DNA of 63,029 bases, the filler included, from Licmophora abbreviata (Eukaryota): assembly GCA_900291995.1 (NCBI GenBank). It is 11 parts of 11 records of this genome, joined end to end, with 100 filler letters (N's around TTAATTAATTAA, not from the genome) between each part and the next. Parts side by side here need not be neighbours in the genome. Positions count along the whole stretch, not along the records: positions 57,071 to 59,843 come from OLMU01001615.1; 10 more parts are not named here. One strand, written 5' to 3'. Positions 1 to 63,029 of this stretch are shown one piece after another. The first letter of the stretch is position 1. Each line of letters begins with the position of its first letter. Position numbers and translations under genes: made by a program. The notes beneath the pieces were generated by a model. That model was not told the DNA's origin and did no database searches. It worked only from the letters and a program-made list of their open reading frames with translations.

Positions 1-48
1 AAAGACGACCCATCATCCGAACGCTCGTACTACAACAAGAATGCTGCC

Positions 49-801
49 ATGGTCACGACGACTCCTGTTCTTTCTAGTAGTAGTAGTAGTAGCAGCAGCA
101 GACTGCAGCCCTTTGGTCCCAACATTTGGTACGTCGACGGTCCACATGTGTCATTCTATGGCTTTGACTACCCAACTCGGATGGTGGTTGTCAAGCTGAG
201 TGGTGAATCTGGCGTGTGGCTCTGGTCGCCGATTGCATACTCGAGGGAACTCGGTGCTGAAATTGAGTCCCAATGCGGAAGTTCCAGTGTCCAGTACATT
301 GTAAGTCCCAACTACTTTCATCACCTATTCTTAAAAGAGTGGTGCACGGCATATCCACACGCAAAACTACATGTGCCTCCAGGACTTGCGGAACGCAAGG
401 TGGCACATGATCTCACGTTGGACACGGTCCTCACGGACGATGTTTCGTTCCTTGACATTGACCTAGTCATCTTTAGGGGAAGCATCATGGACGAAGTTGT
501 CTTTTATCATCGTTTGAGCGAAACGATCATCTTTGGTGACTTGATTCAACGGCATGATCCCGAAACTTGCAAAGGCTGCAAGGGATGGTTGATGCGGCTT
601 GATGACTTGGTTGGGCCTACCGGAAGTACGCCGAGAGAGTGGCGATGGAGCTTTTGGTGGACAGGAAAGAAAGAACTGGCTAGGACGGCATTGCGCAAGG
701 TAGTGGAAGAGTGGAAACCTAAGCAACTTTTGATTGCGCACGGAGAGTGTGCTCGAGAGGGTGCGACAGAGATTGTCCAACAGGCGCTGTCGTGGATATA
801 A
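49..801 (+). CDS. DUF4336 family protein (metallo-beta-lactamase-like fold)
   Basis: Intronless 250-aa ORF with PTRMVVVKL..WLWSPI, YIVSPNYFHHLFL, EVVFYH, FGDLI and LIAHGE motifs typical of DUF4336; N-terminal poly-Ser encoded by (AGT)n/(AGC)n. Confidence 0.8.
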   Translation: MVTTTPVLSSSSSSSSSRLQPFGPNIWYVDGPHVSFYGFDYPTRMVVVKLSGESGVWLWSPIAYSRELGAEIESQCGSSSVQYIVSPNYFHHLFLKEWCTAYPHAKLHVPPGLAERKVAHDLTLDTVLTDDVSFLDIDLVIFRGSIMDEVVFYHRLSETIIFGDLIQRHDPETCKGCKGWLMRLDDLVGPTGSTPREWRWSFWWTGKKELARTALRKVVEEWKPKQLLIAHGECAREGATEIVQQALSWI

Positions 802-1294
802 TAGTAATGTAGCAACAAGAAGCGTCTGTTTAAGTGAGATTAAAGCTTGTATCATCAGTGAGTGCAGCGATTAGAGAAAGGAGAAAATGAGTGGACCTAC
901 GAGTAGTCTTGTTAGTGCTCTCGTATTACGTCGTATTACGATTGGTTGGTTGGTTGGTGGCTGCTTCGCTACGTCGCAGTGATGTCGTAGCCGGCGCCAC
1001 GATGTCATCCAATCCGTTGCGAACACTGTTGATATATTTACTTAGGACCGACTCGTTGGACATTTGAAAGGTCACTTGGAATCAGTACTAAATTAGAGTA
1101 GATTGTACGTACATCCGGTACATACGTGGGATCACGTAGCATTGAATAGTGACCCGTAGCCGTCTCGCTCGTCGTGGCACACACTTTGAGGTTCATTTCG
1201 CTTGCTGTGGAAGTTTCGTTGCTGCCGTCGACGTGCTATCCTTGTTTGTCTTTATTTCTCGACGTTCATCGACGTCCCAGGTTGTTCTGTAACG

Positions 1295-2443
1295 ATGAAT
1301 GTGCTTGTAGACGAAAAGAACAATGAAAACGAGGGCGCACCGGCGACAAACGCGGATCCCGAAGATCCGCCAATCCCCGAAAGTCACTCCGTAGACCGCT
1401 CCGCACGCAGAATTTCCGGGTCTCCCACTTCACAACAACATGGAAATCTTTGCGTCTCGGAGATGGAAGATAATGGCGACAACGACTCTGTCGCGGCTCC
1501 TGTCTCGGAAATCCCTCAAGACGACGAGGAGAGTGACTACGAATACGAAGATGACGACGATGCGGCTTTTGGGAGTTTTCTCGTCACGGAGCAGCCGCCT
1601 ATAGCGGCTCCCGTGGCTGGCTCGTCTCCGACATCGCCGGCCCGAATAGTCGAAGAGGACGGCGCCGCGACGGCCACTGCAGCAGAGGAAGACATGGGAG
1701 AAACGACAGCTCCTAAGAAAGCCAAGTGGAAGGAACCATCGAAGCAGGCGGTGAGCATGTCTCTACGAGCGGAAAAAGAGACCTCGGGCGGCAAGCGCCG
1801 GCTCGCGCAAGACTTGTACAAGATCATGACGACCGATACGGAAGAGGCCGGTTTCAGCCTTGAACCTTCATCAGAGGACTCCATGGACAAGTGGACAATC
1901 AAGCTTTTCGCCTTTGACAACGACTCCAACCTTTACAAGGACATGCTTGTCCTGGGACTCGAACACATTGAGCTCGAAATGTCCTTTCCGGATCAGTATC
2001 CATTCGAGCCTCCTTTTGTCCGTGTTGTTCGACCTCGCTTCAAGCGTCAAACTGGCTTCGTTATGAACGGAGCACTCTGTATGGAACTCTTGACGAAGGA
2101 AGGATGGAACCCGGTCAATGACATTGAGAGTGTCATTGTGTCTGTTCGATCTCTTCTTGTGGTCGGGGACGGACGTCTCGCTGCGGCGGTCGACATGCCT
2201 TCGAAGAAGCGCGCGGCTATCTTGGCGGCCGCCACCGGCACGGATGAGAAAGAAGGCGCCAAGCGCGAACGAAGTTCCTCGACGGAGATTGCTTCCGGCG
2301 ACGTGAAGCCTCCATCCAAGGTGTCCAAGGCGGGGGGCGGAGAGTACAGTGTGCAGGAGGCGCAGTCGGCCTACTCGCATCTTTCCAGCTATCACAAGGA
2401 GAAGGGGTGGGATCAATCGGGATGGTGGGCTCGCAAGGGATAA
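1295..2443 (+). CDS. Ubiquitin-conjugating enzyme E2, UBE2Q-like, with acidic disordered N-terminus
   Basis: YPFEPPFVRVVRPRF..GFVMNGALCMELLTKEGW: catalytic Cys present and no HPN motif, as in UBE2Q. First in-frame ATG at 1295. Confidence 0.9.
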   Translation: MNVLVDEKNNENEGAPATNADPEDPPIPESHSVDRSARRISGSPTSQQHGNLCVSEMEDNGDNDSVAAPVSEIPQDDEESDYEYEDDDDAAFGSFLVTEQPPIAAPVAGSSPTSPARIVEEDGAATATAAEEDMGETTAPKKAKWKEPSKQAVSMSLRAEKETSGGKRRLAQDLYKIMTTDTEEAGFSLEPSSEDSMDKWTIKLFAFDNDSNLYKDMLVLGLEHIELEMSFPDQYPFEPPFVRVVRPRFKRQTGFVMNGALCMELLTKEGWNPVNDIESVIVSVRSLLVVGDGRLAAAVDMPSKKRAAILAAATGTDEKEGAKRERSSSTEIASGDVKPPSKVSKAGGGEYSVQEAQSAYSHLSSYHKEKGWDQSGWWARKG

Positions 2444-3114
2444 TTGAAATCACCAACTACACTGTACCATCAGATGCGGCACACAGCGCCGACAGACTCG
2501 CGCAAGGAGTAGTGACGGTCGCCAGTTCGACCATTATCGGTAGGTAGTCGTCCAGCATGCGGGTAATATATATATACAGCGACGATTTACCTCGGACACA
2601 CAGATAGGCACTTTATTTTTGTACTGCGTACTTCTCGCCACAACACGCTGCTGCGTTGCGAACCGAGTGCCCGGAGAGTGATACATTCGTCCTGGGATTC
2701 GAAGTGACACTTCTGCGATCTCCGCGAACGGGATCGTGCGGTTTCCCTTCAATCCCGATTTCTCTACTCCTCAGTAGCCTATGTGATGCAGCACGACTAT
2801 ATTGGCCTGTGTTGTGGTACCTAAACAATGTCGCTATCATTGTAGACTCACTCTTGTATCGTACTACTACGTCGGGCCGGCCCGGACGTCAAGCCTCAGT
2901 GTGGCCGCCGCGCGCCCGAGAACGGTGCTGATCGCGCGTCAACATCATCCTCGCTTCTCGCTTCGCAATGTCGCGTCGTCAGTGTCAAAGTGTATTCAAG
3001 TATTGGAAGACCTTGCCGTTGCATATCGACGACCCCATTGTGCAATCGCCAGTTTTCTACCGCTCGAAAGCTTCTATCTAAGCGTCGTGTCGAAAAAAGA
3101 AAGACATCAGCGTC

Positions 3115-3442
3115 ATGACGAAACGAATTTTGCCTGGCGCCGGTGATGATGACGATGATCGACCGCGGCATAGCGGTGACAAGCGAGCGCGTGGCGACGA
3201 AAGTGCACCGAACAAGAACATTGAATCCAGGGCAAACGCAGAAGAAGAAGGGAAGGATGGAAATAACGACACGAAACATCCCAAGTGGCTATTACCGCCC
3301 ATGGAAGTACGGCATCCACGAATCGGCGCCAACTATCAAGCCATCTTGCCTCCTGTGGTGGTTGGGGAAGTGGGCGAAGATGGCGCGACTGCTGTTGCTG
3401 CGGCGAATGGTGGGAGCGTTCCAGTGTCGCAAGAAACAGAAG
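3115..3442 (+). CDS. Small protein with ELM2-like motif, 3' end lost in gap
   Basis: HPRIGANYQAILP resembles the ELM2 start motif (RIGxxYQAxLP); ORF runs into N spacer. Confidence 0.5.
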
Positions 3443-3542
3443 NNNNNNNNNNNNNNNNNNNNNNNNNNNNNNNNNNNNNNNNNNNNTTAATTAATTAANN
3501 NNNNNNNNNNNNNNNNNNNNNNNNNNNNNNNNNNNNNNNNNN
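3443..3542. other. Artificial scaffold gap spacer
   Basis: 44 N + TTAATTAATTAA (stops in all six frames) + 44 N. Confidence 0.98.
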
Positions 3543-3596
3543 CTCTCTATTCCTGTGCACTCACGCCACCATACCTTGTTCTCCCGTTCACCATAG

Positions 3597-5072
3597 GACC
3601 GGCTTTACTACGTGGCGCTCAAGTCACAGCCGCGACCCGATCTGACGCTCACCAAGTCCAACGATGGTGAGATCAAGCACATGCCGATACACTTCTTCAA
3701 CATCGACACTGAGTTGGTGTACTGGAACTTCTTTCTAGACTTTGGACCTCTGAATCTTGGACAACTGCACCGCTTTTGTACGAAGCTCAACAACAAGCTG
3801 TCCTCAGAACTCTTGTCGGATCACGTGATTTGCTTTTGTTCCAACACAACCCCTGCGAAACGTGCGAATGCCATGTTTTTGATGTGCGCGTGGCAAATGC
3901 TCTATTTGAACCGGACCCCGGAAGAAGCTTATCGAGGCTTTCACGCCGATGACTCGACCTCGATGGAGATTGTTCCTACATCTCCTGCGCGGAACGCCTC
4001 GTCGCCTCCTCCATCGCCGCGTACAGCCGTTGGGAATGCCACCGTTAGTGACGTCCCTCCCTTTCACGACGCGTCGCCGTGTACCTGTACATATGAACTG
4101 ACCATTCTTGATTGCCTCCGAGGACTGAGCAAAGCACGCATGTTCGACTTCTTTGACTTTGAATCCTTCAACGTTAAAGAGTATGAGTACTTTGAACAAG
4201 TAGAGGTAGGTTGGATGTGTGATGAGTTGTTCTGGGTATGCCCTTCTGTCTACTATAGCAATTTTCTCACCTTCCTGATAAACTCCTTCTTCACTGCCCC
4301 TTAGAATGGTGATTTGAACTGGATCATCAAGGACCGAATCATTGCCTTCGCTGGTCCTCACTACAAACGTAACGTCTCGCGGGAGGGCTACTGTGCTCTC
4401 ACTCCCGCTGACTTTATTCCATACTTTCAAAAGAACAACGTCTCTCTTGTTGTCCGTCTCAACAAGAGGTGCTACGACGAACAAGATTTCAAAAAGGCTG
4501 GTATCGCCCACTTTGAGCAATACTACTTGGACGGCTCATGTCCTCCAATGAAGATTCTCAATAAGGTCGTGGCCGCATTTGAAGGCGTTCCCGCAGACAA
4601 GGCCTTTGCTGTCCATTGCAAGGCTGGCCTAGGTCGGACTGGTACTTGTATCGGGGCGTACATGATGAAACATTACAAGTTTTCAGCTGCCGAAGCAATT
4701 GCTTGGATGAGAATATGTCGACCAGGATGTGTGATTGGACCTCAGCAACACTTTCTGCAAGCTATCGAGCAGCGCATGTGGCACGAAGGGGAAGTGATGA
4801 AGTTGAATCCCACACAAGATGGTCGACTGCTGCGGCGTTCGGCCACACCGACGGCCGACTACAATGCCTCTCTCCCTGTGGTGAGCCCCAAGGCGAAACC
4901 ACAAGAAGCCGATGGCAAGACTCCAGTTGAGTTTGAATCGTTGTCCGTGAACGAGGAGTCGAGGAAGCCTCCAGAGGAGCCATGCGAGACGCAGGGTGAC
5001 TCGTTGTTGGTCCGCCGAAACCAAGCCCAGCAGTCGACGTCTCGAAGTCTATCTGACTTGATGAATTTGTAG
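3597..5072 (+). CDS. CDC14: CDC14 dual-specificity protein phosphatase (5' exon lost in gap)
   Basis: Exons 3597-4205 and 4305-5072, with acceptor TAG at 3594-3596 and intron 4206-4304 GT..AG joining EQVE|NGDLNWI. Motifs DRLYY, FFLDFGPLNLG and catalytic HCKAGLGRTG. Confidence 0.95.
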
Positions 5073-5411
5073 TAGATCTTCATGCGGTGTCGGGTATTTG
5101 TGGATGCGACGAGGAGGCTATGATGGAAGAATTTCCGTGTACATAAGCTTTTCGGTGACGATGGTGCTATTGCTAAGCTCGTATCCAACGAGGCTGATAC
5201 GAGGGAAAATGGAACAGGCGTCGATGCAAACCTGCAATCGTCGCTTCATATAAAGTATTGTGGAAAATCAAACGATTTTAGGGAACATCATACCATAGCT
5301 CGAGCTTTCATGAAAACTGTTATTCTGACAGACACAGGATAGATACAACCATTTGGTCGATGCTTTTCGCAACAGTATTGAAATGCTAACTGTGCTCAAG
5401 TATTAATCTAC

Positions 5412-5511
5412 NNNNNNNNNNNNNNNNNNNNNNNNNNNNNNNNNNNNNNNNNNNNTTAATTAATTAANNNNNNNNNNNNNNNNNNNNNNNNNNNNNNNNN
5501 NNNNNNNNNNN
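5412..5511. other. Artificial scaffold gap spacer
   Basis: N44-TTAATTAATTAA-N44. Confidence 0.98.
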
Positions 5512-5729
5512 TTCGTCCCTTCGCGTATGATACCGGTACCGGTACTGACGGACGGACCTTTGATGTGTCCGTTGTTCGGTCTGTCTGTCCCATCGAATGT
5601 TTTGTGGCGATGACACATCATCGGCCGCGAAGCGCCGCCGACCATGACGCGTCGCCGATTGGATACTCACACTTTTCTTGGCCATCGGTATTACTATTTT
5701 GCTGAACCTAAAGATAAGCTCATCACCAC

Positions 5730-8700
5730 ATGACATCCACCCCTGCTGACAAGACGAAGGGAAGGGTGCTGCTCCCTTCCGTGTTTTTGCCCAAAAAGTA
5801 AGGAACCGACTGAAATCTGAAATCTTCGATATTGGAAGGCTATGGATGCCCTCCCACTACGATGATGGATGCGCGGATACTGTAATATAGTTCCTCTGAT
5901 TTTTACTCGTCGCCATTGCTCTCGGCCTAACTCCAAGTTCTTTCGTTTCTTCTACTCGTAGATACAATCTGACGATTACGCCCAATCTAGAGGCGTTTAC
6001 CTTTCAGGGCGTCGTGGAGATTGCATTGGATCGGAATGAAGCCAATCTAGAATGCAGGGAGATCCAGCTTCATGCCAAGGAGCTTTGCTTTGAAAAAGCT
6101 ACTTTTAAGAGTGGGGTAGAAGCGAGTGGACCTGTTGTATCTGCAGAAGAGGTAAAGAGAGCGTCTCTGTGTGCTCTCATGTTTCTTGACTGTGGAGTTT
6201 TTGTGGCTCATTGCATTCTCGCCATCTTCTTGTCGCAATCGCACGCTCTTTCCTTCCTAGATTCGCGTCAATGTTCGAACGACCACAGTCACTTTTGTCT
6301 TTGCAGATCCGCTTCCCGACGACTCCATCGTCCTCACGATTCAGTACACCGGTTTCTTGAACAACCAAATGGCTGGATTTTACCGTTCTTCTTATACCAA
6401 CATTCACGGCGACTCCAAAATCATGGCCTCCACTCAGTTTGAAGCCCTGGATGCCCGTCGTGCCTTTCCCTGTTGGGACGAACCCAGTCGCAAGGCACAG
6501 TTCACATTGACACTCGTCATTCCAGCGCACCTACAGTGCTTTAGCAATATGCCGGAATCGTCGTGCAAAATGATGAAGAGCGCCGCCTTGAAACAAGTCT
6601 CCTTCTTGGAATCGCCCATCATGTCGACTTATTTGTTGGCCTTTGTCGTGGGCGAATTTGATTTTGTTCAGGCACAAACAAAACACGGTGGTGTCATGGT
6701 GAAAGTCTACACGCCTCCGGGCAAATCGGAGAATGGACAGTTTGCGCTGGACTGTGCGGTAAAGGCGTTGGACGAGTTTGATGCATTCTTTGGACTGCCG
6801 TATCCGTTGCCGAAACTGGACATGGTGGCTATTCCGGAATTTGCAGCGGGGGCCATGGAAAATTGGTGAGTAGTGAAATGGTGTTGTCGTTGTGAAATGA
6901 GGATTATTTGTCTCGTGATTCATCCATTCTCATGTTTCTTGTCCTCTTTCAACACGAAATCCATTGCTGCAGGGGCCTTGTGACGTACCGGGAGGTGGAT
7001 CTATTGATTGATCCGAGCAAGGCATCCTCCAATCAAAAGCAACGTGTCTGTGTCGTTGTAACACACGAGCTGGCGCATCAGTGGTTTGGCAATCTCGTCA
7101 CCATGGCGTGGTGGGATGACTTGTGGCTCAACGAGGGCTTTGCAAGTTGGGCCGAGAACTACGCCTCCTCTCAACTCTACCCGGACTGGCAAATGTGGGA
7201 TCAGTTCACCACCGGACATTTGTCGGCGGCGCTGCGACTGGATGCGCTCAAGTCCTCGCATCCGATTCAGGTGCCTATCCATCATGCGGAAGAAGTCGAA
7301 GAGGTCTTTGATGCCATTAGCTATTGCAAGGGAGGAAGTGTTGTCCGTATGATTCAAGCCGTTCTCGGGATGAAGGCGTTCCGTGAGGGACTCGGGGAGT
7401 ACATGAAGCGCCATGCATACAATAACACGGAAACCTTCGACTTGTGGAAAGCGTGGGAGGAAAGCAGCGGTATGCCTGTGGCAGAAATGATGGCTAGCTG
7501 GACCGAGCAGATGGGTTTCCCGTTCGTCAAGGTCAAATCGGAGGCGTGGGAGGACGATAAGGTCACGCTGGAGTTGGAGCAGTCCTGGTTCTTGTCGGAT
7601 GGCTCGGAACTTTCTCCGGAAGAGGCCCAGAAGACATGGACGATCCCTATCTTGACGTGCACAGCGGATGGAATGCAACAAGACATGATGATCCTCCGAG
7701 AGAAGACCGTGACATTGACGGTTCCAACCAAGAGCTGGGTAAAACTCAATGCCGGTCAGGAGGTGCCGATGCGCGTCCTGCCGACTCCCGAAATGCTAAA
7801 GCGTCTGGGTGAAGGCGTGTCCTCCAAGTCGTTGCCGCCATGCGATCGGGCCGGCTTGCTGAATGACGCATACGCCATGGTCAAGGCAGGGCACATGCAA
7901 CCCGAGACGCTCCTGACGCTGGTTGCGAGTTACCGTCACGAGGATTCGTACATTGTCTGGCAGGGACTCGCCGATGTTCTCGGCGGACTTGACACAGTCA
8001 TGTCGGACGATGAAGCGATGAATGCCAACTTCACCAAGTTTGCCAGTAGCATCGTTCTACAGCTGGTCCAATCGGTTGGTTGGGAATCGACTCCCGAAAC
8101 GGACGGTCACTTGACCACCTTGTTGCGAGGAATGATGATTGGCTTGGCCAGTGCTTTCTGCTACAAGGAACCGTCGGTGGCAGGAGAGGCCAAGGATCGC
8201 TTTGACAAATTCCTCATCGACGCAAACGATGTCCAGAGTCTTCCGAGCGACATGAGAACTTCAGTCTTTAAGATCGTCTTGAAGAACGGCGGCGAGAAAG
8301 AGTACGAACAGATTCTCGGTTACTTTGACACGGCGACAGACAACGCCGAGCGCAAGCACGTACTTGGCTCACTCGGCAGTACATCCGACCCGAAGCTCAA
8401 ACTGCGCACCATGGAGTGGACCACGTCGGGCGCTGTCAAGCTGCAGGACTTCTTTTACGCCATGGGCTCGGTCGGACGTTCGTCTCGCGAAGGCCGCGAA
8501 ATTAGCTGGAGCTTTTACAAGGACAATTTTGACAAGATTCGGGGCATGATTGGCAAAGGCAGTGCGTCCTTGATGGATGCCTGCATTGTGAGCTGCTGTG
8601 GCGCGTTTTGCAATGGAGACAAGGCGGACGAGATTGACGCCTTCTTCCAGCAGCACCCACTGCCATCGAGTACTCGCAAGATTGCGCAAACGACCGAGAA

Positions 8701-8779
8701 TATGCGAACCAATGCCAAGTTCCTAGATATGCTGCAGGCGAGCGAGCTGAGCAAGGACAAGTTTTGGCTCAGCCTCTAA
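5730..8779 (+). CDS. Puromycin-sensitive-type M1 zinc aminopeptidase
   Basis: Exons 5730-5797, 5962-6151, 6261-6865 and 6973-8779; all introns GT..AG and frame-consistent. GAMENW and HELAH-x18-E motifs, C-terminal ERAP1-like domain. Confidence 0.95.
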
Positions 8780-8882
8780 GAGAGATAGTCAAGTACCACG
8801 GTAAATAAGTCACAGTAACATGGATCATTTCGTACTGTTTTGCTAAACTATAGTTGTACAGCGTCCGTTTCTTGGTACGCAT

Positions 8883-10040
8883 CTACCTCAAGGCGAGTCC
8901 CACCCAGACTACTCCAATCGCAATGGCTAGAATGGACGATCCCATACTAAGCTTTTGCGGAATATCCGGCCTCCGAAAGAACTCTCCCGCTCGTCGCGTC
9001 CCCTCTCCAATAAGCGTCGTCGTTAGGGCCATGGCCGCCATGGTGCCGGCCGCATAGGCCAACAAGAAGGCAAAGTTTCCCCGCCACGTGGCGAGAGCCA
9101 ACGCCGGCGCCAGGGATGGCGCCCCGTCCCACGAAAAGCCGTGCAGGAGGCCGTTGAAGATGACGGCCCGCTTCTGAGCCGTCTTGATGCCACTGTCGGC
9201 CGCGGCTGCGGACAAACTGTGCGCCGGAACGGGGCCCTCCATCATTTCGTCCTCCCATTCTCTCGCTTCCCTTATTCCCATCAATCCGATGACAACAAGC
9301 GAGAGTCCGACTGCAATTTCGGTAGCAAAGGAAGCGCGACTCAACACGCCGGAAAAGCTGGTGAGGTTCTTCATACGATTCTTGAGTCCAAAGGCGACGA
9401 TCCCGATAATGGTCGCCGAGAGGCCGTGGCCCATCCCCCACAGGGCACCGATTCTTCCAGCGCGGTACCAGCGTTGTCCGCAACACCGGGGCAGCAGTGC
9501 GGCCAAGTGATCTGGGCCTGTAGAGACGAGTGAGTGACGAGAAAGTGAGAGATAGAACACAGCATCGATGAGGATAAGTGACACCATGGTGAGTTTCGCA
9601 GCGGAGCACGATGTGGGTCGGTCGGTCGGTCAGGACTGAGGTGCGCGGGACGAGTCGCTCAGAGTCAAAGAACAAGCAGAGCACCGTCCTCTCTACCCTC
9701 ACTACGTACCGGCAATAGCATGAAGACTTCCAGAAAAGAGTCCGCCGGAAATGGCCCCGGTGATGGCTGCCACACCGGCGACAGGAGCAGCCGCGACCAT
9801 GGCAAGTGACGAGGAGGAAGATGCTCTACTGATGCCATGCGTTTCGTGAGGTTTGCGCAGTGGACCCGTCCCAGCAGGAGGATGTCTCGTCGCTACATCC
9901 GATCGAGGACGGTGATGGGGTACACCGACCAAGAAGGAAGGTTGGCGGGAAACTGACGGAGCAAAGGCCGTAGATTCACGGCAAAGTAACATGAGCATCA
10001 GCATGCAAGGCACTGAGAGAGTTCTTGTGGAGAAGCCCAT
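8883..10040 (-). CDS. Plastid-targeted NiCoT/UreH-like (DsbD_2) membrane protein, similar to plant CGF1/CGF2
   Basis: Exons 10040-9710 and 9517-8883 join LHAIAG|PDHLAALLP; also WGMGHG and GLLHG motifs; signal peptide followed by STA-FAP plastid motif. Confidence 0.85.
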
Positions 10041-10162
10041 GATATGATGGATTCAGTACTCTACAGAAATGATATGGACTGTGAGGAGCACTCCCGAAGA
10101 TTCTCCGTCTGCTCCAGGTGGCGGTCCGCGACAGTGATGCCTTTTGTACTCGTTGGCACATC

Positions 10163-10180
10163 ACACACACACACACACAC
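10163..10180. repeat. (CA)n microsatellite
   Basis: cacacacacacacacac upstream of the NiCoT-like gene. Confidence 0.9.
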
Positions 10181-10496
10181 TTTTGGGTCGTCGCCGTATC
10201 GCGCCGCGACACGAAATTGCCACACACAGTTTGCCAGCACAAACAGATCCCATGGCTGGCAGTCGTCTTCAACGCGACCACGTAGCTTTTAGTACTGCAA
10301 TCTACTTACAGACGGGCTGACGTATGCGTCTCCCTAAAGCAAAACCCGGATGTAAAAACGAGCTCGCTGCGAGGTCGGAAGTTTTCAGTTTGGATGAGTG
10401 CCAACCGCTCTAAAATCTCATCAGAGTTCGACATAAAATGTGATGCGAGCCTGAAAAAAAAACAACCGCGGGCATCACACAAAAAGAAAATGACCG

Positions 10497-10596
10497 NNNN
10501 NNNNNNNNNNNNNNNNNNNNNNNNNNNNNNNNNNNNNNNNTTAATTAATTAANNNNNNNNNNNNNNNNNNNNNNNNNNNNNNNNNNNNNNNNNNNN
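10497..10596. other. Artificial scaffold gap spacer
   Basis: N44-TTAATTAATTAA-N44. Confidence 0.98.
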
Positions 10597-10640
10597 CGGT
10601 GATATGAGATAGCAAAAAGAGTGCTCACCGATTCACCAGC

Positions 10641-12572
10641 ATGGTCGCTGCACCTTCATCATCATCGTTGTCAACGCAGCGTCGTTCTTCCGTCAGTAGA
10701 GGGCGAGCACCGGCAAAGTGTAGAAAATGCGCGACTACTCGATGTCTCATTTCGAGTCTTCTGTTCGTTTTGACAAGCTCCTATGTTGCCTTCCTGGCGA
10801 GATCCTTGTTTCGAGGCATCCTGAAGCAGCAGTTTCAACATGCCGAACAAGAGCTCCTCAAAATAAGCGATTCGTACTACTATCATTCGACTACTACTAC
10901 TTCTTCTTCCAAGAATGCGACTCATTATCCTTTGGGTGATGGCAAAACTCAAACTGAAATGGACAACGGCGTTGAGAGTGAGAAGGCCAATGCTAGTGGC
11001 GATGAGACAATACTGAGTAATTCGACGTCCTCTCCTTTGAAACAAGCAAGAGCAACAACAACAGCCTGTGGTGAATGAGTCATTATCATTGCCCGCTTCT
11101 ACAGATGATCTTAGTAGGGGGAGAGGCACCACGTGTGACTTTCGCGAGTATCCTCCCAGACGCTACTATGGCTTGATGAACTCCACGCGACCCGACTTTT
11201 TACAATCCGCCGAATACATCTACGGAGAGTTTCCCATAGTACTGCCACCATCACAAGAGAATGGTGGTGATGTACGCTACAAGGGCAAGCTATGTGTCAA
11301 TCAGTCCTCGTGGGAACCCTCATCCTCATCATTACCGTTTGCAGATGGCACCAATCCGAGTTTGTTGAAGCTGGATCGGTTGCCATTGCAAGGCATATTT
11401 CAGACACTACGAGAGACCTATGGAGCAGTGTACCTTTCCACAATCTGCATGACAGACTCGCAATGTGCCTGGAACGATACCGACGAAGAGCGCACAAGGT
11501 ACAATATTTCGGAACGCAAGCAGCCGCTGACAGTACGGACCGTACTGTTGGTACTCAACAGTGACTTTGAAACTATCCTCGAAACCACAATACTACTAGA
11601 ACGCAATGTGCAGTGGGGCAATTGGGTGAAGCCTTCCAAGAAGGCCGATGGCACATTTGCGTTGGAGGCCAGGGCATTGGATGACGCTCGACTGTTTCTC
11701 AATCGAGACGACGTTTGGATTAGCTTTCGAGAGGGCAAGAGCTTTGGCTACGATAAGCAAATAATTAATCCAATACGGATGGAATTGAGCAATGACACTA
11801 ACTATGAGAGTGGTGAGTTGAGCGCGTCGATACGAGCGTCGGAATCGGCGTCGTTTTGCTGTGGTCGCAACATGGCCCTCATGCAACATCCAGAGGTAAG
11901 TTTGCAGACGCAAAGCAAAATAATGATGTGAAATCTGCCATGGCGAATTTTCTCAAATGCCTCGCTTAACCTGTTTATCCTTACTAATGCAATAGACAAA
12001 GTCGCTACAAAGTTTGACGTGGGCGGATCCTGTCACGGTTGTCGATGTCAACGATACTGTCCACAAGTCGAACTCGCGGAGGCGATTGTTGCAGCTCGAG
12101 GAGCCCCCTTCACTGACACACAGACAATTGAGAGGTCCCCAGAAACGAAAGAGTGACTTTCATGGTACCAACGCTTTCATGCTGCCTCTTCCTTCCGGTG
12201 AACTATTGGGCATTGGTCACTTCCATCGTCCTCCCGGACGAGACAAGAATGCATACGCTCGGTTTGGACATCACTACACGCATGCGTTCTTTACGATCAC
12301 TCACGAAAGTCCGCATACGTTGCAACGGCTGTCTCAAGAGTTTGTGTTTCCCAGCAAGTCGCATGTATTTGTGGACGATGCCGAGATAATTCAGTTTGCG
12401 AGTGCATTGGAACTGGATGAAGCCAATAGCAAGCTCGTGGTGGGCTACGGCATCAATGACTGTGAAGGTGCAGTGATACGATTGGACCTTGAAAAGTTGG
12501 AGACACTCCTAAGACCGGTGAAAGAGGGGACAGGAAGTGATTGATTTGATGATGAAGCAGGTGGTAAACTAG
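10641..12572 (+). CDS. Type II membrane protein, putative beta-propeller glycoside hydrolase/glycosyltransferase-like (two probable sequencing frameshifts)
   Basis: N-terminal TM anchor; motifs NPS, LDDARLF, GRNMAL, LLGIGH, HHYTHAFF, IIQFASAL and YGINDC. Intron 11896-11995. One extra base near 11040 and one near 12527 would give a single ORF ending EGQEVIDLMMKQVVN*. Confidence 0.6.
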
Positions 12573-12583
12573 GTTAGTGCGAT

Positions 12584-12683
12584 NNNNNNNNNNNNNNNNN
12601 NNNNNNNNNNNNNNNNNNNNNNNNNNNTTAATTAATTAANNNNNNNNNNNNNNNNNNNNNNNNNNNNNNNNNNNNNNNNNNNN
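12584..12683. other. Artificial scaffold gap spacer
   Basis: N44-TTAATTAATTAA-N44. Confidence 0.98.
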
Positions 12684-13282
12684 CGATCGCGTAGCTAGGT
12701 AGGCTTCGTTCCAATCGTTTGTGAGAAACAAGCCCCGAGATCCAATCAACTGATCGCATGGCTATGCAAAGAGCTATTGCTACCGATCTGACCGAATGGG
12801 TCCTAGGAGGCATCCGCCCGACAATAGTTTATGGATATGCCTCTTGTGTATACTGTGTTCTTGTGGTGCGTCTCTATTTTCAGCGAGTGGCACTTTGAAC
12901 TTGCCATGCGGTACTATGCCGTTACCGGTACGGACGTGTCAAATGGATGGCTTGACGGCGGGCAGACTTCGTCAGTTCCGAATTGAGCTCTTTACCACAA
13001 ATCACGTAGCATTCTACGGGCGCGATCTTCACTCGAATCGCGCGCACCACCAAAAGTCAAAAGTGGCACACACAAACACTGAAAACCACAATGAGCATCA
13101 TTGCTCTAGTCTCACTGTGCATAAGCGAACGGCATCAAATTTAACGTTGTTGGAAAGGTCGTCTCAGTCTATTGAATGCAAATTTTGGCTCATAGAGTGC
13201 TTTGGATGTAATTGTGTATGCTGGAGGAGAAAAATTTAGTCGATACTGAGAAAATTAGCCGACCTCACCAGCAAGCTCCATT

Positions 13283-16200
13283 ATGTCTGATCCAAGTACT
13301 GCTTTGGCCGTCTCGGTGGATCGATTCGTGTCTGCCAGCAGTGCTGGTGACGCTCGAGACTCGCTCGAGGCACTAGTGGATGGTCTCCAGCAACCACGTC
13401 TTCCGGAAGACGATGAAGAGCCCCTTTGGCATAATCGCGAGCTGCTCGACGCGCTTTTGCACCTCTTGTCCACGGGCCAGCATCCCAAAAATCTCCCGCT
13501 CGAAGAAGAAGGGCCGCCTTTGGTATTGCGATTCTATTCGGCATTAATTCCGAAATCAAAGACAACATCATCGTCGTCCATCATGGTATCCTTGCTGAAT
13601 GAACCATCCCCGGGACGATTGGTCCAATGCGTCTTGGATGTCATTTGCGATACCGACGCCTCGCCCTACACTCGCGTCTTGGCGTTGCAACTCTTGCAGC
13701 AGTGCGGTACGCACGCACCTTCTCTTACCCAGTCCCAGTTATTAGAAGCGCCGAATGGACTCCATCGCTTGGCCGACGTCTTGCGAGATGAGAATGTCCC
13801 CGAACAGGTCCGGAATGAGTGGATCCTGGTGGCGCAGGAAACCATTGCGCAGTGGCCTAGCTGTGCCAAGGTCTGGATGTTTGCGGAACTACCGGACACA
13901 TTGCTATTGCTAGTAAAGCGAGAAGGGGGCTTGGAGGGTGGTAATGTCATTGTACTGGATGCCTTGAAATTGCTCGAGACGCTGGTACGGACAGACGCTT
14001 CGCTTGCAGACTTGCTGTGGCAGTCACCGATTGTCGCACCACAGTTGGCGGCTCTATTGGATCTACGCCAAGGCACGGAATTCCGCAATCCTCAATCGCC
14101 AAGGAACACCTCTCTGAGCACGACCAAGCAGGAAGAAAGCGACGACTTGGATGACATTTTGGCAAGCGCAAGTACCAAACAGGGACTGGACGATAAATCG
14201 CCCGAAGTCGTATTGCCTCACTTGACAGGAGGCGAAGAAGAGGTGTTGCGCACAGTTACAAGCATCGTTGGCCTTCTACTGTCCAATGAAGGGACCAAGA
14301 CGTCTGTCTTTAAACAGCACTCGCCTCTCGGCTCGCTATTGTGGGAACTGGCGCTTATCATGCCGCCTCCACCGGACGCCCAGCCTGCCTGTGCCTTGCC
14401 CTCTCCTCCGCTACAACAAGCAGCACTCGAGGCCATTGCTGTCCATTGGAACGATGCGGTCACAATGGAGCGCCACAATGGAATGGATCGACTTTTGTAT
14501 TTGGTGTGCACCGGGGGGAACGGAACGTGGGACGAACAGCTGGGTCTTTCTCAGGCGGCACTGCATGTCCTTCGTCGGACAGTATCGGCGGAAACAGCTT
14601 CAGAAGTCGTCATACACACGCTTGCGCCGCCCATGGAGGGTGATCCTACAACAACCGTGCTTCAGAAGCTTCTCAATACAGTTCTGGAGAATGTCGATAT
14701 TACCGAGGAAGCAGCAGAGTCTGATCCCAGACGCCGTCGCATGTTTCTTCTTGGTTCGTTGGGAGCGATTGGTATCTTGATGGACTCTTCCGCCACATCA
14801 CGCGAGGTCCTCTTGCGCATCACGTCTTCTACAGATCTCGTTGATGCCCTGTTGATGTTCCTAGAAAACTCACAGGACGATGTAGCTCGTCTTGCGATAC
14901 TTCGTTTTCTTGGCGCATGGATGGTGGAAACTTCGTCCGTCGTGCAGGCCGTCTTGTCGTCCCATGCCAGCACTACTACGTTGAGTGCACTTTGGGGGTC
15001 CTCCAGTATGTCTATCTCAGTCATGACGGGTTTTGTACTCGGACTTGCAATGGAATATATGAATGAAGAGCAAGAAGACACGTACGGGGGATGGACTCGA
15101 CAAAGCATTCTGGGACTCATCTCTAAACGAGGTGTTAGTCAGTACACAGCCGGACTTGAGAAGCTCAAAGCAATGGAGGTCCCATGGACTGTTTGTAAAT
15201 TGGAATGGGACGTATTCTGGGACTGGTACATGTCCCAGGTTCGTGTGATTCGACGTCGTGTTGTGAAAGAGTTGACGGCAGGATCCGATGACGCAGAAGA
15301 CGCTTCCGGCGCAGAAGAAGAAGAAGAGGACGAGGGAGTAGTTTCTACTCTATTGAAGAGCAGTAAAGCTGCAGTCAAAACTTTGAACAGACTTGTCGCG
15401 CAGCAAGCGGAGGAACTGGATGAGTTAAGGTCCTCTCTATCTGGATCGAACGAGGCTCTGCAAGCTTGCGAGAAAGAGCGGGACATCTGGAAGCGGCGGG
15501 CGGAAAGTAACCCCACAAAGCTGGATGAAATGCTCACTGAGCTCACTGAACGGAGTAGCGAGCAGGCACGGATGATTACGTCTTTGCAGAAAGAACTCGA
15601 GGGAGCCAAAGAGAATTTAGATCTATCGCTAAAGCAGAAAGAGGAGACTCGTTTGGAGCTCGAACACGAGCTAGCTACATGGCAGGATCGTGAGCGGGAG
15701 ACACGCGAAGATCGAGACTCCATGCGTGGCGAGTTGGAGGGATTAAGTTCAGCGTACGCAACCCTCGAAGCTGAATACAATCGCCAGTCTGCATCATCCA
15801 GCATGGAAACTGCGAGATCAAGCTCTCAAACTGTCGACGTACTCCCGTACCAACAGCCGGAAGGGGAAGTTTCGCAGCAGCACCAGGTTTCACCTGACGA
15901 GTTGGACGAGCTCCGCGTTGAGAATGCGCGCTTGAGATCTGACGCTCGAGCTGCCGACGAGTGGATGGCTATGGCGGTACAGCGGATGAACGACATTGGG
16001 GGACAGAACGTTTCACTCCAGCGTGAGGTAACATCGCTGACACAAAAGCTGGCTACTGTGTCCACGGAGATGGATTATTCTTCCCAAGCGGACGATTCTA
16101 CATTGGTCGCCGCTCATGAAGATGTGCGAGTAGAAGAAAGCCGATTGCAATTGGAACAGCGCGTGGAAGCTCTCGAGAGTGAGAAGATTGCGCTCAAGCA

Positions 16201-19200
16201 AGATTTGTCTCGTTTCATGAACGATCAGCCAACTAACTCACACGTTCCGCACGACAGCGTCGATAAGGAGGAGCTCTCTGAAGTGCGGATGCAATGTGAA
16301 ACACTTGAGAGACAGCTGGAGAACGCACAATCGGACGTCAAGACAGCCATGGATTCTCTAGGGGCAGCAAAATCCGAACGGGAGGAGCTAAAGCGGATGT
16401 TGGGCAACATGGAGCAAGATCTGAATGTCGCACGAGCTGAATTGATCTCTCTCACCGAGGAGCGACGACAAGCGGAATCCCACCAGAAGAGGGATGCTCA
16501 TTCGTTGGAAGTTGAGCTTGCTGCTCTGAAACATGAAAGTGAATCGTTGCAAACGTCTTCTGCTCGTGAAATTGAAAGGTTGAGAGCGTCTATCGATTCG
16601 AAGGATCAGGAGCAGGTGGTGCTCCGCAGCGAGTTTGCGGAGCTATCTGAGCAATTGCAAGAGCTTGCGATGACTCGCCAGGAGCTTTCCGAGACTCGTC
16701 GAGCCACGACCCTCGAGCTGGAATCGAAGAACAAAGAAATTGCTTCTCTCCGCGAGAGAACCGAGTCGCTGCAATATGAACTGGAAGCGTTGAGAACAGA
16801 AGCTGAGACTGCAAAACAGCAATATCAGACTGAGCTACATTCACGTTCCTCTGTGCCTCCGCAGCAGGCGGAGCCGGAGCCTGCTCCATCAGATGTCACC
16901 GGGTTCTTCGGGTCTGAAACTAGAGCGGTAGAAGCTGTTTCCTCCGATGCCGCTGGCTTTTTCGGAGGTCAGGCTGATCCAAGTGTTCAGGATCCGCGAG
17001 ACGTCGAGCTAGCAAGGCTCAGGTCCGATAATGAAGCAGCTCAAGAATGGATGGGCAAGGCAGTGGAGCACCATCAGATGCTATCGGAGCAAGTTGCCGC
17101 ACTGACGTCCGACAAGGTATCTCTAGCCAACGAAATCCAAGAGATTCGAAGCGGGTCAATGCCACAGGCTAAGGAATCTCAAGTGTTGTTCCTGGAGAGT
17201 GAATTGAAGGCAGCCGAGACCAAGATTGAGGAAGCTTTGAAGGAAACTCAAAATATGACCGAGAAATGCAGCTCACTGCAAGGAGAAGTTGATCAAAGAG
17301 ACCACCAAATCTCCGAGCTAGCAGCCACCGTTCAGAGTATGCGATTGCTTGAGAAGGAACTGATTCAGTCTCGATCGTCTTCGACGGCTGATGCTGAATT
17401 GATGGAGGCAAAGCTCTCAGAAATAGATTCCCTTCGAGCCACATTGGCGGAAGCCGCATCAACTAGCAAACAGGCGCTGGAAAGCTTGCAGCATGAGCTC
17501 ACATTATCCAGAACAAAAAACGAGCACCTTGATGAGAAATATAGGCGGGAACAAGAGACTGTCGATGAGCTGAAAACGCGGTTGCAGGAAGTGTCAACAG
17601 TTCTAGGTAATGAGAAACAATCGTTCGAACAGCAGATCGCTGGACAGGCGACTTTATTGGAGGAGGCAAAGCATGACATCGAGGCGAAGGCGGAAGAGCT
17701 TTCCCTACTGAGGGAAGAAAGCGAGAGTCGGGAGCTTATACAGACCGAATTGTCTCTTCGAGCAGAGAAAGCGGAGAACGAATCGAGTCGGTTGCAGCAA
17801 CAACTTGAGATCTTACAGAAGGAAGTCGATCACTTGAAAAATGAGCTCAGCGTGGCTCCCTCTACGGCGCAGATTGACGCGGAACTGAACGAGAAGCATT
17901 CCGCCTTACAAGTGGCCGAGAACGAGATTCTTCAACTTCGTACGGACCTGCAAGACGTTCAGAATCAGAGCGAAGAAGTCGTCAATCAATGGAGCGGTAA
18001 GTGCATCTTTTTCAGTTGAAGGGCTCTAGTTTTGCCTCCGCTGAATCTCACACGGTACGTCTTTCATTATAGAGAGGGTATCGGAACTTGAGTCAACCGT
18101 TTCAGAACTCGAGAATGCTCTTCAGACGCAGCAAACCGAAGCTTCGGATGCGATCTCGCAGTGGAGCTCGCGTTGTTCCGACCTCGAGTCGCAAGTGTCT
18201 CAGCTGGAAAGCGAGCTGAGTGAGGCAAAAGCTGAACTCTCCAATAGTGCCAATTCATCTGAACTGGAGTCGACTGTCTGTCAGCTCAAGAGTGATCTTC
18301 AAGCGCAGCAGGCCGAAGCCTCGGACGCAATCCTTCAGTGGAGTGCGCGTTGCTCTGACTTTCAATCGAAGCTTTCTCTGATTGAAAGCCAACTAAGCGA
18401 GGTCACACGCGAAAACACCAAGTTGACTGACCAGGTGGAAGAATGTAATCGTTCCGAATCAACGCTTCGCGAAGAGATCGACGCGTTGCAGATCGCACTA
18501 GCAGAGGCCAAGGATCTCACGGCCACGGAAAGATCAGTGGCGCAGTCGAGGGAAGAGAAATTGATGTCAGAGATCGAGGAATCAAAGAACAGAGGCAACG
18601 CTTCCGCGGAACTAGCAAGTGAAATGACGGCGCGCCATGCCGCCATTGAAGAGGAATGGACTGGTAAGCTTGCCTTTTGCAATCCTGTATCTGGTTATCG
18701 ATGATTTGTCTTTCTTAGCTTTGCATTCATTGGTTTGCTACAGCTCGCGAGTCTCAGTTGCAATCTGTCATCGATGAACTAGAGACATCACTTCAAGAGA
18801 GGCAGGACGCAGCGACAGAGGCTGTGTCCCAGTGGGAAGCGCAATACACGGTAGTCGAAGAGAGAAACACCTATCTGGAAAAGGAGCTACAGCATGCGAA
18901 TCACGAACGAAACAAAGCCTCCAATGATTTGAAAGCAGAGCATGTGAGTGCAAGTCTTATGTGATTTTGCCGCGTTTCGTAGTAGGGTTTCTCAATAGCA
19001 AACTCACTTTCGCCTTTCGCTTAGGACGCTTTACGTGAGGAGTTCGTGCAGGTGGAGGCTGACAAAAGCCGACTACAGGAAGCGTTGACACTGTTAGATG
19101 GCCAGGTTGAGGACATGAGAGAGCAGTCCGAGGAGGTCGTTGAGCAGTGGAAAGGTGTGTAATACAATCGCTGTGGAAATGAGTAGCAATAAAAGCATCT

Positions 19201-21708
19201 CACCTGAGACCTCTATACTACGTCGCAGAGCGGGTGACTGAGCTTGAGGGCGCGTCAGAGGAGCTTGAAGAGATTCTAGAACTACAGCGGCAGCAAGCAA
19301 CCGACGCAATCTCCCAATGGGAGTCACGTTGCACAGCCCTGGAACAAAAAGCTTCGAATTTGGAGGCTGAACTTGAGACTTCAAAGATTGACTTTATCTC
19401 ATCCTTGCAAACGACCTTGGAAACAAAAGAGAACCTGCTTGTGTCATCTGAGAAGCCAGTCTCTCGCAGAAGCAGCGACGCTCGTTTCGTAGACGGTGGG
19501 AACACCGCTAAAGCGATCGATTCCCTGAAAGAGCAGCTTAGCGAGACTGATGAGATTCTTGCCGACGCCGTTGAAAGCCTCGTTACGGAACGATCGTCGT
19601 GGCGGGCCGACTATGAAGAGCTACAGGAACGCAGAAATGAAGTTTCGGAGCTCCGGGAGCTTCTTGCGGCTGCCAATGCGCACGGCACAGATCCCAGACC
19701 TGTTGCACATGGCGACCGGTCAAGCATCGACGAGCTCGAAGAGCGGCTAAAGGAGGAGAGTGAAAAAAGGGTCGATCTGATAGCGCTACTCGAGCAGGAA
19801 CGGGAAGTGTCGGCGACACTGGAAGCGGAACTACTCAGTGTTCGCGAACAGTCCGACGCGGCATCACACTTGCTTGCCGAACGCTTTGCACCAAGAACAG
19901 CCGAGGAGGACATTTCCATCGTACAGCAGAATCTTATGGCTAGTGAGCAAGAAGTGAAGAACCTCAAGCGTCAGTTGCAGAACGCGCAACTCGAACGGAG
20001 TCGGCTGGACGAAACCCTTGAGGCAGAACGCCTTCACGAAAAGGAAGGCGAATCGAAACTGACACACGAGCGAGATTCTCTTGTGGAAGAGAGGATGGCA
20101 CTTCTCCAGGAACGCGATGATCTGAGGGCCAATGTACTGCAACTCGAAGAGGAGCTCCGAGAGGCCAATGATACGCTCCAAGCATGTGTTACGGACGAAG
20201 CATCCGAAATGGCAGCCGAAAAATTTACTTCCGAATTGCGCCGTCAGTTGGAGGACCTTCAGTCGCAAATGCACCGCGACCGCGATGTCCTTGCCGCTGG
20301 GGATCAAGCACGATTGGCGGCTGAGGCAGACGTCAGTCGACTGAAAGCAGACCTTGCTCTTGTCTTACGTACAGACGATGTTTCGGAAGAGCTCAAGAGG
20401 CTGGCCCTGAAGGTTTCCGATAAGGTTCAGAATCGGGAGCGCCAGGAAATTATCGATCTTCGCAAAGCTCTGGAGCGAGCCTTGCTAGAACTTGAATCCG
20501 TGAGGGCAGCGAAGAGCAGTGCGATCGAACGCGCCGAAGCATCACGACTGCAGGCATCCGTCAGCGAACAGGAAATGGCGGCGGCCAGGTCCGACCTCAC
20601 TTTCTTAACACAGACAATGGAAGATATTCGTGAAGCTGAGGCGACACGGAAAGCGGCTCTGGAATATCGCATTAGTGCTCTGGAGGACGATCGTGAACTG
20701 CTTCGACGATTGCATGCTGACGAGTTAGAGAATACGCGGAATGAGTTGTCGCACGTGAGCATGGAGAAGGACAGGATCCTCCACTCCCTCAAGGAAAGCG
20801 AAAAGAAGAACGCCGCCCTGCTATACTCCACAACAAAGGAACACCGCGACGATGGTGCGACAGGAGGTTCGGCGGAGGCAGAGCTGGTGAGACTCCGCCT
20901 AGAGAGAGCCGAGCTTCTAACTGCCATTGCCGACGAAGGGTCGCGGGCAGAGCGCAGAATTCGGGAAGCTGTGGCCGCTCGCGCGTCATCCATGGAAGCC
21001 GACGTCATTCTGGAACGAGAACTTCGAGTCTCTGCTGAAAGCGCAGTGGAAGACCTGAAAACGCAGCTCCAAGGGCTCGAAGAGCAGCTCGCCGAACAGT
21101 CCGAGACCCGCGTTGAGTCTGAATCGACTAAGTTTGCTTCAGAGAAGCTTCGTGGAGACCTCAAGCGGTACCAAGACGACAACAAGACGCTTTCTGCCGA
21201 GAACGACAGCCTCCGGAATCAGTTGGACAAGTCTAGATCGGAATCAAGAGTCCGCACCGCTGAGTTGACGGAAAAGCTCCGCACCGTTCAGGTCAAGGCC
21301 CAACGTCTGCAACGAGAAGGCCGTTTCGCTGCTGAGGTGAAGGCAGAAATTACGAAACTTCGCAACAGTGAGTCCAAGAACGAAGACAGTTCCGCAAACT
21401 GGTACTTGTCCACTACCACAAACCCTGAGCATATACACGACGATGATCCTTGCGGTCCGGTGGATACGTTCGAGTACGTTCAAAAGCAAAAGATTGCCAT
21501 TCAGGAAGAGCGCGCCATGTATCTCGAATTGCTGGCAGAGCACGATGATCTTTTGGCACTACTCGCTCAACAAGATCTCGAAAAGGCTTCACTTGAGTCG
21601 GCTCTGAGCCGTGCCGCGGGCACCGGCGCAGTCCAAGCTGCCATTCACGAGGCAGAAGAGAACGCCGTCAAGCAGTTTGGAAAATACGTAAGGCTCGCTG
21701 CAGACTAA
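13283..21708 (+). CDS. USO1: Uso1/p115-like Golgi vesicle-tethering protein (armadillo head + very long coiled coil)
   Basis: Exons 13283-17996, 18073-18663, 18744-18943, 19025-19154 and 19229-21708. Head motif LLEAPNGLHRLADVL..VRNE; C-terminal EHDDLLALLAQQD matches the p115 C-terminal motif. Confidence 0.8.
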
Positions 21709-22036
21709 GTAACTTGGAAGAGATTTAGAAAGTACCCTTTAGATCGATAGTTATCGTAATCTCCGTAATCATCTGTCTAAGCTAGTTTCGGTAGACACAC
21801 GCACACTATAACTCGTGACCCGACTCACAGATAGCATTCTTCGATCGAGCGGTTCGCATTCGTCACAGAACCCGAACCATGATAATCACACATTCACATA
21901 CTTCAAAGTTACGAAAGGTCATAAAAGATTCACTCATTACATTTGGCCTTCGCATTTCGGTCCTATCATTCATCCAAGACCATATCGCAGTCAAGTTCAA
22001 GCAGATTATATAGCATCAGCACATCGTTAGATCATC

Positions 22037-22969
22037 ATGTCTTCACTCGAAACTCTTTCGCACTCCAAGAGCGGTGCCTCGGTCAAGATTCACCCCTACG
22101 GCGCCACCCTCGTGTCTTTCGTGGACGGCTCTGGTCGAGAGAATCTTTTCCTCTCCAACGACGCAGTCATGGACGGCTCCAAGGCCATTCGCGGTGGAAT
22201 TCCGCTTGTCTTTCCCCAGTTTGGGCCTTCCGAGGGCAAAAGCACCATGCCCCAGCATGGCTTTGCACGATGCAACACGTGGACGATGAAGCCCGGCAGC
22301 AAGTACGATCACGACCAGGTCGCCGGCATTTCCTACACGCTGTCGCTCCAGGATGTGACTGCAGGCCGCGGTAGTGAGAACCCCTGGAGCGCCGAGCAAG
22401 CCTCCGTCGATGGGACGGACTGTTTGCTGCAGTACGATATCGTCTTGAGCGGAACCTCCCTAACGACCACGCTCAGCGTCGAAAACACTGGCTCCGATTC
22501 CTTCAATCTCCAACTGTTGCAGCATACCTATCTCAAGGTCGATGGCAGTGCGGCACTCGATGCCTCTCAGTGCTTTGTGGAGCACCTTGATAATTTCAGT
22601 ATTATTGACAAGATTCACCCCGACCGTTCGGGCAGCCTCTGCAACGATCCCGTCACCTTGGCCCCGACGGAGGCTACCGACAAGGTCTTTCTGCACCCCG
22701 AATCGGATCATGTCGTCTTGAAGGTCTTGGTTGGAGTCGGAAACTCAAAAAAGATCACCATGGAAGCAGCTGCCATGATTGATGAGTCGCCTGTGCCGGT
22801 CAGCTGTGTCGTCTGGAACCCAAACAAGGATAAAGCAGCGGCTATGAGTGACTTTCACAACGATGGATACCATGACATGATCTGTGTCGAGCCGGGCATG
22901 ATTGGCCATCAACCGCTCCTTGCGCCGGGCAAGAAGGCACAGCTGACGCAGATTCTATTGACGGACTGA
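22037..22969 (+). CDS. Glucose-6-phosphate 1-epimerase (aldose 1-epimerase family)
   Basis: AIRGGIPLVFPQFG, QHGFAR, HTY, VWNP and MICVEPG motifs. Confidence 0.92.
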   Translation: MSSLETLSHSKSGASVKIHPYGATLVSFVDGSGRENLFLSNDAVMDGSKAIRGGIPLVFPQFGPSEGKSTMPQHGFARCNTWTMKPGSKYDHDQVAGISYTLSLQDVTAGRGSENPWSAEQASVDGTDCLLQYDIVLSGTSLTTTLSVENTGSDSFNLQLLQHTYLKVDGSAALDASQCFVEHLDNFSIIDKIHPDRSGSLCNDPVTLAPTEATDKVFLHPESDHVVLKVLVGVGNSKKITMEAAAMIDESPVPVSCVVWNPNKDKAAAMSDFHNDGYHDMICVEPGMIGHQPLLAPGKKAQLTQILLTD

Positions 22970-23132
22970 GTGGGACGTGAGTGAGATCCTGCTTGGGAAA
23001 GACACGAGAGAAGTATCATATCTAGCTATAAGGCTCAACCGAGCCAATGCATGTTCTCTAGCTCATATGAAGATGACATTTCAAATTGTATATTCAGAGT
23101 GTACAAGAGGAGCTATCTCACCAGCTCAAAAA

Positions 23133-25291
23133 TCAAGTCAGTGTTCCACAAAAATTGCTCTCGTCACTCGTATGACTGGTATTAGAGGAGGCAAGTCCCT
23201 GGTTCAGCGCTCGCGGATAGTACTTTTTCAACATAAACTCGAACTCCTCCAGACCGATCGTACCGTTCCGATCCTGATCGAGCTCTTGTATCAATGCACC
23301 AATCTCATCTACGGTAAAGCCCAACTGCAATGCATCCACCCCGTTCTTGAATTCACTCAATGAGATTTGTCCGTCGCCGTTGATATCAAAAAGCTGAAAC
23401 AAGTCTGTCGCTTGCTCCTTCAACGTCGCCTGATGAGAGGAATACCAGTCCAGTAGGTCTTGTCGAGTCACATGGCCGTTGCCTCGGGTATCGAGTGCTG
23501 CAATCATTCTTTCCCGACTCTCACGCGTCGTACAAAGTCCCAATCGCGTAAAGAAGGCGTCTAGATCCGCATGCGCAATGGACCCACCCGTTGATAGGCT
23601 CTTATGGATTCGGGCAGCATCGTTGAGCTCGCTGTTGTTTCGATATGTTTCATCGTTTGATGCGACGTTGCTGCAGTCGTCCATTCCTGTGGCCGACGAT
23701 AAGGCATGGCGACGCATGGCGCAGAGAAATAAAAGAGCGCCCATGGCTTGACGAGTCTTCATTTCGCGAAGTACGTCCGCAATCACATGCAGCTTCCGAT
23801 TGGGGCCAAGCGACAGGCATTGCGTGAGAGTAGCAACCAGTCGTTTCTTGTTGTAAGTAATGCCCAATACCGGTAACAAGGCAAGTAAGAAGTAGATCAC
23901 AGACTCGATAGGCTTGCTTTGTTGGAGAATGACCGGAAAGTAGGCGAGAGCGAGGCAAGCCACATAGGCACCGGTAAATATCAGGTTGAGTTGCAATAAC
24001 AACAAATAGGCATGACGGCCACGCCAGTCCATCCAGTTGAGTATCTGCTCTCCAAAATTCCGGATACACGCGCTCCACGTGTGATGCTGGACACTTCTTT
24101 TGTCTTGCTCCAAAGTGCACCACTGCGGGATCTCATCTGGGTCTGGTTCATCGCTCAGCAGGGCTGATATGTTCACCGTTGCCATCGTCATCTGGAGAGA
24201 CGACGAGGACGATGCTCCTTGATTTGACATCATGGAAAGTAACCGCCTCGGTAGATAGCTGTCTCGCACATCATTCAAATATCGCTCAAAGAATACATTG
24301 AAGAGGAACACTGCCCATCCGATCACTGCCCAAACCCAGGCAAGGTAGCTCCAATGATTCCGGAACAAAAGTCCCAGCATGTACAGGAGACCAGCCCCAA
24401 CAGCACAACATACCCATGCCGCACTCTCAACTTCCACCAGGTGTGTTAGCAGATTGACCTGCCTCAATCCCAAGTATCTTCCAAAGTGAAAATCCGAAGC
24501 AAGTCGACGATCCATCGGCATGGGTTCGTGCGGGTACTGCGACGTCCGCTCCATGAGAAATTCAGCTCGCAAGGAATCAAACATAATTTGATCACGCTCA
24601 CGTTCGTCGTGCGGATCGTAGAGCTGTGGCAGCAACCACGTGTACCACGCAGACTTTTGCAACTGCACCAACGCTTCTCGTTCCTTCGACGACAAGGCCG
24701 CCGGAACACTGCTTCGTCTCCTCATCACGGCCTTGGAATCTTGCTTTTTCTCCTGGTCAAGACAACGCTGCTCCATAGCAATCCAGTTTTTTTCGTCTCA
24801 CTGGCAGCTCCCATGAGCACCCAAACTTGGATGACGAAGAAGACCATGACNNNNNNNNNNNNNNNNNNNNNNNNNNNNNNNNNNNNNNNNNNNNTTAATT
24901 AATTAANNNNNNNNNNNNNNNNNNNNNNNNNNNNNNNNNNNNNNNNNNNNAGTCCGTAGTGTACATATTCCAGATAGTGTTCGAACTTTTCTTCTTGTAT
25001 ACCGTGCGCCAGTATTTCCAGTGCGGGAGACAAGAGGAATATAATCATGGCGAGAAAGCCCAGCACGGTCAATTCTCCAAAGATCCGCTGGACTATAATG
25101 TGTTTCTCAGGAGGCACACTGCGCTCCACATGATTCTTGCCCGCTTCAAACAAGATTGTCAAGGCAATGAGCACCAGCACAATGAGGGCAATAACAGTCA
25201 AGTCCGTCTCGGTAAAGCTGGTGTGATCCTCACCGCCATCGCTGCTATGGTCATAGCCACTCCCTCCCAAGCGGCGGGCCATGATCATCAC
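23133..25291 (-). CDS. MLO-like multi-pass membrane protein with C-terminal EF-hand (calmodulin-like) domain; interrupted by gap and a probable homopolymer frameshift
   Basis: IFGELTVLGFL, EYVHYG and DFHFGRYL..LVEVESAAW resemble MLO motifs. EF loops DTRGNGHVTRQD, DINGDGQISLSE and DQDRNGTIGLEE. Coding sequence continues across gap 24851-24950; A7 run at 24787-24793 shifts frame. Confidence 0.7.
24851..24950. other. Artificial scaffold gap spacer (inside a gene)
   Basis: N44-TTAATTAATTAA-N44. Confidence 0.98.
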
Positions 25292-25612
25292 TGTCTGAAG
25301 GAGGGACTATCGCGGTGCACATTCGTTGATTCGATTCACATGGTGGAATGCTAGTTTGAAGTTTTGGCGATGCGGAGGTTGATCAAGAATAAATGAGTCG
25401 GGTCACTAATATTTCAGTCGTGGAGCGCCGTGGCTCGTGACTCGACGCTACCTACGAACTTCCAAAAGATTTTTGGGAAGTCAATTTGCGCTGCGTCCCC
25501 ACAGTTTTCACATTGATTGTGATGCAGTTAGGAAGGTCTGTTGCTCTCTTTCTTTGATCCATCTTCTAGCTCTTTCTCTCTTTGTGAATGCCCATAGAAG
25601 AGTCATTAGACC

Positions 25613-26758
25613 ATGGGTGCTCTCCGAAAACGCCGAGCCCGTAAAAGAATTAGGCAGTCTGGAACAATGACGACGAAAGACCAGCAAACCGGTGTTCCTA
25701 CTGTGATGGAAGACGACGATGACGACTCATTCTCATTTTGGCGGCAGCAGCTATACAGACTGCCACGACTGCTGGTACTCCTTTTGGCGCTAGTATATGT
25801 GCGGTACAAAAAGGCAAACGAAAACGAGCAGCATTCTTCATCGTTTCCACCTTTACGAAACTATCGGTCCTTCCGAACGGGCCCAGGTCTCGAGGTCTTC
25901 GTCGTGCCAGATTTTCTTCCCCAGGAACTAGCGGTTCAATGGCGCGAAACAATGAAACGTGAATGGAAACGACATGAACTGACACCGAACGACAGTTCTT
26001 GGCGCTACGCTACCAACAATGACGGCAATCCATCGGGCGGCTCGTCCTACTTGCATTCCAACAATCAAAAGACACGGAGTCTAGCCAATGTTCCAGAACG
26101 CAATGCATCGGCACACCGAATGTACAAGCATGGTGCATTTTCGTACTCGAAATGGGAATTGCTGCCTCAACATGCGTTGGTTCAAGAAATTGAACGAGTC
26201 TTTACATCGACTCAGATGATGAATCGTATTCAAAGCATCATCAATGACACGTCGATTCAATTTCAACCATCGCTGTCGGACCTCTTTGTCACATACTACG
26301 GGACGGGTGACTTTTTGTCGTCGCACAATGATGGAGTTGCGGGAACGTGGGCCTTTGTTGTGAGTCTAATGGACGGGCCAATACAAGAAAAAGAACGACA
26401 AGAAGACGACATTGCCCAAAATACGACTCATCCTTGGCGCAATGACTTTGGAGGACAGACACGCTTCGAATGTCCCTACGATCCAAGCGAAGCTACAAGT
26501 CGTCAGCTCGAACAGCAGCAGCGAACGTACGCTTATGACTGGTGTGAGAGTATCTTACCATCTTTCAACTCGGCCCTCTTGTTTCGAACTCGTCCAATTG
26601 GACCCATGCACGACGTGGTGCCCGTTACATGGAAGGCAGCGTACAACTCCTTTCACCGCTTTGGACTTACGGGATGGTACATGGAACAGCAAGATTTGAT
26701 GGACGACTATGCCCGTGGAGAACGAGACAAGATGCGTGGAAGAGATACGTTTACATAG
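25613..26758 (+). CDS. Membrane-anchored 2OG-Fe(II) oxygenase (prolyl-hydroxylase-like)
   Basis: YYGTGDFLSSHND (HxD), MHDVVPV (distal His), RFGLTGWY; TM segment LPRLLVLLLALVYV. Confidence 0.85.
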   Translation: MGALRKRRARKRIRQSGTMTTKDQQTGVPTVMEDDDDDSFSFWRQQLYRLPRLLVLLLALVYVRYKKANENEQHSSSFPPLRNYRSFRTGPGLEVFVVPDFLPQELAVQWRETMKREWKRHELTPNDSSWRYATNNDGNPSGGSSYLHSNNQKTRSLANVPERNASAHRMYKHGAFSYSKWELLPQHALVQEIERVFTSTQMMNRIQSIINDTSIQFQPSLSDLFVTYYGTGDFLSSHNDGVAGTWAFVVSLMDGPIQEKERQEDDIAQNTTHPWRNDFGGQTRFECPYDPSEATSRQLEQQQRTYAYDWCESILPSFNSALLFRTRPIGPMHDVVPVTWKAAYNSFHRFGLTGWYMEQQDLMDDYARGERDKMRGRDTFT

Positions 26759-26804
26759 AAAGTAAGAGTTGCTAGCTACTACCAATATTAGACGGCAGCC
26801 CTAG

Positions 26805-28106
26805 CTAGCTAGTCGCGGCGGTTGCATTGAACGGCTTTCGTACAATGGCATAGAGACTCGTCTTGGCACCACCGGCAGTAAGTGGAATGCCATGAACATC
26901 ATTCCCGTCGACTGGAGCAAGTAGACTCGAGTCATATTCGTAGTAGGACTGTAGGTACATTTGATAAAACTCCTTTGTGATGCGGATCGGGTGGCATGGG
27001 TCGTTCGTCTGCAACTGCTGTGCACTGGCATACTCTTCTCCAAAGATCAAAATACCCCCCGGTTTTAAGACACGATAGACGTTGTCCAAGACCGTTACAG
27101 CATTCGAACAGTGCTCCAGCGTATTGACCAAGATGGCTGTATCAAAGTAGGAATCATACAAGAATGGCAATCGCTCGTCCTCTGCCGGAAGCGCGGCCGT
27201 CGTGGTGTTTACACAACCTCCTTTGTCGTTCCAAGATTGATGCTTCGTAGAAGTACTGCTACTTGGTATTCGTAGCACACCGTCCGTGTCATAACTCGAC
27301 GATATGTTCGGATTTGAAATGTACTCTTGAATGAGAGGGTCCACTAGCGTGGCCGATCGTACAGACCGTCGCTGCTGTTGTACTTTGGTTCCCTCCTGCA
27401 GAATCAGTCGCAACTTAGTGTACGGCCCCGCTCCAAATTCAATCACATGTCCCAGCGACCTTGGGAGCGATTTGAATTGTTGAAAGGCAATGACCTGATG
27501 AGGATTTCGCTCCGGTTGTCGGTCTTGCTGTTCCCAGAATTGACTTTCACATGAGTGAGCCTGTTGAGCCCGTTCTATGGATGGAACCTTGAGACGACCA
27601 TATTCTGTATTCCAGCAGCGATCAAGAAGCATCAGTCCTCCGCCATGATGTTTGACTAACCTGTTGCGGTTCATAAAATCACCGCGGCATTCCGGAAATC
27701 GTCGTGTGTACTTGTTTGTCACATATTTGGTGGTTGGAGTGTTACAGAATTTGCCATGGTGCGTCGGATCGCAAATGCAACTTGACACCAGTCGACTTCC
27801 GTTCGGAGCACAGGCGTCATCAACAGTGTCATGGCCAACAGAAGTCATGTTGGAAAGGTCAATCGATCGATGGGTACAAGACTGGCTAAGCAAAAATGAC
27901 CCTCTGCCTTTTGTCCCATTGATAGAAGTAGTATTCAGAAAGGAACGAGTCCAGGCTGGCGGTCTATCGTCTGCGTCAATTTGTTGCCTGATGCCGCCCG
28001 TCGTGCTAGACGACTGAATCAGGAAGACTCCAGTCGACAGCCAAGCAATCTGAATGGACAGTGAAGCCGCCAGTGTCCACCAGATCCAACTACAGCGACG
28101 GGACAT
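26805..28106 (-). CDS. Signal-anchored class I SAM-dependent methyltransferase with EGF-like Cys motif
   Basis: VIEFGAGPYT (motif I), NTLEHC..VYRVLKPGGILIF; CAPNG..CICDPTHHGKFC. Confidence 0.8.
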   Translation of the reverse strand: MSRRCSWIWWTLAASLSIQIAWLSTGVFLIQSSSTTGGIRQQIDADDRPPAWTRSFLNTTSINGTKGRGSFLLSQSCTHRSIDLSNMTSVGHDTVDDACAPNGSRLVSSCICDPTHHGKFCNTPTTKYVTNKYTRRFPECRGDFMNRNRLVKHHGGGLMLLDRCWNTEYGRLKVPSIERAQQAHSCESQFWEQQDRQPERNPHQVIAFQQFKSLPRSLGHVIEFGAGPYTKLRLILQEGTKVQQQRRSVRSATLVDPLIQEYISNPNISSSYDTDGVLRIPSSSTSTKHQSWNDKGGCVNTTTAALPAEDERLPFLYDSYFDTAILVNTLEHCSNAVTVLDNVYRVLKPGGILIFGEEYASAQQLQTNDPCHPIRITKEFYQMYLQSYYEYDSSLLAPVDGNDVHGIPLTAGGAKTSLYAIVRKPFNATAATS

Positions 28107-28636
28107 GCTGTCTGTGATGGAAGAGAGCTACCTCCTGGCATGCGAGCTGCCATCACCGGCGCCTCTCTTCATGGTCGGCGAGAAGTGTGTCGCCGCGGTC
28201 TGTCATTTTCAGTTTGATTTTGGGATTATTTGGAAGACGAGCCTTCGAGCTCTGCGACGGAGCGCGAGCTCTGTCTCACATCCTCCCAAACGTATCTTGC
28301 TTCCGGGTCTGTCACGTAAAATGAATACCGCGCTCTACGCATCGTATCTTTGGGCTTCAAGCGGGCGCGCGCTCACTTTTTCTCTGCTCTTTCCGTGAGT
28401 GAACTGTCGGCGCGTTCGTTGCTGTGTGTGGTGTTGGTCGCACTTGTCACATTGGTTTTGCGATCGACAAAGACGCGCCACAAACAAGAACGCTGAGCTA
28501 GTCTGTCGCTATTTCGGTGATTCTTATCGCTTCTTCTGGAGAGCATCTGAAAAACTCCAAGGGTGATTGCCAAATTTGAAACTGAGATTTATCACTGGCT
28601 AAAATTACAATTCGCAAAATCACAATTACCAGCAGC

Positions 28637-30987
28637 ATGGCAACCAAGCTTCCAATCACTGCCGCGTGCAGTATGCTACTACTACTACTCTTGCTGATGA
28701 CAGTGAACCCATCGCAGACCTTTTCGATACGTCCCTTATTGCGCAAAGCCACGATAACCTTCCATCGCGCTGTCAACTTCCATCAGAATCGATCGGCGAT
28801 GCGGCGTCCTGCCAAGAGCGAAGACGACGAGGAGAAAATACTCCAGGCGTCAGTACTGAGTTGGAAGTCAGATCCTAAACTGAAACAGAGATTGGGAATT
28901 GGAGGTGAAACTGATACTGATGAGCAAGCGCCGCGTCCTCCGGACAGTCCGCCACCCGAAGAATTAATGGACAGTGAGACCAAGGGACTGTCTCCGTTCT
29001 ATGCAGATGAAGAAGGAGAAAGCATGGAGAGCGAACTGGTCAAGGCTGCGTCGGATCTGTCAGCGGCCTTTGTCGATGATGTCGTGGTAAGTTCAACGTG
29101 GCATTATGGAAAGTGTCCACTGTGCTGCCTGTCTGTATACATCTCATTGACCTCACGCAGAAACTCGCTGTATTTATCTACTTTCTGTACTGCTATTCAT
29201 CGTCGTCGTCGTCGTCGTCGCCACTATCGTCAACACCATCATCGACATCACAACAGGCACCCGTCTTCAGTGGTGAAATAGAAAAGAATGTTTCGGGAGA
29301 TTCCATCAAGGGTGCAGTGCTCACGGGAGCCACTTTGAGCATCTTGGCTGGTGCCGGTTTGCCCCTCACGGGAGCAGCCGGCTTGGGCGCTGCCTTTGTC
29401 GCCATTTCGCCCGGCAAGGGCGGCGATGCGCTTCGTGCCGTCGGAGGTGCCACATGGGATGCAGCCCAGCGCGCTGCGAAATTGTACGAGACCTACGGGA
29501 GCAAGCTCAAACTGGATGAAAAGACCAAGGCTCTCGTCATGCCCTTGGTGGAAAAGGCTCTGGAAGAAGTTAGGAAGCAACAAGAAGAGCGCAAATTTGA
29601 AGAAGAGCGGCTGGAAGCGATTGAAAGAAAGGAAGAAGCGGCGCGGCTTAATGCAGAGAAAAAGATTGAAGAAAAGGCTCGACAGGAGGCGGAGGCGCTC
29701 AAGCTCGAAGAGGAGGCGCAGAAGCTAGAGGAAGAAGCCTTGGCCTTGGAAGAGGAAGCTCGATTAGAAGCGGAGGCAGAAGCGAAACGCGTGGAAGAGG
29801 AGGCTCGACTAGAAGCGGAAGCTAAAACGAAACGCATGGAAGAGGAGGCTCGACTAGAAGCTGAAGCTAAAACGAAACGCATGGAAGAGGAAGCTCGACT
29901 AGAAGCTGAAGCTAAAACGAAACGCATGGAAGAGGAAGCTCGACTAAAAGCTGAGGCAGAAGCGAAACGCATTGAAGAGGAGCAGAAAGTAGCGGAAAAG
30001 GCCGCGGCAGAAGAACGGAAACTTGCAGAAGAGGCTCGGCTGGCGGCCGAAGAAGCGCAACGTGCCGAAGATGAAGCGCGGATGGCGAAGGAAGCCGAGA
30101 AAGAAAAGAAGCGGTTAGAGAAAGAAGCCGAGCAAGAAAAGAAGCGACTCGCGGAAGAAGCAGCTCGGGCCAAACAAAAAGAGGAAGCTCGCCTTGTGGA
30201 AGAAGCAAAGCTCGCCGAAGAAGCCCGACTGGCGGAAGAAGAAGAAGAAATGATTCGTCTTGCTCAGTCACTGGACGGCGGCATTCCTGGGCTCGACGAT
30301 GCTGTTGCTGACGAAGGCGACAAGGCTGAGTGGGACGCTGCTCGCGAGCTCGCAGAAGAGTTGGGCAATGGAGGCACTATGGGCGGCGACACAGAAGAGG
30401 AAATGGAAGCGCTGTTTCAGGCGGCTCGTGATGCGGTCGAAAAGTTCGATGCCGAACGAGGGGATGATGATGATGACGACATGTTTGGCTTTGACGATGA
30501 GGACATTGATCTTGAAGAGCTGGGGCGTGCTGCTCGAGCTGCTGTAGAACAAGAATTTGAGCCTGCGGACGAGGAGCTAGAGGAAATTGAAAACGTCGGG
30601 GCTGCGGCACGTCTAGCCGTTGAGATGTTCGAGTCGGGCGTAACGGAACCAGAGGAGTTCGAAAAGATACCGACAGATTGGTCCAAATTCACGGTGCCAC
30701 AGCTCAGGGACGAGCTGAAGGGTCGGGGATTGAAAACGTCGGGTAAAAAGGCGGACTTGGTAGCGGCTCTGACCACGGCTGACCTTCAGCTCGTCCAGGA
30801 ATCGGAAGGAGAAGAAGATCTTGACTTCGAGCTAAGCATCGAACCAGAAGACGAACCACATGAGCAAAGTGAACTGGCATTCGATACAATGACCGTTTCT
30901 GAATTGAAAGATGAGCTAAGAAGTCGAGGCTTAAAGGTCGGCGGGAAAAAGGCCGACCTTATCGACAGACTGAACGAGGCAGCTTGA
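28637..30987 (+). CDS. Plastid-targeted coiled-coil protein with two SAP DNA-binding domains
   Basis: Signal peptide + SQT-FSI. Intron from 29087 (GTAAGT) to 29256, or 29160; both acceptors are in frame. Gly/Ala-rich hydrophobic hairpin; SAP motifs FTVPQLRDELKGRGLKTSGKKADLV and MTVSELKDELRSRGLKVGGKKADLIDRL. Confidence 0.8.
29749..29973 (+). repeat. Coding tandem repeat, 5 x 45 bp (EEEARLEAEAKTKRM)
   Basis: Five near-identical 45-nt units starting at 29749, 29794, 29839, 29884 and 29929. Confidence 0.95.
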
Positions 30988-31511
30988 CCCCAGGCACTCT
31001 AGGAGCTAAAGATCTTACCAGTTATAGGTGTAGTGATTGTGCAGAGAGTGGATGACCAGTTATAAGAAAAAAGGGAACCAATCGAAACTAAACAATTGCA
31101 TTGTGTTGAGTACTAGTTGTGTTGGAATTGGCAGAAGACCTCAATGATTTCGCTTTCTGACAAAGGAGTGTCATGAGCTCCGGACTTATATAAGCCTTTC
31201 TCTGGTACATCACGTCCGCTAGATCTGTCTTCCGACGTGGGTATGTCACGTAATATGATAGGTGTATCGGTAGACTACGAGGTCAAAACGTCAAAACACG
31301 TGCGGCATGCGACGTCAGAAAGTGATGTATTTTTCTGATGCGATGTGGCGCCGATGTTGACTGTGATGCTGATGACGACGAGACACGAGACACATTACAG
31401 TCTGAACACAGTCTATTAGAACTACCGTAGCTGTAGAAGTGAGATGAGAGCGGTGGGCCTTCCACAGATAGCTTTCTACATTACGTTTGATCGTCGTCAA
31501 CCGTCCCCACT

Positions 31512-32357
31512 ATGAAACTCGGCTTCTCCCTCTCTCCCGGTGGCTTGCTCCTTCCATATCACGCTGGCGTTTTAGCGTCCCTCGATTACAGTGGCGTCTT
31601 GTCGTCGAATGATAATGGATCGAATACGTTATCATCTGTACCGCTCGCGGGGTCTTCTGCAGGCTCGATTGCCGTGGTGGCGCACAGCTGCGGGGTGTCA
31701 CCAGAGCAAGTTCTCGAGGCGACGATTCGAGTCTCCGATACCTGTGAATCCATGGGAGGTGCACGAGGACGATTGCTCCCGTTACTACGGGCTGAAATGG
31801 AAGAGCTGATTGACGAAGAGGCCTTTGCGCGACTACAGGAACAGGAGGGCAGTGTCGGAGTGGCATATCGAGAACTCTTTCCCATCAACCGATCTGTACT
31901 TCAGACCTCCTTTGCGGACCGCCAGGACATGATGAGCGCAGTCTGTCACTCGTGTACGTTCCCCTTCTTTGCCACCAATTGGCCCGTCGCCATCGACATC
32001 GCAAATGACGGTATACTCCCCCGTGTCTTGGTCGATGGATTCTTTTCCGTGCCGCGCTCGAGGTTCGGATGTCCCGATTTTGACGACATGAAGGATACCA
32101 TTGTCGATCGTACTATTACCGTATCGGCCTTCCCACAGGCGCAGGTAGGATTGAAGGCATCCTCACCGCAAGATTGTATCAGCCCGTCTCCCGAGACGAC
32201 GGAGCTCTCCGAACTGTATGAAATGGCGACAAAGCCATCGTCGTCTGAGGCACTTGCGCGGATCTACGAAAATGGATGGGCAGATGCCGAAGCGTGGATA
32301 CGACGCGAACAGCAAGACGATGAAAGTGAAGACCGAACGCCAACGAGTACGAGTTGA
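31512..32357 (+). CDS. Patatin-like phospholipase
   Basis: SPGGLLLPYHAGV oxyanion motif, GSSAG nucleophile elbow, DGF catalytic Asp. Confidence 0.88.
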   Translation: MKLGFSLSPGGLLLPYHAGVLASLDYSGVLSSNDNGSNTLSSVPLAGSSAGSIAVVAHSCGVSPEQVLEATIRVSDTCESMGGARGRLLPLLRAEMEELIDEEAFARLQEQEGSVGVAYRELFPINRSVLQTSFADRQDMMSAVCHSCTFPFFATNWPVAIDIANDGILPRVLVDGFFSVPRSRFGCPDFDDMKDTIVDRTITVSAFPQAQVGLKASSPQDCISPSPETTELSELYEMATKPSSSEALARIYENGWADAEAWIRREQQDDESEDRTPTSTS

Positions 32358-32389
32358 CAACAATTCGGGTATCTAGAGATAGCATCGCG

Positions 32390-32641
32390 CTACGATTCAG
32401 TGCTGTTGTACTGTGAGGCATTCATGGCGCTCATCTCGTCCGAAACGTCGACAATGTACTCGTCAAGGTAGCCTACGAGTTGTCCTGCCAGCGTGTTGTT
32501 TGTCCAGTTTCCAGAACCGTACTTAGTGCGCAACCTTGTCAACTCTTCGTGAATGACCGATATCTGGCTGAAGGTAAAGTTGTAAGCTTCTGGGGGTGGA
32601 CCATGACGGTCAAAGAAGGTGGTGATGCCTTTTCGATTCAC
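32390..32641 (-). CDS. C-terminal fragment of a hypothetical protein (5' part in gap); related to the N-terminal part of the neighbouring ORF
   Basis: Open frame runs into the gap; YNFTFSQI..EELTRLRTKY..LVGYLDEYI resembles YPYTEDQL..LQHLHDEY..LQGVLTEYI at 32900-33010. Confidence 0.6.
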   Translation of the reverse strand: MNRKGITTFFDRHGPPPEAYNFTFSQISVIHEELTRLRTKYGSGNWTNNTLAGQLVGYLDEYIVDVSDEMSAMNASQYNSTES

Positions 32642-32741
32642 NNNNNNNNNNNNNNNNNNNNNNNNNNNNNNNNNNNNNNNNNNNNTTAATTAATTAANNN
32701 NNNNNNNNNNNNNNNNNNNNNNNNNNNNNNNNNNNNNNNNN
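32642..32741. other. Artificial scaffold gap spacer
   Basis: N44-TTAATTAATTAA-N44. Confidence 0.98.
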
Positions 32742-33979
32742 ACTACTTGGCCGCTAGTCACCCCGATATTGACAGATACATGATGCGCTTTGATAGATTG
32801 CCGTGTGTGTGGCAAACGGTAGTGGAAGGAAACGGCAGTGACGCACTTGGCGAGTCGTATGGAAGGCATCACAGGACCGGTGGATACAATCTCGGTTCGT
32901 ATCCGTATACGGAAGACCAGCTAGAAAGCACCATTCACACTTTACAACACTTGCACGACGAGTATGCGAGTCGCTTCCCTCAGCTACAAGGGGTCTTGAC
33001 GGAGTACATTCGAGACTGCGACACGATGATAAAGGGAATCATGCAACTTACAAGCAACTCCAGCAACGAACCGACCGATCTACAGAAGAGCCCGTCCTGG
33101 GAGCAAGAATTACTCGAGGTACATCCCCTCTTGTCCAAGTTAATCAATGTCGACAAACCCGTCGCGAAAAGCAATTATGTCATACCGTACTACTGGTACA
33201 TCGATCAATCCGGTGAAAAGAATATGAAACACATTCTATCGTGCCTTGGACGTACACAGAACAAGCACGTGTATCAATTGCAGTGCAGCAGCGGCAGCGA
33301 AGGCGCTTCGGAAGCATGCAACTATCAGGGGATGACCGCTGTCAACGTTGACTTGTCGTCTACTGCTGGTATTCAGCGTGCCCACGAATTAAACTTGACG
33401 GGCCAAGCATCAGAAGATTTTGTCTTGGTGTCCTCGCGGTTCCATGAGGGAATGACCCTATTCACTTCAGATATACCCGGGCGCTTATTCATTCTCTTTC
33501 GGAACCCAATAGAGCGGGCTGTTGGAAATTACTTTCCGACATTCTATCGGACGGGCCAGAAGCTAAGCATGCTCGAGTATGCCACAAGCCCGCATTCATA
33601 CAGCAACTCGATGACAAGAATGCTAGTAGATAAGGCTGAAGGGGAACTCTTGCCGAATCATCTGGTCTTGGCCAAGAAGATTCTAAAAACGAAGTGTCTT
33701 GTGCTGCTCCATTCAGAAATGACGGAATCAGTTGATCGACTAGCTGGATACTTCCACTGGCCCTTGACGGACGACCAACGCTCCTGCGCACAACGCTATT
33801 CCGTGGAGGAGCCAATTAATGCTCTTAACCCGTATACCGACAAGATCCCTTTTCCTAAAAGCGGCTCGGCCGAATGGGAAGCATTCCGACAACAGAATCT
33901 GTTTGACTTGGAGCTATACGAGTACGCACAACAGATATTTCGGGAACAAAGCCATCTGCTAAGTGAAACTGACCGGTAG
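32742..33979 (+). CDS. Sulfotransferase-like protein (5'-truncated by gap)
   Basis: RLFILFRNPIERAV (3'-PB motif), NSMTRML and NLFDLELYEYA; 5'-PSB region looks degenerate (YWYIDQSGEKNMK). Confidence 0.75.
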
Positions 33980-34055
33980 AAATAGACGTTCAAACAGAAA
34001 GTAAATCCGTACACATCGCTAGTCAGTCACACCGTCTAGAGCACCTAAACATATC

Positions 34056-36030
34056 CTAAGAATTGCTCTTCTCTGTGGCTTCCATGGCGTCGGCTATCAC
34101 ATCCCATAACGTCCTGCAAAGAAAGGTCTGTTTCTCCGTAAAGTCGCGCGGCAACTTGTCCGGGTGCAAAAAGAACTTGCATTTGCGGACAGCTATGACG
34201 GACCGAAGCAGCGGCAAGTGGTTGTTAGGACAAGTTTAGTTGAAGTACAAGACAGCGACACACGCTCTTCTTACCTCGCTTGATGACAGCCACCTGTCCG
34301 GCACACAATGCGTCCGACGAAAAGGGCTTCCACTTGTGAAAATAGTCGTGTGGCTCCACACCATTCGCAGGCGGAAACGTCGTGTGTATCGTCCCGAGCA
34401 AATATTCAATCGGTCGCGGAGTCTGATATTGAGGCGGTTGTAAGGCCCACTTCGTCAGTATTCCTCTCTTGAGAGTCATCGTCGCATCTTTGGGTGCGGA
34501 CCCACCGGTAGAAGTAGGCTTCTGAGGTGCATGCGGCTGTGAAGCATTGGAAAAAGGTGGAGGTACGGTCTTCGATGGAATCGACTGTCGTGGATGCTGC
34601 GACGCTACATTCGGTCTCATGGATGGCGGTGCCGAAGGAGCATTCGGTTGATGATGCATATCAGGCACATGGTGCTGCTGCTGCGGCACGTTCATAGGAT
34701 ATCCACCTGGAGGCATGTTAGGATAGGGGTGCATCCGTGGTGATGCCTCTTGCGGACGACCCCCACCACCATAAAGTCGATTGAGATCGTGCAAATTGAT
34801 CCAGGGAGTTGTGGTACGCGTGACGGGATTCCATTGCGGCGATTCTCGAGCCATGAGGGTCGAAACGGCTTGTAGAAACGCGTTCCAGTGAAGTGTGGGA
34901 TCGGGCAGTGACAGAGGCTTTTGTGGCGATACAAACAACAAAGCGCACAAGTCTCGAACTTCTGCAATAGTCAATGCTCGTTCGTCCAGAACATCCAGCA
35001 CGGGCACATGAATTCCCATTTCCCGAAAGCGATGCAGTGACAAGCCGTAGGTCAACCAAGGATTTCGTAGATAAACTTCCAGAGATTCTCCAAAGAAATC
35101 ATCCAACACGTCAAAGGGCAAGTTGAGTTGGGAATCGAGTGAATTGTAAAAGTCAAAGACCGTCTCGTCGTCCGTGCACAGACGCACAATGACCCAAACC
35201 GGCAGTCCCTCGAGTGATTGAAGCGTCTGCGTGAATTGCTGTGCCGCCGTTCGACCACTCGAGCCATCATCGCACGTTGGAAGACCTTGCGTCGCCAGTA
35301 CGACCGTGACAGTCTGGTTCTGCTGTCGCAGCTGTGGAGCAATCTGGCGAATGTACTTTTGCAGTCCTGTCAGTTGGGGTGTCAGCGGTGTCGGCCCACT
35401 CGGACGAGTCTGTGTCATGACGTGCTGAGCGACTTGCATCTCCCGAGGCAGTCCTGTGGGGCCCTTTTCGCCAATGGAAAAATACTGTGGACCAACGTGT
35501 GGATCGTTCAGAAGCTATAGGGATGGTAGCAATGAAAACAGGTGTAAATAATCAAAGTGATGATTCGTCGCGTTGATACCATAGACCTAGTAGGACGCAG
35601 CAACATATACGCGACACTGACTCACCGCAAACCTGGTCTTGAGTTGATACTGTGCTGCCATTTGGGCATGATAGACGACACAGTCGTTGAGTTCTTGCCA
35701 TCGCGAGATGCCAGTGATGTTTTGAATGTCATGAAAGGAAGATCCCGAAATCTGGTGACTGTCGCGTACATTCATGGCCTCGCTGTTGTCCAATATCCAA
35801 ATGCGAAGCGGGAAACCATGCCGGAGGGTGGAGAAGGCGTGAATCAATCCAGAGGAGAAGCCTTGCTGCTGGAGCGCCTGAATCTGCGGGGCAGTTAAAC
35901 TGGTGGTGGTAGGGATGGGTGATGCTGATGGAGTGGGTCTTGGATTCGAACGATGAGCTCCGTCACCCTCACCGACAGAAGCAAAGGGATCGAATCGTCG
36001 AAGATCTGGATTGTTATTCTTACTAGTCAT
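34056..36030 (-). CDS. vWA domain protein fused to an auxilin-like J-domain
   Basis: Exons 36030-35626, 35514-34275 and 34192-34056. vWA LRIWILDNS..GPTPL..VVLATQG; Pro/Gln linker; C-terminus VIKR|AVRKCKFFLHPDKLP..LWDVIADA. Confidence 0.8.
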
Positions 36031-36446
36031 GGTCTATGGGGCGATGCGTGGATAATGAATGGGCAAAACAAGACTGAGAAGATTTCAAGATTTCATTTCG
36101 TTCGCATCGCCCGATCTCTTGGATCTCCACTCCGGGTCTCCGTCCGAAGCAGATGTCGACACTCCAGCGTCAAGATGAAATACACAGATTACTACACTTC
36201 AGTATACTTTTTATTTTCAGTTAGGAACTCTCACGCTGCGGAGTACCACCTCAGGATCGTCGATGCAGTTCTTCGTCGTTCCTCTGGCATGCCGCACCAG
36301 TACTTGTACTGGTACCGCCCTACGAGTAGACCGCTCCAGCACTACGGCGCCACTGTCCTCACATTATCTCCACGGTCGAGACCCATTCGCTTTTCCTCTT
36401 CGCTCGAAGTATATACCTCAACACTCTTTTGTTTGAATCATTCATC

Positions 36447-37547
36447 ATGCTCGCTGCCCAGTATACGGAAGAAATTACGGACCCCGCCGACTATGACACG
36501 AAGATCAAGCTCGTGACAGTCGACAAGCCCAAAGATATCCCCGCCAATCATGCGCTCGTCAAGGTCCATGCTGCGTCAATCAACCCCATCGACTGGATGG
36601 TCATGGCAGGCATGGTCAAGGCGGCAGGATGGGAACTTCCTTTGCCGTTTACGAGTAAGCAATCCGAATGAGTTGTGATAGTTTTCATTTTTTTGCTTTG
36701 TTCCGTACCTAATTTTTTATTTTGTGTTTCTCGCTGGCTATTCTTTCACTCAGTCGGATATGACTTGAGTGGAGTTATCGAAGAGATTGGCAAGGATAGT
36801 ACTACGGACTTTGCTGCGGGAGACGATGTCTTTTGTGTCAACTGGGGTCAAGGCAACCACAACACGACGCCCGTCATCGCGGGAGCCTTCGCGGAATACA
36901 TTCTCATTTCCTTGGACAAGCTCAGCAAGAAGCATGCCGATGTCTCTCATGCGCAGGCTGCCTCCGTTGCTCTGGTGGGAACCACCGCTCATCAGGGTCT
37001 GGGACACTGTCAGGTCACGAAAGGAAGCAAGGTGCTTGTGTTGGGAGGAGCCAGTGCCGTGGGTGCCATTGCGATTCAGTTGGCCAAGAGTCAGGGAGCG
37101 TGGGTAGCCACGACGGTGTCCCCGCGTACCAAGGATTATGTGGAGAGTCTGGGTGGAGCAGACTTGATGATTGATTACACGGCGCAGAAGTGGGAAGAGC
37201 TGGAAGAGTTGAAGGGAATCGATGCCGTGTTTGACTGTGTCGGGGAGACGAATGGCTTCGAACGGGCCAAGACGATTCTCAAGACGGACGGAGCTTTTGC
37301 GACCACGTCGTCGTACGATGCTGGCTTTGATCCCAAGGGACATGCGCCGCTGTGCTTTGCGTCCTTCTTTTGTCTAGGCAACGATGCGAAAGTTCAAGAC
37401 ATGCTCATGAGCATGCTCGTATCCAAGGAACTCAAGCTGCCCGTCGAGCAGACGCTCCCGTTTACGCAGGACGGAGTTTTGGACCTCTTGAAGACGCAGA
37501 AGAAGGGCAAGAACAAGGGAAAGCTGGCGCTCGTGATGGTTGATTGA
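36447..37547 (+). CDS. MDR-family NAD(P)H quinone oxidoreductase / alcohol dehydrogenase-like
   Basis: Exons 36447-36654 and 36754-37547; VKVHAASINPIDW, GYDLSG, GAFAEY, VLVLGGASAVG. Confidence 0.92.
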
Positions 37548-37967
37548 TGGAGGCGCAGTATTTCAGCGTATGCACCATCTCCTATAGTAGACGATCGCTA
37601 GTTCGGGACTATGTTCGTACTGCGAAAGTTATAGGGCAATGTGTTCTAAAGATTTTCTTGATGGTGCATGTCTCGCTTTAGCTTAAACTCAAGAAGCATA
37701 TACGTGCCTCTACAGCCGAAGCATCGAATGAGCGTATGAGTTTCGATTCATTCCAACCGAAGCGAGATGTGGAACGTGTCTGAACTATCTTGTTCCACCA
37801 CCAAGAAAGTGGGACTCATTCTAAACACGCTCATGACGGATCATATCGTGACTCAACCACGACCCGTTCGTGTCGTCTCATCTCTCGCCTCGAACTTTGA
37901 CGACGGCGAACGGTGAGCACCTCTCGGCGCAAAACCTCCACATACAGTCCCTCCAGCATCAGTTGTC

Positions 37968-39149
37968 ATGCTCATCCTCCCTCTCAAAGTTCCGACTCGC
38001 TACGATATACGTAAGCCTTTGGCGAAATGGCTAGACGAACGAAACGATGAGGTTCCCGCCAATCCACTCCACTACGTACACGTTCGTCCAAATTTCTTCT
38101 CAAAGGACTGCCAAAGCGATCTCGTACGACTCGCATCCCTTCGAAATTGTTTGTCGGACTCGTTGTTGACTCGCTCTCACAAGGTGGCATTGCAGGAGCT
38201 GGCTCTGGCGGACGCTCACGAGTACTACGCGGCACTTGTCGAATTTGAAACACGAGGTTTTCCGACTGCCGATGAAATGGTAATCATGGGCAGAAATCAG
38301 GATGATTGCCTCCAGATGGAGTGGAGTGACGCCATGGAACCACAACAGCTTGAATCGCATGCAAGTTTGATATGGGAAAGGGCGTGTGCTGCATATACGA
38401 TTGCTGCATTGGAGTCGTATTTGGCAAGTTCGATCGAAGCCCATGACAGGGACTCTTTCAAACAAGTCGTCAAGCATTGTCAGTTTGCAGCCAGTATGAT
38501 GAGACACTTGCGAGAGGATATCGTTGGTGGGCATGACTTTAGAACGGTAGATCTGAGTGTCCCAGCGTTGCAATTTTGGGAATCCGTATCGCTGGCGCAG
38601 GGGCAAGTGGCCGCATACCAAATGGCCAAGTCATCAGCTAGCAGCAACAACAATCCAAAGGATTCGTTATTGTCCTATGTGGCCATGGGAAGCGTACCAC
38701 TTTGGAACGATGCTTTGAAATATAGCACAGACCCCCTATTTACCAGCCAACTACCGAAACCTGCAGAGGAGTGGGGTGCCCACTGCAAGGTACAAAGCAT
38801 GTTGTGGTCCGCTCGCGCCGAGTATCACCAGGCGATTGCAAGTCGACACGCCAGTGAATGGGGCGTGGAAATGGCGTGGCTGGATCAGACCTATACATCC
38901 ATCCAAGCTTGTCGAGGCTTTGTGAAAAAGGCAAATGTCGACAATAACCTGGTGCATGCGGTCGACTCTCTTTACCACCAAGTGCACGATCGGCGGTCGG
39001 AAGCTCAAAAGGATAACAGTACTACGTATGGGGAACGAGTGCCGGAGCAAGTTCCACATATTCGAGCTCAGCAGCTAGTCAAGTCGGATCTTGCACTCCC
39101 AGAGACAATGAGGAAGACCAAAGTGGCACTCTTTCAAAACATACACTAA
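37968..39149 (+). CDS. BRO1 domain protein
   Basis: LILPLK start, LASLRN, MEWSDA, SLIWERACAAY, LAQGQ, ARAEYHQA and KDNSTTYGERVP match the BRO1 pattern. Confidence 0.8.
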   Translation: MLILPLKVPTRYDIRKPLAKWLDERNDEVPANPLHYVHVRPNFFSKDCQSDLVRLASLRNCLSDSLLTRSHKVALQELALADAHEYYAALVEFETRGFPTADEMVIMGRNQDDCLQMEWSDAMEPQQLESHASLIWERACAAYTIAALESYLASSIEAHDRDSFKQVVKHCQFAASMMRHLREDIVGGHDFRTVDLSVPALQFWESVSLAQGQVAAYQMAKSSASSNNNPKDSLLSYVAMGSVPLWNDALKYSTDPLFTSQLPKPAEEWGAHCKVQSMLWSARAEYHQAIASRHASEWGVEMAWLDQTYTSIQACRGFVKKANVDNNLVHAVDSLYHQVHDRRSEAQKDNSTTYGERVPEQVPHIRAQQLVKSDLALPETMRKTKVALFQNIH

Positions 39150-39643
39150 CCTCTACTAAAGAGAGCGGTATCCCGAACTAGAGTCCTTTCTCTTTATAAG
39201 TCTCATGATTTAGCTAGCTTAAGAAGTGGGCGATACTTGTTTCCATAGTGCTTCTGGGGCTCGTAACGGAAGTAGTCACGGTGACGAACCTAAATATGGT
39301 ATCGTCCGTCAGGGGCGCACACATGGGGATTGAACTACGTGTACGAGCTCCGTCGCGAACATACATGTTGACTGATTGATAGCGCGCAATTTTCTGTCTC
39401 CGTTCATAACACGCGTGCCACGCCTAGAAATTAAGAGTCATCTAGGTGATGTTAGGACGGCAGGCTCGAAATCATAACTATTGCGACATCGCGCGGCGCT
39501 CTCACACGACCCACACACTTTTCACACACACACAAAGCAAACAAGCAGGCAGGACGACCACTACTGTGCCAGCCCTGCGACCCATAAGCCGAGTCCGGCG
39601 ACGTCTGACGAGCGAGGATAGCTCCTTAGTGGCGACTGTGACG

Positions 39644-41332
39644 ATGACGATGAACAATAAGGATGGAACCGATAAGAAGGCATCGCCATTATCACTGTTA
39701 GAAGAAGAGGTCAAGTCTTCATCGATATTACAGCAGCAGCAGAGTCCTATTCGAGTACAGCAGCAGCCGCAGCAGCAAGTAGAGTGGGTACAACTGTTGA
39801 CGATGACCAGGCCACCGCTGCAGAAGACAGCATCGGCTGCTACTGCTGGAATGACGAGTGACTCCGTAGCACAGACTTTACTTTCATCCCAACCGGGATT
39901 CTTGCAGCAGCAGCACTTTTTTGTCTGGACATATACGTCGTTTGTTGGGACACTTCTGGGACTCTGGGTACTCTACCTGATCCTTCCAAAGGGACTGCGC
40001 TTTCATTATTGTCGAGCCTATCGACGTCGTTATGTCAGGAGCGAGGTGTCCTTGTCGACGAGAAGAACAATACAAAGTCACCGCTCTCAGGACCGCAGGA
40101 GGACGCGGATACCGAATCGTGATTATTTTGCTGGACTTGAGCAACAACAACAACGACGACGACGACGACGACGCCGATATGCAATGGATGATGATGCTCG
40201 TGAGGAAGCGGATATTCATGGCAAGAATCATCGTTATCAGCGTTATCGTTATCATGATGGTGATGACGATGGCCTAAGTTCAGCTTCATCATCGATCGAC
40301 AGACCCCACACTGCTACCAATAGTAGTACGACGGCGCGAGATCCTTCGCCATCAGCAAGTGGTAGAAGCAGTAGTATCATGGGAAGCTCAGTTTATAGTT
40401 CGGGACAAGACAAGTACAGTCTACATCAAAAACAACAACATCAACGACGAGAAGGAGGATTGGACAAGTATGACGACGATGACACTGGGGGCGCCGGAAC
40501 GATACCAACATGGGATGAAACAACCGAGTCGTCGATAAATTCGTCCAACCTACATCCTCATCACTCACGGGATGATACGACTTCCATCATTTCCAAAAGT
40601 GTGACTTCTTGGAGCTTTCAAACTCCCCGCACTACTGGAACTACTGCTACATACACTATGGACTCACCGAGTGCCGCCACCAGCGCTCCGGCGACGGATG
40701 CTTCTTCCTGGGCGTGGTCTGGAGGTCGCGACAGCACTACTACTACAAGTAGTAGCAGTATCAGCCATTTTCCTTCTCACTCTGTCGCCACCAAGTCACG
40801 ACCACCACCCTCCGAGACGATTGTCACGGAAACCATGACCCGATTAAGGCAACGTGGGATACGATTGATTGCACACGGCGTCCAGTGCGAACCCAAGCGC
40901 GTGTGGATCAAACTGGACGAAGGCTCCTTGACGTGGCAAACAGAATTCCCTCGCCGCATCCCTAATTCCTCGGGAGACGTCAGTTTGGTCCTCATGCGTG
41001 GATCCCTGCACAAGATTGCCCTAGTCAACATTCTGTACGTGGACGTTGGGAAAAAGACGAGCGCGTTGTTGAACATGATGCAAGAGGAACACGTGGCCGA
41101 TGGCATGTGTTTCTCCTTGTTGACGCAGAACGGATCCTTGGACTTGCAGACGAACTCTACATTGGAACGCGATGCATTGGTAGTGTGTTTCAGTAGGGTA
41201 CTGGATACGATTCATGGGTCAGACTACGATTGGAGGGCGATTTACGAGGAATCACCAGCACCGTCGTCGTATGTGACCGGTGCCAGTGGCATCAGCGTCG
41301 ATCCGTATCCAAGTGATGTCGTAATGATTTAG
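39644..41332 (+). CDS. Single-TM protein with low-complexity region and C-terminal PH-like domain
   Basis: TM FFVWTYTSFVGTLLGLWVLYLIL; PH-like VWIKL..LTWQ..ILYVDVGKKT..CFSLLT..SLDLQ..ERDALV. Confidence 0.7.
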   Translation: MTMNNKDGTDKKASPLSLLEEEVKSSSILQQQQSPIRVQQQPQQQVEWVQLLTMTRPPLQKTASAATAGMTSDSVAQTLLSSQPGFLQQQHFFVWTYTSFVGTLLGLWVLYLILPKGLRFHYCRAYRRRYVRSEVSLSTRRTIQSHRSQDRRRTRIPNRDYFAGLEQQQQRRRRRRRRYAMDDDAREEADIHGKNHRYQRYRYHDGDDDGLSSASSSIDRPHTATNSSTTARDPSPSASGRSSSIMGSSVYSSGQDKYSLHQKQQHQRREGGLDKYDDDDTGGAGTIPTWDETTESSINSSNLHPHHSRDDTTSIISKSVTSWSFQTPRTTGTTATYTMDSPSAATSAPATDASSWAWSGGRDSTTTTSSSSISHFPSHSVATKSRPPPSETIVTETMTRLRQRGIRLIAHGVQCEPKRVWIKLDEGSLTWQTEFPRRIPNSSGDVSLVLMRGSLHKIALVNILYVDVGKKTSALLNMMQEEHVADGMCFSLLTQNGSLDLQTNSTLERDALVVCFSRVLDTIHGSDYDWRAIYEESPAPSSYVTGASGISVDPYPSDVVMI

Positions 41333-41370
41333 TCGTCGTCACGTTGTTGCATCTTTTGATAATGGTTATT

Positions 41371-42246
41371 TTAGAATAGAGATTTACGCACGCGGATCCT
41401 CCGTGTCGTTGTCCTTTCGATTGGATACTTTCGCTTTTTGGCGTTTCGTAACAATGAAAAGTACTCGTGCGAGACTCGGTTGGTGGTACTTGGTCGCAAG
41501 AAGGATTCATACACTTGCTTGGCTTCCCGTTCTTCTTCTACATACAGAGGATCTTCCTCCGTGGACTTACGAAGGGGCGCCCTTGTCACACCCCTTGGTG
41601 TATCGTACATGTCGAAATCTGTAAATTTCTCTTGGTCCGACGCTGCATCTTGTAACTGCCGAATCATATCCATCATGTTGGTCCAGTCGCGTCGAATCTG
41701 GTGATTTTGGAGCAATGTGTCCTCGTCGAGCAAGGCCATGCGAGCAAGTCTCCTCAATTCTTCTTCATCAGATAGTGATGGTGATGCAGAGTCGAATGAT
41801 GACGATGATGGATCTGCAGTAGAATTATGGCTACTTCGATCGACGGAATTCAAGTTCAAGTTGGCAATCGACCAGGTTGGATCGGGTATCCGAAAGACTG
41901 ACGGCGTACTAGTCATTTCATCATGATGATGCGATGTTGCGTCGCGCGATGACGAGCTTGAAACAAGACTACGGCGTGTCCAAACTTGAGTTTCCTTTGT
42001 TTTTGGAGAATTTCCATGAATCAGTAGTCTTCCTTTTGAATGGTGTGCTCTGGTACGTCCGAATGATCTCTCTTCACAGTGGGACAGGATGAAACGGCGA
42101 CTCGTCGTCCGAAAAGATGATCCCATGGTCGTCATCGTGGTCGTGGCCGCCGATGGCGCTGTGACCGCCGCGCGGCGCTCCGCGACTCGAGCACAGGGAC
42201 CAACAATCATGACGATGACATGACGACAGACACAGCGCGACCACAT
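41371..42246 (-). CDS. GatC/GatF-like glutamyl-tRNA(Gln) amidotransferase small subunit, probably mitochondrial (start uncertain)
   Basis: PTWSI, EELRRLARMALL, MMDMIRQL, PLRK and EYF; Arg/Ser-rich N-terminus. Possible frameshift at A4 run ~41457. Confidence 0.5.
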   Translation of the reverse strand: MWSRCVCRHVIVMIVGPCARVAERRAAVTAPSAATTTMTTMGSSFRTTSRRFILSHCEERSFGRTRAHHSKGRLLIHGNSPKTKETQVWTRRSLVSSSSSRDATSHHHDEMTSTPSVFRIPDPTWSIANLNLNSVDRSSHNSTADPSSSSFDSASPSLSDEEELRRLARMALLDEDTLLQNHQIRRDWTNMMDMIRQLQDAASDQEKFTDFDMYDTPRGVTRAPLRKSTEEDPLYVEEEREAKQVYESFLRPSTTNRVSHEYFSLLRNAKKRKYPIERTTTRRIRVRKSLF

Positions 42247-42335
42247 TCCTTGCCCTCTCACTATCGTTGTCTCGAAGTTCGTCCCATCCGCCATCCATAT
42301 AGCAGGCTGCCTTGCTAACACAAACAGGCGCTACT

Positions 42336-42920
42336 ATGAAACTCGCGGAAAGCGCAGTACTGCTAGTAGTACTATCGTCATGTGTGGGACAAGACACAGC
42401 AGCTGCCTTTTCCTTGCCAGCGACCTTTGTCCGGCCGTCGCATCATCATCCTTCTTGCTCTATCATAGAAACGACACTGTATAGCAGTCGCCGCGAACAA
42501 GAGATCTCCAAGCTCGAAGAGCAGCTCCGAAAATTGAAAGAAGAAGAAGAAGAAGAAGATGATGATGATGAAATCGAGGAGAAGGAAGAAAGCAAAGTGT
42601 CGACCATTGTCACTTCGGGTGAGCCTCAGGCACTCGCATCGGGTAAGGGAGAAGCAATGTTCTTTACAGAAAGCGATTTGGCAGATCAGGGCATACTGGA
42701 CGACGAGGAGGAGGATTCCCAGTCAAGCACCCGTACTTCGAATACTATGCTGCCCTTGATTGGATTGGGACTGGCTGCCGTACTTGCCTTGGGATTCTTC
42801 TCGCAGGTGCCGGTCGGACAACAGGACTTTCAACGATATGCTACTGCACCTCCTGCGAGTTCGAGAATTGATCTGGGAGACTTGAATGAAGCTAGGTCTA
42901 AGGCGCTCGATGGTCTTTAG
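42336..42920 (+). CDS. Hypothetical plastid-targeted single-TM protein
   Basis: Signal peptide + AAA-FSL, short coiled coil, acidic tract, TM LIGLGLAAVLALGFF, C-terminal IDLGDLN. Confidence 0.7.
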   Translation: MKLAESAVLLVVLSSCVGQDTAAAFSLPATFVRPSHHHPSCSIIETTLYSSRREQEISKLEEQLRKLKEEEEEEDDDDEIEEKEESKVSTIVTSGEPQALASGKGEAMFFTESDLADQGILDDEEEDSQSSTRTSNTMLPLIGLGLAAVLALGFFSQVPVGQQDFQRYATAPPASSRIDLGDLNEARSKALDGL

Positions 42921-43218
42921 CTAGAGCTACAGTTATAATATATACTTGTACGACGGATATAGCCACAACATGTGTCAATTATAGAGAGAATTCATTGCCA
43001 AGCCGTCCGTATACGCAAAATGCATCGAAGTAGTTCTAAACCTTTCGCATCTAGACTAGAGCTCCATCATATTGTATATAGTATCTACCATAAGTGCGAG
43101 TCAGTCAACTCGTCACCGAACCTTCCGTCGATCTGGATGCCGTATCGTCGCCACTTGCAGCAGTAGACGAAGCAACACAGTACGTGCTCCGTGCTGACGA
43201 GAGGCATCCCACTGCTAG

Positions 43219-46200
43219 TCAAAGACAAATCATCGCCGCGATCACCGCTACATAGACCAACGCATCGAAAATGGTCAGCACAGGGTTGAAACCCGATCCG
43301 CTAGTCTCATCGCCCGATCCCTCCACCGCCATTGGAATCTCAAACAAGGAAGAGCGGCGAGCAGGGCCCTCCACATCCAGCATCGCGCGGCGGAGGCTGC
43401 CATCGTCCAAACGCAAGAGCGCAATTCCACGCGCTTCGGCTTCCATCACTCCCGTATCCTCAAAGTACTGAGAGAGTAGTGTCGTGTGAATGGTGCAGTT
43501 GGATCCTTCCACTTCGACCTGCGTTCCTTCAATCTGCGGCATTCCGTCGACAATCGGCATGAAAAACGTACCCTCCGAGTCGGCTGGTATGATCCGAAGT
43601 TGATCGACGGCCAAGAATGAGACATTCTGCACGTCAATGTGGAGACAGAGAGAGATACTTCCGACCGAGGCGGCCCCGACAAGGCAATTGCGATTTGCAT
43701 CGCAAAGGCAGCCTCCAATCGGGATTCCATCATCCGTGGGATTGACACTGGGCACTACGCTAGGGGCAGGCGTGGGGACAATTACGTCGAACGTCACAAC
43801 AGATCCTGTCGACTTTCCATTCGAACGGAGAGAGCCGACAACAACACGAGACCCGTCCCCCGACATCGTCATGCCCTGTACACCGAATCCGAGGCGGTCT
43901 TCGTCGACTCCGCCCTCGGCCTCATCCAGCAAGGTCCAAGACTCTCCATTGGTAAGCTCAAGCATGCGCAAGCTCCCACGTCGCGCGTTGTGGAGGTACG
44001 AGGTGGCAGCAATCCGGAGTCCCGCATGGTCGATAGCAACGGAACGACCAAACCGATCGGTATCGTTTTGTCCCAACACATCGTTTCCAAGGGGCACCCA
44101 CGTGCTGTTCAGCAACAGTACAAACATCGAAACCTTGCCGCGAAGGCGCCCTCCGCCGCTACTGCCAGGAGAACCAACAACGAGTGTAGATCCGTCTCCG
44201 CTAAGCTCCATGGAGAAGCCAAACTGTTCTCCGCCTTCTGACCCTGTTAAGGTCTGCCCGATTTGAACCCAGTCTGTACTAGTGCCGTTACGCTCAAACA
44301 CCTTTACTAATCCGAGTCTCGCCCTCCCATTGCCGATGAAATTTGGAGCAGAAACTGCTAGACGATCTCCAGACTGAGAGAATGAGGTAGCCCATCCAAA
44401 CCGCATCGTACGGGCATTCCCAAAGATAGAGCCCGCTTCAGCCCATTCGCCACCGCTACCTAAACTGTACACATCGACACGGCCGATATTACTCTGGTAC
44501 GTGTCCTGGCCCACAGCAAGAAACGCTCCATTCGAGGCGAGAGCAACACTATCACCGAGCGCTACGGACGGGATGGAGTCGTTCACAAGAATGGGAATCC
44601 CATTTGCAGGAACGTCGTAAACCTCGATTACGGATGCCGGTTTCGTACGACGTAGTACCACACGGGATCCGTCTGCCGAAACTGCTAGACCACTCCCAAG
44701 CTCTTCATTGGTATTTCCTGGAAAGGTCCAGAGGCGCTCCCAGGTTTGGTCGACAAGATTGTATAGAATGACTGCACCTTGCGGATCGTCGTCGCTCTCC
44801 ACCGCGTCGAATCTCGTCAGAGGGGCTCCAACGACAAGACGATCTCCATTGGCAGATGCGATACTAACAGTAGCGCCAAAATGAGAAACCTCATCGGCGC
44901 CATCGTATTGAATACGAGAAACGACTTGCTTGAGATGAGCAGAATCGGGGGGAGGATCGCCGCTGGACGGCTCCAATGAAGGAATGAGCGACGCCGACGG
45001 GAGGAGACTCGGGAAAGTGCTTGGAAAGAAGCTGGGTACACTTGAAGCAGATGGGATGAGACTTGGGAAAAGACTCGCTTCGACACTTGGATATACGCTG
45101 GGAAGGTCACTCGGTTTGACACTCGGCAAGGCGCTTTGAACACCACTGGGAGAGTCACTCGGGCGGGCACTCGGGTCCACAGCAGGTTGGACACTGGGGC
45201 CGCGACTGGGCAATACGCTTGTGAGTGTAGTTGGAGATTCACTTGGACGCGGTGAAGGCAAGGGATTTTGTGGGTAAAGCGAATTCACAGAAATATCAAA
45301 GACTTGGACCTTTCCAATGGGCACACCAGCCATTGCGTCTCTTCCCCCCACCGCGCCCACGGCCAATCGGGAACCATCCTTCGTCATGGAAACCGCGAAC
45401 CCAAATCGATCCATATTCGTCATTCCATTGACTACGTCAACTAGCGTCCACTTGTTCTCGTCCGCTTCGTAGTCCAATACTTGGACGTGCCCTCGCGTCT
45501 CGTTGTGAGCGTGAGAAGAAGCGATAATACGACTGCCATTGTGAGAAATAGCCACTGAATGACCAAAACGATCATTGTCGACGACCCCCGTCATGAATCT
45601 TCCGACTGGAATCCAGCGACTTATAGCTTGCTGGAACGTGTAGACGGTAACCTTGCCACGGAGCTCGCCTCCTCCGGAACTTCCTGGAGATCCAACCACG
45701 AGGGTCGAGCCGTCGGAGCTCAGCATCAAGGAGGATCCAAACTGTTCGAAGGCTTCCGACCCAACCAGATTCTGTCCAAGTCGTGACCATGTGCCCTCGC
45801 CGCCTGCGTTTTCGTAGATGCGAACCAAGCCACGCTTCGCACGATCGTCGTTGGCAAAATCCGGCGCGGAAATAGCAATGCGGTCGCCACTCTCGGAGAA
45901 CGAAGTGGCCCATCCAAACTGTCCATGGATTGCCACCCCTGGAATCGAGACAATTAGCGAGCGATCGATATCCACGATGCGAACGCGACCCGTGTAGTTT
46001 CGAAAGCTTTCCTCGCTGATGGCGAGGAAGTGTCCGTCCAGCGAGAGAGCGACGGTATCGCCGCCTGTAGAACGAATCGGATTGACCAGTTGAGTACGTG
46101 TTGGCAGGGTCTTGTAGAGCTCCACGGACGCATTACGACGAATTGCAACGAGGGACCCATCGCCAGACAAAGCGAGACGATGCCCAATCCCCTCGTCTTC

Positions 46201-46644
46201 TTCGCTTTCAAGGATCCATTGAAGATCCCACTGAGGATGATCGATGGTCGTCTCGTTGAGTTGGTAGAAATAGATGCCGCCGCCATTGATGTCCCCCAAA
46301 CTTGTCTCGGACGAGTTCCAGCTGAGGAGTGGTGCTCCGATAGCAAGGCGACGTCCGCTGTCAGCTGCGATGGTGACAAATGCGCCATATGCGATGGAGT
46401 CGGTCACGCCAGGAGATGGTGAGCCGTAGAGAGTCTGGCCAGTCTGATTGAAGCCGGACATTGCACTAAGATCGCGGCTCAGAGGCTGACAAAGGAATGA
46501 AAGTGGAACGAATGGAGTGAGAGCACGACATTTACACAACCTTATCAATGAAGGATGCCTTGAGGCGTCTGCGTAGCTCACCTTATTTGCCGCTGTAGCC
46601 TGCGCAAGAAAGCCTACGAGAGATATCGTTCGAACGCCTTTCAT
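43219..46644 (-). CDS. Secreted/surface protein with two FG-GAP-like beta-propeller domains, PS-rich linker and C-terminal hydrophobic anchor
   Basis: Repeats FGxxxxxSxxGxRxAxxAP; PSxx tetrapeptide linker; probable 96-nt in-frame intron 46486-46581. Confidence 0.85.
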   Translation of the reverse strand: MKGVRTISLVGFLAQATAANKVSYADASRHPSLIRLCKCRALTPFVPLSFLCQPLSRDLSAMSGFNQTGQTLYGSPSPGVTDSIAYGAFVTIAADSGRRLAIGAPLLSWNSSETSLGDINGGGIYFYQLNETTIDHPQWDLQWILESEEDEGIGHRLALSGDGSLVAIRRNASVELYKTLPTRTQLVNPIRSTGGDTVALSLDGHFLAISEESFRNYTGRVRIVDIDRSLIVSIPGVAIHGQFGWATSFSESGDRIAISAPDFANDDRAKRGLVRIYENAGGEGTWSRLGQNLVGSEAFEQFGSSLMLSSDGSTLVVGSPGSSGGGELRGKVTVYTFQQAISRWIPVGRFMTGVVDNDRFGHSVAISHNGSRIIASSHAHNETRGHVQVLDYEADENKWTLVDVVNGMTNMDRFGFAVSMTKDGSRLAVGAVGGRDAMAGVPIGKVQVFDISVNSLYPQNPLPSPRPSESPTTLTSVLPSRGPSVQPAVDPSARPSDSPSGVQSALPSVKPSDLPSVYPSVEASLFPSLIPSASSVPSFFPSTFPSLLPSASLIPSLEPSSGDPPPDSAHLKQVVSRIQYDGADEVSHFGATVSIASANGDRLVVGAPLTRFDAVESDDDPQGAVILYNLVDQTWERLWTFPGNTNEELGSGLAVSADGSRVVLRRTKPASVIEVYDVPANGIPILVNDSIPSVALGDSVALASNGAFLAVGQDTYQSNIGRVDVYSLGSGGEWAEAGSIFGNARTMRFGWATSFSQSGDRLAVSAPNFIGNGRARLGLVKVFERNGTSTDWVQIGQTLTGSEGGEQFGFSMELSGDGSTLVVGSPGSSGGGRLRGKVSMFVLLLNSTWVPLGNDVLGQNDTDRFGRSVAIDHAGLRIAATSYLHNARRGSLRMLELTNGESWTLLDEAEGGVDEDRLGFGVQGMTMSGDGSRVVVGSLRSNGKSTGSVVTFDVIVPTPAPSVVPSVNPTDDGIPIGGCLCDANRNCLVGAASVGSISLCLHIDVQNVSFLAVDQLRIIPADSEGTFFMPIVDGMPQIEGTQVEVEGSNCTIHTTLLSQYFEDTGVMEAEARGIALLRLDDGSLRRAMLDVEGPARRSSLFEIPMAVEGSGDETSGSGFNPVLTIFDALVYVAVIAAMICL

Positions 46645-47395
46645 CGTGCCGAGAACAATAAGTCAAACTTCGAGAGAAGACTTTTCAGTTGCTATCTAGA
46701 GTCTAGCACGAGAAGTGAGTGACATGGAAGACGTGTCATGCATGAACGAGTCACAGTTCGAAGGCAATCGGTGTGGGCTTCCTCCTAAGTACAAGTAGCA
46801 ACCATGACTGCTCCTAAGCAAAACGCAGCTCATCATTTTGAGGAAGACGGACGGCGTCTAAACCAGCCGATCCTTCTCACAATATGTGTTGTCGATCTGA
46901 TGGCGCGGCATCAATTCTCTACGGCTTGATGTGCAGCACGGATCCCATCTACAAGCGCGAAGACGCTGCATGGCGTGATCGCGACGAAAAGAGGACCTTT
47001 CCGTGCCGTCTCTGTTTTGCTGTTGATTTTTGTTGTACATCCTCTGAATGATGACGACTGACTCACTCGCTAGTCCCATCATTACCAAAAGAAAAGGTAA
47101 GGAGACTACGTTGTGATCGGTACGCTGCAACACTAAATATGTGCAGCGCAAAGCATCATCATCAGCAACGTGGTGAGTCTCTCGTCGGCGCGGTGCTCTC
47201 ATCTCTCATCGCGTTTTTCATTGTTAGGTTGATTCACGAGTATGTCGTCACTTTCCGGTCGTGCCTTACAGTGGAAGTTCCCATGGACTACCAATAGTAA
47301 CGGTAGAACACAACAAGTTGTACACCAACGGGTTGGACAATAGCAGTTTACTAATACTTACCGATTACATTGCATCCATCGTGCTAGATCAGTGA

Positions 47396-48487
47396 TCACG
47401 CTTTCTTCATCATGGACGATAGTTTTTCCATCAGATAGTCATTGCTGGTGATTGGTTCGTACTTCTTGGGCTTTTCCTGCGAGCAGAACGTTGGATGCAC
47501 ATCGACGAGTGAATTGGCGTCGGGATCGACAAAGCAAGCAATAGAATATCGCGACCTGGCTGCCGCCTCCGGATCAGTCACGACCACTCGATGAGCTGTG
47601 GCGTTCCATTCGTCGTTGGTCCAACGTGCCATCAACGCGCCCGTGTTGACAACCATCACTACCTCGCTACTCGCCGGAACAGGCAGGACAACATTCTGCC
47701 AACCTTCGGCTTCGCCACCCTTCTCAACCTCGCCACCACTGACGGGTTTGAGTTGCAGTCCATCTGGCCCATGGTCTGGGTGTACCATGAGGAACNNNNN
47801 NNNNNNNNNNNNNNNNNNNNNNNNNNNNNNNNNNNNNNNTTAATTAATTAANNNNNNNNNNNNNNNNNNNNNNNNNNNNNNNNNNNNNNNNNNNNGGATG
47901 GGCTTGTCCGTGTCACCAAAGTCACCAGTTTCTTCAAAGTCGCAGGGTGGATAATGCAGAAGACGGACAGTGCAAAGATCATAGGTTTTCAGACCCTTGC
48001 TGAAGAAATCGAGCGGGAGTTGCAAGGCCAGCGCACAGGCAATGGCGTAGCGGTACGCCAGCTTCTGATAAAACGACAACAGTGTGTCGGTCATATCTGT
48101 GAAGCCTTCGGGGCATCCCGCCAAGTCATTAGTATGCTTCGGAGGATATCGAATGTTGAAAGCTTCCTTGAGTTCCGCAGGTCGGGCTCGATTGATGTTT
48201 TCGGAACGAAATGGAGAGTATCCGGTGTTTGTTTCCGGGCTGATACGCGCTAGAGTGTCTTCCTTGTTTGGCAACGAAAATAGTTCTTTTGAGGCAACAA
48301 AGATACTTTCGCGCAAGGCCTCGTCCATCCCGAAATTCGTCATGCATAAGAAGCCGTTCTCGCGACAGATCTTGTCGATCTGCTCAGCGACCTTCAGCTG
48401 GGCTGCCGTCGGCTCGGCGCCAGCCGTGGCCCCCTCATCGGCGAGAAAGGGAGAAAAATCGACAAGAGGGATCGTGTTGGTAGCCAT
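47396..48487 (-). CDS. 2OG-Fe(II) dioxygenase, DIOX_N/IPNS-like (split by gap)
   Basis: IPLVDFS, GFL, RLLHYPP | GLQL, VVNTGALMARWTN, HRV and RYSIACF; the HxD motif falls in the gap. Confidence 0.9.
47796..47895. other. Artificial scaffold gap spacer (inside a gene)
   Basis: N44-TTAATTAATTAA-N44. Confidence 0.98.
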
Positions 48488-48907
48488 TGTGAGTGAAATC
48501 TATATCTTTTGTGTGTTATTATATAAGCATCGTGTACCTATGGCGCTGCGATGCTGCGATGGGATTGCTTTTCGTCGTCACATTCACATCAAAAAGAAGA
48601 CTACACCGAAAACAAAAAACCTCCTTCGACATCAAAGAAGTTTGTCGACTGGGGTAGTGGAATCAGGAACTTTCATTCTAGTCATATGTTCAACATTTGT
48701 AGGGTGGGTGATCGCGATGTTCCCGCGACTTCTTCCAAAGTATGACGTCACGCTCGAGAAGTTCCAGGATTCGTTTTCGTCGCGTTTTGTGAGAAAAGAT
48801 GCGGGGCGAAGACATCAACCTCACAATTTCAAAATTTTACTTCTGGCCCACACCCCACACACTCTTACACTTACACTGGCGTTCTCATAACGCCCAACCG
48901 TCCCGCA

Positions 48908-49348
48908 ATGAAGTATTACATCTCAATCACCGGTCTTCAGCTTAAATCGATCATTTTTGCTCCGAGATTTTGGTATCACGCTGTTCCGTCCATGATTCAG
49001 GCGCAGCAAGCCCCGGGCAACATTTCAGCGGAGGCTCGACAGATCGATGGAATTCATCACACTCTGAGTGTCTGGGAGGACCGTAGGTCCATGATAAACT
49101 ACATTCGAAGCGGTAATCATGCAAAGGCCATGAAAGTTTTTGATGATATAGCTACCGGAAAGACCTATGGGTACGAGTCAGACGAAATACCGACATGGGA
49201 GGAAGCGCATGAGATCTATGAGACAATGGGGCGTGAAGTTGGCAAGGCGGCGAGAGAGCAGAAATGGGCCGAAAGGAAAAAAGGAAAGCAAGAGGAAAAG
49301 GAAGACCATGTGGAGTGTCCTGAATCTGGTAGTATTGTCTCTCAGTGA
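48908..49348 (+). CDS. DUF3291 / ABM-like dimeric alpha-beta barrel protein
   Basis: QAQQAPGN, HHTLSVWEDRRSM..YIRSGNHAKAMK. Confidence 0.7.
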   Translation: MKYYISITGLQLKSIIFAPRFWYHAVPSMIQAQQAPGNISAEARQIDGIHHTLSVWEDRRSMINYIRSGNHAKAMKVFDDIATGKTYGYESDEIPTWEEAHEIYETMGREVGKAAREQKWAERKKGKQEEKEDHVECPESGSIVSQ

Positions 49349-49710
49349 GGGCTCTGCGAGGCGACCTGCTCTCTTCGTCAGTCTTGGTCCTTGCTCACAA
49401 TAGCCTCAAGGACGCAAATTGCTCGTCCGCGAGAACGTAGGTCAGCATATAGTGAGTGATACTTTTACTTTATCCCTCCTCAGAACCAGCGCATGGCACA
49501 TCTATTGCCATGTATTTTTCTTCTACGAGAGTTATGTCAGTACTCGTCGAACCTCGCGCTGTCGATCTCAAGTCTCTGGGTACGGTGATACGCTTGAATG
49601 TCAACCTTCGTGACGGAGAGGAGCCCAAAAAATGAGAGCAACGACTTGATCGAGTTCAAAGATGTGCGATCCTCGAGTGCGCGAGGAAATATTATTGTAC
49701 AAACAACCTT

Positions 49711-50713
49711 CTAGCCATCATCGATGATATTCGTGGAGCAGAATTCCCCCCACAGATAAAAGTCATCTGGAAACATGACTTTGAGTTTTCCTACGATTTC
49801 TTCGCCTACTAAAATTGGCGACGATGAGTTGGAAGATGAAGACGTTCGCAATCGTTTGAATGGAAGCTCGTTCAGTCCTTGCACGTCCCTTGAAAATTCT
49901 TTGAAATCTTGATTCAATCGTTCGGAACACAAAATCTTGTCCACAATCAGTTCGTTGTCTGCTGACAGTACAAAATGCGATTGTGGAGCTAAATTGTAGT
50001 CCTTGTGCTCCCAGAGTCTTTGGAGAAAGTCAAGAAAAGTGAGGCCTTTCACCCATTTGAACTTGATGCGATCTTTCAACCCTCTATTACCTCCTCCTCG
50101 CGCATAGTGATACATGGAAATGGTGCGATCGACCGGATAACGCAATGTGGCAAAGGTGAGCGCTTCTTCGAAGTCGTGCGGATGACACTTTTTCATCTGT
50201 GCAGCCGTTGCATGGCACGATCCAACCAATTTCATCCGAAGCGATCGCAGCCAGTTCCGACTTGGGTGTTGAAGCAAGTNNNNNNNNNNNNNNNNNNNNN
50301 NNNNNNNNNNNNNNNNNNNNNNNTTAATTAATTAANNNNNNNNNNNNNNNNNNNNNNNNNNNNNNNNNNNNNNNNNNNNGAAGCAAGTGCTTCTCTATTG
50401 TTGTGCCTCCTGTCTTGGGAATGTGCACAAACGCTATCTTCTTGGAAAGTCCGGCATCTGAGGAAGCTCGCATATACTGTCCAAAGCGTTTGCAAGCGCA
50501 ACCCGATTGCGAATACTCAAGCACATCGAGCAAGCTTTCATTCTTGTACTCCTTTATGTCGAAGGCTTCATCAGTGCCGTGTTGCCAGGATGGCTCTCCG
50601 TGGAGGAGACACAACACTAAAAAGGCACCCGTCGTTGTCAAGATAACACAAAGCAATGCAAAAACTTTCCCCCACACTGTCGAAGAGTTTTTACAACGGC
50701 CAAGCCTAGTCAT
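49711..50713 (-). CDS. Type II membrane sulfotransferase (Sulfotransfer_2-like), split by a spurious gap
   Basis: FVHIPKTGGTTIE (5'-PSB), FATLRYPVDRTISMY (3'-PB), PQSHF; gap flanks overlap by 9 bp, giving KHLLQHPS. Confidence 0.88.
50280..50379. other. Artificial scaffold gap spacer (zero/negative true length)
   Basis: GAAGCAAGT on both sides of the spacer. Confidence 0.95.
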
Positions 50714-51159
50714 GATTGCGTATGCGGTGATGCGGTACGTTACTGAGAGTGTATGGTTGTCGTCAATCGAAGTCACTGATGAGGTGTGGGTCTATGTGTG
50801 TGGTCTCTACGCTTTCCATCATCATGGCTGCTGCATTGGTACTTGTCAGCTTATTTAAAGAAGCAACGAGGTGGCTTTCGGGAGAGACGTTGTCGATCGT
50901 CTATCGAGTTGATGCCGCCATGTGGTGCTGTGATGGCGCTGTATTATGTGGCGTGAAGTGTGTGTCGCCTTATCTCGTCTGTGCGTCGTCTTACACCTAC
51001 AATGAGGACAAAGCGAAGGAAAAGTAGACTCTGGATGTGCTGTGATAGACAAAAGGACGATTCTTCCTGAATGGTGATTATAACATGAACTTGTATCTAG
51101 AGAGAGTGAATCGAGGTCGAGCGCCAGCTGTGAATATCGTAGATATAGCGTCGTTATCA

Positions 51160-52151
51160 TCATGCCGATGCGGCAGCTGCCGATGGAGCCGACTCGGCCT
51201 TGGGCTTGGCACCGCCTGTGGTAAGCTTGATTCCGACCAGGCGCTGTTCAGCATCGATCTTGACGACTTCTGCCGAGACACCTGGTCCAAAGAAAGTCTC
51301 GTACTTCTTGACTCGTCGCTCGTCGGCCCACATTTTGTAGGGCGTATCAATCGACTGCCACACCATGGTGAAGGCCAACTCCCCGTCTTCATTTTCTTGA
51401 CGCAGCTCTTGAAGCTGTGGGTAATCCTTTCCGGGAACGACAAGGCCCAACTTCTTCACGGTCGTGTCAAGATGGGCTTCGTCCCCATAACGATGCCGAG
51501 TGACATCCTGCTTGATTTTCTTGATTGTCTCTGTGGCCTTGTTTTCAAAGATTTGTTCGCCCGCATCTGTACTAAAGCACGGGACAGGCTCAATCTCGGC
51601 ATACTTCAATGCCGCTCCCGCCAAGAAGATGGGAATACCATAGACAAAGCCCAGCCCACTGACATTGAGACCCTCGCCGCCGCTGTTGGAAAGGTACTCG
51701 CCAAAACTAAGCAACGTAATGGCAACGCCCCCGAGAATCACCAAGTTTCCCAGACTGAATCCTCGAATTTCGAACGGAGGTTCGCCGGCATTGCTGACAC
51801 CCGCACCGCCAATCATTGCGCCTCCCTGTGGAGCCGACCATCCCTGAAGTAACGACAAACAAATGGCGAGAACATGTACAACGTGAGTCGAAGTTGGCGA
51901 GAAGCAAACATGGAAACCGCGGACAAATGTGCAACACCCTCAGTTGCTGGACGACCGAGAGAATACGATCTACTTACTTCGTCTTCTTCGGCCATGAAAA
52001 GTCGGGAGTCACAGTTCAAAAGATTGCCAAACGGGGCCTTCTGCGACCTTCTCGACGCTTGAAGCTGAAGATCGACACTGGGATTGGGCGCAAATGCAAG
52101 GCATGCCGCTGGCAAAGCTGCCGCAAGCACAATTAAACTCTTGGGTGGCAT
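51160..52151 (-). CDS. APE1: APE1 / DUF2854 thylakoid membrane protein
   Basis: Exons 52151-51978 and 51843-51160; CLA-FAP presequence; GFVYGIPIFLAGAALKYAE and DVTRHRYGDEAHLD. Confidence 0.88.
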
Positions 52152-52668
52152 CGTTGAGCGAAAAGGAGTGAATAGACGTGAAAGACAGCGAAAGATGCCG
52201 TGAAATGAGCTTCTAATGGACTATCCTTGTCCTGAACGCGGCGATGACTCCGTTTCGAACAGCACAGGTTTCGGGAACGCTAAACAGATGAGCCCGATTG
52301 AACACGTACGCGCACCTGCCAGTAGAAAGCTACATGAAACAATAGTATACTTCCATGTGACGTGTCCGGTGCCTGACGAGGGACAGACCTGCACGTTTTG
52401 CTGGAGACGGATCTCCGGGTTTCTCAGTACGTTCCATAGCCATCATTAGCTTTTCACAACGTATCGCCACCTCGCTATGACGGTGGCTGTCGTGTCGTCT
52501 AGCGTTCATCTGGAGAGAAACTGTGGCTTTCGCAAGTCTTAGATGGTCCTGAATGATAATGAGTCGATAGCTAGTGGCATCGTATCCGGTCACTAGCGAT
52601 GTTGGAATGTGGCAAAGCGAAAATTTCGAACACTGGTCAACATCCCCGACACCATACGCACAACTACT

Positions 52669-53876
52669 TTATACTGGCATATAACTACTGTCGCCGATAG
52701 ATGGAGCATGCGAGTCACTCGTGGCTTGATTCGGATTCTCCCTCATTTGCTCGCGCAGAAGCCGTTGTGGAGTACTGAACCCGAACGTACGATCATAGTC
52801 TTCGAACAAGGGATCGATCGGAAAGGCCCATGTCCACAAAGGTCCGATCCCAAAGACATTCACCAGGGGGATTGGTTCTTCATCGCTTTCTCCCATGGCG
52901 TTGGTTGCCTTCTTCTTGAGTCGATCGATGGTTCCGATCCCCGTCATTAGTCCATAACAGACGTTCATCAACATGCTGGACGTGAACAAGAACGCCCCCA
53001 AGCTCAGGCACGTCATGAGGCGCACGAGTTGCACCAATACCAAATTGAACATGCATGCTTCTTCGGAACAAAAGAAATAGTTCCAACCCAAAAGTATGAG
53101 GGAAAATACCGAGCAGGTCCAGGTATAACAAAGGAACAGCAGGAAATGCTTCATGTTGCCCGCTCCAATGCAATTGTTCATCCAGGGACAGTGATCTGAG
53201 GTGGACAAGAGGAGTAGCCAAGAGAAAAATTAGTACACACACATCAACTGAAGGCTAACATTCGCCCTATCGCTGGAGACTTACGATCCATGCGCGATAT
53301 GCAACGGTTGCAAATGCGGCAATGGTGCGAAAATGGCGGCTTGAACGTTTGGCATTGGCTGCAACATGAAAACAAACAAGACTGCGTGAGCTGCGCTCGA
53401 CCGGGATTGTCTGTCGCAGCGTATATTCACCTATTCTCGTCGTGTGGACTGACTCACCTGCACATGCTCAACTTGTCTTGCTGGTAGCGTTGAGTTTCCG
53501 TGGGCACGGCTGAAGACGGAACCGAACCGGGATCGGTAAGTGACGTTTTTGCATGACATGCCAAGGCAAGAGCTACAAGCATCGCATACTCCATGCTGAG
53601 TACGACTGGGATCCCTCCGGTGCGCGCCAGAAACGTCATTGTAAGGGCTGAATACAACATGAGAAGCCAGACCAAGCATGCCATGATCGTCCCGGCCTGG
53701 TCGGAAGTATTCATCCAGACTCCATGGTCGTCCGTTGTGCCAAGTTGGCAGGACCAAGAGTAATCGTTAAATTCATCGCGATAATGCAATGCGTCATCCG
53801 TGCTAGGCAAAGCTCCGTGTCCATGGCCCAGACAGCAAGACACACAGGCCGTGCTAATGCGTCTCGCCACGGGCAT
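52669..53876 (-). CDS. DHHC protein S-palmitoyltransferase
   Basis: Exons 53876-53458, 53358-53285 and 53195-52669 give C..[31 protein letters not shown]; DPG motif. Confidence 0.95.
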
Positions 53877-54474
53877 GTTGTCCTTCTTGTCGTCTGTCTC
53901 CGGAGGAAAGTGCTGGGGTGCAGACTGCGAGGATGAATACTGAGAAGAGAGAAAGAATAGTGAAACAGATTAGCAACAAGCTCTGTTATTCCCAATGGAC
54001 GATGGTCGCCACCATCCCATCATGTCGTACTCACTGGGTCGTCCCGGTACGGCTGAACGCCTCCAATTCGTCTTTGTCGCGCTCCTCGATCCAAAAGGGG
54101 GTTCAAATCATTATTGCTCCCATCCTGTGCGTAATACCGCGGCGGAGTTTTCGAAGGGGACATCATCTTGGAAACACAAAGCGAAACAACACAGCAACAA
54201 ATAACTCAACGCTTCACAGCTGGCACCGATACGTGATGACAATGATGATTGTGATGCAGTCTGCCAGGGCGAAATACATTTTGGCCAATTTGAAGTTTTG
54301 GAATTGTCAGAAATATAAGAACTGATATTTCGCATCACAAATTGTCCGGATCTTTCAACGTAAAAATCAGTACAAAAACTACAGGAACGTTCCAAAGTCG
54401 GCGTCGCCGTCTCTCTTCCAAAATCCAAGTTCAAAGTTTCTCCCGCTCTCGTCGTTGCATCATCATCAACGTCC

Positions 54475-55324
54475 ATGGCGATCCGCTCGTTCACACTTGC
54501 TGTCGTCGCGGTCCTTCTCTTCTGCATACCATCCAACACTGCCATGAATCCCCCTCAATCTGCCGTCGACAGCAAAGAAAGTTCCACTGAGAACGCTCCG
54601 TACGCTCAGGACGGCCCTGCAGCCAAGGAGATTGCCAAGTACCTTCCGTACTTTCCCTTCAAGGGCATTCCGCGCTTCTACGATATCGGAGGATTCTTGG
54701 CGGAGCCTGTAATATTTCAGAAGATTGTCGATATCTTTGTCGAACGCTACAGGGACATTGGTATCGACAAGGTTGCCGGTAGGTCCGCAAACGACAGACC
54801 CATCTATTGCAGGGATGTCGAATGTTATGCTCTAACAATGCAATTCCACTGACTCTTCAATAGGGTTGGACGCACGTGGATTCATCCTGGGCCCTCCGAT
54901 TGCACTCGCCTTGAAAAAGCCCTTCTTGATGATGCGCAAGCAGGGAAAGATGCCCAATACGGTCTCCACAGATGACTATCAGTGCGAGTATGGATCTCGC
55001 AAGGGACTGACGGTGCAACGGGACAAGATCGCGCCGAATGACCGTGTCTTGATTATCGATGATCTCGTGGCGACTGGCGGGACATTGAGTAGTGCGATTG
55101 GACTCGTCAAAATGCTGGGTGGCAAAGTGGTGGAATGTGCCTGTGTGGTGGAGCTGAAAATGTTTGTGAATCCTGAGAAAGACAGTGGACTGCCAAATCG
55201 TACCGCGTTGCTGGAGGACCTGGGACACCAGGACACACCCATTTGGGGTCTTATCAGTGAGGATATTTTGGACTTCGAAGCAAAACTGCATCACGAATAT
55301 GTCGATGATGGAGAGGAACACTAA
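54475..55324 (+). CDS. APT: Adenine phosphoribosyltransferase with N-terminal signal-peptide-like extension
   Basis: Exons 54475-54778 and 54864-55324; FPFKGIPRFYDI, GLDARGF, RKQGK, VLIIDDLVATGGT (PRPP loop). Confidence 0.93.
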
Positions 55325-55458
55325 AGTTACGACACTAGAGTTGGCAGTGACGATCTCTATACCACCTACATATACCACCAATGCTGTGTGATTGTTGGTA
55401 CCGCACGATGTGAAGACGACCGCATTGATTATCAGCCTCGATGCCTGACGTGCGGTAC

Positions 55459-55665
55459 TTAGTCAGTATTGAAAAGATGATCCAAGCGCTTGTATCCACA
55501 TCCTGCGTCGTCCCAATAGCACTCTTCCTACTCAGTCCTGCCAACGCATGCTCCCGTTGTGGAACATTCATCAAGAGTTCGCGGGCACTGCCTGCTGGCT
55601 TTTTCTTTGGCTTCCTGAGACTTGGTGAGTGCATCCTGAAACAAGAGCCGACCGATTGCGTATGC
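55459..55665 (-). pseudogene. Degenerate tandem copy of the 3' end of the adjacent sulfotransferase gene
   Basis: Translates AIGRLLFQDALTKSQEAKEKASRQCPRTLDECSTTGACVGRTE*EECYWDDAGCGYKRLDHLF versus intact TIGRPLFEDALAKFRQAKEKANREC..VGRTEKTECYWDDAGCGYKCLDDIF; in-frame TAG at 55528-55530. Confidence 0.9.
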
Positions 55666-55721
55666 TGCAAGCCAACTCACACAGCACTACTTTCTATTTG
55701 GCACGAACAAGACGTGATGTG

Positions 55722-57112
55722 TTAATAATTTACTTGCGCATCGTCTATTGGCGTTGAAAGCAAGCTAGGAAATGGCTCGTCCTGAAAAATATCATCCAAG
55801 CACTTGTATCCGCACCCCGCATCGTCCCAATAGCACTCTGTCTTTTCCGTTCTGCCAACATATGTTCCATCAGATGAACAAACATCGGGAGGTGGCGAGC
55901 ACTCTCTGTTGGCTTTTTCCTTTGCTTGTCGGAACTTGGCGAGCGCATCTTCAAATAAGGGTCTCCCAATTGTATCGATCGAGCGATCCAAGCTTGCATT
56001 TACTGCTGCGTAAAGCATTTCATCCCCGAGGTTCAGATTTTTCCATTCTTCGCTGTCCACAAAAGATTGAACAACTGGAGAAAGGACGTGCTTGGGAGTA
56101 GTCATGCAAATCTTTTTGTTCGTTGCTACGTATCCACCGCTTTGCTTTGCAGATTGAGCAAGAACGTCGCTTGGGCGAAGACCCAGTAAAAGCTGAAGCA
56201 GTACCAGAGACTCGTCCATCCTCTCCACAAGACCAATGAAATCAAGTTCATCCAGAGCTTTCTGCACCAGTTCCGCTATTCCGGCCTTGTCCAGTTTCAT
56301 CAGTTTGCGTTTTGCGTGACTATCAGAGAGCTTGACCAACTGGGAGTTACCAGATCTCTTTACATAATCGACGACATTCACATCTGTCGGAATAGTGAGA
56401 TTTTGAATGTCCACAAAGAAGAAGAAGAACTCACTAAGTATCCTCTTGGTTGGATTCTTGAGAAACGTAAAGAGGAACGATTGTTCGTGGTTTCTGGTGT
56501 CATATCGATCTGTTTTCTTGGACCAAAGGTGTGCAAGTCTAACGCGACAGATAGGCCTTGCTGTTATTGTTCCGTTTGGATCTGAAATAGTTGGTTTTGT
56601 GAGATTCGCGATAGCATGACTGATTCGAGCGGCTACCCCTGCGAGCGTGGATGACGCGGCCTTTTCTATTTTGATGAATAGTATGCCTTCTGACGACGGC
56701 TGTCGTTGGATGAAAGCGTTCATGGGATCCCAATCGGGGCCTCGGTGATCGATAATGCACGGGGGTGTGCGGTTCATCTGGTTCCACGGAATATAGGTAC
56801 GGGGGGAAAGCAGATCGGACACTTGAAATTCACGAGGCATGGGTGAAACTCCAGTTGATACAGAAGTCTGATTCTGTAGGCTAGTCAGAGAAGATGAGTT
56901 CATCGGTAGGTCAGCCAACAAAGTCTTCCTATGCGCATGATCGACGTCGACCTTGGGCGTAATCGTCAGTNNNNNNNNNNNNNNNNNNNNNNNNNNNNNN
57001 NNNNNNNNNNNNNNTTAATTAATTAANNNNNNNNNNNNNNNNNNNNNNNNNNNNNNNNNNNNNNNNNNNNCAAGGGATTTAGGAAGCTCACTTGGAGGAA
57101 ACTTGATTTCAT
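55722..57112 (-). CDS. Galactose-3-O-sulfotransferase-like protein (likely spans gap; ATG probably at 57112)
   Basis: ILFIKIEKAASST, FTFLKNPTKRILSEF, FIGLVERMDESLVLL and CYWDDAGCGYKC. Frame is open to the gap at 56970, and CCACCATG lies on the far side. Confidence 0.85.
56971..57070. other. Artificial scaffold gap spacer
   Basis: N44-TTAATTAATTAA-N44. Confidence 0.98.
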
Positions 57113-57597
57113 GGTGGAAGGGAGCGTTGACGTATGCGTGGTATCGATGGATCTTGTTGGCTTGTGCTGGTCGGAACCCACCTATAATAACTATGCTTTC
57201 CGTTGTGTGTCGGGGTTATCGGTACCGCGGCATGTCGCCGGCGGGGTCATCATCATCGCGCGTTTCGCAAATTTTTCGAAAAAGATGACTTGAATGAATC
57301 GACTCACTCGACTCGATCAAAATCATTTTCGCGCGGTTTCGTGTCAATACATCGCGCGATCGGATGAAACCAGAGAGATTAGGCTCCGTATTAGTATCGT
57401 CATACCGGGTATCATACCAGGTACCAGTCAAATCGAGATGAGCCAATCTCGAGGAACGCTACTACGACTTTCAACTTGCCGCAGCAATGAGATAACTGAC
57501 ACGAGATGCAGATGGGGTCAGTGCTGCTGCTGGAAGGTTGCCTGGGAATCAATCTAGCATGATAGTACAATGAATTACGGGGTCGCCTCATAGTTAG

Positions 57598-59304
57598 CTA
57601 GTTCTTCTTGGGCTTAGATCCCTTTCGCCGCAAATCACGCAGTGCACTCTTGCTGCGAGCCAAGTCGCACTTTTCTTGTAACTGTTTGTTACTTTGAAAC
57701 TGATGAATCAACTGCGCATTCGTTTGTGGATTCCCACCCCACACATACCACATCGAACAAAAGGGCGACGACTTTTTGTGCACATCACTCACTTTTTTCT
57801 CACGAAAGTGACTCGGAGGAATATAAACATAGCGCTTCTTGGGGACAAGATAGAAGGGTTGGATGTGCTTCGTCGCACCACGGTAGTAATCCTTCTTGTG
57901 CACCCAGGTGGGCATGAGCAAGAACCAAGCGCGATTATGCTTGCCGAACGCATGCGAAGTGATATGTTTCATTAATTTTGGAATGTGATCGTCACTGTAG
58001 GGTGGATTCGTCACCAGCACATGGAAGCGACAGGGGGCACCATTGGCACCATGCGACCACACTCGATAGCAGTCTTCCTTTTCATTGTAGACATCCCCAA
58101 AGCCCAAAGTTGCAAGATTGCGTTTTACAGCTCCATTGCAGTAGTATGGATCGTAGACGACAAAGCCACCAGAAGAGCTTTGTTTTTGGTGTTGGCTTTG
58201 GATAGTTTCAATTAATGGAGCGATGTCGTGGTAGGCTTCGAGTGGCGTTTCGCAATGATCGTCCGCATCGACCGGAAAAGGAAAGGATGGTGCCGCCGAG
58301 TCTAGAAGCACGGTTCAGAAGAGAGAGGTAAGATACGCAAGGTTAGTTTCAGCACCATCACGCAACAGTATAGCGCGGCTGTCCGGGAGGCTATTGAGAA
58401 CGTCTCAGTTGGAATTGAAAATAATACAGACGTCACACCCGCCTCCTGGGAATGGATGAATCGAGAGGGTGAATCACATTGGCATTTTGCCGAGTAGACC
58501 CCCCAGTCGATTGTTTCTTCCACTCTTTCTGGCATGATATTTGACCGACTCCCGTCATGGAGCAAAAAGGACAAGAGAGTCGGCTTCGATACATGCTGGT
58601 TCCTCTTTTCTAGAGACGAGTGATGAGCTGATCGTACCTTCTTGGGGAGGTTCCTCTTGCAATGCGTCGACATTGTTCTTCCACTCAATGTCTTGTGCTT
58701 CGTCGTTGTTGTTATTGCTGTTGTTGGTATTTTTAATCAAAGTACCCACACGAATCAAATCTCCATTGTCGGTACGTTCCATCCCCGAGTACACATTTCC
58801 TCCCACCGTGTCCACCAGAACCATGACTTGTTCATTCTTTCGTTGCGGATGGGGCACCATGCGTCCCTCCAGTGGCACGGCGGATGACGACAACGAGTCG
58901 TCCTGACTACTATCCTCGGTCTTCTTGTGACGTTTCGATGATTCTTGTCTCTCCTTATCTGCCGCTTGCTCTTTACTAGAACTGAATTCAGCTGGTGACA
59001 TAGCGATCGACTTTCGTTTTCCCGGCCCTTGTAGTAGCAGTGTAGACATTCGGACAAGACCACCATCACCACCATGGACCTCGATGTTGTTGTCATCACC
59101 AGCGGCGGAAGGGAAAACAGAGAACGCTTCCGTTCGCCTCAAGAAATCGTCGTCGAGATGAATCGGTTTAACAGAGGCGGCTTGTTGGAATGCATTCGCC
59201 CATGGTGAAGACGCCGAAGATGATGAACCGAGTTCTGATTCTGTCTCCATGGTGATTGGCTTATTGCGATTCCGCCGCCGCTTTCGATCCTTTTTCTTGG
59301 TCAT
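57598..59304 (-). CDS. NPPY-type N6-adenine methyltransferase-like protein with basic termini
   Basis: Exons 59304-58638 and 58301-57598 (phase-1 GTACGA..CTAG intron, 336 nt, CTAAC branch point). DDHCETP, YDPYYCNG (motif I-like), VLVTNPPYS (motif IV), FLLMP. Confidence 0.75.
58377..58598 (-). ncRNA. Intronic H/ACA box snoRNA, predicted double guide for LSU rRNA sites equivalent to yeast Psi2865 and Psi2923
   Basis: Hairpin 1 (GCAUG/CAUGC, CCGACUCUC/GGGAGUCGG), H-like box AGAAAG 58530-58525, inserted hairpin, hairpin 3 (CCAGGAGGC/GCCUCCCGG, GACGUCU/AGACGUU), ACA at 58382-58380. Both pockets lie 14 nt from their box. Confidence 0.8.
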
Positions 59305-59358
59305 TCTTATTATTACTAGGCTGAGGTGGCCAATGTCGGGGATGAAAGGTCTGCGACG

Positions 59359-59843
59359 TCATATGCGGTAAAAAATATCCTCATTGTCGTCGGCGTTTAT
59401 CGAAAAGCCCATCAAACTGAAAATTCGCAAGATGTTGAATGTGTGGACAGAACGTCGGCGTTCAAACCGATGGCCGGCCAGACTACGGCTTTTTTTGCAA
59501 TTCACCTGAGGAGTTGTCACAGGAGGTTCTTCCAGTACCGATTTGATATCTATTAGCAGTGCGTTGCTTTTAAGCAGCAAAGCGGCGTTGTCGTTTTCGA
59601 CCTTGTACATCTTCTCCAAGTTCGACGCGATCACCTTTACGTGCTCCCATTGCCTTTCCGTGTCAATCACGCCGAGCAGGTTGCTGCTCGTCGAATTAGT
59701 TGCTTCATCTAGCTTGGATGCGACGGGGTTATAGTCCTTCGATGGAGTGTTTCCGCTCGATCCGCAAACCACTCCGAGTTTCGAAGCAGGCACGGTCAAC
59801 ACCTCGCTAGCGCGAAGTGCAATGGCCATCAGAAACGACCAGC
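59359..59843 (-). CDS. C-terminal fragment of hypothetical protein (5' lost in gap)
   Basis: Open frame of >150 codons running into the gap; no recognised motif. Confidence 0.4.
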
Positions 59844-59943
59844 NNNNNNNNNNNNNNNNNNNNNNNNNNNNNNNNNNNNNNNNNNNNTTAATTAATTAAN
59901 NNNNNNNNNNNNNNNNNNNNNNNNNNNNNNNNNNNNNNNNNNN
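59844..59943. other. Artificial scaffold gap spacer
   Basis: N44-TTAATTAATTAA-N44. Confidence 0.98.
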
Positions 59944-60190
59944 TATCCGATTAGAGAAGAAAGTTCACTAAATGCTTAAAGTTAAGGGATGAGAAAGTGT
60001 CACATGTCACATGGCTTCCCTCTCTTTTTTTTGTCACTTGCTCTCATCGGCCTCACTTATGCATTCCACGTGGTGGCTCCACTGATGAGCATCCGCCGCC
60101 CGGCCCAAATCACATCGACTACGTTGAAATAGTTTAGACAGCGGTGGTTGTAGTATCATAGTACCGGTACAGCAGCGCCACAAAAGGACA

Positions 60191-61018
60191 ATGAAGACTT
60201 CCAAGCTGCTTTTGCTGTTCGTTCTGCTAAGCCACCACGCAGGAGTTCAAGAACTCGTCGTGAATGCATTCGTCAGTCCGTCTCCGTACAGTAGTGCAAC
60301 GCAGTGTCATCCTGGGAGGACTGTCCACCACCATTCGTACGACAGCAGCATCTGCTTCGTAATCCCAACGGTCTCTTACGTTCGCGATTCCGCTTCTGAC
60401 TCGCTGCCCTTCCGCACGCGTCAACAGCAGCAACAAGAAAGACGACAAGAAACACGCTTGTTCCTGTACGGCTTGCCGCCCGATGGTGGTGGCGGCGGAA
60501 ATAACAACAACAAAGATGATTCTTTAAACGAAGTCTTCATGGGAATTGTATCGATTGTCGGCACGGTGGCCTTTTTCGCATCACCCCTCGGTGGTCTGGT
60601 CTTTGCCTTTTTCAACAGTATCTTGGTATTGGCCTTGACGCTTCCAATTGTCTTGTACGTGGCCTTTCAAGGATGGCAATTCTTCAACACCGTCCAAGGC
60701 CCGTGTCCCACCTGTGGTGCAGCGGTACGAGTATTGAAAGACAGTTCCTCTCCGTCAATCTGTTTTTCGTGTGGAAGTATCGTGCAGGCATCGGAGGACC
60801 AAGCAGGCATTGAGCTGACTGCGGAGAGCCGCGGTGACATGCGAATGGAGGAAATGAAGAATGCTGGGTCGCCCTTCTTTGGAGGGAGTGGATGGGGCGG
60901 TCCATCTATATTTTCGTCTCCTGAAACAAGGCAATCCAACAACAATGAAAACAACAACAAGAACAGACAACGCCGAGAGCAAACCATTATCGACGTCGAT
61001 ATTGAAAAAGACGACTGA
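60191..61018 (+). CDS. Plastid-targeted membrane protein with CxxC..CxxC zinc ribbon
   Basis: Signal peptide + VNA-FVS; two TM segments; GPCPTCG..CFSCG; C-terminal TIIDVD. Confidence 0.75.
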   Translation: MKTSKLLLLFVLLSHHAGVQELVVNAFVSPSPYSSATQCHPGRTVHHHSYDSSICFVIPTVSYVRDSASDSLPFRTRQQQQQERRQETRLFLYGLPPDGGGGGNNNNKDDSLNEVFMGIVSIVGTVAFFASPLGGLVFAFFNSILVLALTLPIVLYVAFQGWQFFNTVQGPCPTCGAAVRVLKDSSSPSICFSCGSIVQASEDQAGIELTAESRGDMRMEEMKNAGSPFFGGSGWGGPSIFSSPETRQSNNNENNNKNRQRREQTIIDVDIEKDD

Positions 61019-61112
61019 GCTACTACATCACGTGATGCCATTTATGAGCCATCATTCCTGCTACCATCACACTTTCTATAGGTCCATATGTTACTTTTCC
61101 TGTTACCCACTC

Positions 61113-62014
61113 TCAAACTTGCAAGCTCGATCGACTGCTGTCCCTCGATAGTTCCAATTCCTCCTCTTCCAACATGTCGGCCGTCAGTTTGTAAAGCGAC
61201 ATCATGCTTTTGGAATTCGATGTTCGAAAGGCTGCCTTCAACCGAGTACTATCAATACGCTTGACTCCCCGCAAAAGTTTCAATCGTACCACGAGTCGAT
61301 CCATTTCATGGTCGCCGAGATGCAAGTCCTTGTCGGTATCCGACGCCAGTAGGACCGACAAGAGTTGTTGCATGACTTGAGTTTCTTGAATGCACTTCAT
61401 GCGACGTTGCATGTCCCCATTCTCGATTGCCAATTGTTTGAATTCAGTCACACTCCTTCCATTCCTTTGAACAATGGCATCAAACTGTTGTCTAGACTCG
61501 ACAATCCACTCACTTGGCGTTCCAATTGTTGGTTTTCTGTCGCGAGTCGATTGTTCTGTACCGCCAAATCGTGAATCAACAGTCGAATCGAGTTGAGTTC
61601 TTCCATGAATGTGGGAACCTTGTTGAGTTTGCGACGCTGATGAATGACTGTGGGTGCCATGAAGAGAGGAAAGACGAACGCAAGATACGCAGCAATGCTA
61701 GCTTCCATGTACATGGCAGCAAGCGCAGTAGCGACTGATGTTTGAAACATGATGAAGAAGGAAGGTTGTGTGAGATATTATTATTACATGACACCATCAC
61801 ACCTCTTTTGATTCTACGTACTCGCCATACCGGCCACACTACTAGTGATAATCGTGTGTTTCTTGTTGCGCTCCTCTTGTTGTTGACGTCGCATCGCCGC
61901 AGTTTCCTTGGATTCCATGTGCATCCGGGCCAATTCGGCATCGGCCATTCTCTTGCCAGCATCCGCCATTAGCGAGGCCCCAACGACGACGGGAGGAACA
62001 TACGACGAAGTCAT
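61113..62014 (-). CDS. Hypothetical TM + coiled-coil protein with a single EF-hand-like loop (probable sequencing frameshift)
   Basis: Exons 62014-61822 and 61734-61113; one missing A near 61491 would join LEQQFDAIVQRNGRSVTEFK; DTDKDLHLGDHE loop. Confidence 0.65.
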
Positions 62015-62769
62015 GATGGTGTGAATCTCTTGGAAACGACACAAGGAGAGCGGTACATGATGGAGTATGTGTGTGTACTGTGGTCCTATCGAACTTCGAA
62101 ACACACACACTTTTTCTGGACTTGGTGCGGGAATGTTCGTCGCGCGTAGGAGGCAGTTTGGCGAAGCAGCGTGCGGGCCAGCTCTCCGTTCGGATATTTG
62201 CAATGTATTCGTTACAATTGATCCAATAAGTGATAACATCCTCAATCCTTTAGCTTAAGTATGATTTACTATTCCTCAGTCCCTAAGCATAAGTATTCAA
62301 GTGTGACTCGCCGGAAGACACGCCGATCCTTTCATCATCACATCATCACATCCAATTCCAAGAAGCGAGACAAGCGAGAACACAAAGACCAAAGCGAGTG
62401 TGCAAGAGGTGAGTCCTGATGCTTGTTCATCCTCTTGAACCGAGACTAGGCTACAGACAGAATCGACTCTCTTCAAAGGAGGGAAGAAGATGCGACCAAT
62501 ATTCATTCATTTCGTATCATACCCGCGGAAGCGGATGATGATTCAAATGCAAAATATACCGATACGAGTACTCTGCAGTATGAGTTTCGTGTAGAATCCT
62601 ACGCGCACTAAATTTTGCCCATGAGATTAGTAGGCTTGAGGAGGCGCGGCACAGACAAGACACATTCCTACAACCATGCTGTGGTCAACACAGAAGAAAT
62701 CTAGGCGTGGAAAAACCACTTCTTATTCTCTAACTCATCCATCTGTTGTTTTCATTGTGCTTTTCTACC

Positions 62770-63029
62770 ATGACGGCAGCCCAGCACGAATCTGTGTCTG
62801 AGCCAGCATCGTCATCACTATTTTTGCGGGAAGCGTCGTCGATTCAGAGTGACGTCGTTCTCCCTTCCAACGAGCCTTCGACACCATCCCTTTGGAGCAT
62901 CACTACAAAGATGAGCATGATGAGTGATTCGTACCTGACTTATTGGAACAAAAATCCCAAACAGCAACGACAACAACAAAGACTACCCACAGTCGTGATG
63001 TCATCGCAACGAGCACGATGTCCAGACTG
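62770..63029 (+). CDS. Possible 5' part of a gene running off the window end
   Basis: Stop-free frame from ATG 62770 to the window end; no recognised motif. Confidence 0.3.
   Translation, partial: MTAAQHESVSEPASSSLFLREASSIQSDVVLPSNEPSTPSLWSITTKMSMMSDSYLTYWNKNPKQQRQQQRLPTVVMSSQRARCPD

What the first reader, a model, noticed from the sequence alone, without database searches (positions are those of the whole stretch)
58377..58598. Unannotated three-hairpin H/ACA snoRNA in an intron, predicted to guide two peptidyl-transferase-centre pseudouridines
Seen: this intron (58302-58637) is 336 nt, while the other introns here are about 74-192 nt. On the minus strand it folds as hairpin - AGAAAG box - long inserted hairpin (GAGUGGA/UCCAUUC, AAUCGA/UCGAUU, GGGGGU/ACCCUC) - hairpin - ACA + 3 nt. 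Pocket 1 is UAUCGAAG (58591-58584) + UCAAA (58544-58540), exactly 14 nt before the H-like box. Pocket 2 is GGGUG (58440-58436) + CAAU (58396-58393), exactly 14 nt before ACA. Known (conserved LSU sequence recalled from memory): pocket 1 pairs with UUUGA-Psi-N-CUUCGAUG (yeast Psi2865, guided by snR46) and pocket 2 with AUUG-Psi-U-CACCC (A-loop, yeast Psi2923, guided by snR10). Inference: one RNA combines guides that yeast keeps on two separate snoRNAs, and it has an extra domain and a non-canonical H box (ANANNG).
Basis: partly seen in the sequence, partly recalled or inferred. Interest (0 to 1): 0.9.

Follow-up and report, generated by a model that had tools for sequence, protein, structure and literature searches.

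The report
Intronic diatom H/ACA snoRNA, two guides
An intron of a diatom gene carries a previously uncatalogued small nucleolar RNA, conserved in related diatoms, that is built to direct two pseudouridine marks in the catalytic centre of the ribosome and has an extra small hairpin of unknown role.

Summary

The two target uridines lie 58 nt apart, the same spacing as yeast Psi2865 (snR46) and Psi2923 (snR10).

Eight of 26 metagenomic orthologues of the host gene carry the same RNA in the same intron. All 22 guide bases are invariant, while the stems covary: 10 of 16 pairs in the 3' hairpin show compensatory changes. Both boxes sit exactly 14 nt from the pockets.

The H box is canonical in 5 of 8 copies and ends in G in 3, including this one. 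The middle hairpin is not a guide domain. It is a lineage-variable hinge insertion.

It carries a small YA-AAA-UG triloop hairpin that is present once in all 8 copies, in the hinge or in the apex of the 3' hairpin.

Verdict: a real H/ACA snoRNA of a family absent from Rfam. Expression, pseudouridylation and this species' own 28S could not be tested.

The parts
58302..58637 (-). Host-gene intron (GT...AG, 336 nt, frame preserved) that contains the RNA
   Evidence: Sequence read. Exon frames. Orthologous loci carry the RNA at the same place, just upstream of the same exon.
58377..58598 (-). Predicted H/ACA snoRNA, 222 nt (true ends not determined)
   Evidence: Fold z -3.52. Homologues in 8 loci. 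The covariance model of the 3' hairpin hits only this place in the window, 88.1 bits, E 1.3e-24.
58532..58596 (-). 5' hairpin: lower stem GCAUG/CAUGC, pseudouridylation pocket 1, 10-bp upper stem
   Evidence: MFE. Alignment A1 is 98.1% paired against 18-36% when the 3' partners are slid, with 3 of 13 pairs changed on both sides.
58584..58591 (-). Pocket 1, 5' guide strand UAUCGAAG; pairs with CUUCGAUG just 3' of the target U-N in LSU rRNA (last pair G-U)
   Evidence: Invariant in 8 of 8 homologues. The best LSU target is 14 bp at the same site in 5 of 5 LSU segments scanned.
58540..58544 (-). Pocket 1, 3' guide strand UCAAA; pairs with UUUGA just 5' of the target U; first base 14 nt before the H-like box
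   Evidence: Invariant in 8 of 8. Distance 14. LSU context.
58525..58530 (-). H-like box AGAAAG (ANANNG)
   Evidence: Same alignment columns as AUAUUA, AUAGUA, AGAAUA, AGAGAA and AUAUCA in 5 homologues, and AGAAAG and AGAGUG in 2.
58450..58525 (-). Middle hairpin inserted in the hinge; no pseudouridylation pocket; lineage-variable
   Evidence: MFE. A closed hinge hairpin is also present in L036, L044 and L049. It is absent in L041, L042, L045 and L061, and only a 3-bp remnant remains in L040. All 3 differences within the RNA in a near-identical marine contig fall here, and the fold is kept.
58481..58491 (-). Conserved accessory triloop hairpin GGCA-AAA-UGCC (family motif YA-AAA-UG) at the tip of the middle hairpin
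   Evidence: Occurs once in each of 8 of 8 homologues, against a background of 0.024 per 200 nt. 88.1% paired against 24-43% slid, with 4 of 6 pairs changed on both sides.
58383..58449 (-). 3' hairpin: 9-bp lower stem, pocket 2, 7-bp upper stem
   Evidence: Alignment A2 is 91.4% paired against 31-50% slid. 10 of 16 pairs changed on both sides. 0 of 500 shuffles reach the observed values.
58436..58440 (-). Pocket 2, 5' guide strand GGGUG; pairs with CACCC 3' of the target U-U
   Evidence: Invariant in 8 of 8. LSU context.
58393..58396 (-). Pocket 2, 3' guide strand CAAU; pairs with AUUG 5' of the target U; first base 14 nt before ACA
   Evidence: Invariant in 8 of 8. Distance 14 in all 8.
58380..58382 (-). 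ACA box; the 3-nt tail GCC is 58379-58377
   Evidence: The same column reads ACA in 5 of the 8 aligned copies (window, L036, L040, L041, L061), AUA in L044 and L049, and AAA in L045. L042 is identical to L041 over the RNA and was left out of the alignments.
57598..58301 (-). Downstream exon of the host gene (to the stop codon); NPPY-motif protein conserved in diatoms
   Evidence: Translation. No Pfam family. The named relatives are, apart from one row labelled Alexandrium tamarense, diatoms at 50-60% identity.
58638..59304 (-). Upstream exon of the host gene (start codon putative)
   Evidence: Open frame. The start was placed at the first ATG after the upstream stop and was not otherwise tested.

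Best explanation
This is a box H/ACA small nucleolar RNA gene carried in the single intron of a diatom protein gene. It would be released from the spliced intron by exonucleolytic trimming and assembled with the Cbf5/dyskerin pseudouridine synthase complex. That step is inferred from how intronic H/ACA snoRNAs are made elsewhere.

The internal loop of each flanking hairpin pairs on both sides of one uridine of LSU rRNA. This leaves the uridine and its 3' neighbour unpaired at the base of the upper stem, 14 nt from the H-like or ACA box. That is the geometry that presents a uridine to the synthase.

- Pocket 1 (5+8 bp, 9 bp on the 5'-strand side with a further G-U pair) selects the U in ...UUUGA-U-C-CUUCGAUG....
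- Pocket 2 (4+5 bp) selects the U in ...AUUG-U-U-CACCC... of the A-loop.

These correspond to yeast 25S Psi2865 (guided by snR46) and Psi2923 (guided by snR10).

The long middle hairpin is an insertion in the hinge and does not guide. Its tip, a YA-AAA-UG triloop hairpin, is under selection in the whole family. It most likely serves as a protein-binding or architectural element needed once per RNA (inferred).

Shown: the fold, the conservation, the covariation and the complementarity to eukaryotic LSU rRNA. Inferred: expression, RNP assembly and the two modifications.
For: 1. Fold: MFE -78.1 kcal/mol, z -3.52, 0 of 200 shuffles fold as well.

2. Targets.
- Both loci put through Rfam are eukaryotic LSU rRNA: L009 at 502 bits and L028 at 1077 bits.
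- The other 33 loci share the same flanks by eye.
- The gap between the two halves is 44 nt in 34 of 35 loci and 42 nt in 1.
- The two target Us are therefore 58 nt apart in the 34 loci with the 44-nt gap, which equals 2923 minus 2865 in the yeast tables (tables of PMC8307265 and PMC5699541).
- In L028 the two Us lie 530 and 472 nt from the LSU 3' end as delimited by cmscan. With a recalled 25S length of 3396, that is within 1 nt of 2865 and 2923.

3. Chance. The strict target motifs occur 0 times in the 63-kb window on both strands. The expectation for the pocket 2 motif is 0.12.

4. Conservation.
- 8 of 26 metagenomic orthologues of the host exon (50-64% protein identity) hold the RNA just upstream of that exon.
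- A covariance model of the 3' hairpin finds only these 8 plus the window in 170,110 bases.
- 13 of 13 pocket 1 guide bases and 9 of 9 pocket 2 guide bases are invariant in 8 of 8 aligned sequences. Mean column identity is 63-67%.

5. Covariation.
- 3' hairpin: 10 of 16 pairs changed on both sides, 91.4% of cells paired against 31-50% slid, 0 of 500 shuffles as high.
- 5' hairpin: 98.1% paired against 18-36% slid.

6. Boxes. The H position is canonical ANANNA in 5 of 8. The 3' box is ACA, AUA or AAA. Both are always 14 nt from the guide.

7. Guide length. Pocket 2's 9 bp exceeds the 8-bp minimum reported in the abstract of PMC6049503.

8. Pocket 1's site is the single best target, 14 bp against 11 or fewer for any other site, in 5 of 5 LSU segments scanned.
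Against: - No Rfam family matches. There were 0 hits at gathering score in the whole window and no snoRNA family at E up to 10 around the intron.
- The window's H box ends in G.
- Pocket 2 has only 9 bp. 1 and 2 extra bases separate its guide strands from the upper stem. In the MFE it is partly closed.
- Under G-U-permissive scoring with several registers, pocket 2's site is not the top hit in the LSU segments. Such 9-bp matches are common in background sequence: 166 in 126 kb. Its assignment therefore rests on invariance, the 14-nt rule and the match to a known site.
- The 35 LSU loci were selected by the pattern itself, so they cannot show how universal the target is.
- This species' own rDNA was not available.
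- Only about the 3' 60% of LSU was scanned for rival targets. SSU, 5.8S and snRNAs were not scanned.
- 18 of 26 orthologous loci lack the RNA. Of the 11 of these looked at, 9 have an open frame running through the site and so have no intron there, and 2 have too little upstream DNA. The other 7 were covered only by the motif scan and the covariance model.
Confidence: 0.85

Rival explanations
1. It is a genuine H/ACA RNA, but only the 5' pocket guides the predicted rRNA site. The 3' pocket would be an orphan or act on another RNA or another rRNA position, or the RNA's main role would be as a pre-rRNA folding or processing chaperone and not in modification.
For: Pocket 2 pairs with only 4+5 bases and is not the best-scoring LSU site under permissive scoring. 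SSU, 5.8S, the 5' part of LSU and snRNAs were not scanned. The review text found describes yeast snR10 as dual-function. The bases flanking the pocket 2 guides (U on the 5' strand, CU and A on the 3' strand) are also invariant without a predicted partner.
Against: GGGUG and CAAU are invariant in 8 of 8 and sit exactly 14 nt from the 3' box in all copies. The all-Watson-Crick 9-bp site is present in 5 of 5 LSU segments scanned. It lies 58 nt after pocket 1's site, matching a pseudouridine listed for yeast and marked as shared with human. The strict motif is expected only 0.12 times per 126 kb.
Confidence: 0.1
2. It is a conserved structured intron element that serves the host gene, for example in splicing control or transcript stability, and only resembles an H/ACA RNA.
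For: It is always found in the same intron of the same gene. There is no expression evidence for a free RNA. No Rfam match.
Against: The most conserved parts are the single-stranded pocket strands and the boxes, while the stems covary freely. That is the signature of a trans-acting guide. Both pockets match adjacent functional sites of LSU rRNA at the canonical distance. Many orthologues do without the intron altogether, so the host gene does not need the element.
Confidence: 0.04
3. It is a chance fold with chance complementarity.
For: Bipartite complementarity of 9 bp is common in random sequence.
Against: 0 of 200 shuffles fold as well. There are eight homologues with invariant guides and compensatory stem changes. 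Pocket 1's 14-bp match is unique.
Confidence: 0.01

Closest known systems
Saccharomyces cerevisiae snR46 (H/ACA snoRNA guiding 25S Psi2865)
   Same: The window's 5' pocket is predicted to select the equivalent uridine of the peptidyl-transferase-centre region. The site assignment comes from the tables seen, the spacing and the position.
   Different: No detectable sequence or structure-model similarity: no Rfam snoRNA family matches at E up to 10. Here the guide shares one RNA with the A-loop guide. The RNA is intronic.
Saccharomyces cerevisiae snR10 (H/ACA snoRNA guiding 25S Psi2923, also acting in pre-rRNA processing)
   Same: The window's 3' pocket is predicted to select the equivalent A-loop uridine, directly after the U-G that are 2'-O-methylated in yeast (tables). 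Both are H/ACA RNAs that have something beyond plain guide hairpins.
   Different: No model match. Whether the diatom RNA has any processing role is unknown. Its extra element is a small triloop hairpin and not a second function of a pocket.
Human SNORA16 and SNORA21 (names and targets recalled, not checked in any call)
   Same: As recalled, these are the human guides for the two equivalent 28S positions. They are intron-encoded, like this RNA.
   Different: As recalled, they are two separate RNAs with other partner pockets. No Rfam family matched here.
H/ACA RNAs with accessory elements: the CAB box in terminal loops of scaRNAs, and the internal hairpin of snR30/U17 (general knowledge; the snR30 review PMC7601244 was seen only in the listing)
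   Same: A short conserved element in a loop or extra hairpin, outside the guide pockets and required in addition to the H and ACA boxes, is a known design.
   Different: The motif here (YA-AAA-UG, a 3-nt all-A loop on a covarying stem) is not the CAB consensus as I recall it. It occurs once per RNA, and its place shifts between the hinge and the apex of the 3' hairpin. No function is known.

Membership tests
Box H/ACA snoRNA (class) | Hairpin-hinge-hairpin-tail secondary structure | tested here: met
   MFE. The same architecture appears in the MFE folds of the 8 homologues. Covariation supports both hairpins. The window copy has an extra hairpin inserted in the hinge.
Box H/ACA snoRNA (class) | H box ANANNA in the hinge, directly after the 5' hairpin | tested here: inconclusive
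   The window has AGAAAG, which matches 5 of 6 positions with G at position 6. The same alignment columns read a canonical ANANNA in 5 of 8 family members and ANANNG in 3 (window, L040, L049). In each of those 3 an A follows. Whether the synthase complex accepts the G variant cannot be tested here.
Box H/ACA snoRNA (class) | ACA (ANA) box after the 3' hairpin, 3 nt from the mature 3' end | tested here: inconclusive
   ACA is present at 58382-58380, immediately after the lower stem. Among the 8 aligned copies the column reads ACA in 5, AUA in 2 and AAA in 1. The mature 3' end is unknown because no RNA data are available.
Box H/ACA snoRNA (class) | Internal-loop pocket with bipartite complementarity flanking a target U, which lies 14-16 nt upstream of the H or ACA box | tested here: met
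   Pocket 1 pairs 5+8 (9) bp and pocket 2 pairs 4+5 bp with eukaryotic LSU rRNA. Both are at distance 14. The 8-bp minimum comes from the abstract of PMC6049503.
Box H/ACA snoRNA (class) | Guide strands conserved while stems covary among homologues | tested here: met
   22 of 22 guide bases are invariant in 8 of 8. 10 of 16 pairs in the 3' hairpin and 3 of 13 pairs in the 5' hairpin are changed on both sides.
Box H/ACA snoRNA (class) | Stable RNA bound by Cbf5/dyskerin, Nop10, Gar1 and Nhp2; nucleolar | not testable with these tools
   No RNA run holds the stretch. No genome is held for the window.
Rfam families for snR10/SNORA21 and snR46/SNORA16 | Match to the family covariance model | tested here: not met
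   0 matches at gathering score in the window. At E up to 10 on 58250-58700 the only match is an unrelated lncRNA fragment on the other strand. I therefore do not file the RNA in these families. It shares their predicted targets, not demonstrable descent.
Rfam families for snR10/SNORA21 and snR46/SNORA16 | Same rRNA target site | tested here: met
   This is met by prediction only. The evidence is the 58-nt spacing, the positions 530 and 472 nt from the LSU 3' end in L028, and the tables.

The most novel reading that the evidence does not exclude
The YA-AAA-UG triloop hairpin is a previously undescribed accessory module of H/ACA RNAs in diatoms. It would be a recognition site for a lineage-specific protein, or a docking element of the RNP, comparable in logic to the CAB box. 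It is needed once per RNA but is free to sit either in a hinge insertion or at the apex of the 3' hairpin. The G-ending H box would then be tolerated because the module adds binding energy or positioning.
Probability: 0.25. Interest if true: 0.6.

Novelty: new member of a known kind. Interest (0 to 1): 0.45.

Why it matters
Diatoms have almost no curated snoRNA annotation. My searches of the held paper library and the passages of PMC4247016 turned up no diatom H/ACA catalogue. Rfam has no matching family.

This locus gives a well-supported H/ACA family with eight aligned members. It makes two concrete, testable predictions: pseudouridines at two conserved peptidyl-transferase-centre positions of the diatom LSU rRNA.

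It also provides a covariance model seed for annotating other diatom genomes. It shows natural variation at H-box position 6 and at the middle base of the ACA box within one family. And it contains a small conserved hairpin whose position moves, which is a simple handle for asking what else an H/ACA RNP needs.

In itself, a guide for conserved sites is expected in any eukaryote, so the core finding is solid rather than surprising.

Tried and rejected
- **Rfam.** No family matched at gathering score for the whole window or at E up to 10 around the intron. Two multi-locus Rfam calls failed internally, so I ran L009 and L028 singly.
- **Whole genome.** None is held for the window, so this species' rDNA could not be read.
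- **Full rDNA unit.** The genome search on the records behind L035 and L013 gave no usable answer three times. SSU, 5.8S and the 5' part of LSU were therefore not scanned for rival targets.
- **Sequencing runs.** No RNA holder is listed. Only 2 marine-metagenome DNA runs hold part of the stretch.
- **Laying the runs.** This gave one 266-nt near-identical contig over 58313-58577, with 3 substitutions and 1 insertion. That is too few differences for covariation. Three of them lie in the middle hairpin and one lies downstream of the ACA box. The guide hairpins are unchanged over the part covered.
- **Viral contigs.** 0 matches for the LSU target pattern and 0 for a family-specific snoRNA pattern.
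- **Earlier findings of this scan.** Nothing by place, by sequence or by words.
- **Middle hairpin as a third guide.** Rejected. Its internal loops are 1-4 nt and it is missing in half of the family.
- **AAAAUG loop as an antisense element for the LSU flanks.** Rejected. Its complement is not adjacent to either target, and only the 3-nt loop and two closing pairs are conserved.
- **A second YAAAAUG hairpin at about 51336 (minus strand).** It lies in what reads as coding sequence and is taken as chance.
- **Host protein.** No Pfam family. The protein atlas gave only unnamed clusters and weak methyltransferase leads.
Full report
**What is in the sequence**

On the minus strand, a GT...AG intron runs from 58637 to 58302. 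It is 336 nt long and the reading frame continues across it.

The stretch 58598-58377 (222 nt as RNA) folds with an MFE of -78.1 kcal/mol. Dinucleotide shuffles average -60.6 (sd 5.0), which gives z -3.52, and 0 of 200 shuffles fold as well.

The fold has these parts, in RNA positions:
- A 5' hairpin with lower stem GCAUG/CAUGC, an internal loop of 7+7 nt and a 10-bp upper stem.
- AGAAAG at 69-74.
- A closed middle hairpin at 74-149.
- A 3' hairpin at 150-216.
- ACA at 217-219, followed by GCC.

The first base of each 3' guide strand lies 14 nt before its box.

The window is not one contig. It is 11 pieces joined by N44-TTAATTAATTAA-N44 spacers, and the piece with the finding is 57071-59843. 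No whole genome is held for it.

**Do the pockets match ribosomal RNA?**

I wrote the expected target using only the pocket strands. For each pocket this was the reverse complement of the 3' strand, then T, then N, then the reverse complement of the 5' strand. The two halves were joined by a gap of 30-60 nt. I then scanned the collection of prokaryote assemblies.

- In 34 of them the gap is 44 nt, and in one it is 42 nt. The R position is G in 35 of 35.
- The helix between the two sites differs and covaries among the loci, so they come from varied organisms.
- Two loci were put through Rfam, and both are eukaryotic LSU rRNA. L009 scores 502 bits. L028 scores 1077 bits over model positions 2362-3401 and has a 5S gene downstream.
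- The other 33 loci share the same flanks by eye. They look like eukaryotic rDNA contamination in prokaryote assemblies.
- The same pattern found nothing in viral contigs.

The two predicted target uridines are 58 nt apart in the 34 loci with the 44-nt gap. The modification tables of two reviews list yeast 25S Psi2865 (snR46) and Psi2923 (snR10). They list the latter directly after Um2921 and Gm2922 (table text of PMC8307265, and of PMC5699541). That is also a spacing of 58.

In L028 the two uridines lie 530 and 472 nt before the LSU 3' end as delimited by cmscan. With a 25S length of 3396, which I recall and did not check, both fall within 1 nt of 2865 and 2923.

**Chance**

- The strict motifs occur 0 times on either strand of the window. 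The pocket 2 motif is expected 0.12 times per window.
- I scored every U of five 3-kb LSU segments against both pockets. Pocket 1 has one outstanding site in 5 of 5 segments: 14 bp, made of 5+9 with two G-U pairs. The next best site has 11 bp or fewer.
- Pocket 2 is weaker. Its 4+5 Watson-Crick site is present in 5 of 5 segments. But when G-U pairs and three registers per strand are allowed, other sites score 10-11 bp. Such 9-bp matches are also frequent in background sequence, with 166 in 126 kb.
- Complementarity alone therefore does not single out the pocket 2 target.
- Nine base pairs is above the 8-bp minimum reported for H/ACA guides (abstract of PMC6049503).
- The 35 LSU loci were selected by the pattern, so they do not measure how universal the sites are. 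Only about the 3' 60% of LSU was scanned.

**Relatives**

The downstream host exon (233 aa) has no Pfam family. It carries an NPPY motif. Apart from one row labelled Alexandrium tamarense, its named relatives are diatoms at 50-60% identity: Thalassiosira, Skeletonema, Stephanodiscus, Cyclostephanos, Cyclotella, Nitzschia, Detonula and Eucampia.

A scan of metagenome contigs with this exon returned 26 loci at 41-64% identity.

- Eight of them carry the same RNA just upstream of the exon: L036, L040, L041, L042, L044, L045, L049 and L061. L042 is identical to L041 over the RNA.
- A covariance model of the 3' hairpin finds these eight plus the window, and nothing else in 170,110 bases. E-values run from 1e-19 to 1e-24.
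- Of the 18 loci without the RNA, I looked at 11. Nine have an open frame of 127 or more codons running through the site, so they have no intron there. Two have too little upstream DNA.
- The other 7 belong to the group at 41-43% identity. They were covered only by the motif scan and the model.

**What is conserved**

In the alignments of eight sequences, mean column identity is 63-67%.

- 5' hairpin: the invariant blocks are GCATGTATCGAAGCCG and GGTCAAA.
- 3' hairpin: the invariant blocks are CGGGTGTG and a block containing CTCAATAG.
- So all 13 pocket 1 guide bases and all 9 pocket 2 guide bases are invariant.

The stems vary and compensate:
- 3' hairpin: 91.4% of cells are paired, against 31-50% when the 3' partners are slid. 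10 of 16 pairs are changed on both sides. 0 of 500 shuffles reach the observed values.
- 5' hairpin: 98.1% paired against 18-36% slid. 3 of 13 pairs are changed on both sides. 2 of 500 shuffles reach the score. Its lower stem and the first pairs of its upper stem hardly vary.

The H position reads AUAUUA, AUAGUA, AGAAUA, AGAGAA or AUAUCA in five members. It reads AGAAAG, AGAAAG and AGAGUG in three (window, L040, L049), and each of these is followed by A. Among the eight aligned copies the 3' box reads ACA in five, AUA in two and AAA in one. Both boxes keep the 14-nt distance in all members.

In four relatives the pocket 1 3' strand is longer (UCAAAAA). It then pairs with seven bases of the U-rich LSU flank.

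This pattern of invariant single-stranded pockets and boxes on covarying stems is what a trans-acting H/ACA guide should show.

**The middle hairpin**

A closed hairpin in the hinge is present in the window, L036, L044 and L049. L040 has only a short remnant. L041, L042, L061 and L045 have a plain short hinge. The middle hairpin has no internal loop large enough for a pocket.

So 'three-hairpin' describes this copy, not the family, and there are two guide units and not three.

A near-identical marine-metagenome contig covers 58313-58577 and differs at four places. Three lie in the middle hairpin and one lies downstream of the ACA box. The middle hairpin's fold is kept, at -28.7 against -29.9 kcal/mol.

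**A conserved small hairpin that moves**

Each of the eight RNAs contains the heptamer YAAAAUG exactly once. The background in the same loci and the window is 0.024 per 200 nt.

- It forms a 3-nt AAA loop closed by A-U and Y-G on a stem that covaries.
- 88.1% of cells are paired, against 24-43% slid. 4 of 6 pairs are changed on both sides. 0 of 500 shuffles reach the covariation score.
- In the window, L036, L044 and L049 it is the tip of the hinge hairpin. In L040 it lies in the short hinge.
- In L041, L042, L061 and L045 it lies inside the apical loop of the 3' hairpin.
- Its complement is not next to either LSU target. With only the loop and two closing pairs conserved, an antisense role is unlikely.
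- I take it to be a protein-binding or architectural element required once per RNA. This is inference.
- I know of no described H/ACA element with this motif, and I made no literature search for it.

**Comparison with what is known**

The RNA works like a standard two-pocket H/ACA snoRNA. Its predicted targets are those of yeast snR46 and snR10. As I recall, the human guides for the equivalent sites are SNORA16 and SNORA21.

No Rfam model matches, so I do not file it in those families.

Regrouping of guides among snoRNAs between lineages is common, so the combination in one RNA is not remarkable.

My searches of the held paper library found no catalogue of diatom H/ACA snoRNAs:
- terms snoRNA, diatom, ACA box.
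- terms Phaeodactylum, snoRNA, pseudouridylation.
- terms snoRNA, Thalassiosira pseudonana, small RNA.
- passages of PMC4247016.

Supplements were not opened.

**Verdict**

This is a real, conserved, previously uncatalogued intronic H/ACA snoRNA. My confidence in that is about 0.85.

Pocket 1's target is well supported. Pocket 2's target is probable. It rests on invariance, geometry and agreement with a known site.

Not tested here:
- Expression of the RNA (no RNA holder is listed).
- Its association with the synthase complex.
- The two modifications.
- This species' own 28S sequence.

Noticed in passing
window 3443-59943 (ten spacers, e.g. 56971-57070 and 59844-59943): The window is 11 pieces joined by N44-TTAATTAATTAA-N44 spacers (a stop codon in all six frames). 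It is therefore a concatenated draft or binned assembly and not one contig. Neighbouring 'genes' across a spacer need not be linked. The finding's piece is only 57071-59843.
   Followed up: partly
window 58481-58491 (-); L036:326-346, L040:1575-1595, L041:1695-1715, L044:2792-2812, L045:1697-1717, L049:1487-1507, L061:666-686: A YA-AAA-UG triloop hairpin is present once in every family member on a covarying stem. Its place differs: the hinge in five copies and the apex of the 3' hairpin in L041, L042, L045 and L061. Its function is unknown.
   Followed up: partly
window 57598-59304 (-): The host gene encodes a protein of about 455 aa that is conserved in diatoms. It has an NPPY motif (adenine-N6-methyltransferase-like) but no Pfam family. 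Protein-atlas neighbours are unnamed eukaryotic and viral clusters, a few with methylase domains.
   Followed up: partly
L037, L038, L039, L043, L048, L050, L051, L053, L055: Orthologues of the host gene in these loci read straight through the position of the snoRNA intron. The intron, and with it this copy of the RNA, is therefore present in some lineages and absent in others. Some of these contigs may be transcripts, which I could not tell.
   Followed up: partly
L001-L035 (genome contigs): At least 35 contigs filed under bacterial or archaeal assemblies and MAGs carry eukaryotic LSU rRNA. L028 also carries a 5S gene. They are probably contamination or mis-binning in those assemblies.
   Followed up: partly
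window 58313-58577: A 266-nt contig of a marine-metagenome run (X1) matches with 3 substitutions and 1 inserted base. The same or a very close organism therefore occurs in that sample. The differences fall outside both guide hairpins.
   Followed up: yes
L041:1553-1659, L045:1560-1667, L061:526-631: In these relatives the upper part of the 5' hairpin is about 35 nt longer than in the window and forms an additional extended stem. The size of the apical domain is therefore free to vary in both hairpins.
   Followed up: no
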